Shown: one piece after another, positions 1 to 64,000 of the stretch
Layout of the letters: every line of letters begins with the position of its first letter
How positions within the stretch are numbered: the stretch's first letter is position 1
Notes under the pieces: generated by a model
Told to the model about the DNA's origin: nothing
What the model saw: the letters and a program-made list of their open reading frames with translations, nothing else
Databases searched by the model: none
Assembly: GCA_018653365.1 (NCBI GenBank)
Contig: JABIAG010000001.1
Location: 128,001 to 192,000, forward strand
From: Candidatus Woesearchaeota archaeon
Lineage (GTDB): Archaea > Nanobdellota > Nanobdellia > Woesearchaeales > JABIAG01
Reading direction: 5' to 3'
Length of the DNA stretch: 64,000 nucleotides
Position numbers and translations under genes: made by a program

Positions 1-432
1 ACAATTCAAATCAACAAGTAAATTTTCAACTGGAACGCTTCTAAAAATGGTTACTGCATCTTGTAAGCTAATCCCTCCTTTGCGTTTGCCATCAACAAAA
101 CCTAATTCTCTTAAAGGCAGGGGGAAGGTCGCTTTTCTTTTTTGATCGTATAAATAAACAAAGGTTTCAAAATTTCCGGGGGTGTTTTCAGGAGAAACAT
201 AAGTTGTGTAGATGTCAACTTCCTCAGTTTGGGCGTGTCCCTGAAAGTGACTAAAAGGAAGATGATGAAAAGGAATGCCGCCAGAGAGTCTCAGTCTTTC
301 ATTAGAATCATCATATTCATATTGTTGAACAACAGTATCTAAGTCTAAACATTGTTCTAGCTCATCAAGTGTAACCCCTTTTAAGCTAAGTTTCACTAGT
401 GGTTCAGTTCCAAATTGGGTAATAACGCTCAC
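1..432 (-). CDS. hypothetical protein, 3'-truncated by window edge
   Basis: Read by hand: GTG at 432, frame open to base 1 (VSVITQFGTEPLVKLSLKG...); TATA-like TTTTTAAG about 22 nt upstream. Confidence 0.6.
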   Translation of the reverse strand, partial: MSVITQFGTEPLVKLSLKGVTLDELEQCLDLDTVVQQYEYDDSNERLRLSGGIPFHHLPFSHFQGHAQTEEVDIYTTYVSPENTPGNFETFVYLYDQKRKATFPLPLRELGFVDGKRKGGISLQDAVTIFRSVPVENLLVDLNC

Positions 433-463
433 TTAACAATTAACCTGACTATACTTAAAAAGA

Positions 464-712
464 TTATTGATAAAACTTCATCCAAATCTTTTTAAACCAG
501 TTAAGAGAAAGAGTAGATAATACAAACCCGACTGTAGGCACGATAGAATTGATAAATGGTTTTGGCAAATTAGCAGTGTAAAAAAATAGTACAATAACAA
601 AATAGGTTAAAATTGCAATAATCCCTCTACGTGTAAAACTAGTCTCCCACTGTTTATTTAACTCAACCCGGTTGTTTCGCTCTTCAATGGTTTGTATTCT
701 TTTTTCTATCAT
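464..712 (-). CDS. small conserved 2-TM membrane protein
   Basis: RNNRVELNKQWETSFTRR motif followed by two hydrophobic helices; 4-nt overlap with the upstream gene. Confidence 0.7.
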   Translation of the reverse strand: MIEKRIQTIEERNNRVELNKQWETSFTRRGIIAILTYFVIVLFFYTANLPKPFINSIVPTVGFVLSTLSLNWFKKIWMKFYQ

Positions 713-951
713 TGATTAACCTTCTCTTTAATTAAACCCTCAATTTCAGAACTCATTTTCAAATTATTCTTATGACAATGGACCCTGAACGATTTCATTA
801 AATCATTATCCAGGGTAAAGTTAAAACGTTTTTTGGCGGCAATTCTCGATATTCTTCCAGAGGATTCAAAATTATCTAGGGCATCAAGTACATCAGAGTA
901 CTTAACAACTACTTTGTTTAACACATTTTTAAATTCCTTATTGCATAACAT
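709..951 (-). CDS. ribbon-helix-helix protein, putative antitoxin/repressor
   Basis: C-terminal KRFNFTLDNDLMKSFRVHC..MSSEIEGLIKEK fits the RHH pattern; overlaps the Doc-like gene. Confidence 0.7.
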   Translation of the reverse strand: MLCNKEFKNVLNKVVVKYSDVLDALDNFESSGRISRIAAKKRFNFTLDNDLMKSFRVHCHKNNLKMSSEIEGLIKEKVNQ

Positions 952-1258
952 CTTTAATCATACTCGTAATCTTTGGAATGTCTAACACATTATCCTTACT
1001 GATGCTTGTTAATGTTTTAACCAAAACATTCTTGTTAAAACACATGTTATAATTATCAAAATAAGCCATTAGAACCAGAGCTGCTGCCTTAAGATCGTTG
1101 TTATAAATTACTAGTGCTCTGGTTAAATGACTCAAGTGGCTAAGCCAACTTCCCCCACCCTCAATTACATTAAGGGCGTTCACTAAAGAGTCTGAATGAG
1201 AATGTTCTTTCTGAGTAATATCTCTTACTAATGCTAAATTGTCGTGAAACATACACAT
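938..1258 (-). CDS. Doc/Fic-like protein with degenerate catalytic motif
   Basis: SL..AL....SWL..L..LTRALV....K.AA.V...F spacing resembles small archaeal Doc proteins, but HxFx(D/E)GNKR is replaced by YNNDLK. Confidence 0.55.
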   Translation of the reverse strand: MCMFHDNLALVRDITQKEHSHSDSLVNALNVIEGGGSWLSHLSHLTRALVIYNNDLKAAALVLMAYFDNYNMCFNKNVLVKTLTSISKDNVLDIPKITSMIKDVMQ

Positions 1259-1318
1259 TCATACACACTACTTGTATTTAAATGTTTGGTTTGAAAAAAA
1301 GTGTGTAGAAGTGTGTAT
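1251..1318. promoter_or_regulatory. four-box operator around the TATA box of the Doc-like/RHH operon
   Basis: ATACACATT(1251) and ATACACACT(1261), inverted AGTGTGTAG(1300) and AGTGTGTAT(1310); 10-bp period within each pair; TATA at 1275-1282. Confidence 0.7.
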
Positions 1319-2010
1319 TACTTCTTGATGAATGTTAATTTTTTGTCTTCTAATCTTAAATTGTGCGAAAGAAATACCAAATCAAACCTGCCTTTCAAAA
1401 AACTATTTGGATGAAGAACATCTGCAGCACCATCCGACAATAAACTCTCAATTTTTTTAACAACCTTCTTCGGACGCTTAAAAGTTTTCAAACCACTCTT
1501 ATACCCTGCATGTTTTAAACCCTCATTAACCAGCTCAGTACAAAAAAAAGCAGTAGGCCCCTTAACAAAATCAAAATCATATGGTTTACCAAACTGGGTT
1601 TTAACATAACGAACTAATTTTTTAATAATGCTTCTTCGATGTTTAACTTTAGGAATTCGTAAAATAACTAAGGTATCATATTCAGTAAAAACATGATAAA
1701 TAGACATGTATTGTACACCTGCTGCAATTGAGTGAATAAACTTATTCTTTCCAACATACAAACAAGAGTGTGTTACAGGTTCATCAATGATAGTTGACAA
1801 AACAGTCTTAAGATTACCTAATAAAACCACATCCCCTTTTTTCAAAACTCTTTTAACTCGTTTAAGATCCTGTTGAGAAAGAAGATTTTTACGAGAGTGT
1901 ACAATGGCACAACTTAAAAGAAACGTAATGTTATCTTTCACTTTTCGATGTAATGGATAATTACGAGGAAAGTTCTTAATAACATTATACTTGCTAAACG
2001 GGTTAAACAT
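1318..2010 (-). CDS. permuted papain-like amidase (YiiX/YebB, NlpC/P60 superfamily)
   Basis: LKKGDVVL, THSCLYVG (His), GKPYDFDF and FFCTELV (Cys after His, the permuted order). Confidence 0.85.
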   Translation of the reverse strand: MFNPFSKYNVIKNFPRNYPLHRKVKDNITFLLSCAIVHSRKNLLSQQDLKRVKRVLKKGDVVLLGNLKTVLSTIIDEPVTHSCLYVGKNKFIHSIAAGVQYMSIYHVFTEYDTLVILRIPKVKHRRSIIKKLVRYVKTQFGKPYDFDFVKGPTAFFCTELVNEGLKHAGYKSGLKTFKRPKKVVKKIESLLSDGAADVLHPNSFLKGRFDLVFLSHNLRLEDKKLTFIKK

Positions 2011-2082
2011 AGTTTTTCTTTACATTCTTAGTATAAAATGCTTTTGAAAAAGTTTATTAAGTTGAGATGTAATAAAAAATGT

Positions 2083-2520
2083 ATGATAAAAGAAATTATA
2101 CAAGAATTCTCACTAATGGGAAGCAGTTATACGTTTGGAATTGTATTCTTATTTGCACTAATACTTCAAAAATATCAATTAGCATTACAGTTATTCATTG
2201 GCGTAGTTATATTATTCATAATCGGTTACGGAATTAGATTTTTTTGGTATAAAGACCGGCCCCAAAAAGAAAAACACCAAACTTTATTACAAAAACTAGA
2301 TGCATCCTCCTTTCCAAGTCTACACGCTGGAAGAAGTATCATATTAGGATCCTTAATTGGATTCTTTTTTAATAACACCCTGATATTTGGACTGTTGATG
2401 CTATTAATATTACTTAATGGGTATTCAAGAGTATACCAAAAAAGACACTACTGGAGCGACGTTTTGGGAGGTTGGGGTGCAGGAATAATCATAATATTAA
2501 TTTTAATGTTATTCTTCTGA
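2083..2520 (+). CDS. PAP2 family phosphatase
   Basis: KDRP, SFPSLH and SRVYQKRHYWSDV motifs; TM helices; start moved to the ATG downstream of the TATA box. Confidence 0.9.
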   Translation: MIKEIIQEFSLMGSSYTFGIVFLFALILQKYQLALQLFIGVVILFIIGYGIRFFWYKDRPQKEKHQTLLQKLDASSFPSLHAGRSIILGSLIGFFFNNTLIFGLLMLLILLNGYSRVYQKRHYWSDVLGGWGAGIIIILILMLFF

Positions 2521-3081
2521 GAATTTTTCTATCTTAAACAATTTAGAAATAAGATAAAATAAAGGACCTAAAACAAAATATGATATCTGCATCCATAACG
2601 GTGCGTGCAAACAATTACAAAATTTAATTCCTGCATAAGTAGTTGAGGTAATATTTTGAACATTAAAAAAGTTGAAAGCAAAAGATTCAGAAACTAACAA
2701 AATAACCCAAAAGAAAAAACAGAAAAGAAGAAATCTAACAGCAAAAGTAGCCGTTTTAAAATATTCATCCAATCCTGAAAAAAACATATGCATACCGTAT
2801 AAACCTATTGCCCATCCAAAGAAAGGAAAGGTAGCAAAACCAAAAAATGTAAGAAAATTCTGATTATACGAATAAAAATTATTAGCAAGTAAAACCCAAA
2901 TAAATGCAAGTGCTGTTGAAATCGCATACCGCTTAATAGATTTTATTCGTTTAGTGGAAATCATATAAACCCACATTAATACAAAAGTAGTTAAGAAAAA
3001 ATATTTAGGCAGAACAAATCCGATAATTATGGTAAACACAACTAACGTCCATTCATAAATCGTAAGCCCAAGTAATTTCAT
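2509..3081 (-). CDS. multi-pass membrane protein
   Basis: About 6 hydrophobic segments; TATA upstream. Confidence 0.7.
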   Translation of the reverse strand: MKLLGLTIYEWTLVVFTIIIGFVLPKYFFLTTFVLMWVYMISTKRIKSIKRYAISTALAFIWVLLANNFYSYNQNFLTFFGFATFPFFGWAIGLYGMHMFFSGLDEYFKTATFAVRFLLFCFFFWVILLVSESFAFNFFNVQNITSTTYAGIKFCNCLHAPLWMQISYFVLGPLFYLISKLFKIEKFSEE

Positions 3082-3202
3082 AATCGTAACAGTCTAGAAC
3101 TAGTATATATTGTTTTTGGTCCCTTTGTGAAACAAATTAAGACTTGATTATAGTTTTAAAATAAAGATAAATTTATATATTCTTTAAACCAATTGAGGGT
3201 AC

Positions 3203-5530
3203 ATGACAAAAAAGATAGTTAAAGTTGCAATATATATGGCCTTCCTTATGTTGTTATTTGCAATCAATTTTATTCTTGTAACTGGTATGCTTAATGATCC
3301 AAAATGTGATGCTGAATGGGGATCATTGCATCCACCTTGTAACGGTACTGAGCCATTTTGTTTTATTCAACCAGCAATGAGTTTTGATGAACAGGATGAA
3401 ATTTGGGCAGTTGAATGCGGAATACTATATGCTTGGGATGGAACTGAACATGAATGTCAGGTCGCAGGCCAACTTATTGAGTCCGAATGTAGTGTCAGGT
3501 GTGAACAAGGAAAAATTCTCAGCTTAGGTGATGGAGATTCATGTGATGGTGGTGTTTGTTGTGGTGGTTCTTGTCGTTCACCATCTGATTGCTATGAATG
3601 TGTGGCTAGTAAATGGGTAAGCAAGTTCGATTCTGATAATTGTGAAACCTGCGAAAATAATAAAATTGTAAAAACAACAGGAAATAATTGTAATCAAGAT
3701 AAAGGTACTTGTTGTGCAGGCACATGTAATCTAAAAAATGAATGTAAAACCTGTGATACAACGGGTAATTGGATTGATACTCCTAATGCACTTTGTGATA
3801 ATGGAAATGGCCAATGTTGCACAGGGGGAGAATGTTTGCCAATAATGGGATGCGAATTATGTATTGATCTTGGCGGGGGTACATGGGCAAAACAATTTTT
3901 ACCAGCCGACGTAACATGCACTGATGAAGACGGTAATGGAAACTGCTGTGCTGGGACATGCGAACACTTAACAGGTTGTGATTTTTGTGATAAAAGCAGC
4001 GACCCAATAGGTACTGTTGAAATAGGTGCCGATAATGAACCTTGTACTGACTCAGGAGGATATGCAGGTTCATGTTGTGGGGGTAGCTGTGAAAAAATGT
4101 CTGATTGTGAGGAATGTGATTCCGGAGAAATTGAAGATAAAGATGATGGCGGATCTTGTGGATCCGGTTATTGTTGTGGCGGATATTGTTTACAGTCACC
4201 ATCAGTATGCGATGGTGATGATGATTGTGCACCGTTTAAGACAGCAAGGGGATTACAAAAAACCTGTGTTGAAGAAGTATCAAGTGCAGTTAATGCATGT
4301 GAAAAAGAATGTGCAATAACTTGCACCAATGGAGATGCGTATGAAACGCCCTGTACTGACAAATACGGAGAGGAGTATGTTCCTTCCTGTGATGAAACAG
4401 ATCACACAAGACACTATTATGTATGTGGAATAGATGGAACTTGTGAAGAAGCTGCAGACCCAACTTACGATTATCTTTGTGATTGCGTATTGGATCCTAG
4501 CGTATGTGGCCCATATACTTGCTGTGGTGAAGAAGAAGGATGTGTCCATCTTGATAACAATGATGCAAATTGCGGTTCTTGCGGTATTACTTGTGAGACA
4601 GGCATATGTGCAAATGGTGTATGCCAATGTAGTAACCCCAATGAAGATATGTGTGAGGTAACTAGTGACGGATTTGGGGGGTGTACAGATACTAGTTCAG
4701 ATTCAGAATTTTGTGGCATGGACTGTTGCAAAGATGTTTCTTCGGGGGGATTATCAACATGTACAGATTGCACAACGTCAGGAATGATTTGTTTATCTGG
4801 GGGATGCGCACTTCCTGCCTCAAGCAGTTCATTTAAGTCAGCTAGCTTTAGCATATATCAAGCAAGAAAAGAATCTGATTCATTAGGGAATACAGTTGCC
4901 TACCAATTTTTGCCCTCTGGTCAAAAGTTTATTTCACCAGTTGATTTCTTTTTAAAATACAGGGGAGAAGAATTTAATGCAGACAATAACATTAATGTTT
5001 ATAGATATGAAGATGATCAAATGGAAGTAAAGATAATAAGATCAGCTTCAAAAGAAATTGGTTTCGAAGGAGGAACTATTAGTATTGGGAATGTAATTTT
5101 AACTATTCCTCCCAGTACATTATTTAAAACTACACCTATAATAATTAATGAAGTTTATATTGTAAATGAATTAACTGAATTCGTGAATAGTGAAAGTAAT
5201 GAAGCTGAGAATTATTTAATTGATGAGCAGTATCAACAACAAGACAAGATGAATGATTGGGGAATGCAAGAACCAGAGGGTATGCAAGACGAAATGAATG
5301 AATATATGGACGATTATGGGATGCCTGATGAAAGCCAAATGCAAGATGAAAGTCAAAGTTACAATGAAGGCTTTTTTGGAACAGAAGGGTATGCTTTTCA
5401 GTCAAAAGAAAGGATGAAACAACTTTTTTCACAAACAAAAACAAAGAGTGCATTAACTTTGACAGTAATAATCATTGCTCTAATATTGGGTGTTTACTTT
5501 TCTTTTAGCATTATTAAAAATCATAAATAA
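3203..5530 (+). CDS. Cys-rich repetitive cell-surface protein (signal/TM, Cys repeats, ZU5-like domain, acidic linker, C-terminal TM)
   Basis: N-terminal hydrophobic segment; six C..G.CC.G.C repeats; CVHLDNNDANCGSCG motif; C-terminal anchor. Confidence 0.85.
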   Translation: MTKKIVKVAIYMAFLMLLFAINFILVTGMLNDPKCDAEWGSLHPPCNGTEPFCFIQPAMSFDEQDEIWAVECGILYAWDGTEHECQVAGQLIESECSVRCEQGKILSLGDGDSCDGGVCCGGSCRSPSDCYECVASKWVSKFDSDNCETCENNKIVKTTGNNCNQDKGTCCAGTCNLKNECKTCDTTGNWIDTPNALCDNGNGQCCTGGECLPIMGCELCIDLGGGTWAKQFLPADVTCTDEDGNGNCCAGTCEHLTGCDFCDKSSDPIGTVEIGADNEPCTDSGGYAGSCCGGSCEKMSDCEECDSGEIEDKDDGGSCGSGYCCGGYCLQSPSVCDGDDDCAPFKTARGLQKTCVEEVSSAVNACEKECAITCTNGDAYETPCTDKYGEEYVPSCDETDHTRHYYVCGIDGTCEEAADPTYDYLCDCVLDPSVCGPYTCCGEEEGCVHLDNNDANCGSCGITCETGICANGVCQCSNPNEDMCEVTSDGFGGCTDTSSDSEFCGMDCCKDVSSGGLSTCTDCTTSGMICLSGGCALPASSSSFKSASFSIYQARKESDSLGNTVAYQFLPSGQKFISPVDFFLKYRGEEFNADNNINVYRYEDDQMEVKIIRSASKEIGFEGGTISIGNVILTIPPSTLFKTTPIIINEVYIVNELTEFVNSESNEAENYLIDEQYQQQDKMNDWGMQEPEGMQDEMNEYMDDYGMPDESQMQDESQSYNEGFFGTEGYAFQSKERMKQLFSQTKTKSALTLTVIIIALILGVYFSFSIIKNHK

Positions 5531-5711
5531 TAATCAGAGGTTGGTTCAAAATTGAAAAAATAAAACTAGTGAGAATAAACTTAAGAAAATAAAACCGTGC
5601 ATAAACAACAATGTTTGGGCACGCCTGGTCAATCCTAAAGTGACAAATGTTCAAAGTTCATTAGATAAATAAACAGTAAACTATTTTAATCAAGACGTAT
5701 CTTAGTATAAT

Positions 5712-6197
5712 ATGGAACTAAAAATATTAAATTCTCGCGAATTAAAAGAATTAAGAAAAATAATAGAAAAACAATACGGAATAACAGAAAAGTTAGATTA
5801 CGTTTTCTTATTATCTGGAAAAGATGATGTTTATGTAATTAATGATTCAGTTAAGAATCTGGATTTGGATAGCATAAAAATAAACACAATAGGAATTTAT
5901 ATCGGTGAAAACAAATTTGACACATTTAGACCCAGTATAGAAGGATCACAAATATTTGGCCCACTAGCAAAGAAGAACATATTAGAGGTTGATTACAAAG
6001 TTATGAAAATGTGGATGTATGGATTAGACATTCCCTGTAAAGAAGAGTTAGAAGGATATGTAATGATAAAATCAGGTACTGATTATATTGGATCAGGAAA
6101 ATACAAAGAATGTGCTCAGAAATCCGAGATTTCTGGTACCACGACAAGTGGTAAAATTCTAAACCATGTACCAAAAGGAAGAAGAATACATGAATAA
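5712..6197 (+). CDS. RsmF/NOL1-NOP2 C-terminal-like (pre-PUA/PUA) ribosome biogenesis protein
   Basis: GIYIG, RPSIEGSQIFG.LAKKNILEV, W..G.D and GSGK...ILNHVPKGRR. Confidence 0.75.
   Translation: MELKILNSRELKELRKIIEKQYGITEKLDYVFLLSGKDDVYVINDSVKNLDLDSIKINTIGIYIGENKFDTFRPSIEGSQIFGPLAKKNILEVDYKVMKMWMYGLDIPCKEELEGYVMIKSGTDYIGSGKYKECAQKSEISGTTTSGKILNHVPKGRRIHE
6113..6135 (+). repeat. palindromic REP-like element inserted in-frame
   Basis: TGCT-CAGAAATC-CGA-GATTTCTG is the reverse-orientation match to the copies at 14364 and 56022. Confidence 0.65.
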
Positions 6198-6199
6198 AA

Positions 6200-6928
6200 A
6201 TGAGTAAAGAACAATATGACAAAATTGCAGACGAATATTCTCGAATGCGTAATTCAACAAAAGAATATGTCCTTATCCCTACTTTTAAAAAAATAATTGG
6301 CAAGGTTCAAAACAAATCAGTATTAGACCTTGCTTGCGGAGAGGGGTTTTTTACAAGAATTTTGGCTGAAATGAATCCGTCAGAACTTATTGGACTTGAT
6401 TTTTCTAAAGAATTAATAAAAAAAGCCAAAGATCACAATTCAAACATCACTTATCTGGTTGAAGATGTTTTAACACTAAACTTAAATAAACAGTTTGATT
6501 TAATTACTGCAGTATATTTGTTAAACTATGCTAAAACTAAAGATGAATTAGCTATAATGTGTCAAAATATTTACACTCATTTAAATGAAACTGGTAATTT
6601 CTCAACAATTACTACCTCGCCTTCACTTAAACCAATGAAAGACTTTGAATATGAAAGAAAATTCTCAAGTGTTGCAGGAAAAAAATTATTTGAAGATGGT
6701 GACGAAGTTCGAATGGAAATTATGCAGGATGGAGAAAAATTATTAGAAGTAATTAATTATTATTGGACAAAAGAAACTTACGAAGATTGTTTGAAGAAAG
6801 CAGGATTTAAAAAAATTCAATGGGTAAAAGCAATAATTTCTGAAGAAGGCACGAACTTATACGGAACTGAATTCTGGGATAAGTTTCAAAAGAATCATTC
6901 AACAATTGGGATTGTTTGTGAAAAATAA
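6200..6928 (+). CDS. class I SAM-dependent methyltransferase (ToxA-like)
   Basis: VLDLACGEG motif I; FDLITAVYLLNYA. Confidence 0.85.
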   Translation: MSKEQYDKIADEYSRMRNSTKEYVLIPTFKKIIGKVQNKSVLDLACGEGFFTRILAEMNPSELIGLDFSKELIKKAKDHNSNITYLVEDVLTLNLNKQFDLITAVYLLNYAKTKDELAIMCQNIYTHLNETGNFSTITTSPSLKPMKDFEYERKFSSVAGKKLFEDGDEVRMEIMQDGEKLLEVINYYWTKETYEDCLKKAGFKKIQWVKAIISEEGTNLYGTEFWDKFQKNHSTIGIVCEK

Positions 6929-7504
6929 TTACTCCAAACCAATCTCTTCTTTAATACTTTTAACAGCATCAAGAGCAATCTGCAAAAATTCACCAAATTC
7001 TAACCCTATTTCTTCAATCTCTCTAATTAAATCACGATTACAATTAGCAGCAAAACCCTTATCCTTAAGTTTCTTCTTCAAACCCTTAACTTCCATATCA
7101 GAAATCTTCTTACCACGCATCAAAGCATAAGCAAAAATTATTCCAGTAAGAGTTTCAGCAGCAATCAGGGCATGCTCAACCTTTTGAGTTCTTTTCTTAT
7201 CTTTAAAAACAGGAATGTGTTCATAACCATAAGCATGAGACTGAACAATTTGAATAAACGTTTCATCAAACCCTTTTTCTTTTAGAATTTCTTCAGCTTT
7301 AATCGTATGCTGAGACCAATCATCTTTAGTTAAACTCCAATCAACATCATGTAATAAACCTAACAGGCCCCAATACTCTTCATCTTCGCCAAAATGTTTA
7401 GCCAAGGCTTTCATAATAACTTCAGTCTCAAGATAATGATTCATATCACTAACTTCTTGAGGCATAGAATTAAGGAGTTCTAGGGCTTGATCTCGCGTTA
7501 ACAT
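6929..7504 (-). CDS. HD-domain hydrolase (COG2316-like)
   Basis: GLLHDVDW; KKLKDKGFAANCNR. Confidence 0.9.
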   Translation of the reverse strand: MLTRDQALELLNSMPQEVSDMNHYLETEVIMKALAKHFGEDEEYWGLLGLLHDVDWSLTKDDWSQHTIKAEEILKEKGFDETFIQIVQSHAYGYEHIPVFKDKKRTQKVEHALIAAETLTGIIFAYALMRGKKISDMEVKGLKKKLKDKGFAANCNRDLIREIEEIGLEFGEFLQIALDAVKSIKEEIGLE

Positions 7505-7506
7505 TT

Positions 7507-7740
7507 TTACTTAATCAAATCTTCCATGTTCTTACCAGAACTTTTCGTTTCTTTTTGAGATTCTTTAGCAATCTTTTCTAGATCAACACCTAATTCTTTT
7601 AGTGCACCAATATGTACTTGCATTAGTTGTTCAACAATAGAAAGGATTCTAGCCATTTCTTGCCGTTCCTTAGCTAATGTAGATAACGCTCCCTTATGGA
7701 AACCAATTTGTTCTTCTTTAGATTCTTCTGTTTTTGCCAT
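7507..7740 (-). CDS. conserved small coiled-coil protein
   Basis: QIGFHKGALSTLAKERQEM; TATA upstream. Confidence 0.75.
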   Translation of the reverse strand: MAKTEESKEEQIGFHKGALSTLAKERQEMARILSIVEQLMQVHIGALKELGVDLEKIAKESQKETKSSGKNMEDLIK

Positions 7741-7815
7741 AGTAAATGGAATCCTTGATGCTATATAAACCTTTTGATAAAGCTTAAAAACTTAACTTCA
7801 TTCTTGAAATTAAAA

Positions 7816-8601
7816 ATGTTAGGAAATTATCATGTTCATACAACTATGTCTGATGGAAGCTTCACCCCTGATGAAATTGTTCAGAAAGCAATTTCTTTAG
7901 GATTAGATGAAATTGGTATTGCAGATCACTATTTTACAACTAAAGACGGAATTGGGTTTGTAGATGATTCCGACCTTCCAGAATATATTGCTGTTATTCA
8001 ATCACTTAATGAACGTTATGCTGGGACGATTAGGGTTTTAGCGGGGTTAGAAATTGATTCCAGTTGTTATAATGTTAAACGATCAAGATTGCCTTTTCAT
8101 TTGTTAAATAGGTTAGATTATGTAGTCTTCGAATATGTTGAAAATAGGATGTTAGGTCAACAGATAAGAACTGAGTGTGGATTGGAGGTAGTTGAAACAT
8201 TAACTGAATTCAGAGATCCTTATATGGCAGTGGGTGTTTATACTTTAAGGGATATTATTGAATTAAAAAGAAAGTTGACGTGTTCTGTTGGTTTGGTACA
8301 TCCAAATCTAAATCGAGATTTTGTTCACTACGAACCGCAAGAGCTAGCGAGAAGTTTACAACAAAATGACATATTTATTGACGCATATGTTAAAACAGAA
8401 AAGACAGGGGATCCGGCCCAAGATATTAATTGGCCACTAATTGGTTTTTTTAAAGATTTAGGACCTTTTGGCGATTCTTTTAGAGATCAAAGAGTTGAAA
8501 TCGCGCCTGGAACAGATACGCACAGTACAGATAATATTGCAGTAGCAATTAATGCAATAAACTTACTTGTTGAACAAGGTTTCCAATTGAAAACATTTTA
8601 A
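7816..8601 (+). CDS. PHP-domain phosphoesterase
   Basis: HVHTTMSDG, IADH, GLEID, HP and GTDTH metal ligands. Confidence 0.85.
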   Translation: MLGNYHVHTTMSDGSFTPDEIVQKAISLGLDEIGIADHYFTTKDGIGFVDDSDLPEYIAVIQSLNERYAGTIRVLAGLEIDSSCYNVKRSRLPFHLLNRLDYVVFEYVENRMLGQQIRTECGLEVVETLTEFRDPYMAVGVYTLRDIIELKRKLTCSVGLVHPNLNRDFVHYEPQELARSLQQNDIFIDAYVKTEKTGDPAQDINWPLIGFFKDLGPFGDSFRDQRVEIAPGTDTHSTDNIAVAINAINLLVEQGFQLKTF

Positions 8602-8637
8602 TGTTTAAGAAATATTTCTTCATTAAATGAGTTAAGA

Positions 8638-9996
8638 CTACTTTAATTCATTTTTCCAATAACTTCTACCTTCTTTATCATTAGCTCGCCTAAACATGTG
8701 CATTGTGTCAGGATCTTGTTTACCAAGTTCATCTAATACTCTCCTTTCAAGAGTTGAAAATGTTACATTTTCAAAAGGTTTAAGTACGTTATATAATGAG
8801 GTCAGGGCAGAAGCAAAAATTACCATTCTGTTTAGTTCTGTCTGAGAATAACTATTTGAAGCAATGGCTCGAGATCTTTGATCCATGTGAACCCATTCTT
8901 GTTGTCCTGTTGCATCCGCGTTTACAATTGCTGCCAATTTAGTGTTTTTAATTACTGTGAGAGGATACGCTCTTAAAGAATTTGGTTTAAAGACATCTAT
9001 TACCTCCTGTAATGAGCTTCTTTGACCCGCATAATCATCGCCGGGTAGTCCAATAATTAGTTCAAGTTTAAAAGGAATTCCATTTTGAGAAAGTTGAGGG
9101 AGGAAATTATACGCCTTTGTTAAATCATTACTTCTTAACCAGGAAGGAACGCACGGATTGAGAGTTTGAAGACCAATAATTACTTCTTGCATGTTAGTGG
9201 ATGCTAATAAATTGATGGTATCTTCATTAAAAACTTCTGATCTATAATATGCAGTGACTTTGGTGTCTGGCGCATACTGGGTATACCATTCTAAAATTTT
9301 CTTATCTCTCCCTAAGGGGAATGCTAAAATAGGGTCAATGATTGCACTTTCGTTAAAGCCAATTCTTCCAATACCCTTGATTTCTTCTTCAGTAATCGCA
9401 AGGTTTCTTGCTTGAACTCCTTGACGAATTCTGTGCCCACAAAAACCACAATTATATGCACAACCAACCGAAGTATCATGCCAAGTAAATGTTTTATCAG
9501 TATCTTCAAACTCTGTAAGGGCGGGCATGAAGGGTTCAGAATAAATTGGAGTGTACTTTGAGGGAAAAACAACATCTTTGTGAGTTGTTGCATCACCTTC
9601 TTGTCCGGTTAGTATTGATAAAATAATTCTTCTCAAAGGATCTTCACCCTCACCAGAAACGAGTTGCGTTCCTGAAGGAAATGAACATATATCTAAAGCA
9701 GATACTTCAGGACCTCCAATTACTATTCTAGGGTTAGCAAGTAACTCTGAATTGGCAATAGTTTGAACTTTGTCAGTAGTCCATATGTATGCAGTCATCC
9801 CAGTTAAATCAGTACTTAAATCATTCAATCTTTTTGTAGTAACTTCAGGAGATTCATCCATATGAACTGGAAGTATTCTGATCCGTACATCTGGAATCGC
9901 TAAATTGTGTGCAGCAAGTCTAAACGCTGCTAAAGAATATCTACTAGGGTATTCCTCTAATCTATGATAAAAACTAACTAAAGATACATTTAACAT
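8638..9996 (-). CDS. B12-binding-type radical SAM enzyme
   Basis: CAYNCGFC; N-terminal Rossmann-like YIW..IVIGGPEV..GEGE; LIIGLPGD. Confidence 0.8.
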   Translation of the reverse strand: MLNVSLVSFYHRLEEYPSRYSLAAFRLAAHNLAIPDVRIRILPVHMDESPEVTTKRLNDLSTDLTGMTAYIWTTDKVQTIANSELLANPRIVIGGPEVSALDICSFPSGTQLVSGEGEDPLRRIILSILTGQEGDATTHKDVVFPSKYTPIYSEPFMPALTEFEDTDKTFTWHDTSVGCAYNCGFCGHRIRQGVQARNLAITEEEIKGIGRIGFNESAIIDPILAFPLGRDKKILEWYTQYAPDTKVTAYYRSEVFNEDTINLLASTNMQEVIIGLQTLNPCVPSWLRSNDLTKAYNFLPQLSQNGIPFKLELIIGLPGDDYAGQRSSLQEVIDVFKPNSLRAYPLTVIKNTKLAAIVNADATGQQEWVHMDQRSRAIASNSYSQTELNRMVIFASALTSLYNVLKPFENVTFSTLERRVLDELGKQDPDTMHMFRRANDKEGRSYWKNELK

Positions 9997-10898
9997 CTTC
10001 TTTCAACCGGCACAATATACGATTTATGATAATTTAATACATGCATCTGTTTTTTTTCTTCAGGAAATCGACTAACCCAAACATCTTTTAAGTGTAAATT
10101 ATCTTCAATTAATTGCCCAACAAAAATATTGTCTTTAGCATAAGGTAAAATCAGTTCACCTTTAGGAGTTATCATAATCAGGGTCCCGGTGTAATCATTC
10201 TTTTCACTATCGGCAAGATATATTTCTGGAAACCAATCTGTTAATTCACGATGCAATCTTCGAAATGTATCTGTGGGAATATCATACCGTCTTCTTACAC
10301 TTTCTTTTTCTCCTCCTCCACGAATTGTAAACTGTCTTAGTTTCCATATTTCTGGCGGACATCCAGCAAGACATTCACCTACTTCTTCCATCTCACCTAA
10401 AGTCTTCTGACTGACTACTGAACTAACTTTTAAATGGCTTCTTTCTCTTTGAGAAAACTTATAACACAACATTTGTAAATGTTCGCGTGACACATAAGGA
10501 CGTTTCATTTTTCTAGCTAAATTGCCATCTAAAGTATCTGCAGTCAGGGATAACCAATCCACCTCAAGATCAAGAAGTCTTTCAATATCTTCTTCTTTTA
10601 GTGTAACTGAAGTTGACTCAAGATTCAAACCTAACTTATTTCTTTTTACATATTCGATAAGTTCCCAAATATCTTTTCTCCTAAATGGTTCCCTACCTGC
10701 AAAAGAAATCATTTCTGCGCCACACTCAATAACCTTATCTATAACTCTTTTTGCATCAGAAGTAGAAAGATCTTCAAGTCCTCTAAGATCCGTAGTGGGT
10801 GTAAGACAAATCTCACAATCAGCTACACACATTGAAGTAATAACATAAGAAACATACTTTGGCGTTGGCATTTCTTCACTTTCTATTGGACGCACCAT
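9990..10898 (-). CDS. radical SAM protein, viperin/MoaA-like partial barrel
   Basis: CVADCEIC, ISFAGREPF, WKLRQF and IMITPKG; no SPASM cysteines. Confidence 0.75.
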   Translation of the reverse strand: MVRPIESEEMPTPKYVSYVITSMCVADCEICLTPTTDLRGLEDLSTSDAKRVIDKVIECGAEMISFAGREPFRRKDIWELIEYVKRNKLGLNLESTSVTLKEEDIERLLDLEVDWLSLTADTLDGNLARKMKRPYVSREHLQMLCYKFSQRERSHLKVSSVVSQKTLGEMEEVGECLAGCPPEIWKLRQFTIRGGGEKESVRRRYDIPTDTFRRLHRELTDWFPEIYLADSEKNDYTGTLIMITPKGELILPYAKDNIFVGQLIEDNLHLKDVWVSRFPEEKKQMHVLNYHKSYIVPVERRC

Positions 10899-11001
10899 GG
10901 GGGAGATAAGAAAGCTTCAAGCAATATTTAAACGTTTTGGTTTTTTTAAATGTGATAATGTTAAACAATAACTATATAAATAATTAAAGAATTCAAATAG
11001 T

Positions 11002-11664
11002 ATGAAAAAGAAAACTCTAAAAACTGTAGTAATCACAATTATACTTATCTTAGTAATCTTTTTTATATTCAAATACATAAAAACACCTGATGTTGTTCTT
11101 GATCCAGTAAACCTAGCAGATCCATTTTTAGGACCAGAAAATGCAGCAATAGTAGTTGTTGAATATTCAGAATTTCAGTGTCCATATTGTGCAGCAGCAT
11201 TTGGAACACATGATGTACTAGTACAAAGATTTAAATCACAAATGCCTAGTTGGGAGCCATCTGTACCAGGATTAGAACAATTAGCAAGAGAGGGTAAAAT
11301 AAAATTTGTATTCAAACACTTCCCGCTAGCAGGACATGAATACGCTCAAAAAGCAGCAGAAGCAGCAGAAGCAGCAAATGCACAAGGAAAATTCTGGGAA
11401 TATCACGACGCACTATTTGAAAAAGGTGGAGCTTTTGATGATGACACATTAATAGAAATTGCAGAAGAACTAGACTTAGATGTTTCAAGGTTCAAAGCAG
11501 AACTAAAAGGAGACGTATACGCAAGATCAGTAAGAGATGACATGCGAGAGGGACAAAGATTAGGTGTGGGAGGAACCCCTGCATTTCTAATAAACGGACA
11601 GTTAATAGAAGGCGCACAACCATTTCAGGTATTTGAAGAAGCAATCGCAAGCTTAGAAGAATAA
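11002..11664 (+). CDS. DsbA-family thiol:disulfide oxidoreductase, membrane-anchored
   Basis: EFQCPYC, FKHFPL, GVGGTPAF; N-terminal TM. Confidence 0.92.
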   Translation: MKKKTLKTVVITIILILVIFFIFKYIKTPDVVLDPVNLADPFLGPENAAIVVVEYSEFQCPYCAAAFGTHDVLVQRFKSQMPSWEPSVPGLEQLAREGKIKFVFKHFPLAGHEYAQKAAEAAEAANAQGKFWEYHDALFEKGGAFDDDTLIEIAEELDLDVSRFKAELKGDVYARSVRDDMREGQRLGVGGTPAFLINGQLIEGAQPFQVFEEAIASLEE

Positions 11665-11695
11665 TCTTTTTAAACAACTTTCTTTCACTACTCAT

Positions 11696-12100
11696 ATGAC
11701 TTTGCAAATTCCCTTAGGATCACAACCCCCAAGATTTGAAGTACCTGACGTAGTTTATAACCATGGACCAAAATTACCTTTAGATTTTTCTTATGCCAGT
11801 GATAGGTTTGGTTACGTAGCTATAGTCTTTGGTGAAGCCGAACTTGGAATGAACTGCCAATATGAGCATTCTGCCATGATTCTTACAGAGGGAAAATTAA
11901 ATCCTCAGTTTAGAGTTGGAGTTAGAAACCTCTTAGTAGCATTACAAGAAGGAACTTTACGTTTGCTAAACGAACAAAGATTTCAAGAAGTAAGAACACA
12001 GTTAATAACACACTTAGGTAAAAGCAAAGACCCTGGACTAAGAACACTTCCCAATAGATTAACACGACAACCCACTGAATTAAAAGCGTTGTTGATTTAG
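11696..12100 (+). CDS. hypothetical protein
   Basis: 134-aa ORF with leaderless TATA (TTTTTAAA) upstream. Confidence 0.6.
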   Translation: MTLQIPLGSQPPRFEVPDVVYNHGPKLPLDFSYASDRFGYVAIVFGEAELGMNCQYEHSAMILTEGKLNPQFRVGVRNLLVALQEGTLRLLNEQRFQEVRTQLITHLGKSKDPGLRTLPNRLTRQPTELKALLI

Positions 12101-12159
12101 AAACATAACTTTATATAATCATATAAATATTTATATACTCATATTCTAACCTTAACCTT

Positions 12160-13236
12160 ATGTCAATGTTTAAAGATATGCTAAAAGATACAGAAAGCCT
12201 ATTCACTACAAATGTAGAAGCACTAGATTTTGATTACCTACCAAAATTAGTGCCTTTTAGAGAGGCAGAACAAAAACAAATAGCTAACTGTATTAAACCC
12301 TTATTTCAAAAAAGAAACGGAAGAAACATATTAGTACACGGAAAGCCAGGAATTGGTAAAACCGTTGCAATAAAACACATTCTAAAAGAGCTAGAAGAAG
12401 AAACAGATGAAATCTTTCCAATATACATAAACTGCTGGCAGACAACAACTTCATTTAAAATAATGATAGAAATCTGCAACCAATTAGGTTACAAGTTCAC
12501 TCAAAACAAAAAAACAGAAGAACTAACAAAAGTAGTAAAAGATATAATAAACCAAAATTCTGGAGCAGTAATAATCTTTGATGAAATAGACAAAGTAGAA
12601 GATACAGACTTCTTATACTTATTACTGGAGGAAGTATACAGAAAAACAATTATTCTAATTACAAATTATAAATCCTGGTTCACACAAGTAGATGAACGAA
12701 CAAGATCAAGACTCATACCTGACTTGTTAGAATTTAAAGAATACACTGAACAAGAAACAATTGAAATATTAAAAGCCCGAATGCAATATGCTTTTGTTCC
12801 AAACGTTTGGGACGATGACGCATTTAACCTCTTAGCAAAAAAAGCAGCAGAAATGAAAGATATAAGAACAGGATTATTCCTCATAAAAGAAGCAGGACAA
12901 ATAGCAGAAGACAAATCAAAGAAAAAAATAGAAAAAGAAGACGCACTACAAGCAATAACAAAACTAGAAAGTTTCTCAATAAAAAGCAGTAACGACTTAG
13001 TAGACATAGAAAAAGAAATACTTGAAATGATAAAGAAAAATAATGAAATGAAAATTGGAGACCTGTTTAAGATGTACGCAGCAAAAGGAAAAGACATAAG
13101 CTACAGAACATTTCAACGAAGAATAAAAAAATTAGAAGAGGGCAAGTTCATAAATATACAAAAGTTAGACGGTGGAGCAGAAGGCAAGACATCTATTATC
13201 AAGTATGGTGAAAGTAAAAAATTAACTGATTTCTAA
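12160..13236 (+). CDS. cdc6: Orc1/Cdc6 replication initiator
   Basis: LDFDYLP.LVPFRE, GKPGIGKT Walker A, YINC, IIFDEID Walker B, C-terminal wHTH. Confidence 0.92.
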   Translation: MSMFKDMLKDTESLFTTNVEALDFDYLPKLVPFREAEQKQIANCIKPLFQKRNGRNILVHGKPGIGKTVAIKHILKELEEETDEIFPIYINCWQTTTSFKIMIEICNQLGYKFTQNKKTEELTKVVKDIINQNSGAVIIFDEIDKVEDTDFLYLLLEEVYRKTIILITNYKSWFTQVDERTRSRLIPDLLEFKEYTEQETIEILKARMQYAFVPNVWDDDAFNLLAKKAAEMKDIRTGLFLIKEAGQIAEDKSKKKIEKEDALQAITKLESFSIKSSNDLVDIEKEILEMIKKNNEMKIGDLFKMYAAKGKDISYRTFQRRIKKLEEGKFINIQKLDGGAEGKTSIIKYGESKKLTDF

Positions 13237-13262
13237 TCATTCTAGTACTTGTATGACTAAGT

Positions 13263-13760
13263 CTATTTAACCGCCATACAAACATCTAGAATATGATGAT
13301 GTTCAGGATGTTCTTCAGGTCTGTTTAAGTATATCTCATAACTTGGTCTTGACATATCTATCTCTTTATTATTTTCTTTTATCCATTCAACAACTTTATT
13401 CCATGCAGGACCATATTCTTCTGGGCCGAACAATTCCACACGCATTACAACATATTTTCCGCCAGGAAGAGTTTTCTTTTTTATTTCATTTTCAACTTCA
13501 ACATTTTCTTTGAGAGTCATACATACATCTAATTTAAGTTTATCTGGCGGAGTTGTGTGTGGATCATCATGATAAACTGACATGAAAATAGTTTCATTAT
13601 TTATTAATTGTTTAGAACTCGCCCAACCACAAAGTTTACCAAATAACTCTTTAAAGACTTGAACATTTCCCATGTAGTTGCCAACAAAAGAAACATAAGC
13701 AACATTTCTTTCTCCCAATTCCTTAATTTCTGGTTTGTTTATGAGTTCCACATTTATCAC
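13263..13760 (-). CDS. GyrI-like small-molecule-binding protein
   Basis: YHDDP..TPPDKL..DVC, LPGGKY, YEIYLN.P. Confidence 0.9.
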   Translation of the reverse strand: MINVELINKPEIKELGERNVAYVSFVGNYMGNVQVFKELFGKLCGWASSKQLINNETIFMSVYHDDPHTTPPDKLKLDVCMTLKENVEVENEIKKKTLPGGKYVVMRVELFGPEEYGPAWNKVVEWIKENNKEIDMSRPSYEIYLNRPEEHPEHHHILDVCMAVK

Positions 13761-13891
13761 CTATTTTAAGATAATGTGTTAAATATATAAATTTTCTTAT
13801 GATTCAAATTTAAGTTATAATTGTTTGCCCCTCTTTTTTATTTGAGATAAATTTATATATTGTCAATCATATTTAAGCTATGGTGATGTAA

Positions 13892-14092
13892 ATGAATATG
13901 TCTGAACTTGAATTTCATAGAAAAGTACTTGAACATTTTGAAGAACTGGCTGAATATAAAAGTGGATTAAATGCTCGAGCATTAACGAAGATTATAGAAG
14001 GACTTACGGAGTTAGTAAAAGTTGAGTCTTCTTTTAGCGGAGCAGAGGATACTCAGATTCACGTTGGTCTATCAGGATTTAAACGTAAATAA
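13892..14092 (+). CDS. small hypothetical protein
   Basis: 66 aa; TATA TTTATATA and SD GGTGA upstream. Confidence 0.6.
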   Translation: MNMSELEFHRKVLEHFEELAEYKSGLNARALTKIIEGLTELVKVESSFSGAEDTQIHVGLSGFKRK

Positions 14093-14165
14093 ACTGCAAA
14101 TAAATTTCTATTTTTTCGTTTATTATAATCTAGTTTAAGATGATTTAATCCGCACTAGACAAGAC

Positions 14166-14248
14166 TTGTCCAATGCTCAAACCCGCTAAAACCTCCAAAT
14201 TCTAACTTTCTAAAAGATCCTTTAAAAACAATTCTAACCATTGGACAA
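14166..14248. promoter_or_regulatory. 10-bp perfect inverted repeat next to a TATA box
   Basis: TTGTCCAATG(14166)/CATTGGACAA(14239); GACAAG-A-CTTGTC palindrome at 14158; TATATAAA at 14263. Confidence 0.45.
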
Positions 14249-14359
14249 ACCCTGGAATGAGGTATATAAAGGAAACAATTCTACTAGTAATTGTTGATTC
14301 GAAACGGGCATTATGCCGAGTAAAACCCGTTTTAATTTTTAAAAAAAGAGGTGGTTAAT

Positions 14360-14524
14360 ATGATACAACAAAAATCGAAGATTTTTGAGCATCATTTCCA
14401 ACCAGGAGGAAAAATGATAGACCTAAGCCAAAAAACAATAAGTGAATTATTTTATGACCAAATTAAAAGAGTGACTCGCGAAAGTAGTTTTGACATACAA
14501 TACAGTGAGTGGTGGGCAAAATGA
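14360..14524 (+). CDS. microprotein 1 (54 aa, or 36 aa from ATG 14414), not in ORF track
   Basis: SD GAGGTGG before 14360 and GGAGG before 14414; MIDLSQKTISELFYDQIKRVTRESSFDIQYSEWWAK; ATGA overlap with the next ORF. Confidence 0.7.
   Translation: MIQQKSKIFEHHFQPGGKMIDLSQKTISELFYDQIKRVTRESSFDIQYSEWWAK
14364..14394 (+). repeat. palindromic REP-like element
   Basis: TACAA-CAAAAATC-GAA-GATTTTTG-AGCATCA. Confidence 0.8.
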
Positions 14525-14631
14525 AGTCTGTCAATAGATTAGCAATGGACCTAGTAGATGAAGCAAGATGGACTGGAGAGTTAAGTGGAGAAGAAGCAGA
14601 TTATATACTCGATTATATACAAACCGCGTGA
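14521..14631 (+). CDS. microprotein 2 (36 aa), not in ORF track
   Basis: MKSVNRLAMDLVDEARWTGELSGEEADYILDYIQTA; SD-like GGTGG; ATGA translational coupling. Confidence 0.7.
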   Translation: MKSVNRLAMDLVDEARWTGELSGEEADYILDYIQTA

Positions 14632-14640
14632 GGTGAAAAA

Positions 14641-14754
14641 ATGAATTTCAATAAAAAACAAAATTATGTAAGTTGGGAAGAATACATGAACAAGGTAGAT
14701 CAGTTTGAAGATTTTATTTTCAGACAAAGTAGTCGAGGAACGTTCTTGCCATAA
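14641..14754 (+). CDS. microprotein 3 (37 aa), not in ORF track
   Basis: MNFNKKQNYVSWEEYMNKVDQFEDFIFRQSSRGTFLP; SD GAGGTGA complementary to the 16S 3' end TCACCTC. Confidence 0.72.
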   Translation: MNFNKKQNYVSWEEYMNKVDQFEDFIFRQSSRGTFLP

Positions 14755-14769
14755 AAACCCTTTCAAAAT

Positions 14770-14850
14770 CAAAGAGTTTAGAGTGTCAAAATCTGCAGGG
14801 TCAGTTTTTAACACACCAAAATTACTAAACCTTTGTTTTTTTATTTTTTT
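14770..14850 (+). terminator. long imperfect hairpin + T-run ending the microprotein operon
   Basis: CAAAGAGTTTAG/CTAAACCTTTG outer stem, GTGTCAAAA/TTTTAACAC inner stem, then TTTTTTTATTTTTT. Confidence 0.55.
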
Positions 14851-14892
14851 AAATAACGTATTTCGCTAATAAGTAGATCACAATTGTTTTTT

Positions 14893-14954
14893 ATACAACA
14901 AAATTTTGAAAAAGAAATTTTGAGCATCAAAAACATCCCTGTTGTTTTTAATGC
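14893..14954 (+). repeat. composite palindromic element (two hairpins)
   Basis: ATACAA-CAAAATTTT-GAAAAA-GAAATTTTG-AGCATCA, then GCATCAAAAACA..TGTTTTTAATGC. Confidence 0.7.
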
Positions 14955-14968
14955 ACCTCTAACCCCTT

Positions 14969-15006
14969 CCAACCCTCAGAAATGAGGGATTGGTTTTTAT
15001 TTTTTT
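14969..15006 (+). terminator. GAAA-tetraloop hairpin + T-run
   Basis: CCAACCCTCA-GAAA-TGAGGGATTGG-TTTTTATTTTTTT. Confidence 0.55.
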
Positions 15007-15019
15007 CATTAAATGAATG

Positions 15020-16300
15020 TTAATCCCAAATCTTCTTAGTTTTTAATTCAGAAATGTTATTCTCCAACTTTTCTAAATAACTTAAAAGTTTTTGTTTTAA
15101 ATGGGTGCCGAGTTGTTCATAAGCACTAAAGTTTTGATGTAATTTTTTGAATGGTTCCTCAACATTAGAAGTATTGTGACCTATGCAAACCATATATGCT
15201 GAAAGCATCCATTCAATGAAATCAGATTCAGCAGAACTTTTTGCTTCAGCTAAGTAAACTTCATTATTCTCTTCAGCTAGCCTATACTCTGAGCCGCGAT
15301 AATATTTATTTTCTTGTCCATTTCTAAACTTGCCTTTAACAACTAATATTGGTCCGCCTTTAATTGGTAAATATCTAAAGAACAGTAAGAGTTCAATCAA
15401 GATTAAAGTAATTTTGTGTGTTTCAAAGATCAATTTTATGTCTTCAAAAGATCGTTTTTCCATATCACTTATCATCCTTCTTGTATGACTAATAATTCTA
15501 ATGTGTTTTCTTAATTTTCGTAAATTATGTTCATCCCCCTTAACTGCATCACTTACATAATTATCATCTTGAATTTCCATAGCTAGAATGGTTAAAACTG
15601 AATCTGCGATCATATTTAATAAAAGTTTGGTGCTACTAAATTCATGTTTACATAAATAACTTAATTCACTATCCTCTTCTTGAAGCATCTTAAGTGTATC
15701 ATGAACACTCTTCCACTCAACTCCTCCCTGTTCTACATAACTCTCTAACTTTTTTACTCCTGTTTGAATATTATTGAAATGTTTTTTTAATATATGATCT
15801 TCATCATTTGAATATTTTAACATTAATCTCGCAACTTCTTCTTCATTTTCTCGTGCTCTAGAAATGCCATGATATAACTCATGTTTTATAACATATTCTG
15901 AAGATAATTTGTGAGTTTTTATTCCAACAATGTCAATATATAAATAAAAATAAGTTAGATCGTCACTTAAATTAATCTGTTGTTCTATTCTACCATTTGA
16001 AAAACAAAAAACACAAATAGCTTGTTTGGTTCTTATTATGCTTGAAGGATAACCTCCAAACTTTTTAATAAAATTTTCTAAGATGTTCAAAAAAGTGTTA
16101 ACTTTCTCTACTGTAGAATGATCTGAAGAAAAGTGTTTTCTTTCTCTTAAATCAGTTATGTTATGAAGTTTATTCCAATGTTCTAAGGCATCAATTGTGA
16201 TAAACCACTCGATGTTAAGAGGAATGTCTTGATTATCCAATAAGTCTTTCTTAAAATTAATGCTTTCAACTTTTTTACCATTATAGTTGCTGATATGCAT
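15020..16300 (-). CDS. hypothetical protein with HExxH zincin-like motif
   Basis: VIKHELYHG; 426 aa, mostly helical. Confidence 0.65.
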   Translation of the reverse strand: MHISNYNGKKVESINFKKDLLDNQDIPLNIEWFITIDALEHWNKLHNITDLRERKHFSSDHSTVEKVNTFLNILENFIKKFGGYPSSIIRTKQAICVFCFSNGRIEQQINLSDDLTYFYLYIDIVGIKTHKLSSEYVIKHELYHGISRARENEEEVARLMLKYSNDEDHILKKHFNNIQTGVKKLESYVEQGGVEWKSVHDTLKMLQEEDSELSYLCKHEFSSTKLLLNMIADSVLTILAMEIQDDNYVSDAVKGDEHNLRKLRKHIRIISHTRRMISDMEKRSFEDIKLIFETHKITLILIELLLFFRYLPIKGGPILVVKGKFRNGQENKYYRGSEYRLAEENNEVYLAEAKSSAESDFIEWMLSAYMVCIGHNTSNVEEPFKKLHQNFSAYEQLGTHLKQKLLSYLEKLENNISELKTKKIWD

Positions 16301-16447
16301 ATAAAAAAATAAGTTAGTAACTATAAAAACATTGTTATTAATTTAACTTATCCTGATTTGACATTGTTTCTAAAAATTATATAAAAAAGATTAAACATTA
16401 CTAACTATTTACACAACATTTTTAAATAAGTTAGTAGTCACTAAAAT

Positions 16448-17008
16448 ATGCAAGTAATAGACAGAAATGAACTAAAAATATACAAACAAGACTTCTACAA
16501 AAGAATCAAATCTGGAAAGATATTTATCTACCCAACAGACACAATCTATGGACTGGGATGTGACGCAACAAACGCAGAAGCAGTAAAAAAGATAAGAGAA
16601 ATAAAAGAAAGAACCAAATCACCATTCTCAGTAATAGCACCATCAAAAAAATGGATAAAAGAAAACTGTGAAATAACCAAAAAAAGAGCACTATGGAAAC
16701 TACCTGGAAAATACACCATAATATTCAAACTAAAAAATAAAAATGCAGTAGCAAAAGAAGTAAACCCTGGAATGAATTCTTTAGGAGTAAGAATACCAAA
16801 ACACTGGGCAAGCAAACTAGCAAAAGAAACAAATTTACCAATTATAACAACCAGTGTAAACAAACAAGGAGAAGAATACCTAAAAGTAATAAATGATATT
16901 CCACTAGAAATTAAAGGACATATTGATTTTGCAATAGATGAAGGACCAATAGAAGGAAGCCCATCAACACTAATAAACACAACAACAAACGAAGTAATAA
17001 AACGATAA
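16448..17008 (+). CDS. tsaC: L-threonylcarbamoyladenylate synthase (Sua5/YrdC)
   Basis: YPTDTIYGLGC, K.R, GVRIP, TSVN, PST. Confidence 0.93.
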   Translation: MQVIDRNELKIYKQDFYKRIKSGKIFIYPTDTIYGLGCDATNAEAVKKIREIKERTKSPFSVIAPSKKWIKENCEITKKRALWKLPGKYTIIFKLKNKNAVAKEVNPGMNSLGVRIPKHWASKLAKETNLPIITTSVNKQGEEYLKVINDIPLEIKGHIDFAIDEGPIEGSPSTLINTTTNEVIKR

Positions 17009-17060
17009 TTTGTCCTAAAAAAGAGACATCTTTATAAAATTACCATTCTTTTAAAACTCT

Positions 17061-17663
17061 ATGAAAATACTGGCAGCTGGCGACATACATGGAGACACAA
17101 GAAGAGTACAAGAGCTAGCAGAACAAGCAGAAAAAGAACAAGTAGATCTAGTGGTGTTGTGTGGAGATCTAACTCAAAATGATGAGTCAACAAAAGGACT
17201 AATAGGGCCCTTTCTAAATAAAAATAAAAAAGTAGTAATCATACCTGGAAATCATGAAACCCTAGCAACTGCGGATTTTTTAGCACAATTATACGACGTA
17301 ACAAACTTACACGGATACTCCATAAAGAATAACAACATAGGATTATTTGGATGTGGCGGAGCAAACATTGGAACTGCACAATTAACAGAAAAAGAAATAT
17401 TTGAAACGTTAAACCAAGGGTTCCAAAATGTAAAAGAATTAGAAAAAAAAATCATGATCACACATGTGCATCCAACAAATACAAAAATGGAAAAGTTCTC
17501 CGAATTTGTCCTAGGAAGTAAAGGAGTAGAAAATGCAGTAAGAACATTTAAACCAGACTTATTGCTATGTTCTCATGTCCATGAAGCAGAAGGAATAGAA
17601 GAAATGCTAGGTGGAACAAAAGTAATAAATGTAGGAAGAACAGGTAAAATAATTAATATTTAA
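17061..17663 (+). CDS. calcineurin-like metallophosphoesterase
   Basis: GDIHG, GDL, GNHE, TH, SHVH. Confidence 0.9.
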   Translation: MKILAAGDIHGDTRRVQELAEQAEKEQVDLVVLCGDLTQNDESTKGLIGPFLNKNKKVVIIPGNHETLATADFLAQLYDVTNLHGYSIKNNNIGLFGCGGANIGTAQLTEKEIFETLNQGFQNVKELEKKIMITHVHPTNTKMEKFSEFVLGSKGVENAVRTFKPDLLLCSHVHEAEGIEEMLGGTKVINVGRTGKIINI

Positions 17664-17938
17664 TACATCACAATTTCAGAACTTTCTTCAGGCTTTTCAT
17701 CATCCTTTTTCTCATCAACAGCATCCATGAATGCTCCAACATTAGGAAGATCTGCACTTACATTTTTCTCCGCAGGACTAGAAAAAACATCTGCAACATT
17801 TGGATATTCAACATTGGAAGAACTCGATTCAATAGTTGAATTAGACAAGGGTTCAGAACCAACTAACACATTTAACAAATGAATAACCTTTTTAATCTCA
17901 TGATGAGAATCTTCTTTAGTATCGATAGTGATCTTCAT
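17660..17938 (-). CDS. conserved hypothetical protein
   Basis: MKITIDTKEDS..EIKK N-terminus, acidic tail; TATA upstream. Confidence 0.75.
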   Translation of the reverse strand: MKITIDTKEDSHHEIKKVIHLLNVLVGSEPLSNSTIESSSSNVEYPNVADVFSSPAEKNVSADLPNVGAFMDAVDEKKDDEKPEESSEIVMY

Positions 17939-18238
17939 ACTGTATCATAAGAAAAGATGTATTTAAATTATTTGTTTTTAAAAAGCAAACCTTTATAAAT
18001 CCCTTCTAAATTCTCAGTTTTATAACAATCACCTTCTCTCAAAGGCAAACCGTCTTTGAAATAACACAAAAAACATGAGTGCTTGACTTAATAGTTAAGT
18101 ATAATGTAAATTGAAACAAACCCGTTGATTGATTAAATCAAAAATTCAAGTGCAAATTTTTGATGTTCATGAAATCTGTTTCATAAACAATCAATCTAAC
18201 AAATCTTTTAACTTCAAAAGCAAATTGCGATAGCTTCA

Positions 18239-19701
<1,463 letters not shown>

Positions 19702-19774
19702 TTTATTTTTTTATTATAATTTATTGTAATAAAGTAATAAACTTGGTTTGTTTCAATTTGCACTCATATTCATC

Positions 19775-19881
19775 GGGCCTGTAGTTCAACGGTAGAACGT
19801 CGCCCTTGCATACGCGAAACGGACATCCGATCTTCGCATCCAGAGAGGCGGAGGTTTCGGGTTCAAATCCCGACGGGTCCA
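19775..19881 (+). tRNA. tRNA-Ala(TGC) with 35-nt intron at 37/38 (19811-19845)
   Basis: GGGCCTG/CGGGTCC acceptor stem with G3:U70; anticodon TGC at 19807; T-arm GGTTCAAATCC; CCA not encoded. Confidence 0.92.
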
Positions 19882-20027
19882 TTCATACTCATTTATTAAA
19901 ATTCATCGAGAATTTAAACCTCTTGATGAAAGGAGGAGTTGTAATCTTACTCAAGAATAACTCATTTTTGAGCAGCGCTTTGTCTGCTGAATTACAATAA
20001 TGAAGCCATGCATAGTAGAGTGTTCGG

Positions 20028-22912
20028 ATTAAGCTATTAGGTGGATGACTTTGCTCAAAAGTCGAGGAAGGACGCGACAAGCAGCGATATGCTTTGGGGA
20101 GTGGCAAGTACACTTTGATCCAAAGATTTCTGAATGAGACTTCTCATCAGATCCTTCGGGATGGATAACGCGGGGAAGTGAAGCGTCTCAGTACCCGCAG
20201 GAAAAGAAATCAACCGAGATGTTGTTATTATCAGCGAGAGAAAGCAACGAAAGGCAAACTGAATCTTTTATAGAAATATAAAAGAGATGTGGTGTTTGGA
20301 CTGTTATAATTTGTCGCATTTAGACCTGAAATTTTCTGGAAAGAAATGCTAAAGAGGGTGATAGCCCCGTAAGGGAATAATTGCATGAATAGACAGGATC
20401 CAGAGTACTACTACTTTGATATGTGGTAGGAATGTAGGAGTCATCAACTTCTAACCTTAAATACTATTTGAGTCAGATAGCAAACAAGTACCGTGAGGGA
20501 AAGTTGAAAAGGACCCCTAACAGGGAGTCAAAAGACCCTGAAACCTAATAGCGATAGTTTGGTACGGCTTTACGAAGTTGTACCGTAAGTTTTGAATAAC
20601 TTGCCAGGGAGTTTATTAATGTGGCGAGACTAACCAAACGGGAGTCGAAGGGAAACCAAAGACCGCGCAGGTAACGAGGCGGTTAGGTGTGAAAGTGCCT
20701 ATAGTCACATTAGTTTAACCCGAAACCGGACGATCTAATCCTGGGTAAGGTGAAGTAAGAGTAAGATCTTATGGAGGCCTGAAGAGATGCTACGTGCAAG
20801 TGCTCTTCTAACCTGGGATTAGGGGTGAAAAGCCAATCGAGTCCGGTGATAGCTGGTTCCTATTAAAATTGGCCTTAGTCAAGTCTTGACCGAGATAGCC
20901 AACACTGTAGAGATACGGATCTAAGATTTTTGCCTGGAAACGGGTGGGTCTTTCGTCCAACTCCGAAGGTGTTGGCATTGTAGACGTCAGGAAACGGCGT
21001 ATCGATTTAAGGTCGGTGCGCGAGAGGGGAACAACCCAAACTGTAGTTAAGGCCCCTAAATACTGTTTAAGTGTTAAAGGGTGAAAAGTGTCGTTAGCCA
21101 TAGACAGCAAGGAGGTTGGCTTAGAAGCAGCCTTCCTATAATAAGTGCGTAACAGCTTACTTGTCGAGGTTAACGGCCTTGAAAATGGACGGGACTAAAT
21201 CAGTTGCCGATACTACAGATCACTGCAAAGTGTATGGTAAATAGGTGTACTGTTTGAGTAGAAGCTCTTCTGAAAAGGAGGGTGGATCGGGTAGTAATAA
21301 GAATCCTGGTGGTAGTAAGAGCGAAGCAGAGTGAGAATCTCTGTCACCGAAAGGGCAAGGGTTTCTTGGCAATGAAAATCAGCCAAGAGTAAGTTGGTCC
21401 TAACCTCCATCACAAGTTGATGGGAGGGAAAGGGAAAAAGGTTAATATTCCTTTACGCTTTAAGTATAAGTGGCAACACAAGTTTTTTTGCTAACGCTTT
21501 GGAATAGGCTGACACAAATTATCGTTTGTGTTAACGAGAATAAATCAAAGGAGTATCGTTATGATGAGAATTTGATTAAATCTCGGAATAGTGGTTCTAA
21601 AGAATCATTCAGTTGATTTCTTGAGCCCCTGAAAAGGCAAAAATTCAGATCTTAAAGTGCCATACCCAGAACCGGTACAGGTGCCCCTGGGTGAGAAGCT
21701 CAAGGTGTAATGGTATAATCCGACTAAGGGAATTCGGCAAATTGGCCCCGTATCTTCGGTACGAGGGGTCCCTGTGGTTGTGTAATTTTATGTTATGCAA
21801 TTGCAGGGCGCAGAGACTAAGGAGGTCCGACTGTTTAACAAAAACTTAACCTTCTGCTAGCCTGTAAAGGTGCGTATAGAAGGTGACGTCTGCCCAGTGT
21901 CAGTATCTCAAACTTTCTTTCAAGGAAGCTAAGGACTGATAAACGGCGGGGGTAACTATAACTCTCTTAAGGTAGCGAAATGCCTTGTCGTTTAATTGAC
22001 GACTCGCATGAATGGCGTAACGAGATCTCCACTGTCCCTAGTTGGAAGCCACTGAACACTCTATCCTGGTGCAAAGGCCAGGGATCTCCAGTGGGAAGCG
22101 AAGACCCCGTGAAACTTTACTGTAGTTTGTCGTTGTGATGTTAGTTCTATTGCATAGTGTAAGTGGGAGCTGTTTGAATCATGCATTTTCGGGTGTATGT
22201 TAGGCACTAATGTAACACCACTCCTTAGAATTGGCGTTGCTTACTTGTTTACAAGGACATCGACTGATGGACAGTTTGGCTGGGGTGGCACCCCGCCGAA
22301 AAAATATCGGCGGGGCCCTAAGGTTAGCTCAGACGGGTTGGAAATCCGTTGTAGAGTGCAAGAGCAAAAGCTAGCCTGATTGGATCTTTAATATGACGAG
22401 TTCCAAACACGAAAGTGTGGTCTAGCGAACCTCTATGTCCTCATTGATGGGGGCTAGAGATGACCGAAAAGTTACTCCGGGGATAACAGAGTTGTCGCGC
22501 CTGAGAGCTCATATCGACGGCGCGGTTTGCTACATCGATGTCGGCTCTTCCTATCCTGGATGTGCACAAGCATCCAAGGGTGAAGGTGTTCACTTATCAA
22601 AAGGGATCGTGAGCTGGGTTCAGTACGCTGTGAGGCAGTATGTTTGATATCTACTGGAGATGTAGAATGTCTGAGAGGAAGGATCTTCTAGTACGAGAGG
22701 AACGAAGAATCGAAGCCACTGGTCTACCGGTTATCTGATAAGGTATGCCGGGCAGCTACGCTTTAAGAGATAAGTGCTGAAAGCATCTAAGCACGAAACT
22801 CACCTCAAAAAGAGACATTTTCGGGATTCCTGTAAAAGACAGGTTTGATAGAACCAATGTGTAAGTTTTAAGGCAACAAGAAATTCAGCATGTGGTTACT
22901 AAACGTCCCTAC
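20028..22912 (+). rRNA. rrl: 23S rRNA (ends approximate)
   Basis: AGTACCGTGAGGGAAAG, GGTAACTATAACTCTCTTAAGGTAGCGAA, sarcin-ricin loop AGTACGAGAGGAAC; flanking stem GCCATGCATAG/CTATGCATGGC. Confidence 0.97.
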
Positions 22913-23116
22913 CAGAATATTTCTATGCATGGCATCATTTTTTTTCTTTTAAATTAAATGATTTTTCATAAACAATTTTTTATAATAGCGATAGCGCTTT
23001 TATTTACTTGAAAGTTTTTCAATGTTTTTGTAAACTTTTCAATAATTTCTAACAAAACTTTATTAAAAATAAAAAGTGTTGTTGTTTTATCGTCGAGAGA
23101 TGTTTGAGGTGATAAA

Positions 23117-24403
23117 ATGAAAAAATTATTTTGTTTAGCGATAGCTATGTTAGTTTTGCCTTTAGTTTTAGCTGTGCGAATTGAGGAAGTGTATTATGAT
23201 CCTGTTGAAACTGAGTCTGGAGGCGAGGCTGTTGTTCTTTACAATCCATTGGATTTGGCAGTGGATATCTCTGGGTGGACAATAAAAACAGAAACTTCTG
23301 ATGCTGATGTGATTTTGCCATTAGAAGCTGTTATTGGCGCTCAGGGATATTATTTAATTACAGATATTGGTTGGGATGAAAGTAAAGATGATGAAATGTG
23401 GAACGGTGCAGATTATGAAGAGGCGATGACCTTGGGAAATAGCGATGCAGGTGTAGCTTTAGTTGACTCTTTGAGTCAGATTGTTAGTAGTGTTGGTTGG
23501 GGAGATAGTTCAGAAATAGAATCAGGATTGTATGAAGGCAGTCCTGCAGTTGATGTCGAACCTGGAAGTTCTTTGTTACGTGTTCAGAGTTTGGGAAATA
23601 ATTTTGTTGATTTTGTTAGTTCTTCACCTCAATTAAATTCAGGTAGTTCTGATGGAAATGAAACTCATCAAGGCATAGTCATTAATTTAAATGTTTTAGA
23701 CTATTCTGTAAGTGTTGATTGGGTTAATATAAGTCCTGATGCGTTTGGAGATGAGGGAGTGCAAGTCTTATTGAATCCTGGACGAGAAAAAGAGATTATT
23801 ATAACTTCTATGATTACTCACGAGTTTAATTATAGTTTTATTGAAAATGTAACTGTTAATAATCAAAGCATGGTTTTAATGGATGTCGTTAATAAAACTA
23901 GTGCAATTTTTGAATTAAAGTTAGATTTAAATTATAGTATTCTGCCAGGAAGTTATGATGTGCTGGTTTTTGTTGGAGAAGAACAAAAGTCTAATAATTA
24001 TGAAATATTGAGCTTGATGGCAATAGATGTTGATGTTGAAGAATTGAATCTTGAAGTTAAAGAAAAAAACTTGCGTTATGCACTTCTTGGAGATCAAAAT
24101 TGGAATGTTGGAGATAAACCATCCATTAAGAATATTGGTAATGTTGGGCTTGATTTGGGTGTTAAGGCTACAGAGTTAGTGGGTGAAGATGCAAACTTTT
24201 TATTGGAAAACGTCAGATACTCTTTTAATAACGACTTTTACTCAAGTAAAGCAGGACAATTATCAACAGAACTCGAAATTGTTAACCTGAATCTAGAACC
24301 GGCAGACATTAACGAGTTTGGGTTGGAATTTTTTGTAACGGAAGAAGTTGAGAAAGGAAGTTATGAAGGAAAAATAATGCTTTCTGCTGTGAGTTCTGAA
24401 TGA
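23117..24403 (+). CDS. secreted lamin-tail-domain (LTD) protein with Ig-like C-terminus
   Basis: Signal peptide; IEEVYYDP..GGEAVVLYNP..VDISGW; SD GAGGTGA. Confidence 0.85.
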   Translation: MKKLFCLAIAMLVLPLVLAVRIEEVYYDPVETESGGEAVVLYNPLDLAVDISGWTIKTETSDADVILPLEAVIGAQGYYLITDIGWDESKDDEMWNGADYEEAMTLGNSDAGVALVDSLSQIVSSVGWGDSSEIESGLYEGSPAVDVEPGSSLLRVQSLGNNFVDFVSSSPQLNSGSSDGNETHQGIVINLNVLDYSVSVDWVNISPDAFGDEGVQVLLNPGREKEIIITSMITHEFNYSFIENVTVNNQSMVLMDVVNKTSAIFELKLDLNYSILPGSYDVLVFVGEEQKSNNYEILSLMAIDVDVEELNLEVKEKNLRYALLGDQNWNVGDKPSIKNIGNVGLDLGVKATELVGEDANFLLENVRYSFNNDFYSSKAGQLSTELEIVNLNLEPADINEFGLEFFVTEEVEKGSYEGKIMLSAVSSE

Positions 24404-24822
24404 AATTATTTTTGTTGTTTTTATTTTTTTTAAGTTTTGAATTAGTTAGTGCAGGGTTTGGTGTATCACCGAATAAGATAATTGATGCAGGAGAAGTCTA
24501 TGTTATTAATGCAGATGAGTACGAAACCGAATATGTATTAAAACCTAGTGAGGGAGTATCTATTAGTGAAACCTCTATTTTGGTTGCTGCCAAAGGAAAA
24601 GAAAAAATTAAGATAAAAACAAGTGAAGGTGGAACTGTCGAAATAATTGAAAAAAAAGAGGGGCTTTCTTCAAGCATCATTATTCCTGTAGAATCTACTG
24701 CATCTAATATTGAATTTTATGCTGCTAATGATAAATCAGGGGGTTGGCTGGGAGTGATAGGGATTAATGTGGTTGGTTTGTGTTTGGTGGGGGTTTTAAA
24801 ATGGAAGAAAAAACTCTTTTAG
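24400..24822 (+). CDS. secreted protein with C-terminal anchor
   Basis: Signal ..VSAGFGVSP; C-terminal TM + KKK; ATGA overlap. Confidence 0.75.
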   Translation: MKLFLLFLFFLSFELVSAGFGVSPNKIIDAGEVYVINADEYETEYVLKPSEGVSISETSILVAAKGKEKIKIKTSEGGTVEIIEKKEGLSSSIIIPVESTASNIEFYAANDKSGGWLGVIGINVVGLCLVGVLKWKKKLF

Positions 24823-25133
24823 TGTTTTCTATTATTCTATTTTGTTTTGGGGTATCTATGCTTTATTTAATTTATTCTACTACCGATGTTTCCGAAGTTA
24901 AGGATATGCGAGTTCATATGGGAGAAACAGTCAAGGTTTATGGTGAGGTCGTTCGTGTAAATGTACGCGATGGTGTGACCTTTATTGATATTAAACGAGA
25001 ACAAATAGTTCAAATTGTCTTTTTTGAAGAAATGGACTTGGGTTTATACTCTGATGTAGAAATTATTGGTGAAGTTGCAAAGGGAATGCACGGTTACGAA
25101 TTATTAGGAAGAGAAATTAAAAAAATAAAATAA
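24801..25133 (+). CDS. membrane-anchored OB-fold protein
   Basis: N-terminal TM; GETVKVYGEV..VEIIGEV. Confidence 0.7.
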   Translation: MEEKTLLVFSIILFCFGVSMLYLIYSTTDVSEVKDMRVHMGETVKVYGEVVRVNVRDGVTFIDIKREQIVQIVFFEEMDLGLYSDVEIIGEVAKGMHGYELLGREIKKIK

Positions 25134-25139
25134 AAAGAA

Positions 25140-25457
25140 TTAATCTGCTAGCGCTAGATCGTTGTTTGAAATTGGAATGTTATCCCCTGTTTTGAAATCT
25201 TTTTTATTCAAAATGTTTGGGATTATTTTAAGTCCTTTAGCTAAAGGCCAATCAAACCAAGCTAGACTAAATCTATCAGGGGTTAGTCGTTTGTCGATAA
25301 ATTTAACAGTAACACCGGGCATTTTTCGACCTTCTGTGGTCATAACGCTTCCACCAGTTTCGTCTTTTCCTGCAGTTCGACTCATTTCTCCTAAACTCAC
25401 GTGAGTAAGTTCATGAAATGTAAGTTTAACAATCCTATATTCTTTTGCAAATTTCAT
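25140..25457 (-). CDS. hypothetical protein
   Basis: SD GGAGG and TATA upstream. Confidence 0.6.
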   Translation of the reverse strand: MKFAKEYRIVKLTFHELTHVSLGEMSRTAGKDETGGSVMTTEGRKMPGVTVKFIDKRLTPDRFSLAWFDWPLAKGLKIIPNILNKKDFKTGDNIPISNNDLALAD

Positions 25458-25515
25458 TTTTCAGCCTCCAATAAGCTCGATAGTTAAAATCTGTAGTTGA
25501 GGTATATAAACTTTT

Positions 25516-26091
25516 TTAATTTGTATAAGATATTTTAGACTTTTCAAAATGGAATATTTGTTCAGGAGTGGTTATTTTCTTTTTCTTCATAATGTCAAGA
25601 AAATTTTGAAATACCTGATTTGTAACTTGGACATCGCTCATTGCTCTGTGTTCTTGGTTATTTATTATGTTAAAATGATCACAAATAACTGATAGTTTTT
25701 TACTTTGAAGATCTGGAAGAAGTCTGTTAGCTAATTTTCTAGTACAAAGTTTTTGGTTATTGAATTCTTGTTTTAGATGTCTTAATGCATTTTGGTGTAA
25801 AAATCCATGATCAAATGTAGCATTGTGTGCAATTACTGTGTGATCTTCAAGAAAGTTAAGAAAATGAGGTAGGGCTTTTTTTATTGGTGGAGCATCTTTT
25901 ACTAATTCGTTATCAATTCCGGTGAGTCTTGTTATAAAGCGAGGAATTGGCACTTTTGGATTAATTAAGGTCTGAAATTCATCTATTACTTTGTTATCTT
26001 TCACTTTAACTGCAGCAAGTTCAGTAATTTGATGAAAGTGTTTGGATAAACCCGTTGTTTCAATATCTACTACAGCATACTCTTTTAACAT
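25516..26091 (-). CDS. DEDDh 3'-5' exonuclease (DnaQ/PolC-like)
   Basis: VVDIETTG, AHNATFD, HRAMSD; start moved to MLKEY. Confidence 0.92.
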   Translation of the reverse strand: MLKEYAVVDIETTGLSKHFHQITELAAVKVKDNKVIDEFQTLINPKVPIPRFITRLTGIDNELVKDAPPIKKALPHFLNFLEDHTVIAHNATFDHGFLHQNALRHLKQEFNNQKLCTRKLANRLLPDLQSKKLSVICDHFNIINNQEHRAMSDVQVTNQVFQNFLDIMKKKKITTPEQIFHFEKSKISYTN

Positions 26092-26213
26092 CAATTGACT
26101 TTTGAATAGATCTTTAATAAATATTTTGGTAGTTGATTTCTGAAAACTTTTCAAAAAAATAAGAATTCTTTCAACTTTTTTGAGATGAAACATATAAACA
26201 TTTCATACATTAT

Positions 26214-27422
26214 GTGTATATGTTTTATGAATTATTATTGGGTATTGGTTTGGGAATTGTGGGGGGAACAATTACTGGATTGATTCCAGGAATACATGTA
26301 AATCTCATAACCATACTTGTCTTATCTTATGTTAGCTCACTACTAAGTTGGTTTTCTGTATTTACGATAGGTTGCTTTATAATTTCTCTTTCTGTAACAC
26401 ATACTTTTTTAGACGTGCTTCCTGCAATTTATTTAGGAATGCCCGATTCAGCCACGGCATTGGGTGTTTTGCCAGGACATAGATACTTGTTAAAAGGTTG
26501 GGGTTACATGGCAGTAAAATTAACTTTGATAGGCAGTTTTTTTGGTCTGATTTTTGGGGTTTTATTAATACCTTTGTTAATTCTTGTTGTTAAACTATCC
26601 TATCCGATTCTAAAGAGTTTAATGGTAATAATTCTGTTAAGTGTGTTTGTTTTTATGGTTATTAAAGATAGGAAGAAAGGTTGGTCTATTTTTGTTTTTA
26701 TTTTATCTGGAGTCTTGGGGTGGCTGGTTTTAAATACATATAATTTAAAATATCCTCTATTTCCGTTATTGACAGGAATCTTTGGGGTTTCTACTTTGTT
26801 GTTTAGTATTAGAAGTACCAGTACAATTCCTGAGCAACTGATAAGCTCTGAAATAAAATTAAAACATAAAGTTGTGATTAAATCACTTTTTGCCGCGGTG
26901 TTAGCGGGATTTTTAACCTCTATGCTTCCGGGAATTGGTTCATCGCAAGGAGTAGTTATAGGTAAAGAATTTGCAAGAAATGCGGGGGATCATGGGTTTA
27001 TGGTTATTCTGGGAGGAGTCAATACTGTAAACTTTGTTCTATCTTTGGTTACCTTGTTTGTGTTGAGTAAGGCACGTAATGGTGCGGTAGTTGCAGTGCA
27101 GGAGTTGATTGGTCAAATCGGGTTGAACCAATTATTAGCATTTATTGCAGTGGCACTAATCGTTGGAGGTGTGGGTGTTGGGCTGACGTTGTTTTTGGGG
27201 CGAGTATTTAGTGGAATTATTTCTAGGGTTAATTATAGAGGCCTGGTTTTTAGTGTGGTGTTGTTTATAATTGTATTAACCCCTTTTGTTTCAGGATTTA
27301 AAGGGTTATTAATATTGTTTACAGCAACTGTTCTGGGTTTAATCCCCGCAATAGTTAAATGTTCAAGAACACATGCGATGGGTTGTTTAATGATTCCAGT
27401 AATGTTATGGTTTTTAGTATGA
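26214..27422 (+). CDS. TctA/DUF112-family transporter permease
   Basis: GLIPGIHVN, VLPGHR; more than 10 TM segments. Confidence 0.85.
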   Translation: MYMFYELLLGIGLGIVGGTITGLIPGIHVNLITILVLSYVSSLLSWFSVFTIGCFIISLSVTHTFLDVLPAIYLGMPDSATALGVLPGHRYLLKGWGYMAVKLTLIGSFFGLIFGVLLIPLLILVVKLSYPILKSLMVIILLSVFVFMVIKDRKKGWSIFVFILSGVLGWLVLNTYNLKYPLFPLLTGIFGVSTLLFSIRSTSTIPEQLISSEIKLKHKVVIKSLFAAVLAGFLTSMLPGIGSSQGVVIGKEFARNAGDHGFMVILGGVNTVNFVLSLVTLFVLSKARNGAVVAVQELIGQIGLNQLLAFIAVALIVGGVGVGLTLFLGRVFSGIISRVNYRGLVFSVVLFIIVLTPFVSGFKGLLILFTATVLGLIPAIVKCSRTHAMGCLMIPVMLWFLV

Positions 27423-27468
27423 AAAAGTTTTTATAGTTTGTTAATTGGGTTTTCAATGGTGATAAAAA

Positions 27469-27861
27469 ATGTCAAAATCTGAAATGATTGGTTTTGCAGC
27501 GTTAATATTGGTAATTGTGATAATTATTGCGTTAATGATGTGGGGACTACCTAAATATGGAATTTATAAATTAGAATTACAGGGAAAAGCAGATCTAAAA
27601 GAGGCAGAATGGAGTAAGCAAATTCTTATTGAGGAAGCAAGAGCTTTGCGAGATGCAGCTAAGTTAAGAGCAGAAGCTGAAGTAGAACGAGCAAAAGGCG
27701 TAGCAGAAGCTAATAAAATAATTGGGGACAGTTTAGCGAATAATGATGCATATTTACGTTATTTGTGGATACAAGGATTGCATGACGGAAGTAGCGAAGT
27801 AATTTATATTCCAACAGAGGGCAACCTTCCAATATTAGAAGCAACAAGAAATGTTAGATAG
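27469..27861 (+). CDS. SPFH/prohibitin C-terminal-like membrane protein
   Basis: TM + AEAEVERAKGVAEANKII..YLRYLWI..VIYIPTEGNLPILEA. Confidence 0.75.
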   Translation: MSKSEMIGFAALILVIVIIIALMMWGLPKYGIYKLELQGKADLKEAEWSKQILIEEARALRDAAKLRAEAEVERAKGVAEANKIIGDSLANNDAYLRYLWIQGLHDGSSEVIYIPTEGNLPILEATRNVR

Positions 27862-27930
27862 GTTTAACATAACATTTTTAAACATTGTTTTTAATATTTT
27901 ATTACTTTTTTTTAAAAAGGGGTGATAAAC

Positions 27931-28101
27931 ATGGCAAAAGAAAAACCAGAATGTAAAGGATTTGGATTTATTTTAATCTTGGCAGGAATATTGTTTTTAC
28001 TGCAAGATTTGAACGTATGGAACTTTTGGGGATTAAGTTGGTACACTGTAACGTTAATCGTAGTAGGTATTAAGTTTGCAGTAATGGCAGTTAATAAATA
28101 G
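27931..28101 (+). CDS. small 2-TM protein (LiaF/DUF5668-like), not in ORF track
   Basis: MAKEKPECKGFGFILILAGILFLLQDLNVWNFWGLSWY...; SD GGGGTGA. Confidence 0.75.
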   Translation: MAKEKPECKGFGFILILAGILFLLQDLNVWNFWGLSWYTVTLIVVGIKFAVMAVNK

Positions 28102-28152
28102 TTTTTTTTAAAATATAAAACTATATAACTTAATTCTTTTTTTATTTTTATT

Positions 28153-29325
28153 ATGCTTCCTAAGAAAATTTCTGAAATAGTAGATAATAATGTAAAAATT
28201 ATATCTAAAAAGTTAGAGTATAAAAAAGACTTTTTTGGGGATAGTCCTGCACCATTCATTGGAAGATATGGCTACCCAAATGTAAATGTGGGTGTGTTAT
28301 CAGCAATTGATTATTCTAAAAAAGATGAATTAGATAACCCTCAATTATGGAGTAAGAGTGGAAAAGGGGTTGACGAGATTGCTGGAATTCGAAGTAGTTT
28401 GATAAATTCACGTTTTAAATCAAATATATTTTCTAAACAGGAGAAGTTGAACTTACTTGCAGAAGAGGTGGGCATATCTTCTAAACCTGTTGAGGTAGAA
28501 ATAGGATTGAAAGATAAACCACAATTTAGATTAAACACATATTCACATGCAACTCCCACCGGACCAAATGCCGATCTCGAAAAAGCAAAGATAACGTCTA
28601 ATGTTAAAGTAGATGTTAAGGTAGAAAAAGCGCATTCAGACGTTCATTTGAAGGCTGCTAACGCTTTAAACGAATTGTATAAGAAAGGAGTGGATGAAAA
28701 TAATCTTGCTCGAGCGTTGAGTGTTGGGGGTTTTGGAATTGGAAAGAATAGAAAGTTAGTTCCAACTAGATGGTCTATCACAGCAACAGATGACATTTTA
28801 GGGAAAAAACTAATTTATGATGTTAAAGGACTTAACTCATTAGATTGTTATAAACTTTACTTTGGGGGGATACTTGGCAATTATTATTTAATTATGATGT
28901 TGCCCGAAATATGGGGTTATGAACTGTTTGAAATGTCCTTAGCTAACGTTAACAATTACTCTACAGATCACGAATTTTATGCAGGTAGGAAGAAGTATTC
29001 ATTTTCTTGTGAGGGGGGTTATTATACTGTAAGGTTGGGTGTGTTGGAGCGAATGATTGAACAGCGGAAACAAGCTACTGCATTGGCATTTAGATTTATA
29101 ACTTCAGAATATACTGCTCCTCTCGGGGTGTGGGTAACAAGAGAAGCAACACGAAAAGCACTAATGAGTAAGGCATTCGAATTTAACTCTTATGAAGAAA
29201 TGATTCTTTTTGGAAAACAACTTATTATGGATGAATTTAAATTTGATTTGGGTAAGTTGATTAGTAAGAGTGTATTGTTAAAAGAAAGAAAGGTACAGAA
29301 AAAGTTGTTTGAGTTTACGGTATAG
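28153..29325 (+). CDS. nreA: Nre-family DNA repair protein
   Basis: FIGRYGYPNV, RKLVPTRWSITATDD, PLGVWVTRE, C-terminal PIP box QKKLFEF. Confidence 0.9.
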   Translation: MLPKKISEIVDNNVKIISKKLEYKKDFFGDSPAPFIGRYGYPNVNVGVLSAIDYSKKDELDNPQLWSKSGKGVDEIAGIRSSLINSRFKSNIFSKQEKLNLLAEEVGISSKPVEVEIGLKDKPQFRLNTYSHATPTGPNADLEKAKITSNVKVDVKVEKAHSDVHLKAANALNELYKKGVDENNLARALSVGGFGIGKNRKLVPTRWSITATDDILGKKLIYDVKGLNSLDCYKLYFGGILGNYYLIMMLPEIWGYELFEMSLANVNNYSTDHEFYAGRKKYSFSCEGGYYTVRLGVLERMIEQRKQATALAFRFITSEYTAPLGVWVTREATRKALMSKAFEFNSYEEMILFGKQLIMDEFKFDLGKLISKSVLLKERKVQKKLFEFTV

Positions 29326-29359
29326 AAAAATTATTAAATAAACTGGATGGAGTAAGATT

Positions 29360-30085
29360 ATGGTTGATTTTAAGAAAGAAGTTGCAAAGTTAAAAGACGT
29401 ATATGAAGAGATCATAAAGTTCGAGGTAGACATATCTCAACCCATCATGCCTAGTTTGGACTTTTATAAAAGTCGACAAAACTTGTATTTACAAAGTTTA
29501 CAAACAGTAGTGGCAGAGTTAAAAAAGACCGTAAGAGTAATCGAGGTTGAAGAGGGTGAAGAGGCAGTGCTGGATCGAATTAAAAGCGTTGTGGGAAAAC
29601 TTGATACTAAAAGTAATGATGAGTTGAAGTTATTAGTTGAAGAATTAATTAAATTAACTAATGATGCGAACATAAAAGAAGAACAAAAAATAGAATTGCC
29701 AGCATCAATTCCAAATGATATTTATCCAGAAGTAGAAGCAGACATGAATGAAATGCAGAAGTGTATGAGTGCGGGGTGTTATAGGAGTGTAGTAATTCTT
29801 TGTGGACGGATATTAGAGGTAGTGTTACATCGAAAATATTTTGAGGCAACACAAAATGATCTACTTGAAAAAAGTCCAGGTATTGGTTTGGGAAGTTTAA
29901 TTGCTAAAATGAAAGAACGAGGTCTTGAGTTTGATCCTGGATTGACGCAGCAGATACATCTAATAAATCAAATAAGAGTATTTAGTGTACATAAGAAACA
30001 ACAACCATTTCAACCCTCAAGAGCACAAGCCCAAGCTATTATGTTATATACTGGAGATGTTTTAGAAAAAATGTTTAAAGAATAA
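29360..30085 (+). CDS. coiled-coil + DUF4145/HEPN-like protein
   Basis: CYRSVVILCGRILE, LGSLI, R-x4-H (RVFSVH). Confidence 0.7.
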   Translation: MVDFKKEVAKLKDVYEEIIKFEVDISQPIMPSLDFYKSRQNLYLQSLQTVVAELKKTVRVIEVEEGEEAVLDRIKSVVGKLDTKSNDELKLLVEELIKLTNDANIKEEQKIELPASIPNDIYPEVEADMNEMQKCMSAGCYRSVVILCGRILEVVLHRKYFEATQNDLLEKSPGIGLGSLIAKMKERGLEFDPGLTQQIHLINQIRVFSVHKKQQPFQPSRAQAQAIMLYTGDVLEKMFKE

Positions 30086-30100
30086 GTTGGGGTTTAATGT

Positions 30101-31912
30101 TTATATCAAAATTGCTTTAATTCTTCTTATGCCTGCAGCTGAACTCTCTTCCTTCTTTATTTTGAAAGTACCTAGCTCTTTAGTGTTAGTTGTATGAGGC
30201 CCCATGCAGATTTCTTTAGAGTAGTTTCCAATTGAGTAAACAGAAACTTTATCTGGATATTTAGCACCAAATTCTGCCTGTGCACCCTGTTTGATTGCTT
30301 GTTCGGGAGCCATTTCTTCTTTTTTTACTTCTAATCCTTGCTTTATGATCTTGTTTACTTCTGCTTCAACTTGTTGTTTTTCTTCGTCTGTAAGTTTTCT
30401 GTCGAAGTTAAAGTCGTAACGCAGTCGTTCCTCAGTTATGTTGGAACCTTTTTGTTTAATACTTGGATCTTTTAGTACTTTTCTTAAGACCTCAGCAAGA
30501 ATGTGGGTCGCAGTGTGAAGTTTAGCAGTAGTTTCTGAAGATTCAGACAACCCCCCTTTAAACTTTTTTTCTGCTCCAATTCGAGATAGTTTTTGGTGAT
30601 CTTCATATTCTTTATTGAATCCTTTAACGTCAATAGGTACATTATTTTCTTTAGCTAGTTCTTCAATCATCTCAATTGGGAACCCATAGGACTGGAAAAG
30701 TAAAAATGCTTCTTTTGAAGTTACTTTATTGTCTTTTTCAATCATCTTTTGAAGTTCTTTAAGTCCTTTATCCAATGTTTTTTGAAATTTATCTTCTTCT
30801 CGTTTTAATTCATCAAAAATGATTTTTTGTTTTGTTTTCAAATGAGGATATTCTTCCTGATACATTTTAATAACTATTTTAGCTAGATCTACAGTTGCAT
30901 CAATTTTGAAAAGGTCTACATCAAGTAAACGTAAATGTCTTAAAGCTCGTCTAATCAATCTTCTGACAATGTACCCTTGATCGGTATTGCTTGGCGAAAT
31001 ACCATCAGCAATAATAAATGTTGCAGCTTTAATGTGATCTGCAATAATTCGAATTGAACACATGGTTTCTTTCCAACATTCAGGCACTGTTTCAAATCCC
31101 AAAGTTCCTTTAGGAAAGCTATATTTTTTATCTGAAATCTTTTCAATTTCTTTAATGAGGGGTTGCCAAAGTTCAGTAAGATAATGATCTTCATGACCCT
31201 GAAGAATAGTAATAATTCTTTCAACTCCTGCTCCAAAATCAATATTTTTTTGTTCAAGTTTGTGGTACTTCCCTTTTTCGTCTTTATTATACTCCATTAA
31301 AACATCATTTCCTAATTCAACCCAGGTATCATCTTCAGGATCGAATGATTTGGGTGCAGGTTTATTGTTATCTTTCCAATAAAAAAATTCAGTATTAGGA
31401 CCACAAGGACCTGAAGTGCCTGCAGGACCCCAAAAGTTTTCAGATTTAGGAAGAAAAGCAATTCTTTCTTTTGGAATGTTTAAAGATAACCAGGTTTGTT
31501 CCGATTCAGTATCTTTTGGAGCATCCTCATCTCCTTTAAAAACAGTTGCAGCTAATCTTTCAATAGGAACATTTAATTCTTTTGTAATAAATTCAATGGT
31601 TAATTCTATTGCCTCTTTTTTCCAGTAATCTCCTAAACTCCAATTTCCAAGCATTTCAAAGAAAGTATGGTGGTTGCTGTCACCAACTTCATCAATATCC
31701 ACTGTTCGTATACACCTTTGAACATTTACTAACCTCTTTCCTTGAGGGTGGGGTTGTCCCAATAAGTTAGGAACTAAGGGTTGCATACCTGCAGTTGTAA
31801 ATAGTACTGTGGGGTCATTTTGAGGGATTAAACTAGCATTAATAATCTCTTTATGCCCTTTGCTTTTGAAGAAAGCAATGTACTTCTTTTTGAGTTCTTT
31901 TGCAGTTATCAT
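30101..31912 (-). CDS. alaS: alanyl-tRNA synthetase (compact, no C-Ala domain)
   Basis: LFTTAGM, HHTFFEMLGNWS, IIADH, editing motifs HTATH and CMGPH; start moved to MITAK. Confidence 0.96.
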   Translation of the reverse strand: MITAKELKKKYIAFFKSKGHKEIINASLIPQNDPTVLFTTAGMQPLVPNLLGQPHPQGKRLVNVQRCIRTVDIDEVGDSNHHTFFEMLGNWSLGDYWKKEAIELTIEFITKELNVPIERLAATVFKGDEDAPKDTESEQTWLSLNIPKERIAFLPKSENFWGPAGTSGPCGPNTEFFYWKDNNKPAPKSFDPEDDTWVELGNDVLMEYNKDEKGKYHKLEQKNIDFGAGVERIITILQGHEDHYLTELWQPLIKEIEKISDKKYSFPKGTLGFETVPECWKETMCSIRIIADHIKAATFIIADGISPSNTDQGYIVRRLIRRALRHLRLLDVDLFKIDATVDLAKIVIKMYQEEYPHLKTKQKIIFDELKREEDKFQKTLDKGLKELQKMIEKDNKVTSKEAFLLFQSYGFPIEMIEELAKENNVPIDVKGFNKEYEDHQKLSRIGAEKKFKGGLSESSETTAKLHTATHILAEVLRKVLKDPSIKQKGSNITEERLRYDFNFDRKLTDEEKQQVEAEVNKIIKQGLEVKKEEMAPEQAIKQGAQAEFGAKYPDKVSVYSIGNYSKEICMGPHTTNTKELGTFKIKKEESSAAGIRRIKAILI

Positions 31913-32052
31913 TTTTATTTTGGACTCATTTTGTGAGTAATCTAAGTAAAGTTGAGAAGGGTTCATTTAAATACTTTTTCTCTTTTTTTCTCTTTCAAAT
32001 GGAAAAATATATAAACAAAATTAGTAAAGTATAAGATAAAGATTTTAATGAG

Positions 32053-32568
32053 GTGATTAATATTCCAGAAGACACTCCAACAGATGCAGTAATACAATAT
32101 AAGCAACAAGGATATGATGATGAAACAATAAAGCAAGGATTGTCTCAACAAGGATATGGTCCTCAACAAGTTCTAGATGCATTTAATCAAGCAGATATGA
32201 AAGGACAAGCAATTGCCGCTCCTGTACAAGGAATGCAACCTGCACCTCAACAATATGAAGAAAATACTGAAGCAGTAGTAGAATCATTAATTGAAGAGAA
32301 ATGGCAAGATTTACAAACACAATTAAAAGCAATAACTGAGTGGAAAGAACGAATAGACTCACAAGTAATAAAGATCACACAAGAAATGGGACTGCTAAAA
32401 GAAAATTTTGATAAATTACACGAAGGAGTGTTGGGTAAAATTTCTGATTATGACGCTAATCTAAAAGATGTGGGTAGTAGTGTAAAAGCAATGGACGAAG
32501 TATTTAAAAAAGTAATTCCCACAATGACTGAAAGTGTAAATAAGTTATCTCGATTAGCTAATAAATAA
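32053..32568 (+). CDS. conserved coiled-coil protein
   Basis: GTG start with SD; ESLIEEKW; long heptad region. Confidence 0.8.
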   Translation: MINIPEDTPTDAVIQYKQQGYDDETIKQGLSQQGYGPQQVLDAFNQADMKGQAIAAPVQGMQPAPQQYEENTEAVVESLIEEKWQDLQTQLKAITEWKERIDSQVIKITQEMGLLKENFDKLHEGVLGKISDYDANLKDVGSSVKAMDEVFKKVIPTMTESVNKLSRLANK

Positions 32569-32605
32569 TTCTTTTTAATCTATTTTTTTTAAGTACTCTA
32601 TTTTT

Positions 32606-33157
32606 TTACGCTGGCGGCGTCATAGAAAGAAGTTTAACTGCTAATGACGCAACAATCAATAAAAATATAACACCCATTACTTTCGGATGAAAAATAGTTC
32701 TAGTAACATCCTCATTAAAGTCTGCCGAACCTTCTGTTTCTTCCCCATCTACTGCACTGCTGCCTCCAGCAATAACATCTCCAAATACCTGAGAAAGTCC
32801 AAATAAGAAAATAGCAATACTAAAACCAACAATTACCCATATAACTAGTTTATCTTTAACAAAATAGTTTGTAATTACATCTCCTTTAACACCAAATGCC
32901 ATCATTAGTAATAAGATAAGGAAGATTACAACCATAACAAAAACAAACCAAGGAGCCATTATTGTAATTAAAGCAACAATTGGCGGAAAGAATAAAGTTA
33001 AAGAAGCTAAAACTAATGCAACAATTGCATAAACACCCTTATTATCCCCTAATAAAGCAGTTTTGGTAAGAAACGCATAAGCAAGAACATAAATTAATAG
33101 GAAAGTAAAAATAGGAGAAAAATGTCCTAATAATCCAACATCTAATAAAGTAGCCAT
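32606..33157 (-). CDS. multi-TM membrane protein, paralog 3
   Basis: FTFLLIYVLAYAFL; shares the N-terminal motif with its neighbours. Confidence 0.8.
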   Translation of the reverse strand: MATLLDVGLLGHFSPIFTFLLIYVLAYAFLTKTALLGDNKGVYAIVALVLASLTLFFPPIVALITIMAPWFVFVMVVIFLILLLMMAFGVKGDVITNYFVKDKLVIWVIVGFSIAIFLFGLSQVFGDVIAGGSSAVDGEETEGSADFNEDVTRTIFHPKVMGVIFLLIVASLAVKLLSMTPPA

Positions 33158-33166
33158 TTTTTAAAA

Positions 33167-33793
33167 TTAAGCGGGTTTATGCTCGTCTGCATTTCCTCCA
33201 TTAGATAATGCTTCACCTATATGATGGCTTAGTGCAGCCCTGTTGGGAAATGGTTGTCCACATTTACACTTATGATCTTTAATTCCACTTCCGGTAATAA
33301 ATTTAACAAGTACACCAAATATTATAACAATGATAATTATGGCCTGAAATTCGGGATCGCCAAACCAACTAGTGAGTCCATATCCACTAACACTTCCAAT
33401 ACCAATATTATCAATGAATATTAAAGCTACCACTATGAGTGCGACCCATTTAATCCACCTCATATGAAAGGACATGTCGTCACTATTTGTGGATAATGCT
33501 CCAATTAACATTAGTGCCATAACTACGGCAATTATGAGTAATGCGACCTGGGGAATCGATGAATTAATGACTTGAACAACATCAACTTCACCATAATAAT
33601 AATTACTTGTTACATGGGGAATGATAACTAATAATGCAATAACTAATGCAAGAACCATTTGCATTCTTGGTTTCTCTTTCATTTGCGGAATTTGAGAAGA
33701 GACAGCATAAACTACTGCAAAGACTAAAATGAATGGAAGAATAACTTCTATTAAATCAGGGCCAATTAGATTAAGTGCTTGTTGAAAATACAT
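33167..33793 (-). CDS. multi-TM membrane protein, paralog 2, with C-terminal C2H2-like finger
   Basis: ILPFILVFAVVYAV; HKCKCGQPFPNRAALSHH. Confidence 0.8.
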   Translation of the reverse strand: MYFQQALNLIGPDLIEVILPFILVFAVVYAVSSQIPQMKEKPRMQMVLALVIALLVIIPHVTSNYYYGEVDVVQVINSSIPQVALLIIAVVMALMLIGALSTNSDDMSFHMRWIKWVALIVVALIFIDNIGIGSVSGYGLTSWFGDPEFQAIIIIVIIFGVLVKFITGSGIKDHKCKCGQPFPNRAALSHHIGEALSNGGNADEHKPA

Positions 33794-33846
33794 TGTTTTT
33801 TCTGTCCTCCTTTTTTATTTTTGTTTCTTAGTATATAAACTTTTCT

Positions 33847-34425
33847 TTAACTCTCTTCTTCATCAGTACTGCCTTTGTCCTTACTTAAGAAAAACATAAA
33901 CCCACCAATTATAACTAAAAGAATAATTACTCCAACAAAAGAGCTGCTCCAATTACTTGCCATGAAACCCCATGCAATTTCTAACCAACTTTGTCCGTTA
34001 ACTCTAATTGCGTCAAGGAAAATGAATATTATTGCGATAAAAACAATTGCCATAAAGAAATTTCTCCATTTCTTTTCTAAGAAAATTCCCTCTTTCATCT
34101 CAGAAGGCTTGGTAAAACTTCCAACTAATAATAAAAATGATGCGGATAAGATTAATAATAAAACCATATTGGCAACTGCACGATTTATTGCACCCACTAA
34201 ATTAGTTGAGGCAACAACAAGAAATGCTATAACAAAAGCAGCCATAGCATTAAGATTTCTTCTTGGATATTCTTTACCATTAATTTCCTCAAGACCAAAA
34301 ATTTTGGACTTTTCAAGAAGAGCAAACGTAATTGTGAATACTAATAAAAAAGGAAGAACTACATCATACACTCCAAGACGGTCTAAAAAACCAACTGCTC
34401 CGACTAGAGCACCTCCATCAGCCAT
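33847..34425 (-). CDS. multi-TM membrane protein, paralog 1
   Basis: GVYDVVLPFLLVFTITFALLEKSKIFG. Confidence 0.85.
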   Translation of the reverse strand: MADGGALVGAVGFLDRLGVYDVVLPFLLVFTITFALLEKSKIFGLEEINGKEYPRRNLNAMAAFVIAFLVVASTNLVGAINRAVANMVLLLILSASFLLLVGSFTKPSEMKEGIFLEKKWRNFFMAIVFIAIIFIFLDAIRVNGQSWLEIAWGFMASNWSSSFVGVIILLVIIGGFMFFLSKDKGSTDEEES

Positions 34426-34519
34426 TATTAAATAACCATTTATTTAGTATATAAACCTTTCGATTCCAGTTCTCGATAAAAACCAAAGTTATTTAAATCG
34501 ATCTGATCTTCTAAGCTAT

Positions 34520-35065
34520 ATGTTCGAAAAACTAACAAAAGAATACGAGAAGCACGATCTGGCTAGAGAGGGCGTTATAATAGTCTCTCGAGAGGTTATA
34601 AGATCTAGTAAAAAAATAATTTCTGCAGTACACAATGATAAATTAGTTGATGCTGCAAAATACAAACAAAAAATATTAAAAGAAATTGGATTGATGCGAA
34701 AACAAAAAGATAAAGCTAAAACAGGAAGTTATTCTGTAGCAATACAAGAGTATATCGAAGCAATACTATTATTAGAATATGCTAAAACTGGTAAAATATT
34801 AGAATTTAGTAATTTTGGCTGCACTCCAGATGAATATATAATGGGGATTTGTGATTTTGTTGGAGAGTTACAACGAAGAGCGGTTTTAAAAGTATCAAAA
34901 GGAGATAAGAAAGAGATCAAAAAAATATATGCTGACGTTCAAAAAATATATGATGGACTATTAGACTTTAGTTTTAGAGGCGAGGTTCGTAAAAAGTTTG
35001 ATTTGGTTAAGTATGTGATGGTTAGATTAGAAGAAATACAGTTAGAATTAAAATTAAGAAAATGA
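34520..35065 (+). CDS. translin/TRAX-family protein
   Basis: RE..SRE, QEYIEA, Y..GICDFVGELQR, RKKFD. Confidence 0.88.
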   Translation: MFEKLTKEYEKHDLAREGVIIVSREVIRSSKKIISAVHNDKLVDAAKYKQKILKEIGLMRKQKDKAKTGSYSVAIQEYIEAILLLEYAKTGKILEFSNFGCTPDEYIMGICDFVGELQRRAVLKVSKGDKKEIKKIYADVQKIYDGLLDFSFRGEVRKKFDLVKYVMVRLEEIQLELKLRK

Positions 35066-35718
35066 TTTCTATTGTTTTGATAGAGCCTAAAACACAAGGA
35101 AATATTGGAGCAATTGCTAGAGTAATGAAAAACTTTGGGTTTAGTGAGCTAGTATTGGTAAACCCTAAATGTTCTTTGGGAGACGAAGCATATATTCGAG
35201 CAAAACATGCTAAAGATGTTTTGGATAATGTTAAGATTTTGAAAAGATGGCCAAAACTGGATTATTTAGTTGCAACATCTTCTAAAACTGGTCGAGATTA
35301 TAATATCCCTCGAAATCCCATAACTCCTGCTGAGTTGGGCAAGGTATTGCCTTCTAAAGGAAAGATAGGGTTGGTTTTTGGGAGAGAGGAAGATGGACTG
35401 AATAATTTAGAATTAGCAAAATGTGATTTTATGGTTAAAATTCCTACGGATAAGGATTATAAGGCAATGAATTTAAGTCATTCTGTTGCAGTGATGTTAT
35501 ATTCACTTAGTTCATTGTCAAATGATGTTGTCCCAATTTCTTTAGCTGAGAAAAAACAATTATTCAAAATGTTGGATAAAGCGTTGCTCAAAATGAAATT
35601 TGTTTTAGAAGACAAACGAGAAACACAAAGGTTAGTGTGGAAGAAAATGATTGGAAAATCGTTTTTATCTAAACGAGAAGCGTATGCATTAATGGGATTC
35701 TTTAAGAAGTTAGTGTAA
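35062..35718 (+). CDS. trmJ: SPOUT tRNA methyltransferase, TrmJ family
   Basis: GNIGAIARVMKNFG, FGREEDGL, MNLSHSV. Confidence 0.9.
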   Translation: MISIVLIEPKTQGNIGAIARVMKNFGFSELVLVNPKCSLGDEAYIRAKHAKDVLDNVKILKRWPKLDYLVATSSKTGRDYNIPRNPITPAELGKVLPSKGKIGLVFGREEDGLNNLELAKCDFMVKIPTDKDYKAMNLSHSVAVMLYSLSSLSNDVVPISLAEKKQLFKMLDKALLKMKFVLEDKRETQRLVWKKMIGKSFLSKREAYALMGFFKKLV

Positions 35719-35757
35719 AAGAGAAAAATTTATTAATGATAGTGCTGGTTAAGAATC

Positions 35758-36828
35758 ATGGTTAAGAATCTTTTGGACGAAGATGGTATGAAATCAATAC
35801 TTGCATGTTGTGACGGAAATGAAGAATCTGTGTTAAACGAAATTCTTAAAGCATTGGCATCTGGTGCTTCAAAATTTGAAGAAGCTTTTATGAATTTTTT
35901 AGAACCAACGAAGTTTAGAGCTTTAAAACAAAAATTTAGAGAGGCTAAAACGCATACTCAAGATGTAGATTTTGATGAACGTTTACATGAGTTTGATTTA
36001 CAATATAATGTACAAGTTGTTTTTGGTGAGGCCGGTGAAGGGTTTACCCAGACAATAACTGACTGGTTAGATGATGAAGAACCATTTAATCAACATGCAA
36101 ATATGCGTTTTCTTATTAAGTATTTCAAATTTAATTATATCGAGGCTTTTGATTTCATGTTAACTAATATAAATCAGTTAAGAAAGAATAAAAAACGACA
36201 ACTTATCTTAAGTATTTTACAACTTTTGCATTTAGGAGATGAAAAAAAAATCTTAGCCGCGTATGCTAGTTTTCAAGCAAAACTTGTAACTCAGGGTTTT
36301 GGTTTTGAGGGGGTTGTTATAGGAAAACCCAGATTACCTAATGAAATTAAAAAGAAAGGCGTTGTTAAGAGAGCCGCTTTACTTATAGCTATGGCGTTTA
36401 TTGGTGCAGGAGGAATGCGGGGTGCGCAGCACTTTTTAGGAAAAGACGTTATGTCCATTGCACCTATTAAAAGAGTAGTTAATCATAGTGAAATAAAAAA
36501 GAATATAACCCCTTTTGAAGAAATAGTTCAAAAATCTATTAAAAAAGATTTTGAAAAAGAGTTAGATGAGCTAAGCGGATTTAAAAGTCGAAAAAAACAC
36601 CTACTCAAATTATTTGGAAAAAATGCAGATAAAGCTTTGAGACAAGTAGAAGAACTTGAAAAAGAAATTGCAAAAAAGATTGAGGGATTTAAAAGGTTTA
36701 GAGTTAATTTAACCACCCTTGGAGTAAGTAAAGAAGCTTTAATAATGCCAGATGCGATTATTCAAGCGTATGAAAATGTTTTAAGAGATGTTAAAGGACA
36801 AAAAGCAAGATTTACTCCGACTTCTTAA
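35758..36828 (+). CDS. hypothetical single-pass membrane protein
   Basis: Central TM AALLIAMAFIGAGG; coiled-coil C-terminus. Confidence 0.65.
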   Translation: MVKNLLDEDGMKSILACCDGNEESVLNEILKALASGASKFEEAFMNFLEPTKFRALKQKFREAKTHTQDVDFDERLHEFDLQYNVQVVFGEAGEGFTQTITDWLDDEEPFNQHANMRFLIKYFKFNYIEAFDFMLTNINQLRKNKKRQLILSILQLLHLGDEKKILAAYASFQAKLVTQGFGFEGVVIGKPRLPNEIKKKGVVKRAALLIAMAFIGAGGMRGAQHFLGKDVMSIAPIKRVVNHSEIKKNITPFEEIVQKSIKKDFEKELDELSGFKSRKKHLLKLFGKNADKALRQVEELEKEIAKKIEGFKRFRVNLTTLGVSKEALIMPDAIIQAYENVLRDVKGQKARFTPTS

Positions 36829-37126
36829 GAAAATAATTTAAAACACGCTTACTGTTCTTAGGTCGGGCATTAGAACCTAGTGTATAATATACTTTTTCTG
36901 CTTTATCCCCCCAAGAATAATTACCTTTTTCTTCTTTAACCTCTTTTATTTCAAGCTCTTTTAATGCAACGCCTTTCTTTAGATGATAATAAACTGACCT
37001 GATGTGAACTTTTGGAAAAATGTCAATGTAATAAGTATACAACTCATACCCATACACCTTTTTTTTAACATTAATGATTTCAATAATGTTTTGACGTATA
37101 ACTGATTTTGTGGGTCTTCCTCTCAT
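36812..37126 (-). CDS. conserved winged-helix protein
   Basis: RGRP..S.IRQNI, YGYE, SVYYHLKKG, GNYSWG. Confidence 0.8.
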   Translation of the reverse strand: MRGRPTKSVIRQNIIEIINVKKKVYGYELYTYYIDIFPKVHIRSVYYHLKKGVALKELEIKEVKEEKGNYSWGDKAEKVYYTLGSNARPKNSKRVLNYFLKKSE

Positions 37127-37217
37127 AAATTAACTCTATATTTTGTTTTTTAATAACTTTTTGTTTCACTTCTATTAAATACAAACATTTAAATACCTTT
37201 TAGACCAGAAAATATGT

Positions 37218-39494
37218 ATGGAATCCGTGCAGTATCAAGCACAACCAATGGCACAACCTCAAGTACAGCCACAAGTAGGTCAACCTCTAACAATTAAGGA
37301 TTACATAAGCATAATTGGGAAAAGAAAAAAAATAATTCTAGTCCTGGCAGTGGTATTCATGATTATAGTTCTGGTCTTTCTAACTCTAGCAAAAGGAGGG
37401 AATGAGGTAAATTCACTAATCTCTCTAGTGGGCGAAAAGGGTGAAATTGGACCGATTGTAGAACAAAAAGTAATTCTGGAAGGAAGTGACGTGATTGAAC
37501 CCGTAATTGCAAAAAACTTTCAAGAAGCAATATCTCTTGATGATTTTAAATCAAGTCATATGACTGTCGAATTAGTCAGAGAACGAGTTGACAGAACAAA
37601 AGAACAATTAGTATCTTTCTTATCTTTAACAACTAAAGCAGATACAAAAGAACAAGCTAAAAAAATAAATGATGATTTAGTGAAGCAGTTTTTTGAAATA
37701 ATCGAACCAAGATATGGTGCACAAAAAGCAATTAAAGAAAAAATAAGCGTATTTGAAGAAGAAGAACAAGCTCTAAAAGAATACATTACATTAATTGAAC
37801 AAGTAATATTTGAATCCTCACAAGAAATAGAAAATGCAAATGAATTAGTAACAAAATTTAAAATACAAATTGATGCATATGTTAATAGATTTGAATCCGA
37901 GAATATTAAAGGAAAAACCTTGGATTATTATCCTCTAATGCACACTAAAGTGTTAAATGATATTTCACGATTCAGAGAACAAGTTATTGAAGCAGAAGAG
38001 GCAACTTGGCACAGTTCACATCGAGATGCAGCAGCAGAACGATTCATAAAACAGCTTAATGCATATCAAGATAAGCTAACTTCACAAAATATAAGTGAAA
38101 TGCCTGTAGAAAATTTTGTTTTAATGCAGTTTGAAATGGAAGAAGCACTAAACCAATTTCAAAAAGATGTCGTAGGTAATACCACTCAAGATGATTTTAC
38201 AGGAGAGCAAGCAATGAATCAATTGTTAGATAAACGAAAGGCGTTAAGTGACGTAAAAATACAAAAAGTACAATTTGAACAAGACTTATTATTGGAAAAG
38301 AATGCATATAGTGTTTTAAGTTCTCCTAGTTTAGCAAATTCATTAACTTCATCTTCAAATGCAGTAATTAAAGTATCTAAAGACTATGAAGACGTATATG
38401 CTGCTCTAGAGGCACAAGAGTTACTTACTTCTTCAGAAATTATGGAACCAGTAATAGTAAAATATTCCGATATGTCTTTTGAAACATTTATCGCTAGAAA
38501 TTTGAATATTGACAAAGTGAAAGTTGTTACAAACCAAGGAAACAATCAAATATTACCTTTCATTACAATTGATCTAGCTGGGCCTACTTCTGAAGAAAGT
38601 AAGCAAATGCTTCAAGAAGTTCTAGATAACTTTTTTAATTATATTAACGAGCACAATAATTATGCAGATAAAGTAAAATTAGTTGAAGAAAAAATTGAAC
38701 TAAAACAGGATGAAATAAACAACATCAAAATTGATGTAAACTTGTTTGAAACAGACATTTATGGACAAAATTTAATGAAATTAAGAGAAATATCTTTACT
38801 AAAAACAAAGTTATTATTATCTGATTATAAAAAACGGCTTTCAGATATAAGTACTGAAAAAATAGATTTACAAGATCAATTAAGAAAACAGGGAACTTTT
38901 AATTTAATAAGTGCACCATTAACAATTCAAGGTCCTGGAGAAAAGTTTGCACCAAACAAAACTAATTTTATTCAAATAGGCATCACTGCGGTGGTAGGAT
39001 TTTTTATTGCAATATTTTTAGTAATCGCATATGAGACAAAATTTCCAGAATATCAAGCGAGATATGCACAATTTGTACAAGCACAAAACCTCCCTGTTCA
39101 ACAGGGTTCAGTTCAACCCGTTCAACCTGTCCAACAACCAATACAGCCAATTCAACAAATGCCACAACCAGTTCAACAACCTGCTGTACAGAAACAACCC
39201 TTGATATCAAAATTATTTGCCAAAGCACCCCCTGTTCAACAAATAGCCCAACCTGTTGCTCAAGCTCCAGCGCCACAACCTGTTGTTGAAAGAAAACCTT
39301 TCTTTCAAAACTTATTTGCAAATAAAACAAAAGATGTATATTATGTAACAAAGAATTCGTTTGATCAAACAGTACGAAACCAAGACCCTGGATTAGAAGA
39401 ATTAAACCAATTAAAAACAACTAAGTTAGATGATACTGTTAAAGATGAATTTGAAGTAATGAGTAAAATAAAGAAAAATTTGAAAGCAATATAA
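37218..39494 (+). CDS. Wzz/Wzc-like polysaccharide co-polymerase with duplicated extracellular domain
   Basis: TIKDYISIIGKRKKII-TM; P.K..I...VVGFFIAIF TM; coiled coils; QP-rich termini. Confidence 0.7.
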   Translation: MESVQYQAQPMAQPQVQPQVGQPLTIKDYISIIGKRKKIILVLAVVFMIIVLVFLTLAKGGNEVNSLISLVGEKGEIGPIVEQKVILEGSDVIEPVIAKNFQEAISLDDFKSSHMTVELVRERVDRTKEQLVSFLSLTTKADTKEQAKKINDDLVKQFFEIIEPRYGAQKAIKEKISVFEEEEQALKEYITLIEQVIFESSQEIENANELVTKFKIQIDAYVNRFESENIKGKTLDYYPLMHTKVLNDISRFREQVIEAEEATWHSSHRDAAAERFIKQLNAYQDKLTSQNISEMPVENFVLMQFEMEEALNQFQKDVVGNTTQDDFTGEQAMNQLLDKRKALSDVKIQKVQFEQDLLLEKNAYSVLSSPSLANSLTSSSNAVIKVSKDYEDVYAALEAQELLTSSEIMEPVIVKYSDMSFETFIARNLNIDKVKVVTNQGNNQILPFITIDLAGPTSEESKQMLQEVLDNFFNYINEHNNYADKVKLVEEKIELKQDEINNIKIDVNLFETDIYGQNLMKLREISLLKTKLLLSDYKKRLSDISTEKIDLQDQLRKQGTFNLISAPLTIQGPGEKFAPNKTNFIQIGITAVVGFFIAIFLVIAYETKFPEYQARYAQFVQAQNLPVQQGSVQPVQPVQQPIQPIQQMPQPVQQPAVQKQPLISKLFAKAPPVQQIAQPVAQAPAPQPVVERKPFFQNLFANKTKDVYYVTKNSFDQTVRNQDPGLEELNQLKTTKLDDTVKDEFEVMSKIKKNLKAI

Positions 39495-39499
39495 TTCGA

Positions 39500-41896
39500 C
39501 TATTTCTTTTCTGCTTCAGCAATTTTTAATCTTGTTTTAAGAACAGTATCAGGGTTAAGAGAAATACTATCAATGTTTTGTTTTACAAGAAATTGAGCAA
39601 ACTCTGGAAAATCACTTGGGGCTTGACCACAAATCCCTATCTTTCTTTTATTCTTTTTGGCATGAGTTATAGCAATGGAAACCATGTCTTTTACTGCTTG
39701 ATTCTGCTCATCATAAACATCACTTAAGATTTCAGAATCTCTATCCACGCCCAAGGTAAGTTGAGTAAGATCATTACTACCTATACTAAACCCATCAAAA
39801 ATCTTAGCAAAATCATCTGCAAGAATAACATTAGAAGGAACTTCACACATAACATAAAGTTCTAACTTGTTTTTACCTTTCTTTAGACCATTTTGAGCCA
39901 TGATTTTAATTACTTTCTTTCCTTCATTTATTGTTCTACAAAAAGGGACCATTAGTTTAATATTGTTTAATCCAAATTCTTCTCTGGCTTTTTTCATAGC
40001 TTTGCATTCTAAAACAAAAGCTTCTTTATAACCTGGTTTGTAATAACGGGAAGCGCCTCTCCAACCAATCATGGGATTATCTTCTTTAGGTTCAAACTGT
40101 TTTCCACCAATTAATGAAGCATACTCATTTGTTTTGAAGTCAGATAAACGCACAATTACATCTTTTGGATAAAAAGCAGCAGCGATAGTTCCCACCCCTC
40201 TTGCCAATTCATCAATGAAAAACTGTTTTTTATCTTTATAATTGTACGTAAGATCCTTAATTATTTTTCTTGTTTTCGAATCTTTTATTTTGTCAAAATG
40301 AATAAGCGCCATAGGATGAATCTTAATATAAGAATTTATTATGAATTCCTCTCTTGCTAAACCCACACCATCATTTGGTATGAATGAGAAGTTAAACGCT
40401 TCTTCAGGATTGCCAACATTCATCATAATCTTAGTTCTAGTCTTAGGAATAGTTTTTAGATTAGTCTTTTTAATTTTAAATGGTAAATTTCCTTTATACA
40501 CAAAGCCCATCTCACCTTCAGCACAACTGACGGTAACCATTTGTTTATTCTTTATTGCTTCAGTAGCATGATTTGTTCCAACTAAACAAGGAATGCCTAA
40601 TTCTCTACTAATTATGGCAGCATGGCAGGTTCTTCCACCACGGTTAGTTACAATTGCGCTTGCTATTTTCATGATTGGTTCCCAATCAGGATCAGTCATA
40701 TCAGTAACAAGAACTTCGCCTTTTTTGAAACCATGAATTCCTTTAACATTCTTAATAATTCGAGCTTTTCCCTTACCAATTCTTTCACCAACGCTACTTC
40801 CAGTTATGAGAACAGGTCCATGTTTTATTAATTGATATTCTTCTAATGTGTTAATATCTCTTTGTGAAGTAACTGTTTCAGGACGGGCCTGAACAATGAA
40901 TAATTTTCCTGTGTTACCATCTTTAGCCCATTCCATGTCCATTGGGGTGTAACACTTTCTTTTATTAGAATAATGATCTTCAATTATACATGCCCATTTG
41001 GCTAAAAGTAATATTTCTGATTCTGTTAAAACAAATTTCTTTCTTTCAGTTTCATTTACACTTATTATCTTTGTAGGTTTTGAAGAATCATTAGAATAAA
41101 TCATTTTGATCTTCTTTTCTCCAACTTTCTTTTTTATTATGGGTTTAAATTTGTTTAAAGTAGGTTTGAAAACATAATACTCATCTGGGTTAACAGAACC
41201 TTGAACTACTGTTTCTCCAAGTCCGTAGGCTGCAGTTATAAACGCAGCATTTTTGAATCCTGATTCAGTATCAATAGAAAACATAACTCCTGATGAAGCT
41301 AAATCGGATCGCACCATTTTTTGAACTCCTATTGAAAGAGCAACCTTAAAATGATCAAAGCCTTTATCTTCACGGTATGAAATAGCTCTGTTTGTGAATA
41401 ATGAAGCAAAACAATGTTTGCAAGATTCTAATAAATTATTAATTCCTCTTATGTTAAGAAATGTTTCTTGTTGGCCAGCAAAGCTTGCATCAGGAAGATC
41501 TTCTGCAGTTGCACTGCTTCGTACCGCAGTATCGCAATTTTTGCCATATTCTTTTTCTAATCTTTTGTATGCTTTAGCAATTTCAAATTTTAATTCATCT
41601 GGAAAAATTAAACTTCGTATGAGTGTTCTTACTTGATCTCCTTTGCGTTGTAAGTTTCGTAAATTTTTAGTATTAAGTCCTTTTAGAATTGATTTAACTT
41701 TTTTTTCAGCGTCATTTGATCTTAATAAGAATCGGTATGCCTCTGCAGTTATTGCAAAACCATTAGGAACGTTAACATGTTTCTTTTTTAGTTCACGATA
41801 CATCTCACCAAGGGATGCATTTTTCCCCCCTACAATTGGAACCTCTCCAATTGAGAGTTCATTAAACCATAAAACTAATTTACTCTCTTTTTTCAT
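39500..41896 (-). CDS. ppsA: phosphoenolpyruvate synthase
   Basis: VGGKNASLGEM, AVRSSATAED, GGRTCHAAI, FSIGSNDL. Confidence 0.97.
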   Translation of the reverse strand: MKKESKLVLWFNELSIGEVPIVGGKNASLGEMYRELKKKHVNVPNGFAITAEAYRFLLRSNDAEKKVKSILKGLNTKNLRNLQRKGDQVRTLIRSLIFPDELKFEIAKAYKRLEKEYGKNCDTAVRSSATAEDLPDASFAGQQETFLNIRGINNLLESCKHCFASLFTNRAISYREDKGFDHFKVALSIGVQKMVRSDLASSGVMFSIDTESGFKNAAFITAAYGLGETVVQGSVNPDEYYVFKPTLNKFKPIIKKKVGEKKIKMIYSNDSSKPTKIISVNETERKKFVLTESEILLLAKWACIIEDHYSNKRKCYTPMDMEWAKDGNTGKLFIVQARPETVTSQRDINTLEEYQLIKHGPVLITGSSVGERIGKGKARIIKNVKGIHGFKKGEVLVTDMTDPDWEPIMKIASAIVTNRGGRTCHAAIISRELGIPCLVGTNHATEAIKNKQMVTVSCAEGEMGFVYKGNLPFKIKKTNLKTIPKTRTKIMMNVGNPEEAFNFSFIPNDGVGLAREEFIINSYIKIHPMALIHFDKIKDSKTRKIIKDLTYNYKDKKQFFIDELARGVGTIAAAFYPKDVIVRLSDFKTNEYASLIGGKQFEPKEDNPMIGWRGASRYYKPGYKEAFVLECKAMKKAREEFGLNNIKLMVPFCRTINEGKKVIKIMAQNGLKKGKNKLELYVMCEVPSNVILADDFAKIFDGFSIGSNDLTQLTLGVDRDSEILSDVYDEQNQAVKDMVSIAITHAKKNKRKIGICGQAPSDFPEFAQFLVKQNIDSISLNPDTVLKTRLKIAEAEKK

Positions 41897-41990
41897 TTAT
41901 TCAATCACCCTTTTTCCCACACAAGTACTACAATATTGATTTTTTAATAGAGGTAATGGTATATAAATGTTTTGAAAAGTGTATTCAACA

Positions 41991-42836
41991 TTATCTAATC
42001 TTTTTTTTAATAAATTCTGCAAGTTTATCTGCAATGTTGGCGTTTGATTTTTTTTCTGTAGAACTAAATACTGGAGAAAGATTACACTCAATAAAATAAT
42101 GCTTATTTGTGTGATCAATTACGAAATCAATACCACAAAAATCACAATTTAAACTTTTTGAAATTTTAATCGCATCTGTTTTTATTTTTTTAGATATTTG
42201 AATTTTAGATTCGACTTTAACACCAATCCTGGAAAAACCAGTTTGTTTTTTTATGTGTGGTGTGCGAGCAACGGATGCAATAATTTTATTGTTAAGAACA
42301 ACAACTCGTAAATCAGTTTTTATGTTTTCAAAATCTTCAAGTAGGAATTCCGAGGGATCATTTTTTTTTAAGAATTTTGTAATTTCTTGTTTGTTTTTAA
42401 TTAAAAAACTAAATCTGCCTTTACTTCCTAAACGTTTTTTAACAATTACAGGGAATTTTAGTTTGATTAACTTTTTGGATGAAACTTTTTGAAGAATGCG
42501 AGTGTTTGGCATATGAACCTTGTTTTTAAAGAACAAATATTGGAAAAGTTTGTCCTCAAAATAAGGATGCTTCTTGAGTGCATTTTCATCTAAAACTTTA
42601 CACTTCAAACAATTAAGTAAATCATTTTGAAAAACTGAAAAGTTAAGATTTACGTCACGAGGATCCCTTAGAATAGCAAAAGACCATTTTTCATTACACA
42701 CGTGTTCAATCTTTTTGAGAGTGAGCGAGGAGTAATTTAAAAAAGATACATTGAACTTTCGCTTTTTTAGCGCCGCAATTATTAATTTAACTGAACGTCC
42801 TTTTCTTGTTGCAACAATTAATATGTTTTTAGCCAT
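41991..42836 (-). CDS. RimK-like ATP-grasp ligase
   Basis: DKL, FPVIVK...GSKG, DLRVVV, CGIDF, FIECNLSP. Confidence 0.85.
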   Translation of the reverse strand: MAKNILIVATRKGRSVKLIIAALKKRKFNVSFLNYSSLTLKKIEHVCNEKWSFAILRDPRDVNLNFSVFQNDLLNCLKCKVLDENALKKHPYFEDKLFQYLFFKNKVHMPNTRILQKVSSKKLIKLKFPVIVKKRLGSKGRFSFLIKNKQEITKFLKKNDPSEFLLEDFENIKTDLRVVVLNNKIIASVARTPHIKKQTGFSRIGVKVESKIQISKKIKTDAIKISKSLNCDFCGIDFVIDHTNKHYFIECNLSPVFSSTEKKSNANIADKLAEFIKKKIR

Positions 42837-43911
42837 TTTTTTCCATTAATGTAAAACTTTCTGGAAGCAAGTCGGGTTTTTTTAGCTTCAATTCCTTTAC
42901 AAATTTAACATCTTTAAGTCCAATTTTACCAAAATACAAATCATTAATGTTTCCTCCTCGCGAAACAAAGTTTTTAACTTGATAATAACCATCTAAATAA
43001 ATATAATCTTTAGAAAAACCCCCTGGTAAAGAGGTATCAACCAATCCTCGTTTAGCTCTTAAAGTTAGTTGAAATGCCTTGTTCTTATCAAAGAACCTTC
43101 GAAGTTCTCTAAATGTTTTGAAAAAACTATTTTTTTGAGCGGTATTAACAGCAATAACTCTGCCTGCATAATTCTGTAAGAAAACTTTTTTTAAAAGTCC
43201 AAATCGTTCCTCATTATAAACTGCAAGTCCTTCTTCTGTGATTAAATATTTTGCTAAACCCTTTTTAAAAATTTGTAATTCTTGTTTCTTCCCATTCTCA
43301 TATCTAAAAGCATGAGTACCAATTTCATGAACAATTAATCGATTAATAAAATTCTTTGAGAATCTTTCTTTTTGTTTAAGAATGATTAATTTTTTATCTG
43401 ACTCAACAGAACAACTTGTAACCAAATCTTTGTTCTTGATTTTATAATCTAAATTAAACCTTCTCAAGTTTTCCATTAGAATCTTAACTGCATCTTTTTT
43501 AAGGATTTTCTTAGCAGGTTTTAGATTAAGTTTATCATTTAAAATACGATATGCTTTGTTAATTAGTTTTTTACTAGGAAGACCAAACACTTTAACACTT
43601 TTTTCAGTGAAATCAAAGCAGCCCAAGCTGTTAAGAAGATCCACGTGCCTAATTAATTCTCTTTGACGTTCTACAATAATTGTGTCGAGAAAATCTCTTT
43701 CCTCAATTGCAATTGAAGAAAGTTTTTGCCTTAAAGCAAGAAGTTTTGTTGTTGGAAGAGTATATTTTAATGTGGGGTTCTTAGATTTGTTACTCATAAA
43801 TACTTTTTTAGCATAAGACGCGTTAATTGGATTTATTAAAGAAAAGGGGAGTTGACTGGTTGCATCAGCTAAAATTTTATCTGCAGCCCTAATCTCCTTT
43901 CGAATCTTCAT
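42829..43911 (-). CDS. DUF1704 / MATCAP-like metallocarboxypeptidase
   Basis: VHEIGTH, TEEGLA (QEGLA-type), RAKRG, FSKDYIYLDG. Confidence 0.88.
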   Translation of the reverse strand: MKIRKEIRAADKILADATSQLPFSLINPINASYAKKVFMSNKSKNPTLKYTLPTTKLLALRQKLSSIAIEERDFLDTIIVERQRELIRHVDLLNSLGCFDFTEKSVKVFGLPSKKLINKAYRILNDKLNLKPAKKILKKDAVKILMENLRRFNLDYKIKNKDLVTSCSVESDKKLIILKQKERFSKNFINRLIVHEIGTHAFRYENGKKQELQIFKKGLAKYLITEEGLAVYNEERFGLLKKVFLQNYAGRVIAVNTAQKNSFFKTFRELRRFFDKNKAFQLTLRAKRGLVDTSLPGGFSKDYIYLDGYYQVKNFVSRGGNINDLYFGKIGLKDVKFVKELKLKKPDLLPESFTLMEKNG

Positions 43912-43971
43912 ATTTAACTATTTAGTCTAGTATATAAAAACTTTTTTATAAGTCTGAATTGTTTAGGTGAT

Positions 43972-44793
43972 ATGTTTAAGCGATTAAGGTTTGGAAATGC
44001 AGGAGCTCCACTGAGTTCGGTTTCTAGAAAAATTCCGGACGGGATCCAACGACAAAAAGAATTAAAGTTAGATGGACTAGAGATACAGTTTGTAAGACAG
44101 GTCTATCTTCACAAAGAACAATGCCCTGAAATAAAAACATTGGCTAAAAAAGAAGATAAAGTGTTAACCTGTCATGCCTCTTTTTTTGTAAACCTAAGTT
44201 CTAATGATAAAGAAAAACAAACACAATCCCTGCAACGAATTTATGACGCTGCAATAATGGCAGATAAGTGTGGAGCTAAATTTGTAACCTTTCATGCAGG
44301 ATATTATCACGATAACGATCATGAAGAGGTGTATCAAACAATTAAAAATAACCTCTCACAATTAAAAGACAAATTAGAACATGAGGGCTGTAAAATAAAA
44401 TTAAGTCCAGAGACAACAGGCAAGATTTCTCAATTTGGGAGTTTGCATGAGCTAGTGAGATTGGGTAAAGAGATCGGAACACACCTCTGTGTAGACTTTG
44501 CACACTTACATGCGCGTGAAGGAAAGGTTAATAGTTATGAAGAGTTTTGTAATGTTCTGAGTTTGTTGAAAACGGAGTTAAATTGTTTAGATAATATGCA
44601 TATTCATATGGCGGGAATAAATTATGGGCCTAAAGGAGAAAGGAATCATTTGAATCTAAAAGATTCAGACTTTAAATGGAAAGAGTTAATGAAAGCCTTC
44701 AAAGAGTTTGGGGTTAGGGGGATAATTATTAGTGAAAGTCCTAATATTGAGGGAGATGCAATGTTAATGAGGGACTATTATGAATCACTCTAA
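43972..44793 (+). CDS. nfo: endonuclease IV-like AP endonuclease
   Basis: HA.FFVNL, FHAG, PETTGK, DFAH, HIH, GERNH. Confidence 0.9.
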   Translation: MFKRLRFGNAGAPLSSVSRKIPDGIQRQKELKLDGLEIQFVRQVYLHKEQCPEIKTLAKKEDKVLTCHASFFVNLSSNDKEKQTQSLQRIYDAAIMADKCGAKFVTFHAGYYHDNDHEEVYQTIKNNLSQLKDKLEHEGCKIKLSPETTGKISQFGSLHELVRLGKEIGTHLCVDFAHLHAREGKVNSYEEFCNVLSLLKTELNCLDNMHIHMAGINYGPKGERNHLNLKDSDFKWKELMKAFKEFGVRGIIISESPNIEGDAMLMRDYYESL

Positions 44794-45379
44794 GGCTTTA
44801 AGACAATTAAATGAGTTAAGTGAGCATAATTCAGATCCGCGATTAGCTGCAGAAGGCTGGAGTGAAGATTGGCAAATTTTAATTGCAACATTGTTGTCAG
44901 CTAGGACTAGAGATACAGTAACAGTTAAGGTCGCCACAGCATTGTTTGAAAAATATAAAACTCTAAAAGAAATTTCAGAATTAAATTTGGAAGCGTTGGA
45001 ACAGGAAATAAAATCCGTTAATTTTTATCGAAATAAAGCAAGATTTGTGTTGGGATGTGTAAAAGGAATTTTAGAACATTTTAGTGAAGGTTTGCCTTGC
45101 GATGCTTCGGAGTTAGTTAAGTTAACTGGTGTAGGAAGAAAGACGGCAAATGTGTTCATTGCATCAATGGGTGGAGATGCCATAGGTGTGGATACTCATG
45201 TGGGGCGGGTGGCGCGTAAGTTGGGATGGACAACTCACACCGATCCTGATAAGGTTGAGAAAGATCTTTGTGAACTGTTTCCTCAATCTTCCTGGCGAAG
45301 TGTGAACTATATTTTAGTTAAGTTTGGACAAAGTAATAGAGGGAAAAAAGAAGATTTAATTTTAGAAAAGATAAAATAG
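44780..45379 (+). CDS. nth: endonuclease III (HhH-GPD) lacking the Fe-S loop
   Basis: LLSART.D, LTGVGRKTAN, GVDTHV; no C-terminal Cys motif. Confidence 0.88.
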   Translation: MNHSKALRQLNELSEHNSDPRLAAEGWSEDWQILIATLLSARTRDTVTVKVATALFEKYKTLKEISELNLEALEQEIKSVNFYRNKARFVLGCVKGILEHFSEGLPCDASELVKLTGVGRKTANVFIASMGGDAIGVDTHVGRVARKLGWTTHTDPDKVEKDLCELFPQSSWRSVNYILVKFGQSNRGKKEDLILEKIK

Positions 45380-45420
45380 AAAACAATCAACTTTATTAAT
45401 CCTCATCATGATGGAGAGTT

Positions 45421-46227
45421 ATGGCAGGAAGAGTACAAAGTCCATCGTCAATTAATTTATTTAGACAGTGTCCAAGAAAATATTTCTATCAGTACATTCT
45501 TAAGTTAGTTACTGGTTCGAATATACATCTAGTTCGAGGAAAAGCAGTACACTCAGTGTTGGAAAATTTCTTTAAAGTCAATATATCACAAATTCATTCT
45601 GAAAACTTTGATTTTGAATTACGAACTTTATTATTTGACATGTTTAGACAGGAATGGAGAAAATCAAAACCCGAATTAGAAAAAATAGGTATAACAATAC
45701 ATAACCAGATTTATTATTACAATGAAACCAAAAGAATGTTAACAAATTGGTTTGATGGATTTGTAGGTAAGTTACAGGGATTGATGGTTGATCGAGGACT
45801 AGTTGAGGGATTCAAATATTTAACTCCAATAACTGAGCAGTATTATGAATCGTCTTCTCATAAGGTTAGAGGGTACATAGACGCAGTACACGAATGGGCA
45901 GAGGGAGTACACATAGTAGATTATAAAACTTCTTCACGAGATAAGATGAGCGATGATTATATGTTACAATTGGGGATATATGCAATGATGTACAAACAAA
46001 AACACGGAGTTGCACCCAAAAAAGTAGGAATTAATTTTTTAAAATTTGGTGAAAAGTTCATAGATGTTGATGATGTGCTTATTAGAGATGCAGAAGCAGC
46101 ATGTGAACAAATACAATTTGATACTCAAAGCGAAGAAAAAATAGATTATCCCAAAAAACAATCTGGATTGTGTAAATGGTCAACAGGACAGTGTGATTTC
46201 TATGAAACCTGCATTAAGGACAATTAA
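45421..46227 (+). CDS. PD-(D/E)XK RecB/Cas4-like nuclease
   Basis: SPSSI..F.QCP, GYID, VDYKT, QL.IY, C-terminal CKW..CDF..C. Confidence 0.88.
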   Translation: MAGRVQSPSSINLFRQCPRKYFYQYILKLVTGSNIHLVRGKAVHSVLENFFKVNISQIHSENFDFELRTLLFDMFRQEWRKSKPELEKIGITIHNQIYYYNETKRMLTNWFDGFVGKLQGLMVDRGLVEGFKYLTPITEQYYESSSHKVRGYIDAVHEWAEGVHIVDYKTSSRDKMSDDYMLQLGIYAMMYKQKHGVAPKKVGINFLKFGEKFIDVDDVLIRDAEAACEQIQFDTQSEEKIDYPKKQSGLCKWSTGQCDFYETCIKDN

Positions 46228-46262
46228 CTTTTTATTTATTAAAGTTTGATTAAGTTATAATC

Positions 46263-47102
46263 ATGAAATGTTATAATGTTTTAACTGAAAAAAATGAAGA
46301 ATGTAACGAGTTAGTTGTAAGTAAAGAACGGGGTGTCGAATTTCTGGTATCTATTCCACATTCAGGGATATTAATTCCTGAAAATCTTAAAAAAAATATT
46401 GTTCTAGATTCTTTAAGAAAAGAGGGAGACCTATATACTGATGAAATATTTACTTTGAGTAAAGGAATTGTGATCAAATCTAAATTAATGCCTTTAGTGC
46501 TTAATGTGAGTCGACACAAAACTGGGTTGAAAGGGGATGTGCCAAAACACCTCTTAAAAGATCCAATTCACACCTCGCGTTTAGGTGGACAAAAACATCC
46601 TTTAATTGAGTATACTTCTGTAGAAAAAGAAGAATTACTAGTATATTATGATCAATATCATTCCAAAATTAAAGAGAGTGTAATAAAGATAAAAGAAACA
46701 AACGGTTTCGTGGTTGTTTTAGATGGACACTCACTACTTTCAGTCGGGTTAGAAAACACCCCTGATAAAGGAAAAGAAAGAGCAGATTTTATAGTTGGAA
46801 CATTAGATGATACTTCTGCACATCCAAAAATTATTGAAACTTTTTATGAAAGTTTGAAGCGTAATGCTGCGGAATACGATTTAACGGTTGTTAAAAACAA
46901 ACCCTACAAAGGAGGATTTATTACCTCAAATTATGCGAATCCCGCAGAAAAGGTGAACGTGATCCAATTAGAGATAAAACGAAGCATATATCTTAATGAA
47001 AAAACATTTGAAAAATATCCTAAAAAAATAGAAATGTTAAACTTGATTCTTGAAAAAGTAATGAGCGAAACTATTAAAGTTGCTAAACAAGTTTATGATT
47101 AG
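46263..47102 (+). CDS. N-formylglutamate amidohydrolase family
   Basis: SIPHSG, DLYTD, YH, LDGHS, N.PYKGGFIT, IQLEI. Confidence 0.88.
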   Translation: MKCYNVLTEKNEECNELVVSKERGVEFLVSIPHSGILIPENLKKNIVLDSLRKEGDLYTDEIFTLSKGIVIKSKLMPLVLNVSRHKTGLKGDVPKHLLKDPIHTSRLGGQKHPLIEYTSVEKEELLVYYDQYHSKIKESVIKIKETNGFVVVLDGHSLLSVGLENTPDKGKERADFIVGTLDDTSAHPKIIETFYESLKRNAAEYDLTVVKNKPYKGGFITSNYANPAEKVNVIQLEIKRSIYLNEKTFEKYPKKIEMLNLILEKVMSETIKVAKQVYD

Positions 47103-47206
47103 GTTTTTGTTCTTATTTGTTAAATGAGTAAGTAAACGTCGGTCTATTAATGTTAAGGACGTTAGATATGATAATCGTTATAAATAATTCTACATTACTC
47201 TAAGTT

Positions 47207-47944
47207 ATGAATCCATACCATATTAGATTAACCGAAGCAGGCACAATTTCAACGAGAATAAGAGAAGATGTGGGCACTGTTATGATTGTAGGTTCTGTTG
47301 CATATAATCCTCAAGCAGTTACTCCCGCATCAGATCTAGATGAGGTCGCAATAGCGGATTTTACTCAAGTAGATTGGCAAGAATTTGAACGTAACTTGGG
47401 ACAACCAATAAATCCTACTTGTGTAAAATATGCGCGAAGTGGAGCAATAAACAGTTTTAGTGTTGTGTGGGATACCGAACATTTTGAAGTTGGACTTCAT
47501 ATGTGGGATTTGAGTGCATTAAGAAATGTAGTTAATCCAAAAGTGCACAATCATGTTTTTAGACCTGATAATTTTGATAGGGGTTTTTCAAGTACTGCAG
47601 ATGAAGAAACATTGTTTAATTTAAGAGGGGAAAAGAGAAGTTTTTATAAAAATCCACAACAAGTAGAGGGGGGAACAATACTTGACTTTTATCCCTTGGT
47701 TGAAGCGGATGGAGATATTTATGTTGGAATACAATTGAACAATTTATTATTGGATCCTTGTTTCTTATTTTATCATGGAGAAGCTGAAAGTTTATTAAAT
47801 TCTTGGAGTGTATCACTTAGAACAAGATTGATTGCAACTTACGGAACCAGTTCAGAAGAAGTTAATTTAGTTAATTCTTTAGATCCAAGATTGAGAGCTA
47901 AACTAGGTCCTGAATTAGAAAGACGCCTAAAAACATTCTTCTAA
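47207..47944 (+). CDS. Pol-beta superfamily nucleotidyltransferase-like protein
   Basis: VGSVAY.....SDLD motif. Confidence 0.6.
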   Translation: MNPYHIRLTEAGTISTRIREDVGTVMIVGSVAYNPQAVTPASDLDEVAIADFTQVDWQEFERNLGQPINPTCVKYARSGAINSFSVVWDTEHFEVGLHMWDLSALRNVVNPKVHNHVFRPDNFDRGFSSTADEETLFNLRGEKRSFYKNPQQVEGGTILDFYPLVEADGDIYVGIQLNNLLLDPCFLFYHGEAESLLNSWSVSLRTRLIATYGTSSEEVNLVNSLDPRLRAKLGPELERRLKTFF

Positions 47945-47982
47945 TACGAACATTTTTAAACTAATTCTGCTTTTTATATTGC

Positions 47983-49164
47983 ATGGAAATATTGAATGAA
48001 GTATTGGAAAGAGTAAAACCTTCTGCAGCTGAAGCAAAAGCGGTAAAGAACAAGATAGCCAAATTTGTGAAAAGTCTAAAAATAAAAGATGCAACAATTG
48101 AGTTAGGTGGATCAGGAGCAAAAGGAACCTGGTTAAAAGACGTCTTTGATGTAGATCTATTTGTAAGATTTAACAAAAAATGTGTTGGAAAAGACATTTC
48201 AAGCATACTAGAACAATCATTAAAAGAATTTAAACCAGAAAAGTTTCATGGAAGTCGTGATTATTTTCAGGTTAAAAAAGATGGTTTTGTTTATGAATTA
48301 GTTCCAGTAATCAAAATAAATAAGGCAGATGAAGCCCTAAACATAACTGATGTTTCCCCATTACATGCAAAATGGGTAAATAAAAAATCTTCTTCTCAAA
48401 TTAAAGATCAAATCAGAATTGCAAAACAATTCTTTAAGGCAAATGAATTATACGGTGCAGAATCTTATATTAAAGGATTCTCAGGCTATGTTCTAGAAAT
48501 CTTAGTAATCTACTACGATGGTTTTGTGAATTTGTTAAAAGCATGTGTAAAATGGAAAGAAAAAGAGATTATTGATCTTAGTAAATTTCACAAAGATGTA
48601 ATGTTTGAAGTTAACTCATCTAAGTTGGATTCTCCATTAATAGTAATAGACCCTGTTCAAGCAGGTCGAAATGCTTCAGCAGCATTATCTTTAGAAAAGT
48701 TTAGATTATTGAAAAAGTTAGCTCAAAAGTTTTTAGATAAACCTGCAATTAAATATTTTGAAAAAGAAAAAGTGGATGTTGATAAGCTGGGTGGATTGGT
48801 AATTGAACTTAAAGCAGTAAACGGAAAAGAAGATATTGTTGGTTGTAAAATTGAAAAAGCATTTAATTTTTTTGCACGTTCATTAACACATGAAGGCTTT
48901 ACCATTAAAAAAAGCAAATGGTACTGGGATGACACGATAGTGTTTAATTATGACGTTGAAGAAAAATTGAGCCCTGAACGAGAAATAATCGGCCCTCCAC
49001 TAAAAATAAAAGCTGCAGTAAAAGATTTTAAAAAGAAATATAAAAAAACGTTTGAAAAGAAGGGCAAGATATATGCTAAAATAAAACGCAAATATTTAAC
49101 TTCCGAGAGTGTGGTTGAAGCAGTACGAACAGATAAATATCTAAAAGGAAAGGTAAAACTATGA
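47983..49164 (+). CDS. cca: archaeal class I CCA-adding enzyme
   Basis: GGSGAKGTWL, DVDLF, YGAESYIKGFSGY, IDPV..RN. Confidence 0.95.
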   Translation: MEILNEVLERVKPSAAEAKAVKNKIAKFVKSLKIKDATIELGGSGAKGTWLKDVFDVDLFVRFNKKCVGKDISSILEQSLKEFKPEKFHGSRDYFQVKKDGFVYELVPVIKINKADEALNITDVSPLHAKWVNKKSSSQIKDQIRIAKQFFKANELYGAESYIKGFSGYVLEILVIYYDGFVNLLKACVKWKEKEIIDLSKFHKDVMFEVNSSKLDSPLIVIDPVQAGRNASAALSLEKFRLLKKLAQKFLDKPAIKYFEKEKVDVDKLGGLVIELKAVNGKEDIVGCKIEKAFNFFARSLTHEGFTIKKSKWYWDDTIVFNYDVEEKLSPEREIIGPPLKIKAAVKDFKKKYKKTFEKKGKIYAKIKRKYLTSESVVEAVRTDKYLKGKVKL

Positions 49165-49877
49165 AAGCTATTATTTTAGCAGCAGGATATGCTACGCGAT
49201 TATATCCATTAACATTGAATAAAGCAAAACCTTTGTTAGAAATCGGAGGGAAAACAGTAATAGATCATATTCTAGATAAAATAAAACAAACAGACATAAC
49301 AGAAACAATCGTTGTAACAAATGATAAGTTCTATAAAGATTTTGAGACCTGGAATCCTGGAGTAACCGTGTTAAACGATGGAACAAAAAATGAACAAGAT
49401 CGGTTAGAATCTATTGGGGACATAAACTTTGCTTTGAAAAACGTTGATGAAGATTTTATAATAATCGCAGGAGATAATCTGTTTACTTTTGATCTAAACG
49501 AATTATTGGATTTTGCAAAAGACAAACAATATGTAATAACTGGCAGGAATCTACCTAGTTTAGAAGAAGCAAAGAAACACGGAAGCATAGAAGAAATGGA
49601 CGGAACTGGAAGAGTTATCCAGTTTGTAGAAAAACCTGAAAATCCAAAAACTAAATTATCTGCCATCATGATGTATTGTTTTAAAAAAGAGGGCAAACAA
49701 GAAATAATTAATTATCTTGAAACCGAATATAAAAAAGAAAATCCAAAAACCCTTATTGAGTGGCTAACACAAAAAACAGAGGTGTATGCTTGGATAAATG
49801 ATTCAACCTATTTTGATATTGGAGATAAAGAAAAACTAGACGAAGCAGAGAGGTGGGTGAATGAGCATACTTCTTAA
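49161..49877 (+). CDS. sugar-phosphate nucleotidyltransferase
   Basis: ILAAGYATRLYPLT..KPLL, AGDN, FVEKP, FDIG. Confidence 0.92.
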   Translation: MKAIILAAGYATRLYPLTLNKAKPLLEIGGKTVIDHILDKIKQTDITETIVVTNDKFYKDFETWNPGVTVLNDGTKNEQDRLESIGDINFALKNVDEDFIIIAGDNLFTFDLNELLDFAKDKQYVITGRNLPSLEEAKKHGSIEEMDGTGRVIQFVEKPENPKTKLSAIMMYCFKKEGKQEIINYLETEYKKENPKTLIEWLTQKTEVYAWINDSTYFDIGDKEKLDEAERWVNEHTS

Positions 49878-50331
49878 AACGATTTTTTTAAGTTTATTAC
49901 CCATATCAGAATTAAGGGGAGGGATTCCTTTCGCAGTTTTTAATGGAATGTCGCCATTGTTTGCTTATCTTATCTGTGTACTTGCAAATATTTGTGTAAT
50001 TCCTATTGTTTATTTATTTTTAACATATCTACATAATTGGTTTTTGAATATTAAACTTTATAATAAATTATTTTTGAAATATGTAGAAAGAAAACGAGGC
50101 AAGGTAGAAAAATATATTGGAACTAAATGGGAGTTTCTGATTTTAATGTTATTTGTAGCAATACCCCTTCCTATCACTGGGGCGTATACTGGAACTTTGT
50201 TAGCCTGGTTATTTAAAGTAAAGAAAAAAGAGGCATTCTTAGCATTAGCATTAGGGGTAGTAATTGCAGGCGTAATTGTGAGTTTAGTTACGTTAGGTTT
50301 AATATCTGGTGCAGAAGTATTTGTTAAATAA
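49861..50331 (+). CDS. COG2426 small multidrug export-like membrane protein
   Basis: PISELRGGIP, FVAIPLP.TGAYTG. Confidence 0.9.
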   Translation: MSILLKTIFLSLLPISELRGGIPFAVFNGMSPLFAYLICVLANICVIPIVYLFLTYLHNWFLNIKLYNKLFLKYVERKRGKVEKYIGTKWEFLILMLFVAIPLPITGAYTGTLLAWLFKVKKKEAFLALALGVVIAGVIVSLVTLGLISGAEVFVK

Positions 50332-50604
50332 TTATTTTTTCTTAGAAGTTGCTTTTTTAACGGGTTTCTTTTTTGCTACAGGTTTTTTAGCAACACGTCT
50401 ACGAGGAGTTTCATCCTTAAACTTGTATCTAAACTCATTTCTGTTCCCTGTAGTTTCAAAAGCAATAGTCTCAGTTCTTCGTAATTTCTTTAAACAAGCA
50501 GTAATGCTACCAATAGAAATTCCTAATGCTTTAGAAATCTCTTTAGAAGTGTACCATTTAGTTGGATGTTTCTTCAAAAAATCATAAACTTCTTGTTGTC
50601 CCAT
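50332..50604 (-). CDS. winged-HTH protein with Lys/Ala-rich tail
   Basis: MGQQEVYDFL..WYTSKEI..SIGSIT..LKKL; tail VAKKPVAKKKPVKKA. Confidence 0.85.
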   Translation of the reverse strand: MGQQEVYDFLKKHPTKWYTSKEISKALGISIGSITACLKKLRRTETIAFETTGNRNEFRYKFKDETPRRRVAKKPVAKKKPVKKATSKKK

Positions 50605-50701
50605 GCTAAGATTGAGTGAAAGGTAGTATATAAAACTATCTTTTTTTAGTGTCGATTCCAGAGTAGAAACGTTTAAATATTGGTTGAGTTATTGAATTGG
50701 T

Positions 50702-51031
50702 ATGAAGAAAGGAAAGAATAAAACTGCCCTGGTTAACGCAATAGTATTTGTTGTAATCCTTCTTGCGTTCGCAGGAATGATCTCAAGTTCTTCAACTGTT
50801 GTAACTAATGGTGGGGAATATTTTTCTCCTCCAGCAACACACATAATCTTGTTTAACTTTGCAGTTCTGATGTTAATCTCTCTTGTTGTTGCTTTGTTAG
50901 TTCACAATCACAAAATTCAACGAGCTTTTTGGAAAGTTGAACACAAAGTCGTAAAAGATGTGGTTAGTTTGGAAAAAGATATTAAAAAAGAGCTACAAGA
51001 TATCGGTAAAAAGATAAAAAAAATAATGTAA
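50702..51031 (+). CDS. small 2-TM membrane protein
   Basis: Two hydrophobic segments; TATA upstream. Confidence 0.7.
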   Translation: MKKGKNKTALVNAIVFVVILLAFAGMISSSSTVVTNGGEYFSPPATHIILFNFAVLMLISLVVALLVHNHKIQRAFWKVEHKVVKDVVSLEKDIKKELQDIGKKIKKIM

Positions 51032-51143
51032 TTCTAGCTTTAAAGGTAAGCTTTTTACAGCATCATTCCAATTTGTTTCATTCTGAGCAAAAAGCTTTTC
51101 TAACGCAAACCTTTTTAAATGGTCAGAAAGTATGCGGGAGTGT

Positions 51144-52103
51144 ATGGCATCCACAATAGAAGAATTAGGAAAAAAGTTGCTTGAAAAAGACGCATTTAAA
51201 CAAGTTCTTGGACAAGGAGAGGCAAAAAAACAGTTATGTTCAGCATTATTAACTGGGAGACATGTATTAATTCTAGGAAATCCTGGAATCGGTAAAACTA
51301 CTTTAGCAAAAAATATTGCTGAATTGTTACCTGATATGAATTCTAAAGGTAAGAAAATAAAAGGAATACATAGATTTGTAAGGGTACAAGGAAGTCCTGA
51401 TTTAACTGTAGAAGACTTATTGGGAGACATAGATCCTATTAAAGCATTAAAATTTGGACCTCTAAGTAAAGAGGCATTTACACATGGAAAGATATTCAAA
51501 GCAGATCAAGGAATATTGTTTTTTGATGAACTAAACAGGTGTCCTGAAAAATTACAAAATGCATTATTACAAGTATTACAAGAGGGATATGCAACAATTG
51601 GAAGTTATGATGTGGATTTTCCAACGAATTTTATATTTATAGCAACCATGAATCCTGAAGATAGTTCAACAGAAAAAATTTCTGATGTATTGCTGGATAG
51701 ATTTGATGTAGTTTACATGGATTACCCTGAAAGTTTAGAAATAGAAAAAGAGATTGTTGAAAATAACGGAAAAGAACTTGTAGCTGTGGATGACAAACTG
51801 TTAACTCTAATGATACACTTTGTAAGAGTATTACGAGAAGACAAACGAATTGAAAAAAAGCCTTCTGTAAGAGCTTCATTAGGGCTTTACGAACGAAGCC
51901 AGGGAAATGCACTTTTAGCTGGAAGAAAAAATGTAAACTTTAAAGATGTGAAAGATGCAGTTCTATCCGTATTAGCGCATAGAATACAATTAAGACCAAG
52001 TGCGAAATACGCAATGTCTCCTTCGGATATAATTCAAGAAACCTTCAACGACTTTTTACGTTCAGAAGGAAAAGAATACAAAGAAGAAGGCGATGTTCCC
52101 TAA
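51144..52103 (+). CDS. MoxR/ChlI-like AAA+ ATPase
   Basis: GNPGIGKT, FFDELNR, ATMNP, LLDRF. Confidence 0.92.
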   Translation: MASTIEELGKKLLEKDAFKQVLGQGEAKKQLCSALLTGRHVLILGNPGIGKTTLAKNIAELLPDMNSKGKKIKGIHRFVRVQGSPDLTVEDLLGDIDPIKALKFGPLSKEAFTHGKIFKADQGILFFDELNRCPEKLQNALLQVLQEGYATIGSYDVDFPTNFIFIATMNPEDSSTEKISDVLLDRFDVVYMDYPESLEIEKEIVENNGKELVAVDDKLLTLMIHFVRVLREDKRIEKKPSVRASLGLYERSQGNALLAGRKNVNFKDVKDAVLSVLAHRIQLRPSAKYAMSPSDIIQETFNDFLRSEGKEYKEEGDVP

Positions 52104-53280
52104 TGAACTAAGTGACGTCGAAAAAACAAAAAAGATTGAAGAATTAAAAGGCCAATTATCTTCCCAATTTGAAGAAGATAAATTAATGCATTCTATTCTA
52201 AAAGGCGATAAGAAAAAAATAGATGAAGCTAAACTAATTGAAGAGGGTATAAATAACAATGTTGGTGGCTTCACACCCGATTTAATGATGCAACAACTAG
52301 TACAGAATTATGCTAATGCTAAACGATTATATGGAGAAACTATACTTCGTTTGTTAAGTTCTTACAATCCTGATTATATTGAGAAAAATATTAAGATCCC
52401 CGAATTTCAAAGAGAATTAAAAGATAAAATAACTAAAAAAGTAACAGACTTACAAAAAAAGAAAATACTAAATTCTGATGGAAGCTTTTCTAAAAAAGGC
52501 GAAGAAATGGCAGCATTAATCATGTATGTAGAAGAAGTGGATAATTTAACACCCAAAGGAATTATTGGAGAAAAAGTTCACAAGAAAAAAAGTTTCTATG
52601 GAACCAGATCTGAAGTTAACAAATACAAGAAAGGCGATAGATATGCAGATTTGGCTTTGAAAAAATCCATAACTAAAGCAATTAAGCGTGGACATACAAC
52701 TCTGTTAAAAGATGATCTAATGACTTTTGAAAGAAAATCTAAAGGAAATGTTTATGTAATTTATGGATTGGATGCTTCTGGAAGTATGAAAGGAAAGAAA
52801 ATCGAGGCAGCTAAAAAAGCAGGAATTGCTTTGGCATACAAAGCTATAGCTGAAAAAGATAAAGTGGGGATGGTAGTGTTTGAATCAGAAATAAAAGATT
52901 CAGTAGCACCCACAACAGACTTTCCATTGTTATTGAAGAAGATTTCAACAGTGCGCGCAACAAAACAAACAGACATGAAACAAATGATAAGAAAAGCGGT
53001 TGAGTTGTTTCCTGATATATCTGGAATTACTAAACATTTGATATTGTTAACTGATGCAATGCCTACTGTTGGTTCAAATCCTGAAAAAGAAACCTTAGAC
53101 ATGGTTGCAGAAGCTAGAGCAGCGGGTGTTACTATATCGCTTATTGGTGTGGGATTAGAGAAAAAAGGTGAGAAGTTAGGTAAAGAAATTACTGAACTAG
53201 GGAATGGCAGATTTCATATTGTGAAGAATTTGGATAGATTGGATGCAATAGTTCTAGAAGATTATTATGGGTATAGCTAA
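52093..53280 (+). CDS. VWA domain protein (ChlD-like partner)
   Basis: MIDAS DASGSM, T, LLTD. Confidence 0.92.
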   Translation: MFPNELSDVEKTKKIEELKGQLSSQFEEDKLMHSILKGDKKKIDEAKLIEEGINNNVGGFTPDLMMQQLVQNYANAKRLYGETILRLLSSYNPDYIEKNIKIPEFQRELKDKITKKVTDLQKKKILNSDGSFSKKGEEMAALIMYVEEVDNLTPKGIIGEKVHKKKSFYGTRSEVNKYKKGDRYADLALKKSITKAIKRGHTTLLKDDLMTFERKSKGNVYVIYGLDASGSMKGKKIEAAKKAGIALAYKAIAEKDKVGMVVFESEIKDSVAPTTDFPLLLKKISTVRATKQTDMKQMIRKAVELFPDISGITKHLILLTDAMPTVGSNPEKETLDMVAEARAAGVTISLIGVGLEKKGEKLGKEITELGNGRFHIVKNLDRLDAIVLEDYYGYS

Positions 53281-53317
53281 ACGAAACAATTTTAAATGAA
53301 AACATTATTTAGTTCTT

Positions 53318-53902
53318 ATGATCTTATTAGCATTTGTAGACTTGCATGAACATGCACCTTTCTTAAAAGTGCTAAAACGAAAAGCAAAAAAGTGCGATGT
53401 AATTCTTTGTGCTGGTGATATGAGTATATTTGAAAACGATTTAGCAGGAATGGTGAAAGAAATAGCATCATTTGGAAAACCAGTTTACATAATCAATGGC
53501 AATCATGAAGAGGTATCCAATGTTCGTAAAGAGTGTGAAAAATATAAAAACGTGCACTTTGTCCATAAAAAAGTGGCTAAACTTGATAAAGAAATAGCAT
53601 TATTTGGATATGGAGGTGGAGGATTTAGCTTTACAGATAAAGGATTTGAAAAATTCATTCAAACTAACAAAGGCAAGTTAGGAAAGAAAAATGTTCTATT
53701 AACACATGCACCTGCACACGGAACCAAAGTAGATTTGGTAAATGACGAACATGCAGGCTGCAAATCTATTAAGAAATATTTAAAACATTTTACCTTAGCA
53801 ATAAGTGGACACATACACGAAACCATGAGCGAAAAAGAGGTAGTTGACAAAAAAACATTAGTAATCAATCCAGGACCTGCAGGAAAGTTATTAGAAATTT
53901 AA
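53318..53902 (+). CDS. metallophosphoesterase
   Basis: DLH, AGD, GNHE, THAP, GHIH, NPG. Confidence 0.9.
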   Translation: MILLAFVDLHEHAPFLKVLKRKAKKCDVILCAGDMSIFENDLAGMVKEIASFGKPVYIINGNHEEVSNVRKECEKYKNVHFVHKKVAKLDKEIALFGYGGGGFSFTDKGFEKFIQTNKGKLGKKNVLLTHAPAHGTKVDLVNDEHAGCKSIKKYLKHFTLAISGHIHETMSEKEVVDKKTLVINPGPAGKLLEI

Positions 53903-54811
53903 TTCTGAACTGATTTTCGAATTCTTATTTTTTAGTAAAACAACTCTAGAATTAGGTTTTTCATTAACAATTTCGTAATTGGAATTGTGTTTAACTAGTT
54001 CTTGTGCAAACTGTTTTACCTCTTCATGATAAGGCATACATTTTGGATTAAGTCTAGCTTGTGAATGGCCTGCATACATGTAACCCTTAATCTCTATGAA
54101 ATCTGAATTATTAGCTATTAGCTTAGCATATTCTTCTGGTTTTAACATATTTTGTGATTTAGTTAAGGTGAGTCTGACTACAGAACGAGGGAATTGTTTT
54201 AGTAATGTTAATGATTGTAAAATCTTTTCCCAACCATCTTTTATTAATGGGTTGCAGACAGATTTGTAAACTATCTTGTTTGGTGCTGGAAGAGTAAGAT
54301 AAATTTGAGTTGGAGGAGTTTGAATTAACTGAGTAATCATTTCAGGATTGGTTCCATTAGTCACTAAAAACGAGGTTAAATCTTGTTTTGTTAGTTCTTT
54401 GATTAGTTCTGGTAAGCGGGGGTAAAAGGTTGGTTCTCCTGAGAGAGAGATCGCAAAGTGTTTTGGTTGTTGAGACTTCTCAAACATTTTCTTTGAACTT
54501 CCCTTAAAACCCAAAAGAACTTTCTTGTGTTCTTTTATACAGCCAGAAATGATATCTTTTGGATCATCAATTGGTCCAGTCCATTCTTTACTAGTGTGTT
54601 CAATGTCTCGCCAACACCAATTACAACGCAGTGTACAAGTATTTAATGCAGGGGTCATCTGAACACATAGATTAGAACTAATTCCATAGAAAGTATTCTT
54701 GTAGCACGAATCAACCTCTCTGATACACTCCCTGGTCCAATAACATACTTTGATGGCGGAATGGTTACCAACTATTCTATACCCTTGTTTTTCCAGTGCT
54801 TTTTTATTCAT
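53891..54811 (-). CDS. taw1: 4-demethylwyosine synthase TYW1
   Basis: HSAIKVC.W, CYK..FYGI, CTLRCNWCWR, ISLSGEPT. Confidence 0.95.
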   Translation of the reverse strand: MNKKALEKQGYRIVGNHSAIKVCYWTRECIREVDSCYKNTFYGISSNLCVQMTPALNTCTLRCNWCWRDIEHTSKEWTGPIDDPKDIISGCIKEHKKVLLGFKGSSKKMFEKSQQPKHFAISLSGEPTFYPRLPELIKELTKQDLTSFLVTNGTNPEMITQLIQTPPTQIYLTLPAPNKIVYKSVCNPLIKDGWEKILQSLTLLKQFPRSVVRLTLTKSQNMLKPEEYAKLIANNSDFIEIKGYMYAGHSQARLNPKCMPYHEEVKQFAQELVKHNSNYEIVNEKPNSRVVLLKNKNSKISSELNF

Positions 54812-54862
54812 AATTGATGTAGTAGGGAAATGTTTTTAAAAGTTTAGGATTTTTCTGAGTTT

Positions 54863-55327
54863 ATGGAATTAAAAGAAGCAATTGAAACCGTGGAAAAATC
54901 AACAGAGTTCATTGATTGGAAAAAAGAACATCCAACTTGGTACTTAGCACATGGATTTATGATAAGAGAAGATAATGAATGGCAGGTTGGTTACACTGAA
55001 GGAGAAAGGGTTGTTACATTCTTTTTAGATCCAGTTAAACTAATGCCTGAACAAGAAGCCTGTAAAAAACCAGATGTGAAAATTTCAGAATTAGATAAAG
55101 AAGATCTGATATTAAGTTTAGAAGATGCAATGAAGATATTTGAAGAAATTAAGGCAGAGAAGTATTCGGCTGAACAAATAATGAAGACAATAGTTCTAAT
55201 CCAAAATGTTGAAGGAAATATCTATAACTTAACTGGGCTAACACAATCACTTAAAACGCTAAATGTTAGAATTGATATGACCGGAAAGATTAGAGAAGAT
55301 TCTTGTCAAGGATTAGTTAGTGAATAA
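54863..55327 (+). CDS. conserved hypothetical protein
   Basis: YLAH.F, WQVGY pattern. Confidence 0.75.
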   Translation: MELKEAIETVEKSTEFIDWKKEHPTWYLAHGFMIREDNEWQVGYTEGERVVTFFLDPVKLMPEQEACKKPDVKISELDKEDLILSLEDAMKIFEEIKAEKYSAEQIMKTIVLIQNVEGNIYNLTGLTQSLKTLNVRIDMTGKIREDSCQGLVSE

Positions 55328-55954
55328 TTATTTCTTTTTAGGGCTTCGAATTAAATCATTATGAATTTGATGCTTTGGAATTGACTTTTTTGTTTTGCCT
55401 TGTTTTTTGTTGCTGTTTATTAAAAAGAATGAAGAGATTAAACCCAATAAAGAAAAGCCAAACATGATCAAGAACAAAATAGTAAACCCTAAATTCTTAG
55501 CAATAAAACTTCCAATAACTGAAGCAACACCAACTACAATCAAGGCCATACCTTCCCAATCTCCCCATTCAGAAGCACTTTTACCTTTATCTAAATGAGC
55601 AGAGTACGTAGCATCCCAGGAAGGATTCTTAACAGCATTAGCTAAACCAAAAACAATCTGAACCACAAATAGATGCATTGGAGATTTGATAAAAATATAA
55701 CCTAAAAAACCTAAACACCCTAAAGAATAACCCGCTATGATCATAGCATTACGATATTTTATTTTATCTTCAAACCTTGAAATTATAAAAGTTAAGACTC
55801 CTGCAATAATCGCAAAAATACTATATGCAATACCTGCAGTAAGAATGTCGCCACCAATTTTTTCAACAAAAATAGCGTAGATTGGTGAGAACAAGCCACC
55901 AGCAAATAAGGTAAGCCCAGAAGTCATTAATAATATTTTAAGTACTTTATGCAT
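55328..55954 (-). CDS. half-size (6-TM) MFS transporter
   Basis: PIYAIFVE.IGG, motif A-like SRFEDKI; six TMs. Confidence 0.8.
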   Translation of the reverse strand: MHKVLKILLMTSGLTLFAGGLFSPIYAIFVEKIGGDILTAGIAYSIFAIIAGVLTFIISRFEDKIKYRNAMIIAGYSLGCLGFLGYIFIKSPMHLFVVQIVFGLANAVKNPSWDATYSAHLDKGKSASEWGDWEGMALIVVGVASVIGSFIAKNLGFTILFLIMFGFSLLGLISSFFLINSNKKQGKTKKSIPKHQIHNDLIRSPKKK

Positions 55955-56021
55955 GAAGTTTATTTAGAATTGGAGTTTATAATTATTGTGATTTAGTTGA
56001 TAACTTTTGTCTTTAACTTCT

Positions 56022-56049
56022 TACAACAAAAATCAAAGATTTTTGAGCA
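56022..56049 (+). repeat. palindromic REP-like element
   Basis: TACAA-CAAAAATC-AAA-GATTTTTG-AGCA; 27/28 identical to the copy at 14364. Confidence 0.85.
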
Positions 56050-56054
56050 AAAAG

Positions 56055-57083
56055 TTATTCAACAATTTTTGTCTCTAACTTTTTGTATCCAAAGAAATCA
56101 GTAGTGTAATTATATGCCCCTGCATTTAAGAAAGTAAGTTTGTCCCCGACTTTTGGACTGTTTAGTTTTACTTTGTAACGGAAGATGTCATCTCTTGTTG
56201 GAGAATTGCCTTTGATTAAGTAGAATTGGCCCTCTTCAGATTCTTGCTCTAACAACATTTTATGATGTCCAATCATCGTATCCAAGGCACAATTATAAAT
56301 TGTAGTGTTAACAACTATTGTGTTCTGATTAATTTGAATAATCTCTGTTTCAAGTTTGGTACTGGGTGCAGCAATAAACCTTCCTGGCTCAATAATTGTT
56401 TTGATGTTGTTATTATCAAGGAATTCTTTAGTTTCTTTGATCTTTGAAAAAATGTAAGGAAGAACTTTTGCAGTATAACTTCGATACATGGAGGGCAGGC
56501 CACCCCCCAGGTTTAGGAACGAGATTGCTTCAAGAGTAGTTTTAGTTAAAGAATCTTCTAACTCTTGCTTAATTTCCCATTCAGTAACGTTTTGAGATTT
56601 ACGATGAGTATGAATTCCTAATGCTTTAATCTGTGGGTTATCTTTGATGTTAGCAATGATCTCATTCACTTTGTAGGATGACATACCATAAACAAAGTAC
56701 TGACCAGCGCCAACGCGGTGCTCTTGGAATTTCATTCTTAATGAAAGTGAGATTGAAGTTTTGGTTTGTTTGATTATGTTAAGGAGTCTAGAAAGATCAA
56801 TCTCGTTGTCTATAACAAAATCACGAATACCTTTATCTATTAATTCCTTAAGTTGTTGTTCAGATTCTGCTTGAGTAAAAAAAGAAATACGATTTTTATC
56901 TTTAATCATGTCGATTTCTTCTTCAGCATGAATAGAAATTTTGGAATCAGTACTGTCTTGAAGAATATTTCCAACTTCCCTATTAGTTTTGTAACTGTAT
57001 GATACCTCTATTCCTAATTCTTTTAGCGTGTTATATTGTTCTAAAAGTTTACTCTTGCTTAGAATAAATTTAGCATTACTCAT
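56055..57083 (-). CDS. group IV PLP decarboxylase (ornithine/DAP/arginine family)
   Basis: SYSYKTN (PLP Lys), NLGGG, IIEPGRF, AGAY. Confidence 0.88.
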   Translation of the reverse strand: MSNAKFILSKSKLLEQYNTLKELGIEVSYSYKTNREVGNILQDSTDSKISIHAEEEIDMIKDKNRISFFTQAESEQQLKELIDKGIRDFVIDNEIDLSRLLNIIKQTKTSISLSLRMKFQEHRVGAGQYFVYGMSSYKVNEIIANIKDNPQIKALGIHTHRKSQNVTEWEIKQELEDSLTKTTLEAISFLNLGGGLPSMYRSYTAKVLPYIFSKIKETKEFLDNNNIKTIIEPGRFIAAPSTKLETEIIQINQNTIVVNTTIYNCALDTMIGHHKMLLEQESEEGQFYLIKGNSPTRDDIFRYKVKLNSPKVGDKLTFLNAGAYNYTTDFFGYKKLETKIVE

Positions 57084-58017
57084 CTAAAAAACCCTCTTTA
57101 CTAAGTTTATCCAAAACACTAGTCATTACCAACGGAAAGTTGATAGATACGTCACCAATAACTGTAGCTGCTTCCGCATCATCTTTTATTTTCCCCCAAG
57201 ATTTAGCTTCGTTAGTTGTAGCGCCAGCAAAACTTCCTGAGTAAGGATGAGAGGAGGTCATGTAAACAGCATAATCCATTCCTCCACTTAATAATGCAGA
57301 GAACACAGCATAATGTTTACTTATACTTCCACCTAATGAGATAAGTCCTTTTTTATCATCAAAACTTAAATCAGTACATGCTTTCTTCATATCAGCTAAA
57401 GTGTCAACTACGAAGTCAGGATGTTTTTGTTGGAATAAAAATAAATGAAATCCAAAAGCACTGTCAGCAATACCTGGACAAAATATTGGGACATTATTCT
57501 TTGCTGCTTGATGGAGAATTGAGGCGGGCTTGTTAATTCTTAATCCAATTTCTTTTAATAGGTCCGCTGCAGCAATTCTTTTATGGGTTTTGTAAATATC
57601 TTCTAATGTAATAGACATCCAATCCTCAAACTTCATATAAGACTCGTTTTTAATTACTAAATTACCAATTCTGTTTTCACCTTGCTCATGTAATTGATTA
57701 TCATCCGCATTAAACGTTCTAATCTCAAAATTATCACCTAATGATTTGATAATATCTTCTTCTATGCTGCCTGAAGTAGTTACAAGAATATCTGCCATCT
57801 TTAATTCTATTAATTGAGCAAAAAAACCTCTAAGTCCAGATGTAACCATGTTAGAAGTGAAGGTAAGGAATATCTTTGCACCTGACTTTTTCATCTTAAG
57901 AATGACCTGAGATGCTTCATAAAGTTCAATAGCTTGATAGCCTACACTACCAAAATTGTCGACCAATTGTTCGACGGTCATATCTTGTTTCCATGTAAAA
58001 TCTTTAACTGTTTTCAT
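57076..58017 (-). CDS. dhs: deoxyhypusine synthase
   Basis: FTSNMVTSGLR, NRIGNL, LGGSISKH, EAKSWGKI (catalytic Lys). Confidence 0.93.
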   Translation of the reverse strand: MKTVKDFTWKQDMTVEQLVDNFGSVGYQAIELYEASQVILKMKKSGAKIFLTFTSNMVTSGLRGFFAQLIELKMADILVTTSGSIEEDIIKSLGDNFEIRTFNADDNQLHEQGENRIGNLVIKNESYMKFEDWMSITLEDIYKTHKRIAAADLLKEIGLRINKPASILHQAAKNNVPIFCPGIADSAFGFHLFLFQQKHPDFVVDTLADMKKACTDLSFDDKKGLISLGGSISKHYAVFSALLSGGMDYAVYMTSSHPYSGSFAGATTNEAKSWGKIKDDAEAATVIGDVSINFPLVMTSVLDKLSKEGFLDE

Positions 58018-58031
58018 AATGATTACCTCAA

Positions 58032-58076
58032 AACACTGTCTAATAGAACTTATCTTCCTGACTGGCTGACAGTGTT
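58032..58076 (-). promoter_or_regulatory. 5'-leader hairpin immediately upstream of the dhs SD
   Basis: AACACTGTC/GACAGTGTT perfect 9-bp stem, then TT-GAGGT-7 nt-ATG. Confidence 0.5.
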
Positions 58077-58108
58077 AAATAACATATATGTTAGAGAACT
58101 TAATTAGT

Positions 58109-58576
58109 TTATAAAGGTTTTTCTAAAGTCAATTCATAATCTTTGAATCCTGCTTTTCGGTAGAATCTTGTAGCTGCTTCGTTCTGAGCTGTTACCACAA
58201 CTTTAATGAGTTTGACATTATTTTCTTTACACCATTTGTTGAATGCGTTGTTTAATTTAGTTCCTATTCCCTGACCGCGATACTTTTCTAAAACAAAAAA
58301 GCTCTCCATTTTCGCTTTTGTTGTTATTTTTCTCCATAACTCATTTTTTAATAATTCACCCATGATGTAACCAACAATCTTCTTATCTACTTCTGCAACA
58401 AAAGTGCAATGGGTGGGTTTGATAATATAATTTTCTGTGTCTTCAACTCCTGCTTTACTAAAAATCCATTTTGGTTTCAATAATGGATCATAATCTTTGA
58501 ATTCTTTTAAGATCAGTTTGTGAACTAGTTCTTGAACTGATTTAAAATCTTTTAGAGTGGCTTTTCTGATGATCAT
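58109..58576 (-). CDS. GNAT acetyltransferase
   Basis: IRKAT..D, YRGQGIGT, N..A..FY.K.GF. Confidence 0.92.
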   Translation of the reverse strand: MIIRKATLKDFKSVQELVHKLILKEFKDYDPLLKPKWIFSKAGVEDTENYIIKPTHCTFVAEVDKKIVGYIMGELLKNELWRKITTKAKMESFFVLEKYRGQGIGTKLNNAFNKWCKENNVKLIKVVVTAQNEAATRFYRKAGFKDYELTLEKPL

Positions 58577-59178
58577 TTGATGATTTCATCAATTTTGTCT
58601 AATAAAAGTTTTTTCTTTTTATCATCATAATATCCCTCAATCTTACCTAATAACTTTCCTTCTTTGAAGAAGAGAAGTGCAGGCAGAGTGGTGATGTCGT
58701 ATTTGGTTGTGAGTTCAGGGTTAATGATTTCGAGTTTACGATATTTAATGTCTGTAAATGGGAACAGGTCTTTGATTGGCAAGGAGCAAAGAAGACAATT
58801 AATTGTCTCTTCTTCAAAAAATTCAACTACTGTGAGCTGTTTTGATTGAAGAATTTCTAAATCAAACTTATCTTTCTTAATTAAGAAAGCAGGATGAACT
58901 GGCATAGCTCCATAGCGATCAATGTACAAATCTTTTCGACTTCTTGGATCTGCTTCAAATTCTTTTTTTACTTGTTCAAATTCGTCTTTTGCTTTAGCAA
59001 CCTTGATTGCATTAACCATACAAGAAGATTCACAAGCACCACAATTAGTACATTTAGAATTATCAATTCTTAGAGTGTTGTTCTCTTTGTCCCAGGTAAT
59101 AGCACCTGTTTGACAGGTCTCAACACCAGCACACTCCTCAACATTATCACAAATTTTGAAGTTAATTAAAACAGGCAT
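58573..59178 (-). CDS. 4Fe-4S ferredoxin / thioredoxin-fold fusion
   Basis: CDN..EC....C and CTNCGACESSC; CLLC; LPALLFFKEGK. Confidence 0.8.
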   Translation of the reverse strand: MPVLINFKICDNVEECAGVETCQTGAITWDKENNTLRIDNSKCTNCGACESSCMVNAIKVAKAKDEFEQVKKEFEADPRSRKDLYIDRYGAMPVHPAFLIKKDKFDLEILQSKQLTVVEFFEEETINCLLCSLPIKDLFPFTDIKYRKLEIINPELTTKYDITTLPALLFFKEGKLLGKIEGYYDDKKKKLLLDKIDEIIK

Positions 59179-59541
59179 TAGGTTGGTAAGAGATGAACGT
59201 TATTAAAGTTTTTGTTTAATCCCTGAAAAGTTTTATTGACGATAAATGCAAAAAGGCGTTGGGTTGTTTTATTCATTCACCAATGATAACTCCATGTAAT
59301 TCACTTAGTTCGTGAAGCCCTAATACCTGTAAATTTGTGGTACAGAATGGCTGAGAGACAAACCCTTATGTTGTACTCCATTATATCCTTTGTAACCTAT
59401 ATGTTGTAAACTGATCTACTTTTTAAATGGTTTTCTCAGTAATAAATATATAAAATGACCGTGAGCTTTAATGCAATAAAACACAATACGACCCTTGAAG
59501 GTTTCATGGATGATGAAGCCGAACAAGAGGAAGAATAAAGC

Positions 59542-59745
59542 TCAAAATTCTACTAACTTTTCTCGTGATTTAAGACCTGATCTAATTCTAACCTGCTTGT
59601 TGAAATGTTTTGTTAACAGTTTGATTAAAGAAAGGTTTGCTTTATTCTTATCTGCAGGGGCCTTGAGATGAACAAGTAAATGATCTGGTTGTTTAATTAT
59701 TTTATTTTCTCTAGAACTTGGTTTGACAATAATTTTAACTATCAT
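59542..59745 (-). CDS. DUF167/YggU family protein
   Basis: VKPSS, APA...KAN, SG.KSREK; start moved to MIVKII. Confidence 0.88.
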   Translation of the reverse strand: MIVKIIVKPSSRENKIIKQPDHLLVHLKAPADKNKANLSLIKLLTKHFNKQVRIRSGLKSREKLVEF

Positions 59746-60049
59746 CTCTTTCAGTATGACCACATTTAGTACACTTAGTAAATTTACTTGGAGGTTCATC
59801 CGCTGAACGCATCTGCTTAATTTCGTAATAAGCTTTATCATTACCACACTTAACACAAAGCTGATCACAAACCGGAAGAACATTAACTTCTTTTTCAATA
59901 ACTTCCACAAGTTTTTCTTCTTTAATATTTTTATCTTTTAATTGAATGCCTTCTTCTTTAATCTCTTTAAACCCACAACCACATTGAAGTACGGTCTTAT
60001 TCTTTTCTTTTTTAGGGAACATAATACTCCCGCATTTTGGACAAAACAT
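59735..60049 (-). CDS. tfs: transcription factor S
   Basis: FCPKCG, C.KCG, QMRSADEP (acidic DE), C.KC. Confidence 0.95.
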   Translation of the reverse strand: MFCPKCGSIMFPKKEKNKTVLQCGCGFKEIKEEGIQLKDKNIKEEKLVEVIEKEVNVLPVCDQLCVKCGNDKAYYEIKQMRSADEPPSKFTKCTKCGHTERDDS

Positions 60050-60050
60050 T

Positions 60051-60656
60051 TTATATGATCAGACTCCAGACATTAACTGCCCAGATCTTAATCCAACCAA
60101 GATACGGAATCTTAAATAAAGCTTTCCCTATGATCTTATCTTTTTGGACTGGAGCGTCCACACCAGAATTATGATCTCCTTTAGTAACTATGTGAGTTTC
60201 ATTAACTGCAACAACTCGGTGGATTATTGGATAAACCCTTCCAGACCAATAAACAGGAATGTCTCCCTGGTTTATGGTTTTTTTACTTGAAAGAAAAATT
60301 ATGTCACCCATGTTAAATCCATTCTTCATTTTAAATTTAGAAAATTTAGCCTGATCAATATTTCTATCCTCATAAAGATCGCCACAAATCTCCCAATAAG
60401 AATTAAAGTTTATGTGTTTATCAATATCAAAATGTTTTCCACAAATAATGTAATCCTCAGTTAACTGATCATAAATTAAATCATGCTCCATACTACTTGA
60501 AACAACTGCAACAATTGGATGGGTTGTTCCTAATACTAATCCCAGTGCAGGGTAAAATAAGAACTTAATAATTACAAATGCTAGTATGATGTTAACAATC
60601 CAGGAAGTTATAGAATCATCATGCCAAATGAACTTCCAGATTTTCTTTAAAGTCAT
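60051..60656 (-). CDS. sec11: signal peptidase I (Sec11-type)
   Basis: VVSSSMEH, PIIHRV, TKGDHN. Confidence 0.92.
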   Translation of the reverse strand: MTLKKIWKFIWHDDSITSWIVNIILAFVIIKFLFYPALGLVLGTTHPIVAVVSSSMEHDLIYDQLTEDYIICGKHFDIDKHINFNSYWEICGDLYEDRNIDQAKFSKFKMKNGFNMGDIIFLSSKKTINQGDIPVYWSGRVYPIIHRVVAVNETHIVTKGDHNSGVDAPVQKDKIIGKALFKIPYLGWIKIWAVNVWSLII

Positions 60657-60704
60657 AAAGAAATAATAAAAATAAAACAATAAAAAGCTTTTGTTTTTCT
60701 ACCC

Positions 60705-60947
60705 TTATTTCTTTTTAGTTTTTTTCTTGGTAGCTTTCTTTTTAGCTGGTTTTTTCTTAGCTGCTTTTTTCTTGGTAGTTTTTTTAGCTGTTTTCTTAAC
60801 TGCTTTCTTTTTAACTACTTTTTTCTTAGAAACTTTTTTAGCTGCTTTTTTCTTAACCGGCTTTTTTTTAGCTGCTTTTTTTACTGCCTTCTTCCTAGAA
60901 GGTTTCTTTTTAGCTGCTTTTTTAGTTGCTTTCTTTTTTGCCATCAC
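60705..60947 (-). CDS. histone H1-like Lys/Ala-rich basic protein
   Basis: KKAAKKKP-type repeats; SD GGAGGTG; TATA upstream. Confidence 0.8.
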   Translation of the reverse strand: MMAKKKATKKAAKKKPSRKKAVKKAAKKKPVKKKAAKKVSKKKVVKKKAVKKTAKKTTKKKAAKKKPAKKKATKKKTKKK

Positions 60948-60992
60948 GCACCTCCTTTTTCAAAAAGTGAAACTTTTTAAATGTAACTGCGT

Positions 60993-61442
60993 GTGGTAGT
61001 ATTTAAATGTTATGATGTGATTTTTTTGGAAAAGAAAGCAGCAAATTATTTTGAGGGCACATTACAATTGAGAAAATGTAGTGATGAGATAATACTTTTT
61101 GTAGAAGGTTTATTCGAAGAATACAAAGTTGGAATTGCGTTAAAAACGAAATCTAAAAACGGATGGGATTACAAAGTAAGCTCAAACTCTTTTTTATCAA
61201 AGCTAAAAAATATTTTACAAAGAAAATACAATGGCAGATGTATTATGTCTAGAAAACTATTTACGCGTCACAAACAAACAGGTAAAGAGGTTTATCGAAT
61301 GACATTATTATTTGAAGAACTTCCATTTAAAGTAGGAGATATGATCTCGGATAGGGGCGATGAGGTTAAAGTGATCAAAATTGGTGAGAAGATAGTAGTT
61401 AAAAATGTAAAGACAGGGAAAAATTATTTCTTTAATCCATAA
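60993..61442 (+). CDS. NMD3-related protein (start uncertain)
   Basis: YFEGTLQLR, GWD, RKL......G..VYR.T; C-terminal KOW-like segment. Confidence 0.8.
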   Translation: MVVFKCYDVIFLEKKAANYFEGTLQLRKCSDEIILFVEGLFEEYKVGIALKTKSKNGWDYKVSSNSFLSKLKNILQRKYNGRCIMSRKLFTRHKQTGKEVYRMTLLFEELPFKVGDMISDRGDEVKVIKIGEKIVVKNVKTGKNYFFNP

Positions 61443-61497
61443 TACCAATTATAAACAATCAATAACTTTTTTAATTCTGAATAATTTAAATTTTTTT

Positions 61498-62535
61498 ATG
61501 ATAGAATTAGATGGAAATTATATGGAGGGCGGGGGACAAATTGTACGAATAGCATTAGCACTTTCTTGTTTAACAAACAAACCATTTAAGATTAAAGATA
61601 TTCGAAAAGGGCGAGGAGTGCCTGGATTGAAACATCAACACCTGAAAGCAGTCGAATTTCTTTCAGAAGTCACCCAGGCGTTTGTAGAGGGGGCAGAATT
61701 AAAAAGTACAAACCTAATTTTTTATCCCAGAAAAGAATTTTCAATAGGCAATATAGAAATTGATATAGAAACTGCGGGTTCAATAACGTTATTGTTACAA
61801 TCAATACTTCCTTCTTGCATTTTTAGTGAAAGAAAAAAAATAGTTTTGAAAATAAAGGGGGGTACGGATGTCGCGTGGAGTATGCCCTACGATTACTTAG
61901 TTAATGTTCTATTTCCACAACTAACTTCCTGGGCAGATATTGAAAGCAAACTTGTTAAACGAGGTTATTACCCAAAAGGGGGTGGCGAGATAGAACTAAT
62001 CATCAAACCAAAAGGAAAAAAAGAACTAATTCTTTTAGAACAAGGAAAGTTAGTACAAATAAAAGGTGTTGTTAACGCATCAAAAAGCTTACAGGAAAAG
62101 GGGGTAGTTGAAAGAATTGCACAAACTAGTGAATTAATGTTAAAAAGATTTGATAATCCAATAAATGTACGTAGAGAGTATTGCGAAAGTTATTCTGATG
62201 GATGTGGAATTGTTTTATGGGGAGTGTTCTCAAAGAATGGGGATGCAAACATAGATCCGGTACGTGTTGGTTCAGATGCGTTGGGAGAAAAAAGAAAAAG
62301 TTCAGAACAAGTTGGTAAAGAGTGCGTTGAAAAATTAGTGAAAGAAATAGAATCGGGTGCGCCTGTTGATGTACACCTAGCAGACAACCTTATTATTTAT
62401 TTAGGGATGGTAGGGGGTCAGATTAAAGTAAGTTCTGTTAGCGATCATGTTTTGAGTGCAATTTATGTGGTTGAACAATTTTTAGATGTAAAGTTTAAAG
62501 TAGAACAGAATTTAATCACAGTTGAGCAAGTTTAA
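61498..62535 (+). CDS. rtcA: RNA 3'-terminal phosphate cyclase
   Basis: EGGGQIVR, GL..QH, GGTDV, RGYYPKGGG, HLADNL. Confidence 0.96.
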   Translation: MIELDGNYMEGGGQIVRIALALSCLTNKPFKIKDIRKGRGVPGLKHQHLKAVEFLSEVTQAFVEGAELKSTNLIFYPRKEFSIGNIEIDIETAGSITLLLQSILPSCIFSERKKIVLKIKGGTDVAWSMPYDYLVNVLFPQLTSWADIESKLVKRGYYPKGGGEIELIIKPKGKKELILLEQGKLVQIKGVVNASKSLQEKGVVERIAQTSELMLKRFDNPINVRREYCESYSDGCGIVLWGVFSKNGDANIDPVRVGSDALGEKRKSSEQVGKECVEKLVKEIESGAPVDVHLADNLIIYLGMVGGQIKVSSVSDHVLSAIYVVEQFLDVKFKVEQNLITVEQV

Positions 62536-64000
62536 TCTCAGTTTTTAATTGTCGTAAAGCATAATTAACCTTTCTTCGTTCATCAGCATTATCTATTTTT
62601 ACTGAAATTCTTTCAGTTCGAGTTATTAACTCATTAGCCTCATCAAATCTTCCAGATTTGATTAAAGAATCCGCAGTTGAAAGTAAACTATCAAAATCAC
62701 TAACCTCTTCTAACATTGCAGTTTGAGGCATTGCTTGTTGTGTGAACTGTTGTTGAACTGGTTGAGGTTGAAACTGTTGTTGGGGGATTGGTTGCGGAAC
62801 AGGTTGAGGTTGTTGTTGGATTGGTTGAGTCGGAGGTTGTTGTACTTGTTGGGGGGGTTGTTTTTCTGTAAGAAGTTTTTTAATCTTATCAAACCTGCCC
62901 TGAACCTGTTGATGAGGTTGCGGTTGAACTAAACTCGCAGAAAGTTCTTGAAGTTTAGTTTCACGATCTGCAAGAACACGTGCTTTGTCCTCAACTAAGG
63001 TTCTGCCCTGTTCAATTTCCATAATATGATTTTGTTTTTCAGCTCTAAGTCTGTCAATTTCGTTTTTTCTAGAAGCAATAGTCTGTTCAAGTAATACTTT
63101 TTGCCTTTGTAAATTTTCAACCTCAATTGCTGCAGAATCTCGAGTTTTTATAGAACCCTCAATGCTAACCCCTTTAGTTTTTAATTCTTGTTCTTTGGTT
63201 AATAATTCTTCAACTCTTGTTTCTGTTAATCGTTTTAAAGATTCAAGGTTGCCTTTTGCTTCCATTAAATCAGAACCAATCTTTTTAAGATACATCTCTC
63301 GTTTTTCTAAATCTGCTAATTTTTTAAATTGAGAACCCATTGCACGCTTATCGGCATTAAGTTTTTGAATGGAAGCTTCCAGATCTCCTTTTTCAGCAAT
63401 CAGCTGATTCATTCTTGCCTCTCTTGCTAGTAAGTTTTTATTTTTATTTTCAAACTGTTGATTAAGATAACCAATCATTTGTTTTAACTCCTCAATCTTT
63501 CGTTCTTTTCTAGCAAGACCCATCTCTTTTTCAGCAAGTTGTTTTTCAAATACGTGAAGTTGATTAACACGTTTAGGAGCATAACTAACATTTTCTCGAA
63601 GCTTAAGCTCTTTTTCTTTTTTAGAAAGAATTTGCCTAACACTTTCTAACTTCTTAAGAATGCTATTAACTTCAGCATGTTTTTTCTTTAATGATAAATC
63701 CTGTTTTTGTGTTTGTTTTGGAAGCGGAACTGCTTTTTTTAATTTAAGTTCTGATTCTTTTCTCTTTAACAACTTTCTAGCTTCAGAAAGTTTAACAACC
63801 ATTTGTTTAACAGCTTCCTCTCTTTTTCTAAGTGTTTCAGCGGCTCGTTTAGAATTGTTATCAACGTTAGATATGTTAATTAACCCTCGTTTGTCTTTAA
63901 TCGCTCTTTCAATAGCCTTCTTTTTTAATTCTAAAGACTTAGCTTCCTTTTCTAATCTGTTGATGTGCTTTTCTTTCTTTGAGATAACTTTTTCTCTAGC
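62516..64000 (-). CDS. long coiled-coil protein with QP-rich linker, 5'-truncated by window edge
   Basis: Frame stays open from 63802 to 64000 (AREKVISKKEKH...); heptad repeats. Confidence 0.8.
   Translation of the reverse strand, partial: AREKVISKKEKHINRLEKEAKSLELKKKAIERAIKDKRGLINISNVDNNSKRAAETLRKREEAVKQMVVKLSEARKLLKRKESELKLKKAVPLPKQTQKQDLSLKKKHAEVNSILKKLESVRQILSKKEKELKLRENVSYAPKRVNQLHVFEKQLAEKEMGLARKERKIEELKQMIGYLNQQFENKNKNLLAREARMNQLIAEKGDLEASIQKLNADKRAMGSQFKKLADLEKREMYLKKIGSDLMEAKGNLESLKRLTETRVEELLTKEQELKTKGVSIEGSIKTRDSAAIEVENLQRQKVLLEQTIASRKNEIDRLRAEKQNHIMEIEQGRTLVEDKARVLADRETKLQELSASLVQPQPHQQVQGRFDKIKKLLTEKQPPQQVQQPPTQPIQQQPQPVPQPIPQQQFQPQPVQQQFTQQAMPQTAMLEEVSDFDSLLSTADSLIKSGRFDEANELITRTERISVKIDNADERRKVNYALRQLKTEIKLAQL

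What the first reader, a model, noticed from the sequence alone, without database searches (positions are those of the whole stretch)
6108..6150. Palindromic element inserted in-frame inside a protein gene, with covariation
Seen: the RsmF-C-like gene reads GSGKYKE-CAQKSEISGTTTS-GKILN. The insert DNA is TGCT-CAGAAATC-CGA-GATTTCTG, the reverse repeat with one A-T pair replaced by a G-C pair, so the hairpin is preserved. From recall, homologs join GKYKE directly to GKILN. This parallels Rickettsia palindromic elements that add peptide loops to proteins. The copy at 14364 is also translated (QQKSKIFEH) if microprotein 1 starts at 14360.
Basis: partly seen in the sequence, partly recalled or inferred. 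Interest (0 to 1): 0.7.

Follow-up and report, generated by a model that had tools for sequence, protein, structure and literature searches.

The report
Mobile hairpin translated inside archaeal gene
A 39-base, two-hairpin piece of a repeat family found across a whole order of tiny (DPANN, Woesearchaeota-type) archaea sits in frame inside a small RNA-binding protein gene and adds a 13-residue surface loop, much as Rickettsia palindromic elements do in bacteria.

Summary
Gene 5712-6197 (161 aa, pre-PUA+PUA fold) carries a 39-nt in-frame insert at 6111-6149, encoding CAQKSEISGTTTS. All 25 aligned homologues lack it, and so does the DNA of three relatives, including a sister species.

The insert holds a perfect 8-bp/3-nt hairpin (6117-6135). 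This hairpin belongs to the family CA-N-AAATC-N3-GATTT-N'-TG:
- This genome has 13-16 copies, almost all outside protein-coding sequence.
- 140 of 301 genomes of the order have it; a reversed control pattern occurs in 3.
- The free pair N/N' is complementary in 42 of 47 sampled sites.

Three more copies are clean indels against the sister species. They are 54 nt exactly on a microprotein start codon (window 14360), about 50 nt on another start codon, and 41 nt inside RNase P RNA. Another genome carries a double hairpin of the family in frame in ribosomal protein uL3.

The AlphaFold model places the 13 residues as a loop at the tip of a beta-hairpin.

Best reading: a small, protein-free, selfish hairpin element that behaves like RPEs but is not one, and is not a REP/RAYT element or a MITE. 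How it moves is unknown.

This scan has already reported the same kind of element on other DNA, including this genome. I found no published description.

The parts
5712..6197 (+). Host gene: 161-aa stand-alone pre-PUA + PUA protein (RsmF C-terminal-like / Nip7-like). It is intact, and the next gene starts at 6200.
   Evidence: ORF. PF13636 matches residues 100-132 only, is cut off at the insert, and scores 23.8 bits against a cut-off of 27.6. 88 homologues, mostly 145-155 aa. AF2 pLDDT 89.8. Foldseek hits YebU/RsmF C-terminus and Nip7.
6111..6149 (.). 39-nt lineage-specific in-frame insertion encoding CAQKSEISGTTTS (residues 134-146).
   Evidence: Protein alignment A1. DNA alignment with G002, G001 and G003. 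No second copy of the 39-mer in the genome.
6113..6116 (+). TGCT flank. It reads AGCA on the minus strand and is the conserved asymmetric flank that orients the element antisense to the gene.
   Evidence: The same flank occurs at copies 14369, 56027, C3:89446, C3:105006 and C1:532842.
6117..6135 (.). Core hairpin CAGAAATC-CGA-GATTTCTG (8 bp, 3-nt loop). It is the G:C variant of the family core.
   Evidence: Covariation of the free pair.
6137..6153 (.). Second, insert-specific hairpin TACCAC-GACAA-GTGGTA. Its last 4 nt (GGTA, 6150-6153) are native gene sequence, the Gly-Lys codons.
   Evidence: RNA fold: two adjacent hairpins, -16.3 kcal/mol, z = -4.1. The same layout of variable hairpin, core, then AGCA is seen at C3:89446, C3:105006 and C3:61548.
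14360..14413 (+). Sister insertion of 54 nt (18 codons, no stop) exactly at the start codon of a conserved microprotein. It duplicates ATGATA, carries AGGAGG before the original ATG (14414), and holds an antisense ATCAT that pairs with the start region.
   Evidence: G002 lacks exactly these 54 nt. The outgroup G001 keeps the same distance from the 5'-UTR hairpin to the ATG as the empty form.
14369..14387 (.). Core hairpin CAAAAATC-GAA-GATTTTTG with flanks TACAA and AGCA.
56027..56045 (.). Intergenic core hairpin CAAAAATC-AAA-GATTTTTG with flanks TACAA and AGCA. It lies 10 nt after the stop of an Orn/DAP-decarboxylase-like gene and 73 nt before an MFS gene start.

Best explanation
The 39 nt are an insertion of a very small, protein-free, hairpin-forming selfish DNA element.

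Anatomy. The conserved module is an 8-bp stem with a 3-nt loop: CA-N-AAATC / GATTT-N'-TG, often extended by TGCT/AGCA. It usually sits next to a second, variable hairpin. Here the second hairpin is built partly from the target's own GGTA.

History. The element entered the PUA-protein gene after this species split from its sister species.

Why it survives (inferred):
- It adds a whole number of codons.
- It has no stop in the reading frame, which gives ...AQKSEIS...
- It lengthens the turn of a surface beta-hairpin.
The gene therefore stays functional and the element is read as a 13-residue loop.

Shown:
- The insertion and its polarity.
- Family membership of the core hairpin.
- Base-pair covariation at the free pair.
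- Presence/absence at three other sites against the sister species.
- In-frame insertion of the same family in uL3 of another lineage.
- Placement of the 13 residues as a loop in the model.

Inferred:
- The insert is transcribed and translated rather than removed.
- The family spreads by copy-and-paste using host or trans-acting machinery that recognises the conserved stem. Inverted copies of target sequence beside several inserts suggest that some synthesis is templated on the target.
The enzyme and the chemistry are unknown.
For: Insertion and polarity: 25 of 25 aligned homologues and 3 of 3 relatives' DNA lack it.

A real family:
- 9 of the genome's 62 perfect 8-bp/3-nt palindromes are this one.
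- 13 copies have at least 7 of 8 pairs, plus 3 with other loop lengths.
- By a crude ORF map that calls about 91% of the genome coding, 11 of 13 were intergenic. C3:105006 also proved intergenic. Of the 11, one lies in RNase P RNA and one in the microprotein extension.

Hairpin selected:
- The free pair is complementary in 42 of 47 sites from about 30 genomes.
- Shuffles give a mean of 21.7, and 0 of 100000 reach 42.
- No asymmetric variant occurs in this genome at up to 3 mismatches.

Mobility:
- Clean indels against sister species G002 at window 14360 (54 nt), C2:37394 (50 nt, duplicating ATGATAACA) and C2:92641 (41 nt in RNase P RNA, RF00373 at 133.8 bits).
- The motif occurs in 140 of 301 genomes of the order, against 3 for the reversed control.
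- Within-genome bursts of identical copies, loop included, occur in G024 and G281.
- In G003 and G004 the element follows tRNA genes and is flanked by 19-27-nt duplications of the tRNA 3' end, once as two tandem units.

Other translated copies: G005 uL3 has a 17-aa insert over a double hairpin that is absent from this genome's uL3.

Tolerated position: residues 134-146 form the loop between strands 124-134 and 146-151, with pLDDT about 71 against 89.8 overall.

Stable in nature: identical in contigs of 4 runs from 2012-2017.
Against: - No donor copy of the whole 39-mer exists, and only 23 nt are family-like.
- This insert has no clear target-site duplication. At most GGTA/TGGTA is repeated, which is too short to count.
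- No transposase fits. Y1/HUH and TnpB are not found in this genome. Across the order, 84 genomes have the motif without any Y1 gene.
- Copy number is low (9-19 at most).
- Some copies are old and orthologous between species, for example C3:60587 and C3:61548. Order-wide conservation of the stem could equally mean a host function.
- Transcription and translation of the insert are untested, because no RNA run holds it.
Confidence: 0.72

Rival explanations
1. The core hairpin is mainly a host functional signal, for example a 3'-end/termination or RNA-stability hairpin, or the site of a conserved RNA- or DNA-binding protein. Under this reading the copy in the gene is a by-product (recombination or conversion from such a site) or itself has a function, such as pausing or internal regulation, rather than being selfish DNA.
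For: - The stem sequence is conserved across an order with more than 130 families.
- Many copies lie 3-27 nt after stop codons or about 31 nt after tRNA genes.
- The A:T variant gives a T5 run on both strands, which is the archaeal terminator signal (established knowledge).
- Orthologous copies persist between G000 and G002.
Against: - Copies also sit where a terminator would be harmful: inside this ORF, inside uL3, in RNase P RNA, in a tRNA intron and on start codons.
- Neighbouring genes are functionally unrelated.
- Identical-copy bursts occur within single genomes.
- Target duplications occur at tRNA 3' ends.
- The two readings are not exclusive.
Confidence: 0.13
2. The insert is an RNA-level intervening sequence. 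It would be cut out of the mRNA by the tRNA-splicing endonuclease, like the Cbf5 mRNA intron of Crenarchaeota, so the protein would be the normal 148 aa.
For: - One family-like hairpin lies inside an intron-bearing tRNA (C3:95881 within tRNA C3:95839-95970).
- An exon-exon helix AGAAU/AUUCU can close the insert.
- DPANN archaea are rich in non-canonical introns (established knowledge).
Against: - The fold shows two stacked hairpins in a multiloop. It does not show two 3-nt bulges separated by a 4-bp helix.
- The three inserts that lie in reading frames are 39, 54 and 51 nt, all multiples of 3 and stop-free. Inserts in non-coding or duplicated contexts are 41 and 50 nt. This is what translation predicts, not splicing.
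Confidence: 0.04
3. A local de novo event, such as slippage or a templated palindrome formed during repair, happens to resemble the family. Alternatively, it is an assembly artefact.
For: - There is no donor copy for the whole 39-mer.
- The second hairpin re-uses 4 nt of the target.
Against: - The chance that a random 39-mer of this composition holds the 16-position core with a complementary free pair is of the order of 1e-7 (my estimate from base frequencies).
- The TGCT flank is shared as well.
- The insert is identical in independent assemblies.
Confidence: 0.02

Closest known systems
Rickettsia palindromic elements (RPE; reviewed in PMC10969869, PMC3733652)
   Same: Both are dispersed palindromic repeats without their own transposase. 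Both insert in frame into unrelated, often essential genes as well as RNA genes and intergenic DNA. Both are read through as extra peptide in positions compatible with the fold.
   Different: RPEs are about 100-150 bp, encode a conserved peptide of tens of residues, carry a CGTC end tag, occur only in Rickettsia (bacteria), and reached 44 copies in one genome. Here the insert is 39 nt, and only a 19-23-nt hairpin is conserved. The host is an archaeon, most copies are extragenic, and there is no sequence relation.
REP / REPIN elements mobilised by RAYT (Y1 HUH) transposases (PMC3733652)
   Same: Both are 20-40-nt imperfect palindromes, mostly extragenic and just after genes, sometimes paired head-to-head, occasionally inside genes, and probably act as RNA or ssDNA hairpins.
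   Different: There is no GTAG or CGTC tag; the flank is AGCA/TGCT. No Y1 transposase is found in this genome or in most high-copy genomes. There are tens of copies rather than hundreds, and the host is archaeal.
Organellar hairpin elements: yeast mitochondrial GC clusters, fungal double-hairpin elements, sponge RHEs (PMC2800124), Volvox palindromes (PMC2670323)
   Same: Both are tiny one- or two-hairpin units that invade intergenic DNA, rRNA and protein genes without an identified enzyme, and different lineages have different bursts.
   Different: Those elements live in organelle genomes and are usually GC-rich in an AT-rich background. They show no order-wide conserved stem sequence. This comparison rests on abstracts and my own knowledge.
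MITEs (PMC10969869)
   Same: Both are short, non-autonomous and structured, and can create in-frame fusions.
   Different: MITEs have terminal inverted repeats matching a parent IS and a target duplication of fixed length. Here no parent element is seen. The duplication is absent at this site and is 6, 9-12 and 19-27 nt at others.

Membership tests
Rickettsia palindromic elements (RPE) | A dispersed palindromic repeat family with copies inserted in frame in protein genes. | tested here: met
   13-16 copies in the genome. In-frame inserts in the PUA protein, in a microprotein start and in uL3 of G005.
Rickettsia palindromic elements (RPE) | A unit of about 100-150 bp encoding a conserved peptide, with a CGTC end tag, sequence relation to RPE families and a Rickettsia host. 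| tested here: not met
   The insert is 39 nt. Only QKS.I[SF] is shared. The flank is TGCT/AGCA. The host is a DPANN archaeon.
REP / RAYT | A short imperfect palindrome, mainly extragenic. | tested here: met
   19-nt core. 11 of 13 copies were intergenic by a crude ORF map that calls about 91% of the genome coding, and only one copy is internal to a protein gene.
REP / RAYT | A GTAG (or CGTC) tetranucleotide at one end. | tested here: not met
   Aligned copies show TACAA, TGC(T) and AGCA flanks, with no GTAG or CGTC.
REP / RAYT | A cognate Y1 (HUH) transposase in the genome. | tested here: not met
   PF01797 is not found in G000, which is 94.9% complete. Across the order, 84 motif-bearing genomes have no Y1 hit, and two genomes with 11 Y1 genes have no motif.
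MITE | Terminal inverted repeats of a parent IS plus a fixed-length target duplication. | tested here: not met
   No duplication at this site. Duplications of 6, 9-12 and 19-27 nt at other sites. No TnpB. Other transposase families were not searched.
Archaeal BHB intron (tRNA-type, in mRNA) | A bulge-helix-bulge motif at both boundaries. | tested here: not met
   The MFE and centroid folds show two hairpins and no 3-nt/4-bp/3-nt motif.
Archaeal BHB intron (tRNA-type, in mRNA) | Removal from the transcript. | not testable with these tools
   No RNA run holds the stretch.
PUA-domain proteins of the RsmF C-terminal / Nip7 type (host gene) | A two-lobed pre-PUA + PUA fold and a Pfam PF13636 match. 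| tested here: met
   Foldseek: 2frx_A at E = 3.4e-7, 3m4x, 2p38_A. PF13636 is carried by the homologues. In this protein the match stops at residue 132 and falls below the cut-off because of the insert.

The most novel reading that the evidence does not exclude
The hairpin CA-N-AAATC/GATTT-N'-TG may be the recognition module of an undescribed, protein-free class of archaeal mobile DNA. On this reading it is spread across Woesearchaeales by conserved host or trans-acting machinery, through a mechanism that copies target sequence in direct and inverted orientation. It would thereby create new protein loops (PUA protein, uL3), new translation starts, RNase P RNA expansions and possibly tRNA-intron sequence.
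Probability: 0.4. Interest if true: 0.85.

Novelty: new variant of a known kind. Interest (0 to 1): 0.66.

Why it matters
In-frame colonisation of genes by palindromic selfish DNA is textbook for Rickettsia and for organelles. I found no description of it for Archaea.

Here it is seen in a genome of about 1.1 Mb, where every insertion has to be compatible with function. This locus offers a clean, datable case: the sister species has the empty site, and the element adds a loop to a ribosome-biogenesis-type RNA-binding protein.

Together with the sister events, it shows that one 19-nt hairpin module can reshape four kinds of target: proteins, start codons (bringing a Shine-Dalgarno-like AGGAGG of its own), a catalytic RNA, and tRNA gene ends.

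The hairpin's conserved stem across an order gives a concrete bait for finding the unknown machinery. It also gives a marker for tracing where lineage-specific protein loops, and perhaps tRNA-intron sequence, in DPANN archaea come from.

Tried and rejected
- Donor search: blastn-short of the 39-mer against the genome gave at best a 14-nt hit.
- Transcription-factor operator reading: rejected. The free pair covaries, and copies are indels in unrelated contexts.
- CRISPR reading of the 74-nt tandem units in G003: rejected. The 'spacers' are identical copies of the tRNA-Met 3' end.
- dif/Xer or integrase core site: a Xer-like recombinase gene lies about 490 nt from copy C3:105006. However, the 8+3+8 geometry and the covariation do not fit a two-arm, 6-8-bp-spacer site. 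This was not tested further.
- IS200/IS605, RAYT and TnpB: not found in this genome, and only weakly associated across the order (55% of Y1-positive genomes have the motif against 42% of Y1-negative ones).
- BHB intron: no such motif.
- Proteome scan for [QEK]KS.I[FS]: 4 hits, and only this gene has a palindrome underneath. Of the others, I checked two against G002. One is native sequence and the other found no match.
- Known RNA families: nothing but tRNA and RNase P around the copies.
- RNA evidence: no RNA holder is listed.
I obtained orthologous DNA through the genome search and the fetch from genomes instead.
- A target-site duplication or sense/antisense pattern at this insert: only GGTA / TACC / GGTA (4 nt), which is too short to count as evidence.
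- I did not build a covariance model. The mismatch-tolerant and loop-tolerant scans served as the census.

Full report
**What is there.** The ORF at 5712-6197 (+) encodes 161 aa. Its sequence reads ...GSGKYKE-CAQKSEISGTTTS-GKILNH..., and the DNA at 6111-6149 is TGTGCT-CAGAAATC-CGA-GATTTCTG-GTACCACGACAAGT. The 19-mer at 6117-6135 is a perfect 8-bp palindrome with a 3-nt loop; 0.03 such matches are expected in shuffles.

A search of 5.8 billion proteins returned 88 homologues, mostly 145-155 aa, from Woesearchaeota/Nanoarchaeota-type (DPANN) assemblies. In an alignment of 26 of them, only the window's protein has the 13 residues. All the others, including two at about 89% identity over aligned columns, join GKYKE directly to G/NKILNH.

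At the DNA level, the orthologous genes of two same-genus genomes (G002, G001) and one same-family genome (G003) show a single clean 39-nt gap between GAA and the next codon. The insertion is therefore real, in frame and specific to this lineage.

It is not an assembly artefact. The exact protein is on record from 49 contigs. Contigs from four marine metagenome runs of 2012-2017 carry the insert without a single difference, and no form lacking it appears. Some of these runs may be the source of the assembly, and contigs cannot exclude rare variants.

**The palindrome is a family member, and the pairing is selected.**
- The relaxed pattern CANAAATC-N3-GATTTNTG occurs three times in the window, at 6117, 14369 and 56027, against 0.08 expected. 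It occurs nine times in the 1.09-Mb genome.
- The whole genome has only 62 perfect 8-bp/3-nt palindromes, so 9 of 62 are this one.
- Allowing up to three mismatches gives 13 copies with at least 7 of 8 pairs. Other loop lengths add three more.
- Several copies share the asymmetric flank AGCA, which reads TGCT on the other strand.
- The third stem pair is A:T, G:C or T:A. In this genome no copy mixes the two arms, although the search would have found such mixtures.
- Over 47 distinct sites from about 30 genomes, the two free positions are complementary in 42 (26 A:T, 15 G:C, 1 T:A). Shuffling gives a mean of 21.7, and 0 of 100000 shuffles reach 42.
- One genome (G024) holds about a dozen identical copies of a mismatched version. 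This looks like one event that was later amplified.

**Where the copies lie.**
- A crude ORF map calls about 91% of the genome coding, yet 11 of 13 copies fell between ORFs.
- One of the two 'genic' calls (C3:105006) proved to be intergenic, because the true stop codon is conserved upstream in G002.
- Many copies lie 3-27 nt after a stop codon, and one lies 31 nt after a tRNA.
- One copy lies in RNase P RNA (RF00373, 133.8 bits), with the element in an unaligned insert of the model.
- One family-like hairpin lies inside an intron-bearing tRNA.
- Neighbouring genes are unrelated: enolase, two NUDIX genes, an MFS transporter, a decarboxylase, a GyrI-like gene and Dus.
- A scan of all long ORFs for [QEK]KS.I[FS] found only the present gene with a palindrome underneath.

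**Evidence that the family moves.** I rebuilt the sister species G002 (45 contigs, 794 kb) and aligned the orthologous sites. Besides the 39-nt insert, three further copies are clean indels.
1. Window 14360-14413 is 54 nt (18 codons, no stop) exactly at the start codon of a conserved microprotein. G002 reads ...GGAGGTGGTTAAC|ATGATAGACC.... This genome has ATGATA duplicated around the element, an AGGAGG four bases before the original ATG, and an antisense ATCAT that pairs with the start region. The more distant G001 keeps the same 27-29-nt distance from the 5'-UTR hairpin to the ATG as the empty form, so the insertion happened in this lineage.
2. C2:37394 is 50 nt on another start codon, with ATGATAACA duplicated. 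The upstream copy runs into a TGA.
3. C2:92641 is 41 nt (a GNRA-capped hairpin plus the core) inside RNase P RNA.

Other copies (C3:60587, C3:61548) are shared with G002 and are partly decayed there, so insertions are of different ages.

In the same-family genomes G003 and G004, the element lies 31-43 nt after tRNA genes. There it is flanked by 19-27-nt direct repeats of the tRNA 3' end starting in the T-loop, with an inverted copy of the T-loop next to the core. At tRNA-Met of G003 there are two tandem units. The 27-nt example rests on G004, which is unpublished.

Across the order the pattern occurs in 140 of 301 genomes, with up to 19 copies, while the reversed control occurs in 3. This tally includes five unpublished genomes: G124, G135, G186, G208 and G210. 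In other genomes the core often stands in tandem with a similar hairpin, joined by AGCATGCT, or forms a module of longer repeats.

In-frame insertion recurs. G005's ribosomal protein uL3 (PF00297) has a 17-aa insert...TQSVSEHAQKSSISDIK..., lying over such a double hairpin; it is absent from this genome's uL3. A CxxCxxCC protein of G102 probably has one too.

**Anatomy of this insert.** As RNA, or as single-stranded DNA of either strand, it forms two adjacent hairpins: the core, and TACCAC-GACAA-GTGGTA. The last four bases of the second hairpin are the gene's own GGTA (-16.3 kcal/mol, z = -4.1). The order 'variable hairpin, core, AGCA' is the same as at C3:89446, C3:105006 and C3:61548.

There is no second copy of the 39-mer and no convincing target duplication. 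A complement of the flanking target beside the core is seen here (4 nt), at the two start-codon inserts (5-7 nt) and at the tRNA sites (7-13 nt). I record this as a recurring feature. At this site alone it is too short to be evidence.

**Consequence for the protein.**
- AlphaFold2 on the alignment gives pLDDT 89.8 overall.
- Residues 134-146 form the loop between strands 124-134 and 146-151, at pLDDT about 71.
- In the homologues this is a tight turn (...KYKE-GK...).
- The fold matches the C-terminal pre-PUA/PUA part of YebU/RsmF, and also Nip7.
- The Pfam PUA match stops at residue 132 and drops below its cut-off because of the insert.

**Mechanism: shown and not shown.** The following are shown: the insertion, its polarity, family membership, selected pairing, mobility on the species time scale, recurrence in frame, and placement of the 13 residues as a loop in the model.

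Translation is not shown. However, the three inserts that lie in reading frames are 39, 54 and 51 nt, while those in RNA or in duplicated starts are 41 and 50 nt. This fits selection on the reading frame and argues against removal as an intron. No bulge-helix-bulge motif is present either.

The mobilising activity is unknown.
- No Y1/HUH transposase or TnpB was found in this genome.
- Across the order, Y1 genes are in 102 of 301 genomes. Of the Y1-positive genomes, 56 of 102 have the motif, against 84 of 199 Y1-negative ones.
- Several top-copy genomes (G024, G281, G020 and G000) have no Y1 gene, while two genomes with 11 Y1 genes have no motif.
- Three tyrosine recombinases exist here, one about 490 nt from a copy. 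This was not pursued.

A host function of the hairpin, for example at transcript 3' ends, is not excluded and could coexist with selfish spread.

**Comparison with known elements.** The behaviour is that of RPEs, which insert in frame into unrelated genes at fold-compatible positions (PMC10969869). The size, sequence, end tag and host all differ. REP/RAYT membership fails on the end tag and the transposase (PMC3733652). MITE membership fails on terminal repeats and a fixed duplication. Full-text searches found no description of such elements in DPANN archaea.

**Earlier notes of this scan.** Searches show that other agents reported the same kind of hairpin insertion in this genome and in other Woesearchaeota: in tRNA introns, in RNase P RNA, at gene ends, on start codons and in frame in genes. 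One note judged a tRNA-intron palindrome to be an ordinary intron hairpin. I used these notes as leads only. The RNase P insert, the start-codon insert, the tRNA-end duplications and the in-frame cases were re-derived here from sequence.

Noticed in passing
window 14360-14524: A conserved microprotein, MIDLSQKTISELFYDQIK... in G002 and G001, has gained an 18-codon in-frame N-terminal extension from a 54-nt hairpin insert. The insert duplicates ATGATA and brings its own AGGAGG, so either of two starts could be used.
   Followed up: yes
G000:C2:92466-92833 (locus L126 267-634): The RNase P RNA gene carries a 41-nt two-hairpin insert (a GNRA-capped stem plus the family core). The insert is absent from sister species G002 and unaligned to the Rfam model.
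   Followed up: yes
L053:240-1256 (G005:C3): Ribosomal protein uL3 of another family-level lineage has a 17-aa in-frame insert lying over a double hairpin of the same family. The two hairpins are joined by AGCATGCT.
   Followed up: partly
L015 1392-1620 (G003:C2) and L011 1385-1545: tRNA-Met is followed by two tandem 74-nt units, each made of the hairpin element plus a repeat of the tRNA 3' end. tRNA-Ser is followed by one unit with a 19-nt repeat. Each unit holds an inverted copy of the T-loop next to the core.
   Followed up: partly
G000:C1:532842 versus G002:C4:32956-33076: At the same intergenic site, the two sister species carry different hairpin elements. This suggests a hot spot for such inserts.
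   Followed up: no
L129, L132, L135, L138, L141 (G024): About a dozen near-identical copies of a repeat of roughly 190-250 nt contain the mismatched core CATAAATC-ATA-GATTTCTG as one module. There is no Rfam match.
   Followed up: partly
G000:C2:81058-81840: A free-standing LAGLIDADG endonuclease-like gene (PF14528) lies next to two tandem NUDIX genes that have a hairpin copy between them.
   Followed up: no
G000:C3:105511-106335: A Xer-like tyrosine recombinase gene (273 aa) lies about 490 nt from hairpin copy C3:105006, close to the end of contig C3.
   Followed up: no
window 3203-5530: A 775-aa cysteine-rich protein has many CxxC/CCGG-type repeats, an acidic tail and a C-terminal membrane anchor. 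It has no Pfam match.
   Followed up: no
whole genome G000: ARAGORN finds only 12 tRNA genes, whereas the Rfam tRNA model finds 27 or more, many of them 84-150 nt long. Most tRNA genes here therefore carry introns.
   Followed up: no

Follow-up and report, generated by a model that had tools for sequence, protein, structure and literature searches.

Three tandem genes for microproteins of 36, 36 and 37 amino acids (A, B and C) lie between an Orc1/Cdc6 gene and tsaC in a reduced archaeal genome, and we put at about one half (0.5) the probability that their products form a small heteromeric module of DNA metabolism that is co-regulated with recombination and repair genes. The genes are found in the window (the whole stretch of 64,000 nucleotides that was analysed), whose host is a Woesearchaeota-type DPANN archaeon with a genome of 1.09 Mb in three contigs, called the host genome below. 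The features on which the argument rests are the following, in window coordinates.

12160-13236, plus strand: Orc1/Cdc6 paralog, 358 aa (Pfam AAA_22 and Cdc6_lid)
14167-14175, minus strand: inverted copy of the promoter box, reading CATTGGACA on that strand (genome motif scan)
14239-14247, plus strand: promoter box CATTGGACA, its start 24 nt upstream of the TATA box
14263-14270, plus strand: TATA box TATATAAA within GGTATATAAAGGA, a context conserved in relatives
14301-14340, plus strand: stem-loop then T-run in the 5' leader of A (in relatives GGCAGG, a C-rich loop, CCTGCC and a U-tract)
14365-14393, plus strand: hairpin-type repeat ACAACAAAAATC-GAA-GATTTTTGAGCA inserted in the A leader, which creates a 54-aa frame specific to the host genome
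14414-14524, plus strand: microprotein A, 36 aa; predicted helix at residues 6-23, then a conserved aromatic tail SFDxQFSxxW
14521-14631, plus strand: microprotein B, 36 aa; acidic, with C-terminal EEGFMxGYL in the order and EEADYILDYIQTA in the host genome
14641-14754, plus strand: microprotein C, 37 aa; aromatic-rich, with the motif W..Y...I.FLD.F.FQQ, in which W12 and Y15 are invariant
14833-14850, plus strand: T-rich tract after C, likely an archaeal terminator
14895-14929, plus strand: second hairpin-type repeat, a variant copy downstream of the operon
16448-17008, plus strand: tsaC/yrdC, 186 aa (Pfam PF01300), the usual downstream neighbour of the trio

The three genes, their distribution and their neighbours

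The earlier note had read three tandem plus-strand ORFs of 36 (or 54), 36 and 37 aa in this region, and all three were recovered at the positions listed above. The SD-like sites that it saw ahead of each ORF are likewise present, AGGAGG at 14404-14409 before A, GGTGGG at 14511-14516 before B and GAGGTGA at 14630-14636 before C, as is the ATGA at 14521-14524 in which the stop of A overlaps the start of B. Of the long ORFs in the host genome 15-18% have an SD-like motif ahead of them, against a background of 2.3%, in agreement with the view that SD use is rare among the other genes here; since it is a minority mode, three such sites in a row on 36-aa ORFs are unusual. SD-led, translationally coupled and provided with a promoter of their own, the three ORFs do make up an operon of microproteins, as had been proposed. 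An alternative 54-aa frame of A, starting at ATG 14360, is also open; the start Met of A in relatives is that of 14414, so the longer frame is specific to the host genome. A hairpin with a T-run had been claimed to follow the trio: the T-run stands, as the tract at 14833-14850, but the sole scored terminator-like hairpin lies at 14973-14988, about 220 nt past C. In relatives a hairpin and T-run are found 3' of the last microprotein gene.

The hairpin-type repeat has three copies in the genome (14365-14393, 14895-14929 and 56023-56050), two of which bracket the microprotein genes. Each consists of ACAACAAAA, an 8-bp palindrome stem and TTTTGAGCA, and the stem co-varies among the copies (ATC/GAT vs TTT/AAA). 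Stretches 80-100% identical to it occur in several other families of the order, and it is missing from the A leader of a genome of the same genus (G001).

The A, B and C peptides occur in the same order in two genomes of the same genus, in a different genus of the same family and in further families. The frames and SD sites were compared in close relatives, as had been advised, and both are conserved; a GAGGTGA-type SD site precedes nearly every ortholog. In pairwise comparisons the substitutions in A, B and C are in excess at third codon positions, with a pooled dN/dS of 0.13-0.23, a pattern of codon change that shows all three to be under purifying selection. In G001 the start codon of C is ATC/ATA, not ATG, and the remainder of C is conserved. 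The kept gene order across genera and families, together with the SD sites and the dN/dS, upholds the earlier argument that these ORFs exceed chance, and A, B and C are almost certainly real genes.

In a sample of 401 genomes of the order, a profile of A matches in 257, mostly in single copy. A phylum-wide sample gave matches in 187 of 401 genomes, nearly all from that order; two of the 187 are marginal matches in other orders of the class. The genes are vertically conserved and syntenic in more than 100 families of a single order. In an HMMER search run exhaustively against 1.8 billion representative proteins, A gave 359 clusters at 50% identity, and the 150 best of these are all 34-126 aa long, none being fused to a large domain. 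Profile searches returned 67 clusters for B and 49 for C, in which every given name is "hypothetical protein", Woesearchaeota or Nanoarchaeota and which carry no precomputed Pfam domain. With their own profiles B was found in 31 and C in 20 of 70 A loci; these counts are lower bounds, because in one family (f95) the small ORF that comes second, after A, is a different one. Given this detection the trio may not be obligatory. The second ORF of that family (loci L050-L057 and L064) is about 30-40 aa long, reads RIAYLLxKY...QxYxDDY, stands in place of recognisable B and C, and may be a diverged or replaced subunit.

The earlier note recognised no family for the peptides, and our searches agree with it. 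A, B and C have no match in Pfam, NCBIfam or PHROGs (best PHROG E = 0.057), their profiles find nothing below E = 0.01 among all PDB chains, and these searches detect no homology to any known repair factor. A feature search of the ESM Atlas with A returned unnamed clusters only (scores up to 0.89), and no description of the trio was found in the literature searched. Small, equal-sized, SD-led, aromatic-rich ORFs of no known family had suggested a viral-type early or anti-defence cassette, or else ribosomal peptide precursors. Both proposals fail on the distribution and the context of the genes, and we hold them to be extremely improbable. The genes are chromosomal, single-copy, vertical and syntenic across the order, the PHROG search found nothing, and no modifying enzyme, transporter or protease adjoins them, their neighbours being cdc6, tsaC and assorted housekeeping genes. 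The peptides are conserved over their full length with no variable core, and the N- and C-terminal motifs are their most conserved parts.

Synteny of cdc6, A(-B-C) and tsaC is common across the order, and the block is contiguous in one relative (G003). Three ORFs interrupt it in the host genome only, one for a GyrI-like small-molecule-binding protein (13263-13760, minus strand), one of 66 aa (13892-14092, plus strand) and one of 426 aa with no Pfam match (15020-16300, minus strand), the last lying between the trio and tsaC. The GC skew of the host genome has only a shallow turning point near the locus. The commonest gene upstream of A is cdc6 (15 of 69 loci), here one of three Orc1/Cdc6 paralogs in the genome. 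The most frequent neighbour of all is tsaC, which follows the microprotein genes, in the same orientation, in 43 of 70 loci.

This adjacency invites a reading in which the trio works with TsaC (a YrdC-type threonylcarbamoyl-AMP synthase), for example by replacing the Sua5 C-terminal domain or by passing the product to KEOPS, and in which the repair-type promoter is incidental. The enzyme is indeed YrdC-only, no Sua5_C domain (PF03481) having been found in the host genome, and many loci retain A alone beside tsaC. However, of the 43 A-tsaC spacers 37 hold a T-run and 36 a TATA-like box, which makes tsaC a transcription unit of its own; the 426-aa minus-strand gene intervenes in the host genome, tsaC is not adjacent in 27 of 70 loci, the promoter of the trio is of the radA type, and in another relative (G036) A and B sit with a paralog of p81, the protein encoded upstream of radA. 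We therefore judge a partnership with TsaC unlikely. The same spacer elements, with the strong amino acid conservation and a dN/dS of about 0.2, speak against the three ORFs being uORFs or leader peptides of tsaC.

The promoter box, its regulon and the leaders

The TATA box that the earlier note placed ahead of the ORFs lies at 14263-14270, and the box upstream of it recurs in relatives. The consensus CAYTGGACA, or a lineage variant, is present in one or two copies upstream of A in 62 of 70 loci, most relatives having two tandem copies. The start of the TATA-proximal copy lies 22 or 24 nt ahead of the TATA box, and these offsets are the same at the A and the p81-radA promoters. Eight sites in the host genome match the pattern of box plus TATA at fixed offset, vs 0-1 in shuffled genomes. 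The genes behind these sites encode p81 then RadA, an NTP-transferase then a DEAD-box (Lhr-type) helicase, and several LAGLIDADG_3 proteins. At the p81-radA promoter the box is present in 26 of 30 relatives, and most families have CACTGGACA at both the A and the radA-operon promoters. The variant of one family (f135), two copies of CACTTGCCA, stands at the A promoter (L029, L034, L035, L037 and L044) and also at the p81-radA promoter (L128-L132). Because the box co-varies between the two promoters, a single trans-acting factor probably serves both operons. With the fixed 22-24 nt offset, and with a box whose sequence keeps in step with that of the radA operon, the trio is likely to belong to the box regulon. 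In G036 the p81 paralog, with its characteristic leader, comes directly after A and B.

What is new here is the linking of the microprotein trio to the radA-type promoter box. As their promoter is of the same special type as that of radA, A, B and C are likely to be hitherto unnoticed members of a DNA-damage response in archaea. Membership is no proof of a role in repair, since the box regulon also holds selfish LAGLIDADG genes.

The p81 protein (81 aa; P0156, C1:101320-101562 of the host genome) has its gene ahead of radA in 32 of 36 loci. AF2 models it with four strands and a helix at the C terminus (pLDDT 93). It has no sequence match in Pfam, NCBIfam or the PDB, and the structure search gave no convincing match (Foldseek best E = 0.11, with weak Pur-alpha rows; VIA wide best Z = 4.9). 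In some genomes p81 is present as two paralogs. The p81-radA leaders (L098:1300-1500; L099-L132) carry a conserved motif, TTGAAAYAARAYGCGAAAGCAAGGAGG, immediately before the start codon, in which a GC-GAAA-GC tetraloop hairpin abuts the SD site; it is kept in many families and may serve to control translation. Three copies of a structured leader or RNA, about 110 nt long, are present in the host genome (C1:719261, minus strand; C2:126364, plus strand; C3:42361, plus strand; loci L092, L096 and L097), right after box-type promoters and ahead of LAGLIDADG_3 genes. It runs from GAGCCTCGCGC to GTTTCGCTGGTTGAGTCTC and is followed by a U-tract.

About 21-26 of 70 A loci, the host genome included, have a stem-loop in the leader, downstream of the TATA box and ahead of the SD site of A. 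All 8 consensus pairs of this hairpin have at least one compensatory change, in sequences that were chosen for forming the hairpin. Loci without it have a short leader of about 40 nt from TATA to ATG. Oligo-U terminates archaeal transcription, so the hairpin with its U-tract may be an attenuator, and we regard the stem-loop as a candidate for this function. No Rfam family was found for the A leader hairpin, the radA leader or the 110-nt RNAs.

The promoter also allows the trio to be seen as a regulatory or signalling part of the box regulon. The microproteins would then act as small cofactors or anti-factors for the regulator, which may be the Orc1/Cdc6 paralog encoded next to them, and their own box would provide feedback. 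The frequency of cdc6 as upstream neighbour and the three Orc1/Cdc6 paralogs of the host genome would fit such a role, as would the precedent of Sulfolobus, where Orc1-2 binds a promoter motif of damage-response genes (PMC6061795). The box has CCACTGGA in common with the Pyrococcus mini-ORB ATTTCCACTGGAG, which is bound by Cdc6/Orc1 (PMC1904270), but this likeness covers 8 nt only and lacks the conserved TTCC/GAA ends. Moreover, the cdc6 promoter itself is without a box, and cdc6 adjoins the trio in only about a fifth of loci. A role as cofactors of the regulator is, in our estimate, quite improbable.

Peptide properties and the evidence for one unit

The N-terminal segment of A, DLSxxTIxxLFxxQI, is near-invariant, and an AF2 model built from 70 sequences places a helix at residues 6-23, followed by the extended tail (pLDDT 81). 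The modelled shape, a helix plus an extended tail, is typical of a docking peptide. B has a median net charge of -11 over about 38 residues and a pI of 4.1. C is basic in most lineages, with a median charge of +3 and a pI of 9.5, and 20% of its residues are aromatic vs 9% genome-wide. The charges of B and C are thus complementary. A comparison by hhalign detected no relatedness among A, B and C, and an origin by tandem duplication is ruled out on this ground.

Natural fusions of neighbouring chains occur in the genomic order, three of A with B (P0069, P0082 and P0104) and two of B with C (P0236 and P0258); all five are singletons from short metagenomic contigs and may be assembly or frameshift errors, and a protein search for homologues of P0069 returned P0069 only. 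Five independent collinear fusions point to chains that sit together, and as read from these sequences they suggest that A-B-C is one functional unit. A prediction of the A+B+C complex from alignments of the three gave no answer (score 0.02) and weighs neither for nor against association. A MAFFT alignment of the A-B fusions with rows of separate A and B put B onto A, and it was left out of the folding.

The fusions also bear on another proposal, in which a single ancestral protein of about 115 residues broke up into the three cistrons of A, B and C, with a generic, non-repair housekeeping function and a box that reflects growth-related co-expression only. The collinearity of the A-B and B-C fusions in genomic order would be expected of such pieces, B and C are in one frame with one TGA and three codons between them, and the distribution of the trio is single-copy and core-like. 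Yet the 150 best of the 359 clusters include neither a full A-B-C fusion nor a homologue of any length from beyond the order, the separated form is by far the commonest, and in the genome only about 9 promoters, with recombination genes enriched among them, carry the box. A split housekeeping protein seems to us distinctly unlikely.

The junction of B and C, which share a frame, lies at 14629-14643 of the window, and the three codons beside the TGA encode GEK. The natural B-C fusions have the identical junction minus the stop, and read-through of the TGA would yield a B-C fusion.

Two known binding motifs were also compared with the peptides. The order consensus of B, GFMxGY, fits the FxxA (BRC-type/polymerisation) pattern (Phe, two residues, Ala or Gly), but B of the window reads DYILDY and B peptides of the host's family have D, N, E or G at the small-residue position; RadA of the host genome carries its own GFESG motif. 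Inspection of the A, B and C alignments found no register in which the conserved Q/F/W residues fit a PIP box (Q-x-x-[LIM]-x-x-[FY]-[FY]). Binding to RadA/Rad51 by FxxA and a PIP box are therefore both a poor fit to the window's own peptides.

Proposed mechanism and comparison with known systems

We propose that the trio is transcribed from the type of box promoter that drives p81-radA, the Lhr-like helicase operon and LAGLIDADG genes, and that a regulator acting on the box would switch these promoters together, probably after DNA damage. In genomes with the leader hairpin and U-tract a share of the transcripts may stop early, and those that read through would be translated from the three strong SD sites with coupling. 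A, B and C, co-translated, would then work as one small heteromeric module, to which A would supply an amphipathic helix and the aromatic tail, B the very acidic segment ending in GFMxGYL, and C a basic, aromatic helix. The assembled chains would dock onto a larger DNA-transaction protein and assist or modulate its work in recombination, repair or the initiation of replication. The docking module is disfavoured in part by the fact that the strongest neighbour, tsaC, is a non-repair gene. In a stronger form of this proposal, which we think rather doubtful, the heterotrimer would be an effector of a hitherto undescribed SOS-like DNA-damage response of DPANN archaea. It would tune recombination by binding to RadA, to p81 or to an enzyme of replication or repair, with acidic B acting as a DNA or tail mimic.

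DPANN make up a large share of archaeal diversity, and to our knowledge no DPANN regulatory circuit has been worked out so far. Annotation systematically misses microproteins, and the trio illustrates that core genes can hide in "empty" intergenic gaps of reduced genomes. It offers a testable entry to an archaeal SOS-like response and to the way in which very small proteins modulate DNA-transaction machines. Peptides of about 36 residues are short enough for chemical synthesis, which makes candidate partners (RadA, p81, Orc1/Cdc6, TsaC and polymerases) directly screenable.

Several known systems resemble the trio in part. One is the Haloferax oapABC/arvABC cluster, which lies beside orc1 and oriC1, encodes a small GTPase, a DUF2073 protein and a DUF2072 zinc ribbon, and functions in extracellular vesicle formation (PMC10927574). 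It is likewise a conserved three-gene cluster adjoining orc1/cdc6, and the likeness is one of layout only: its products are much larger, unrelated proteins, and we rejected them as relatives of the trio.

PBP1 and PBP2 are small accessory subunits (about 12 and 8 kDa) of Sulfolobus PolB1 that were overlooked for decades; they dock on PolB1, whose activity is tuned by the acidic tail of one of them (PMC5418573). They share very small size with the trio, for which docking on a large DNA enzyme is only proposed. No binding occurs between PBP1 and PBP2, which are crenarchaeal and do not share an operon, whereas the fusions of A with B and of B with C suggest that the chains here associate directly; no homology of PBP1 or PBP2 to the trio was detected.

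For the promoter, the nearest case is that of the Sulfolobales, where the Orc1/Cdc6 paralog Orc1-2 binds the promoter motif ANTTTC of damage-response genes (DDRE; PMC6061795). In both systems repair genes share a short motif by the TATA box, and an Orc1/Cdc6 paralog, the regulator there, is a neighbour of the trio here. The motifs differ, ANTTTC there vs tandem CAYTGGACA at a fixed offset here, and no microprotein operon has been described in the Sulfolobales system.

Bacteria, finally, have small SOS-induced modulators of RecA, DinI and RecX, of which DinI uses a strongly acidic segment. The trio resembles them as a set of small proteins that share a promoter element with the recombinase gene, and acidic B recalls the acidic segment of DinI. 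The bacterial modulators are single proteins, whereas the archaeal genes are three cistrons for 36-aa chains, and no similarity in sequence or profile connects the two. If the trio did prove to be an SOS-like effector, it would be an archaeal counterpart of DinI and RecX made of three 36-residue chains.
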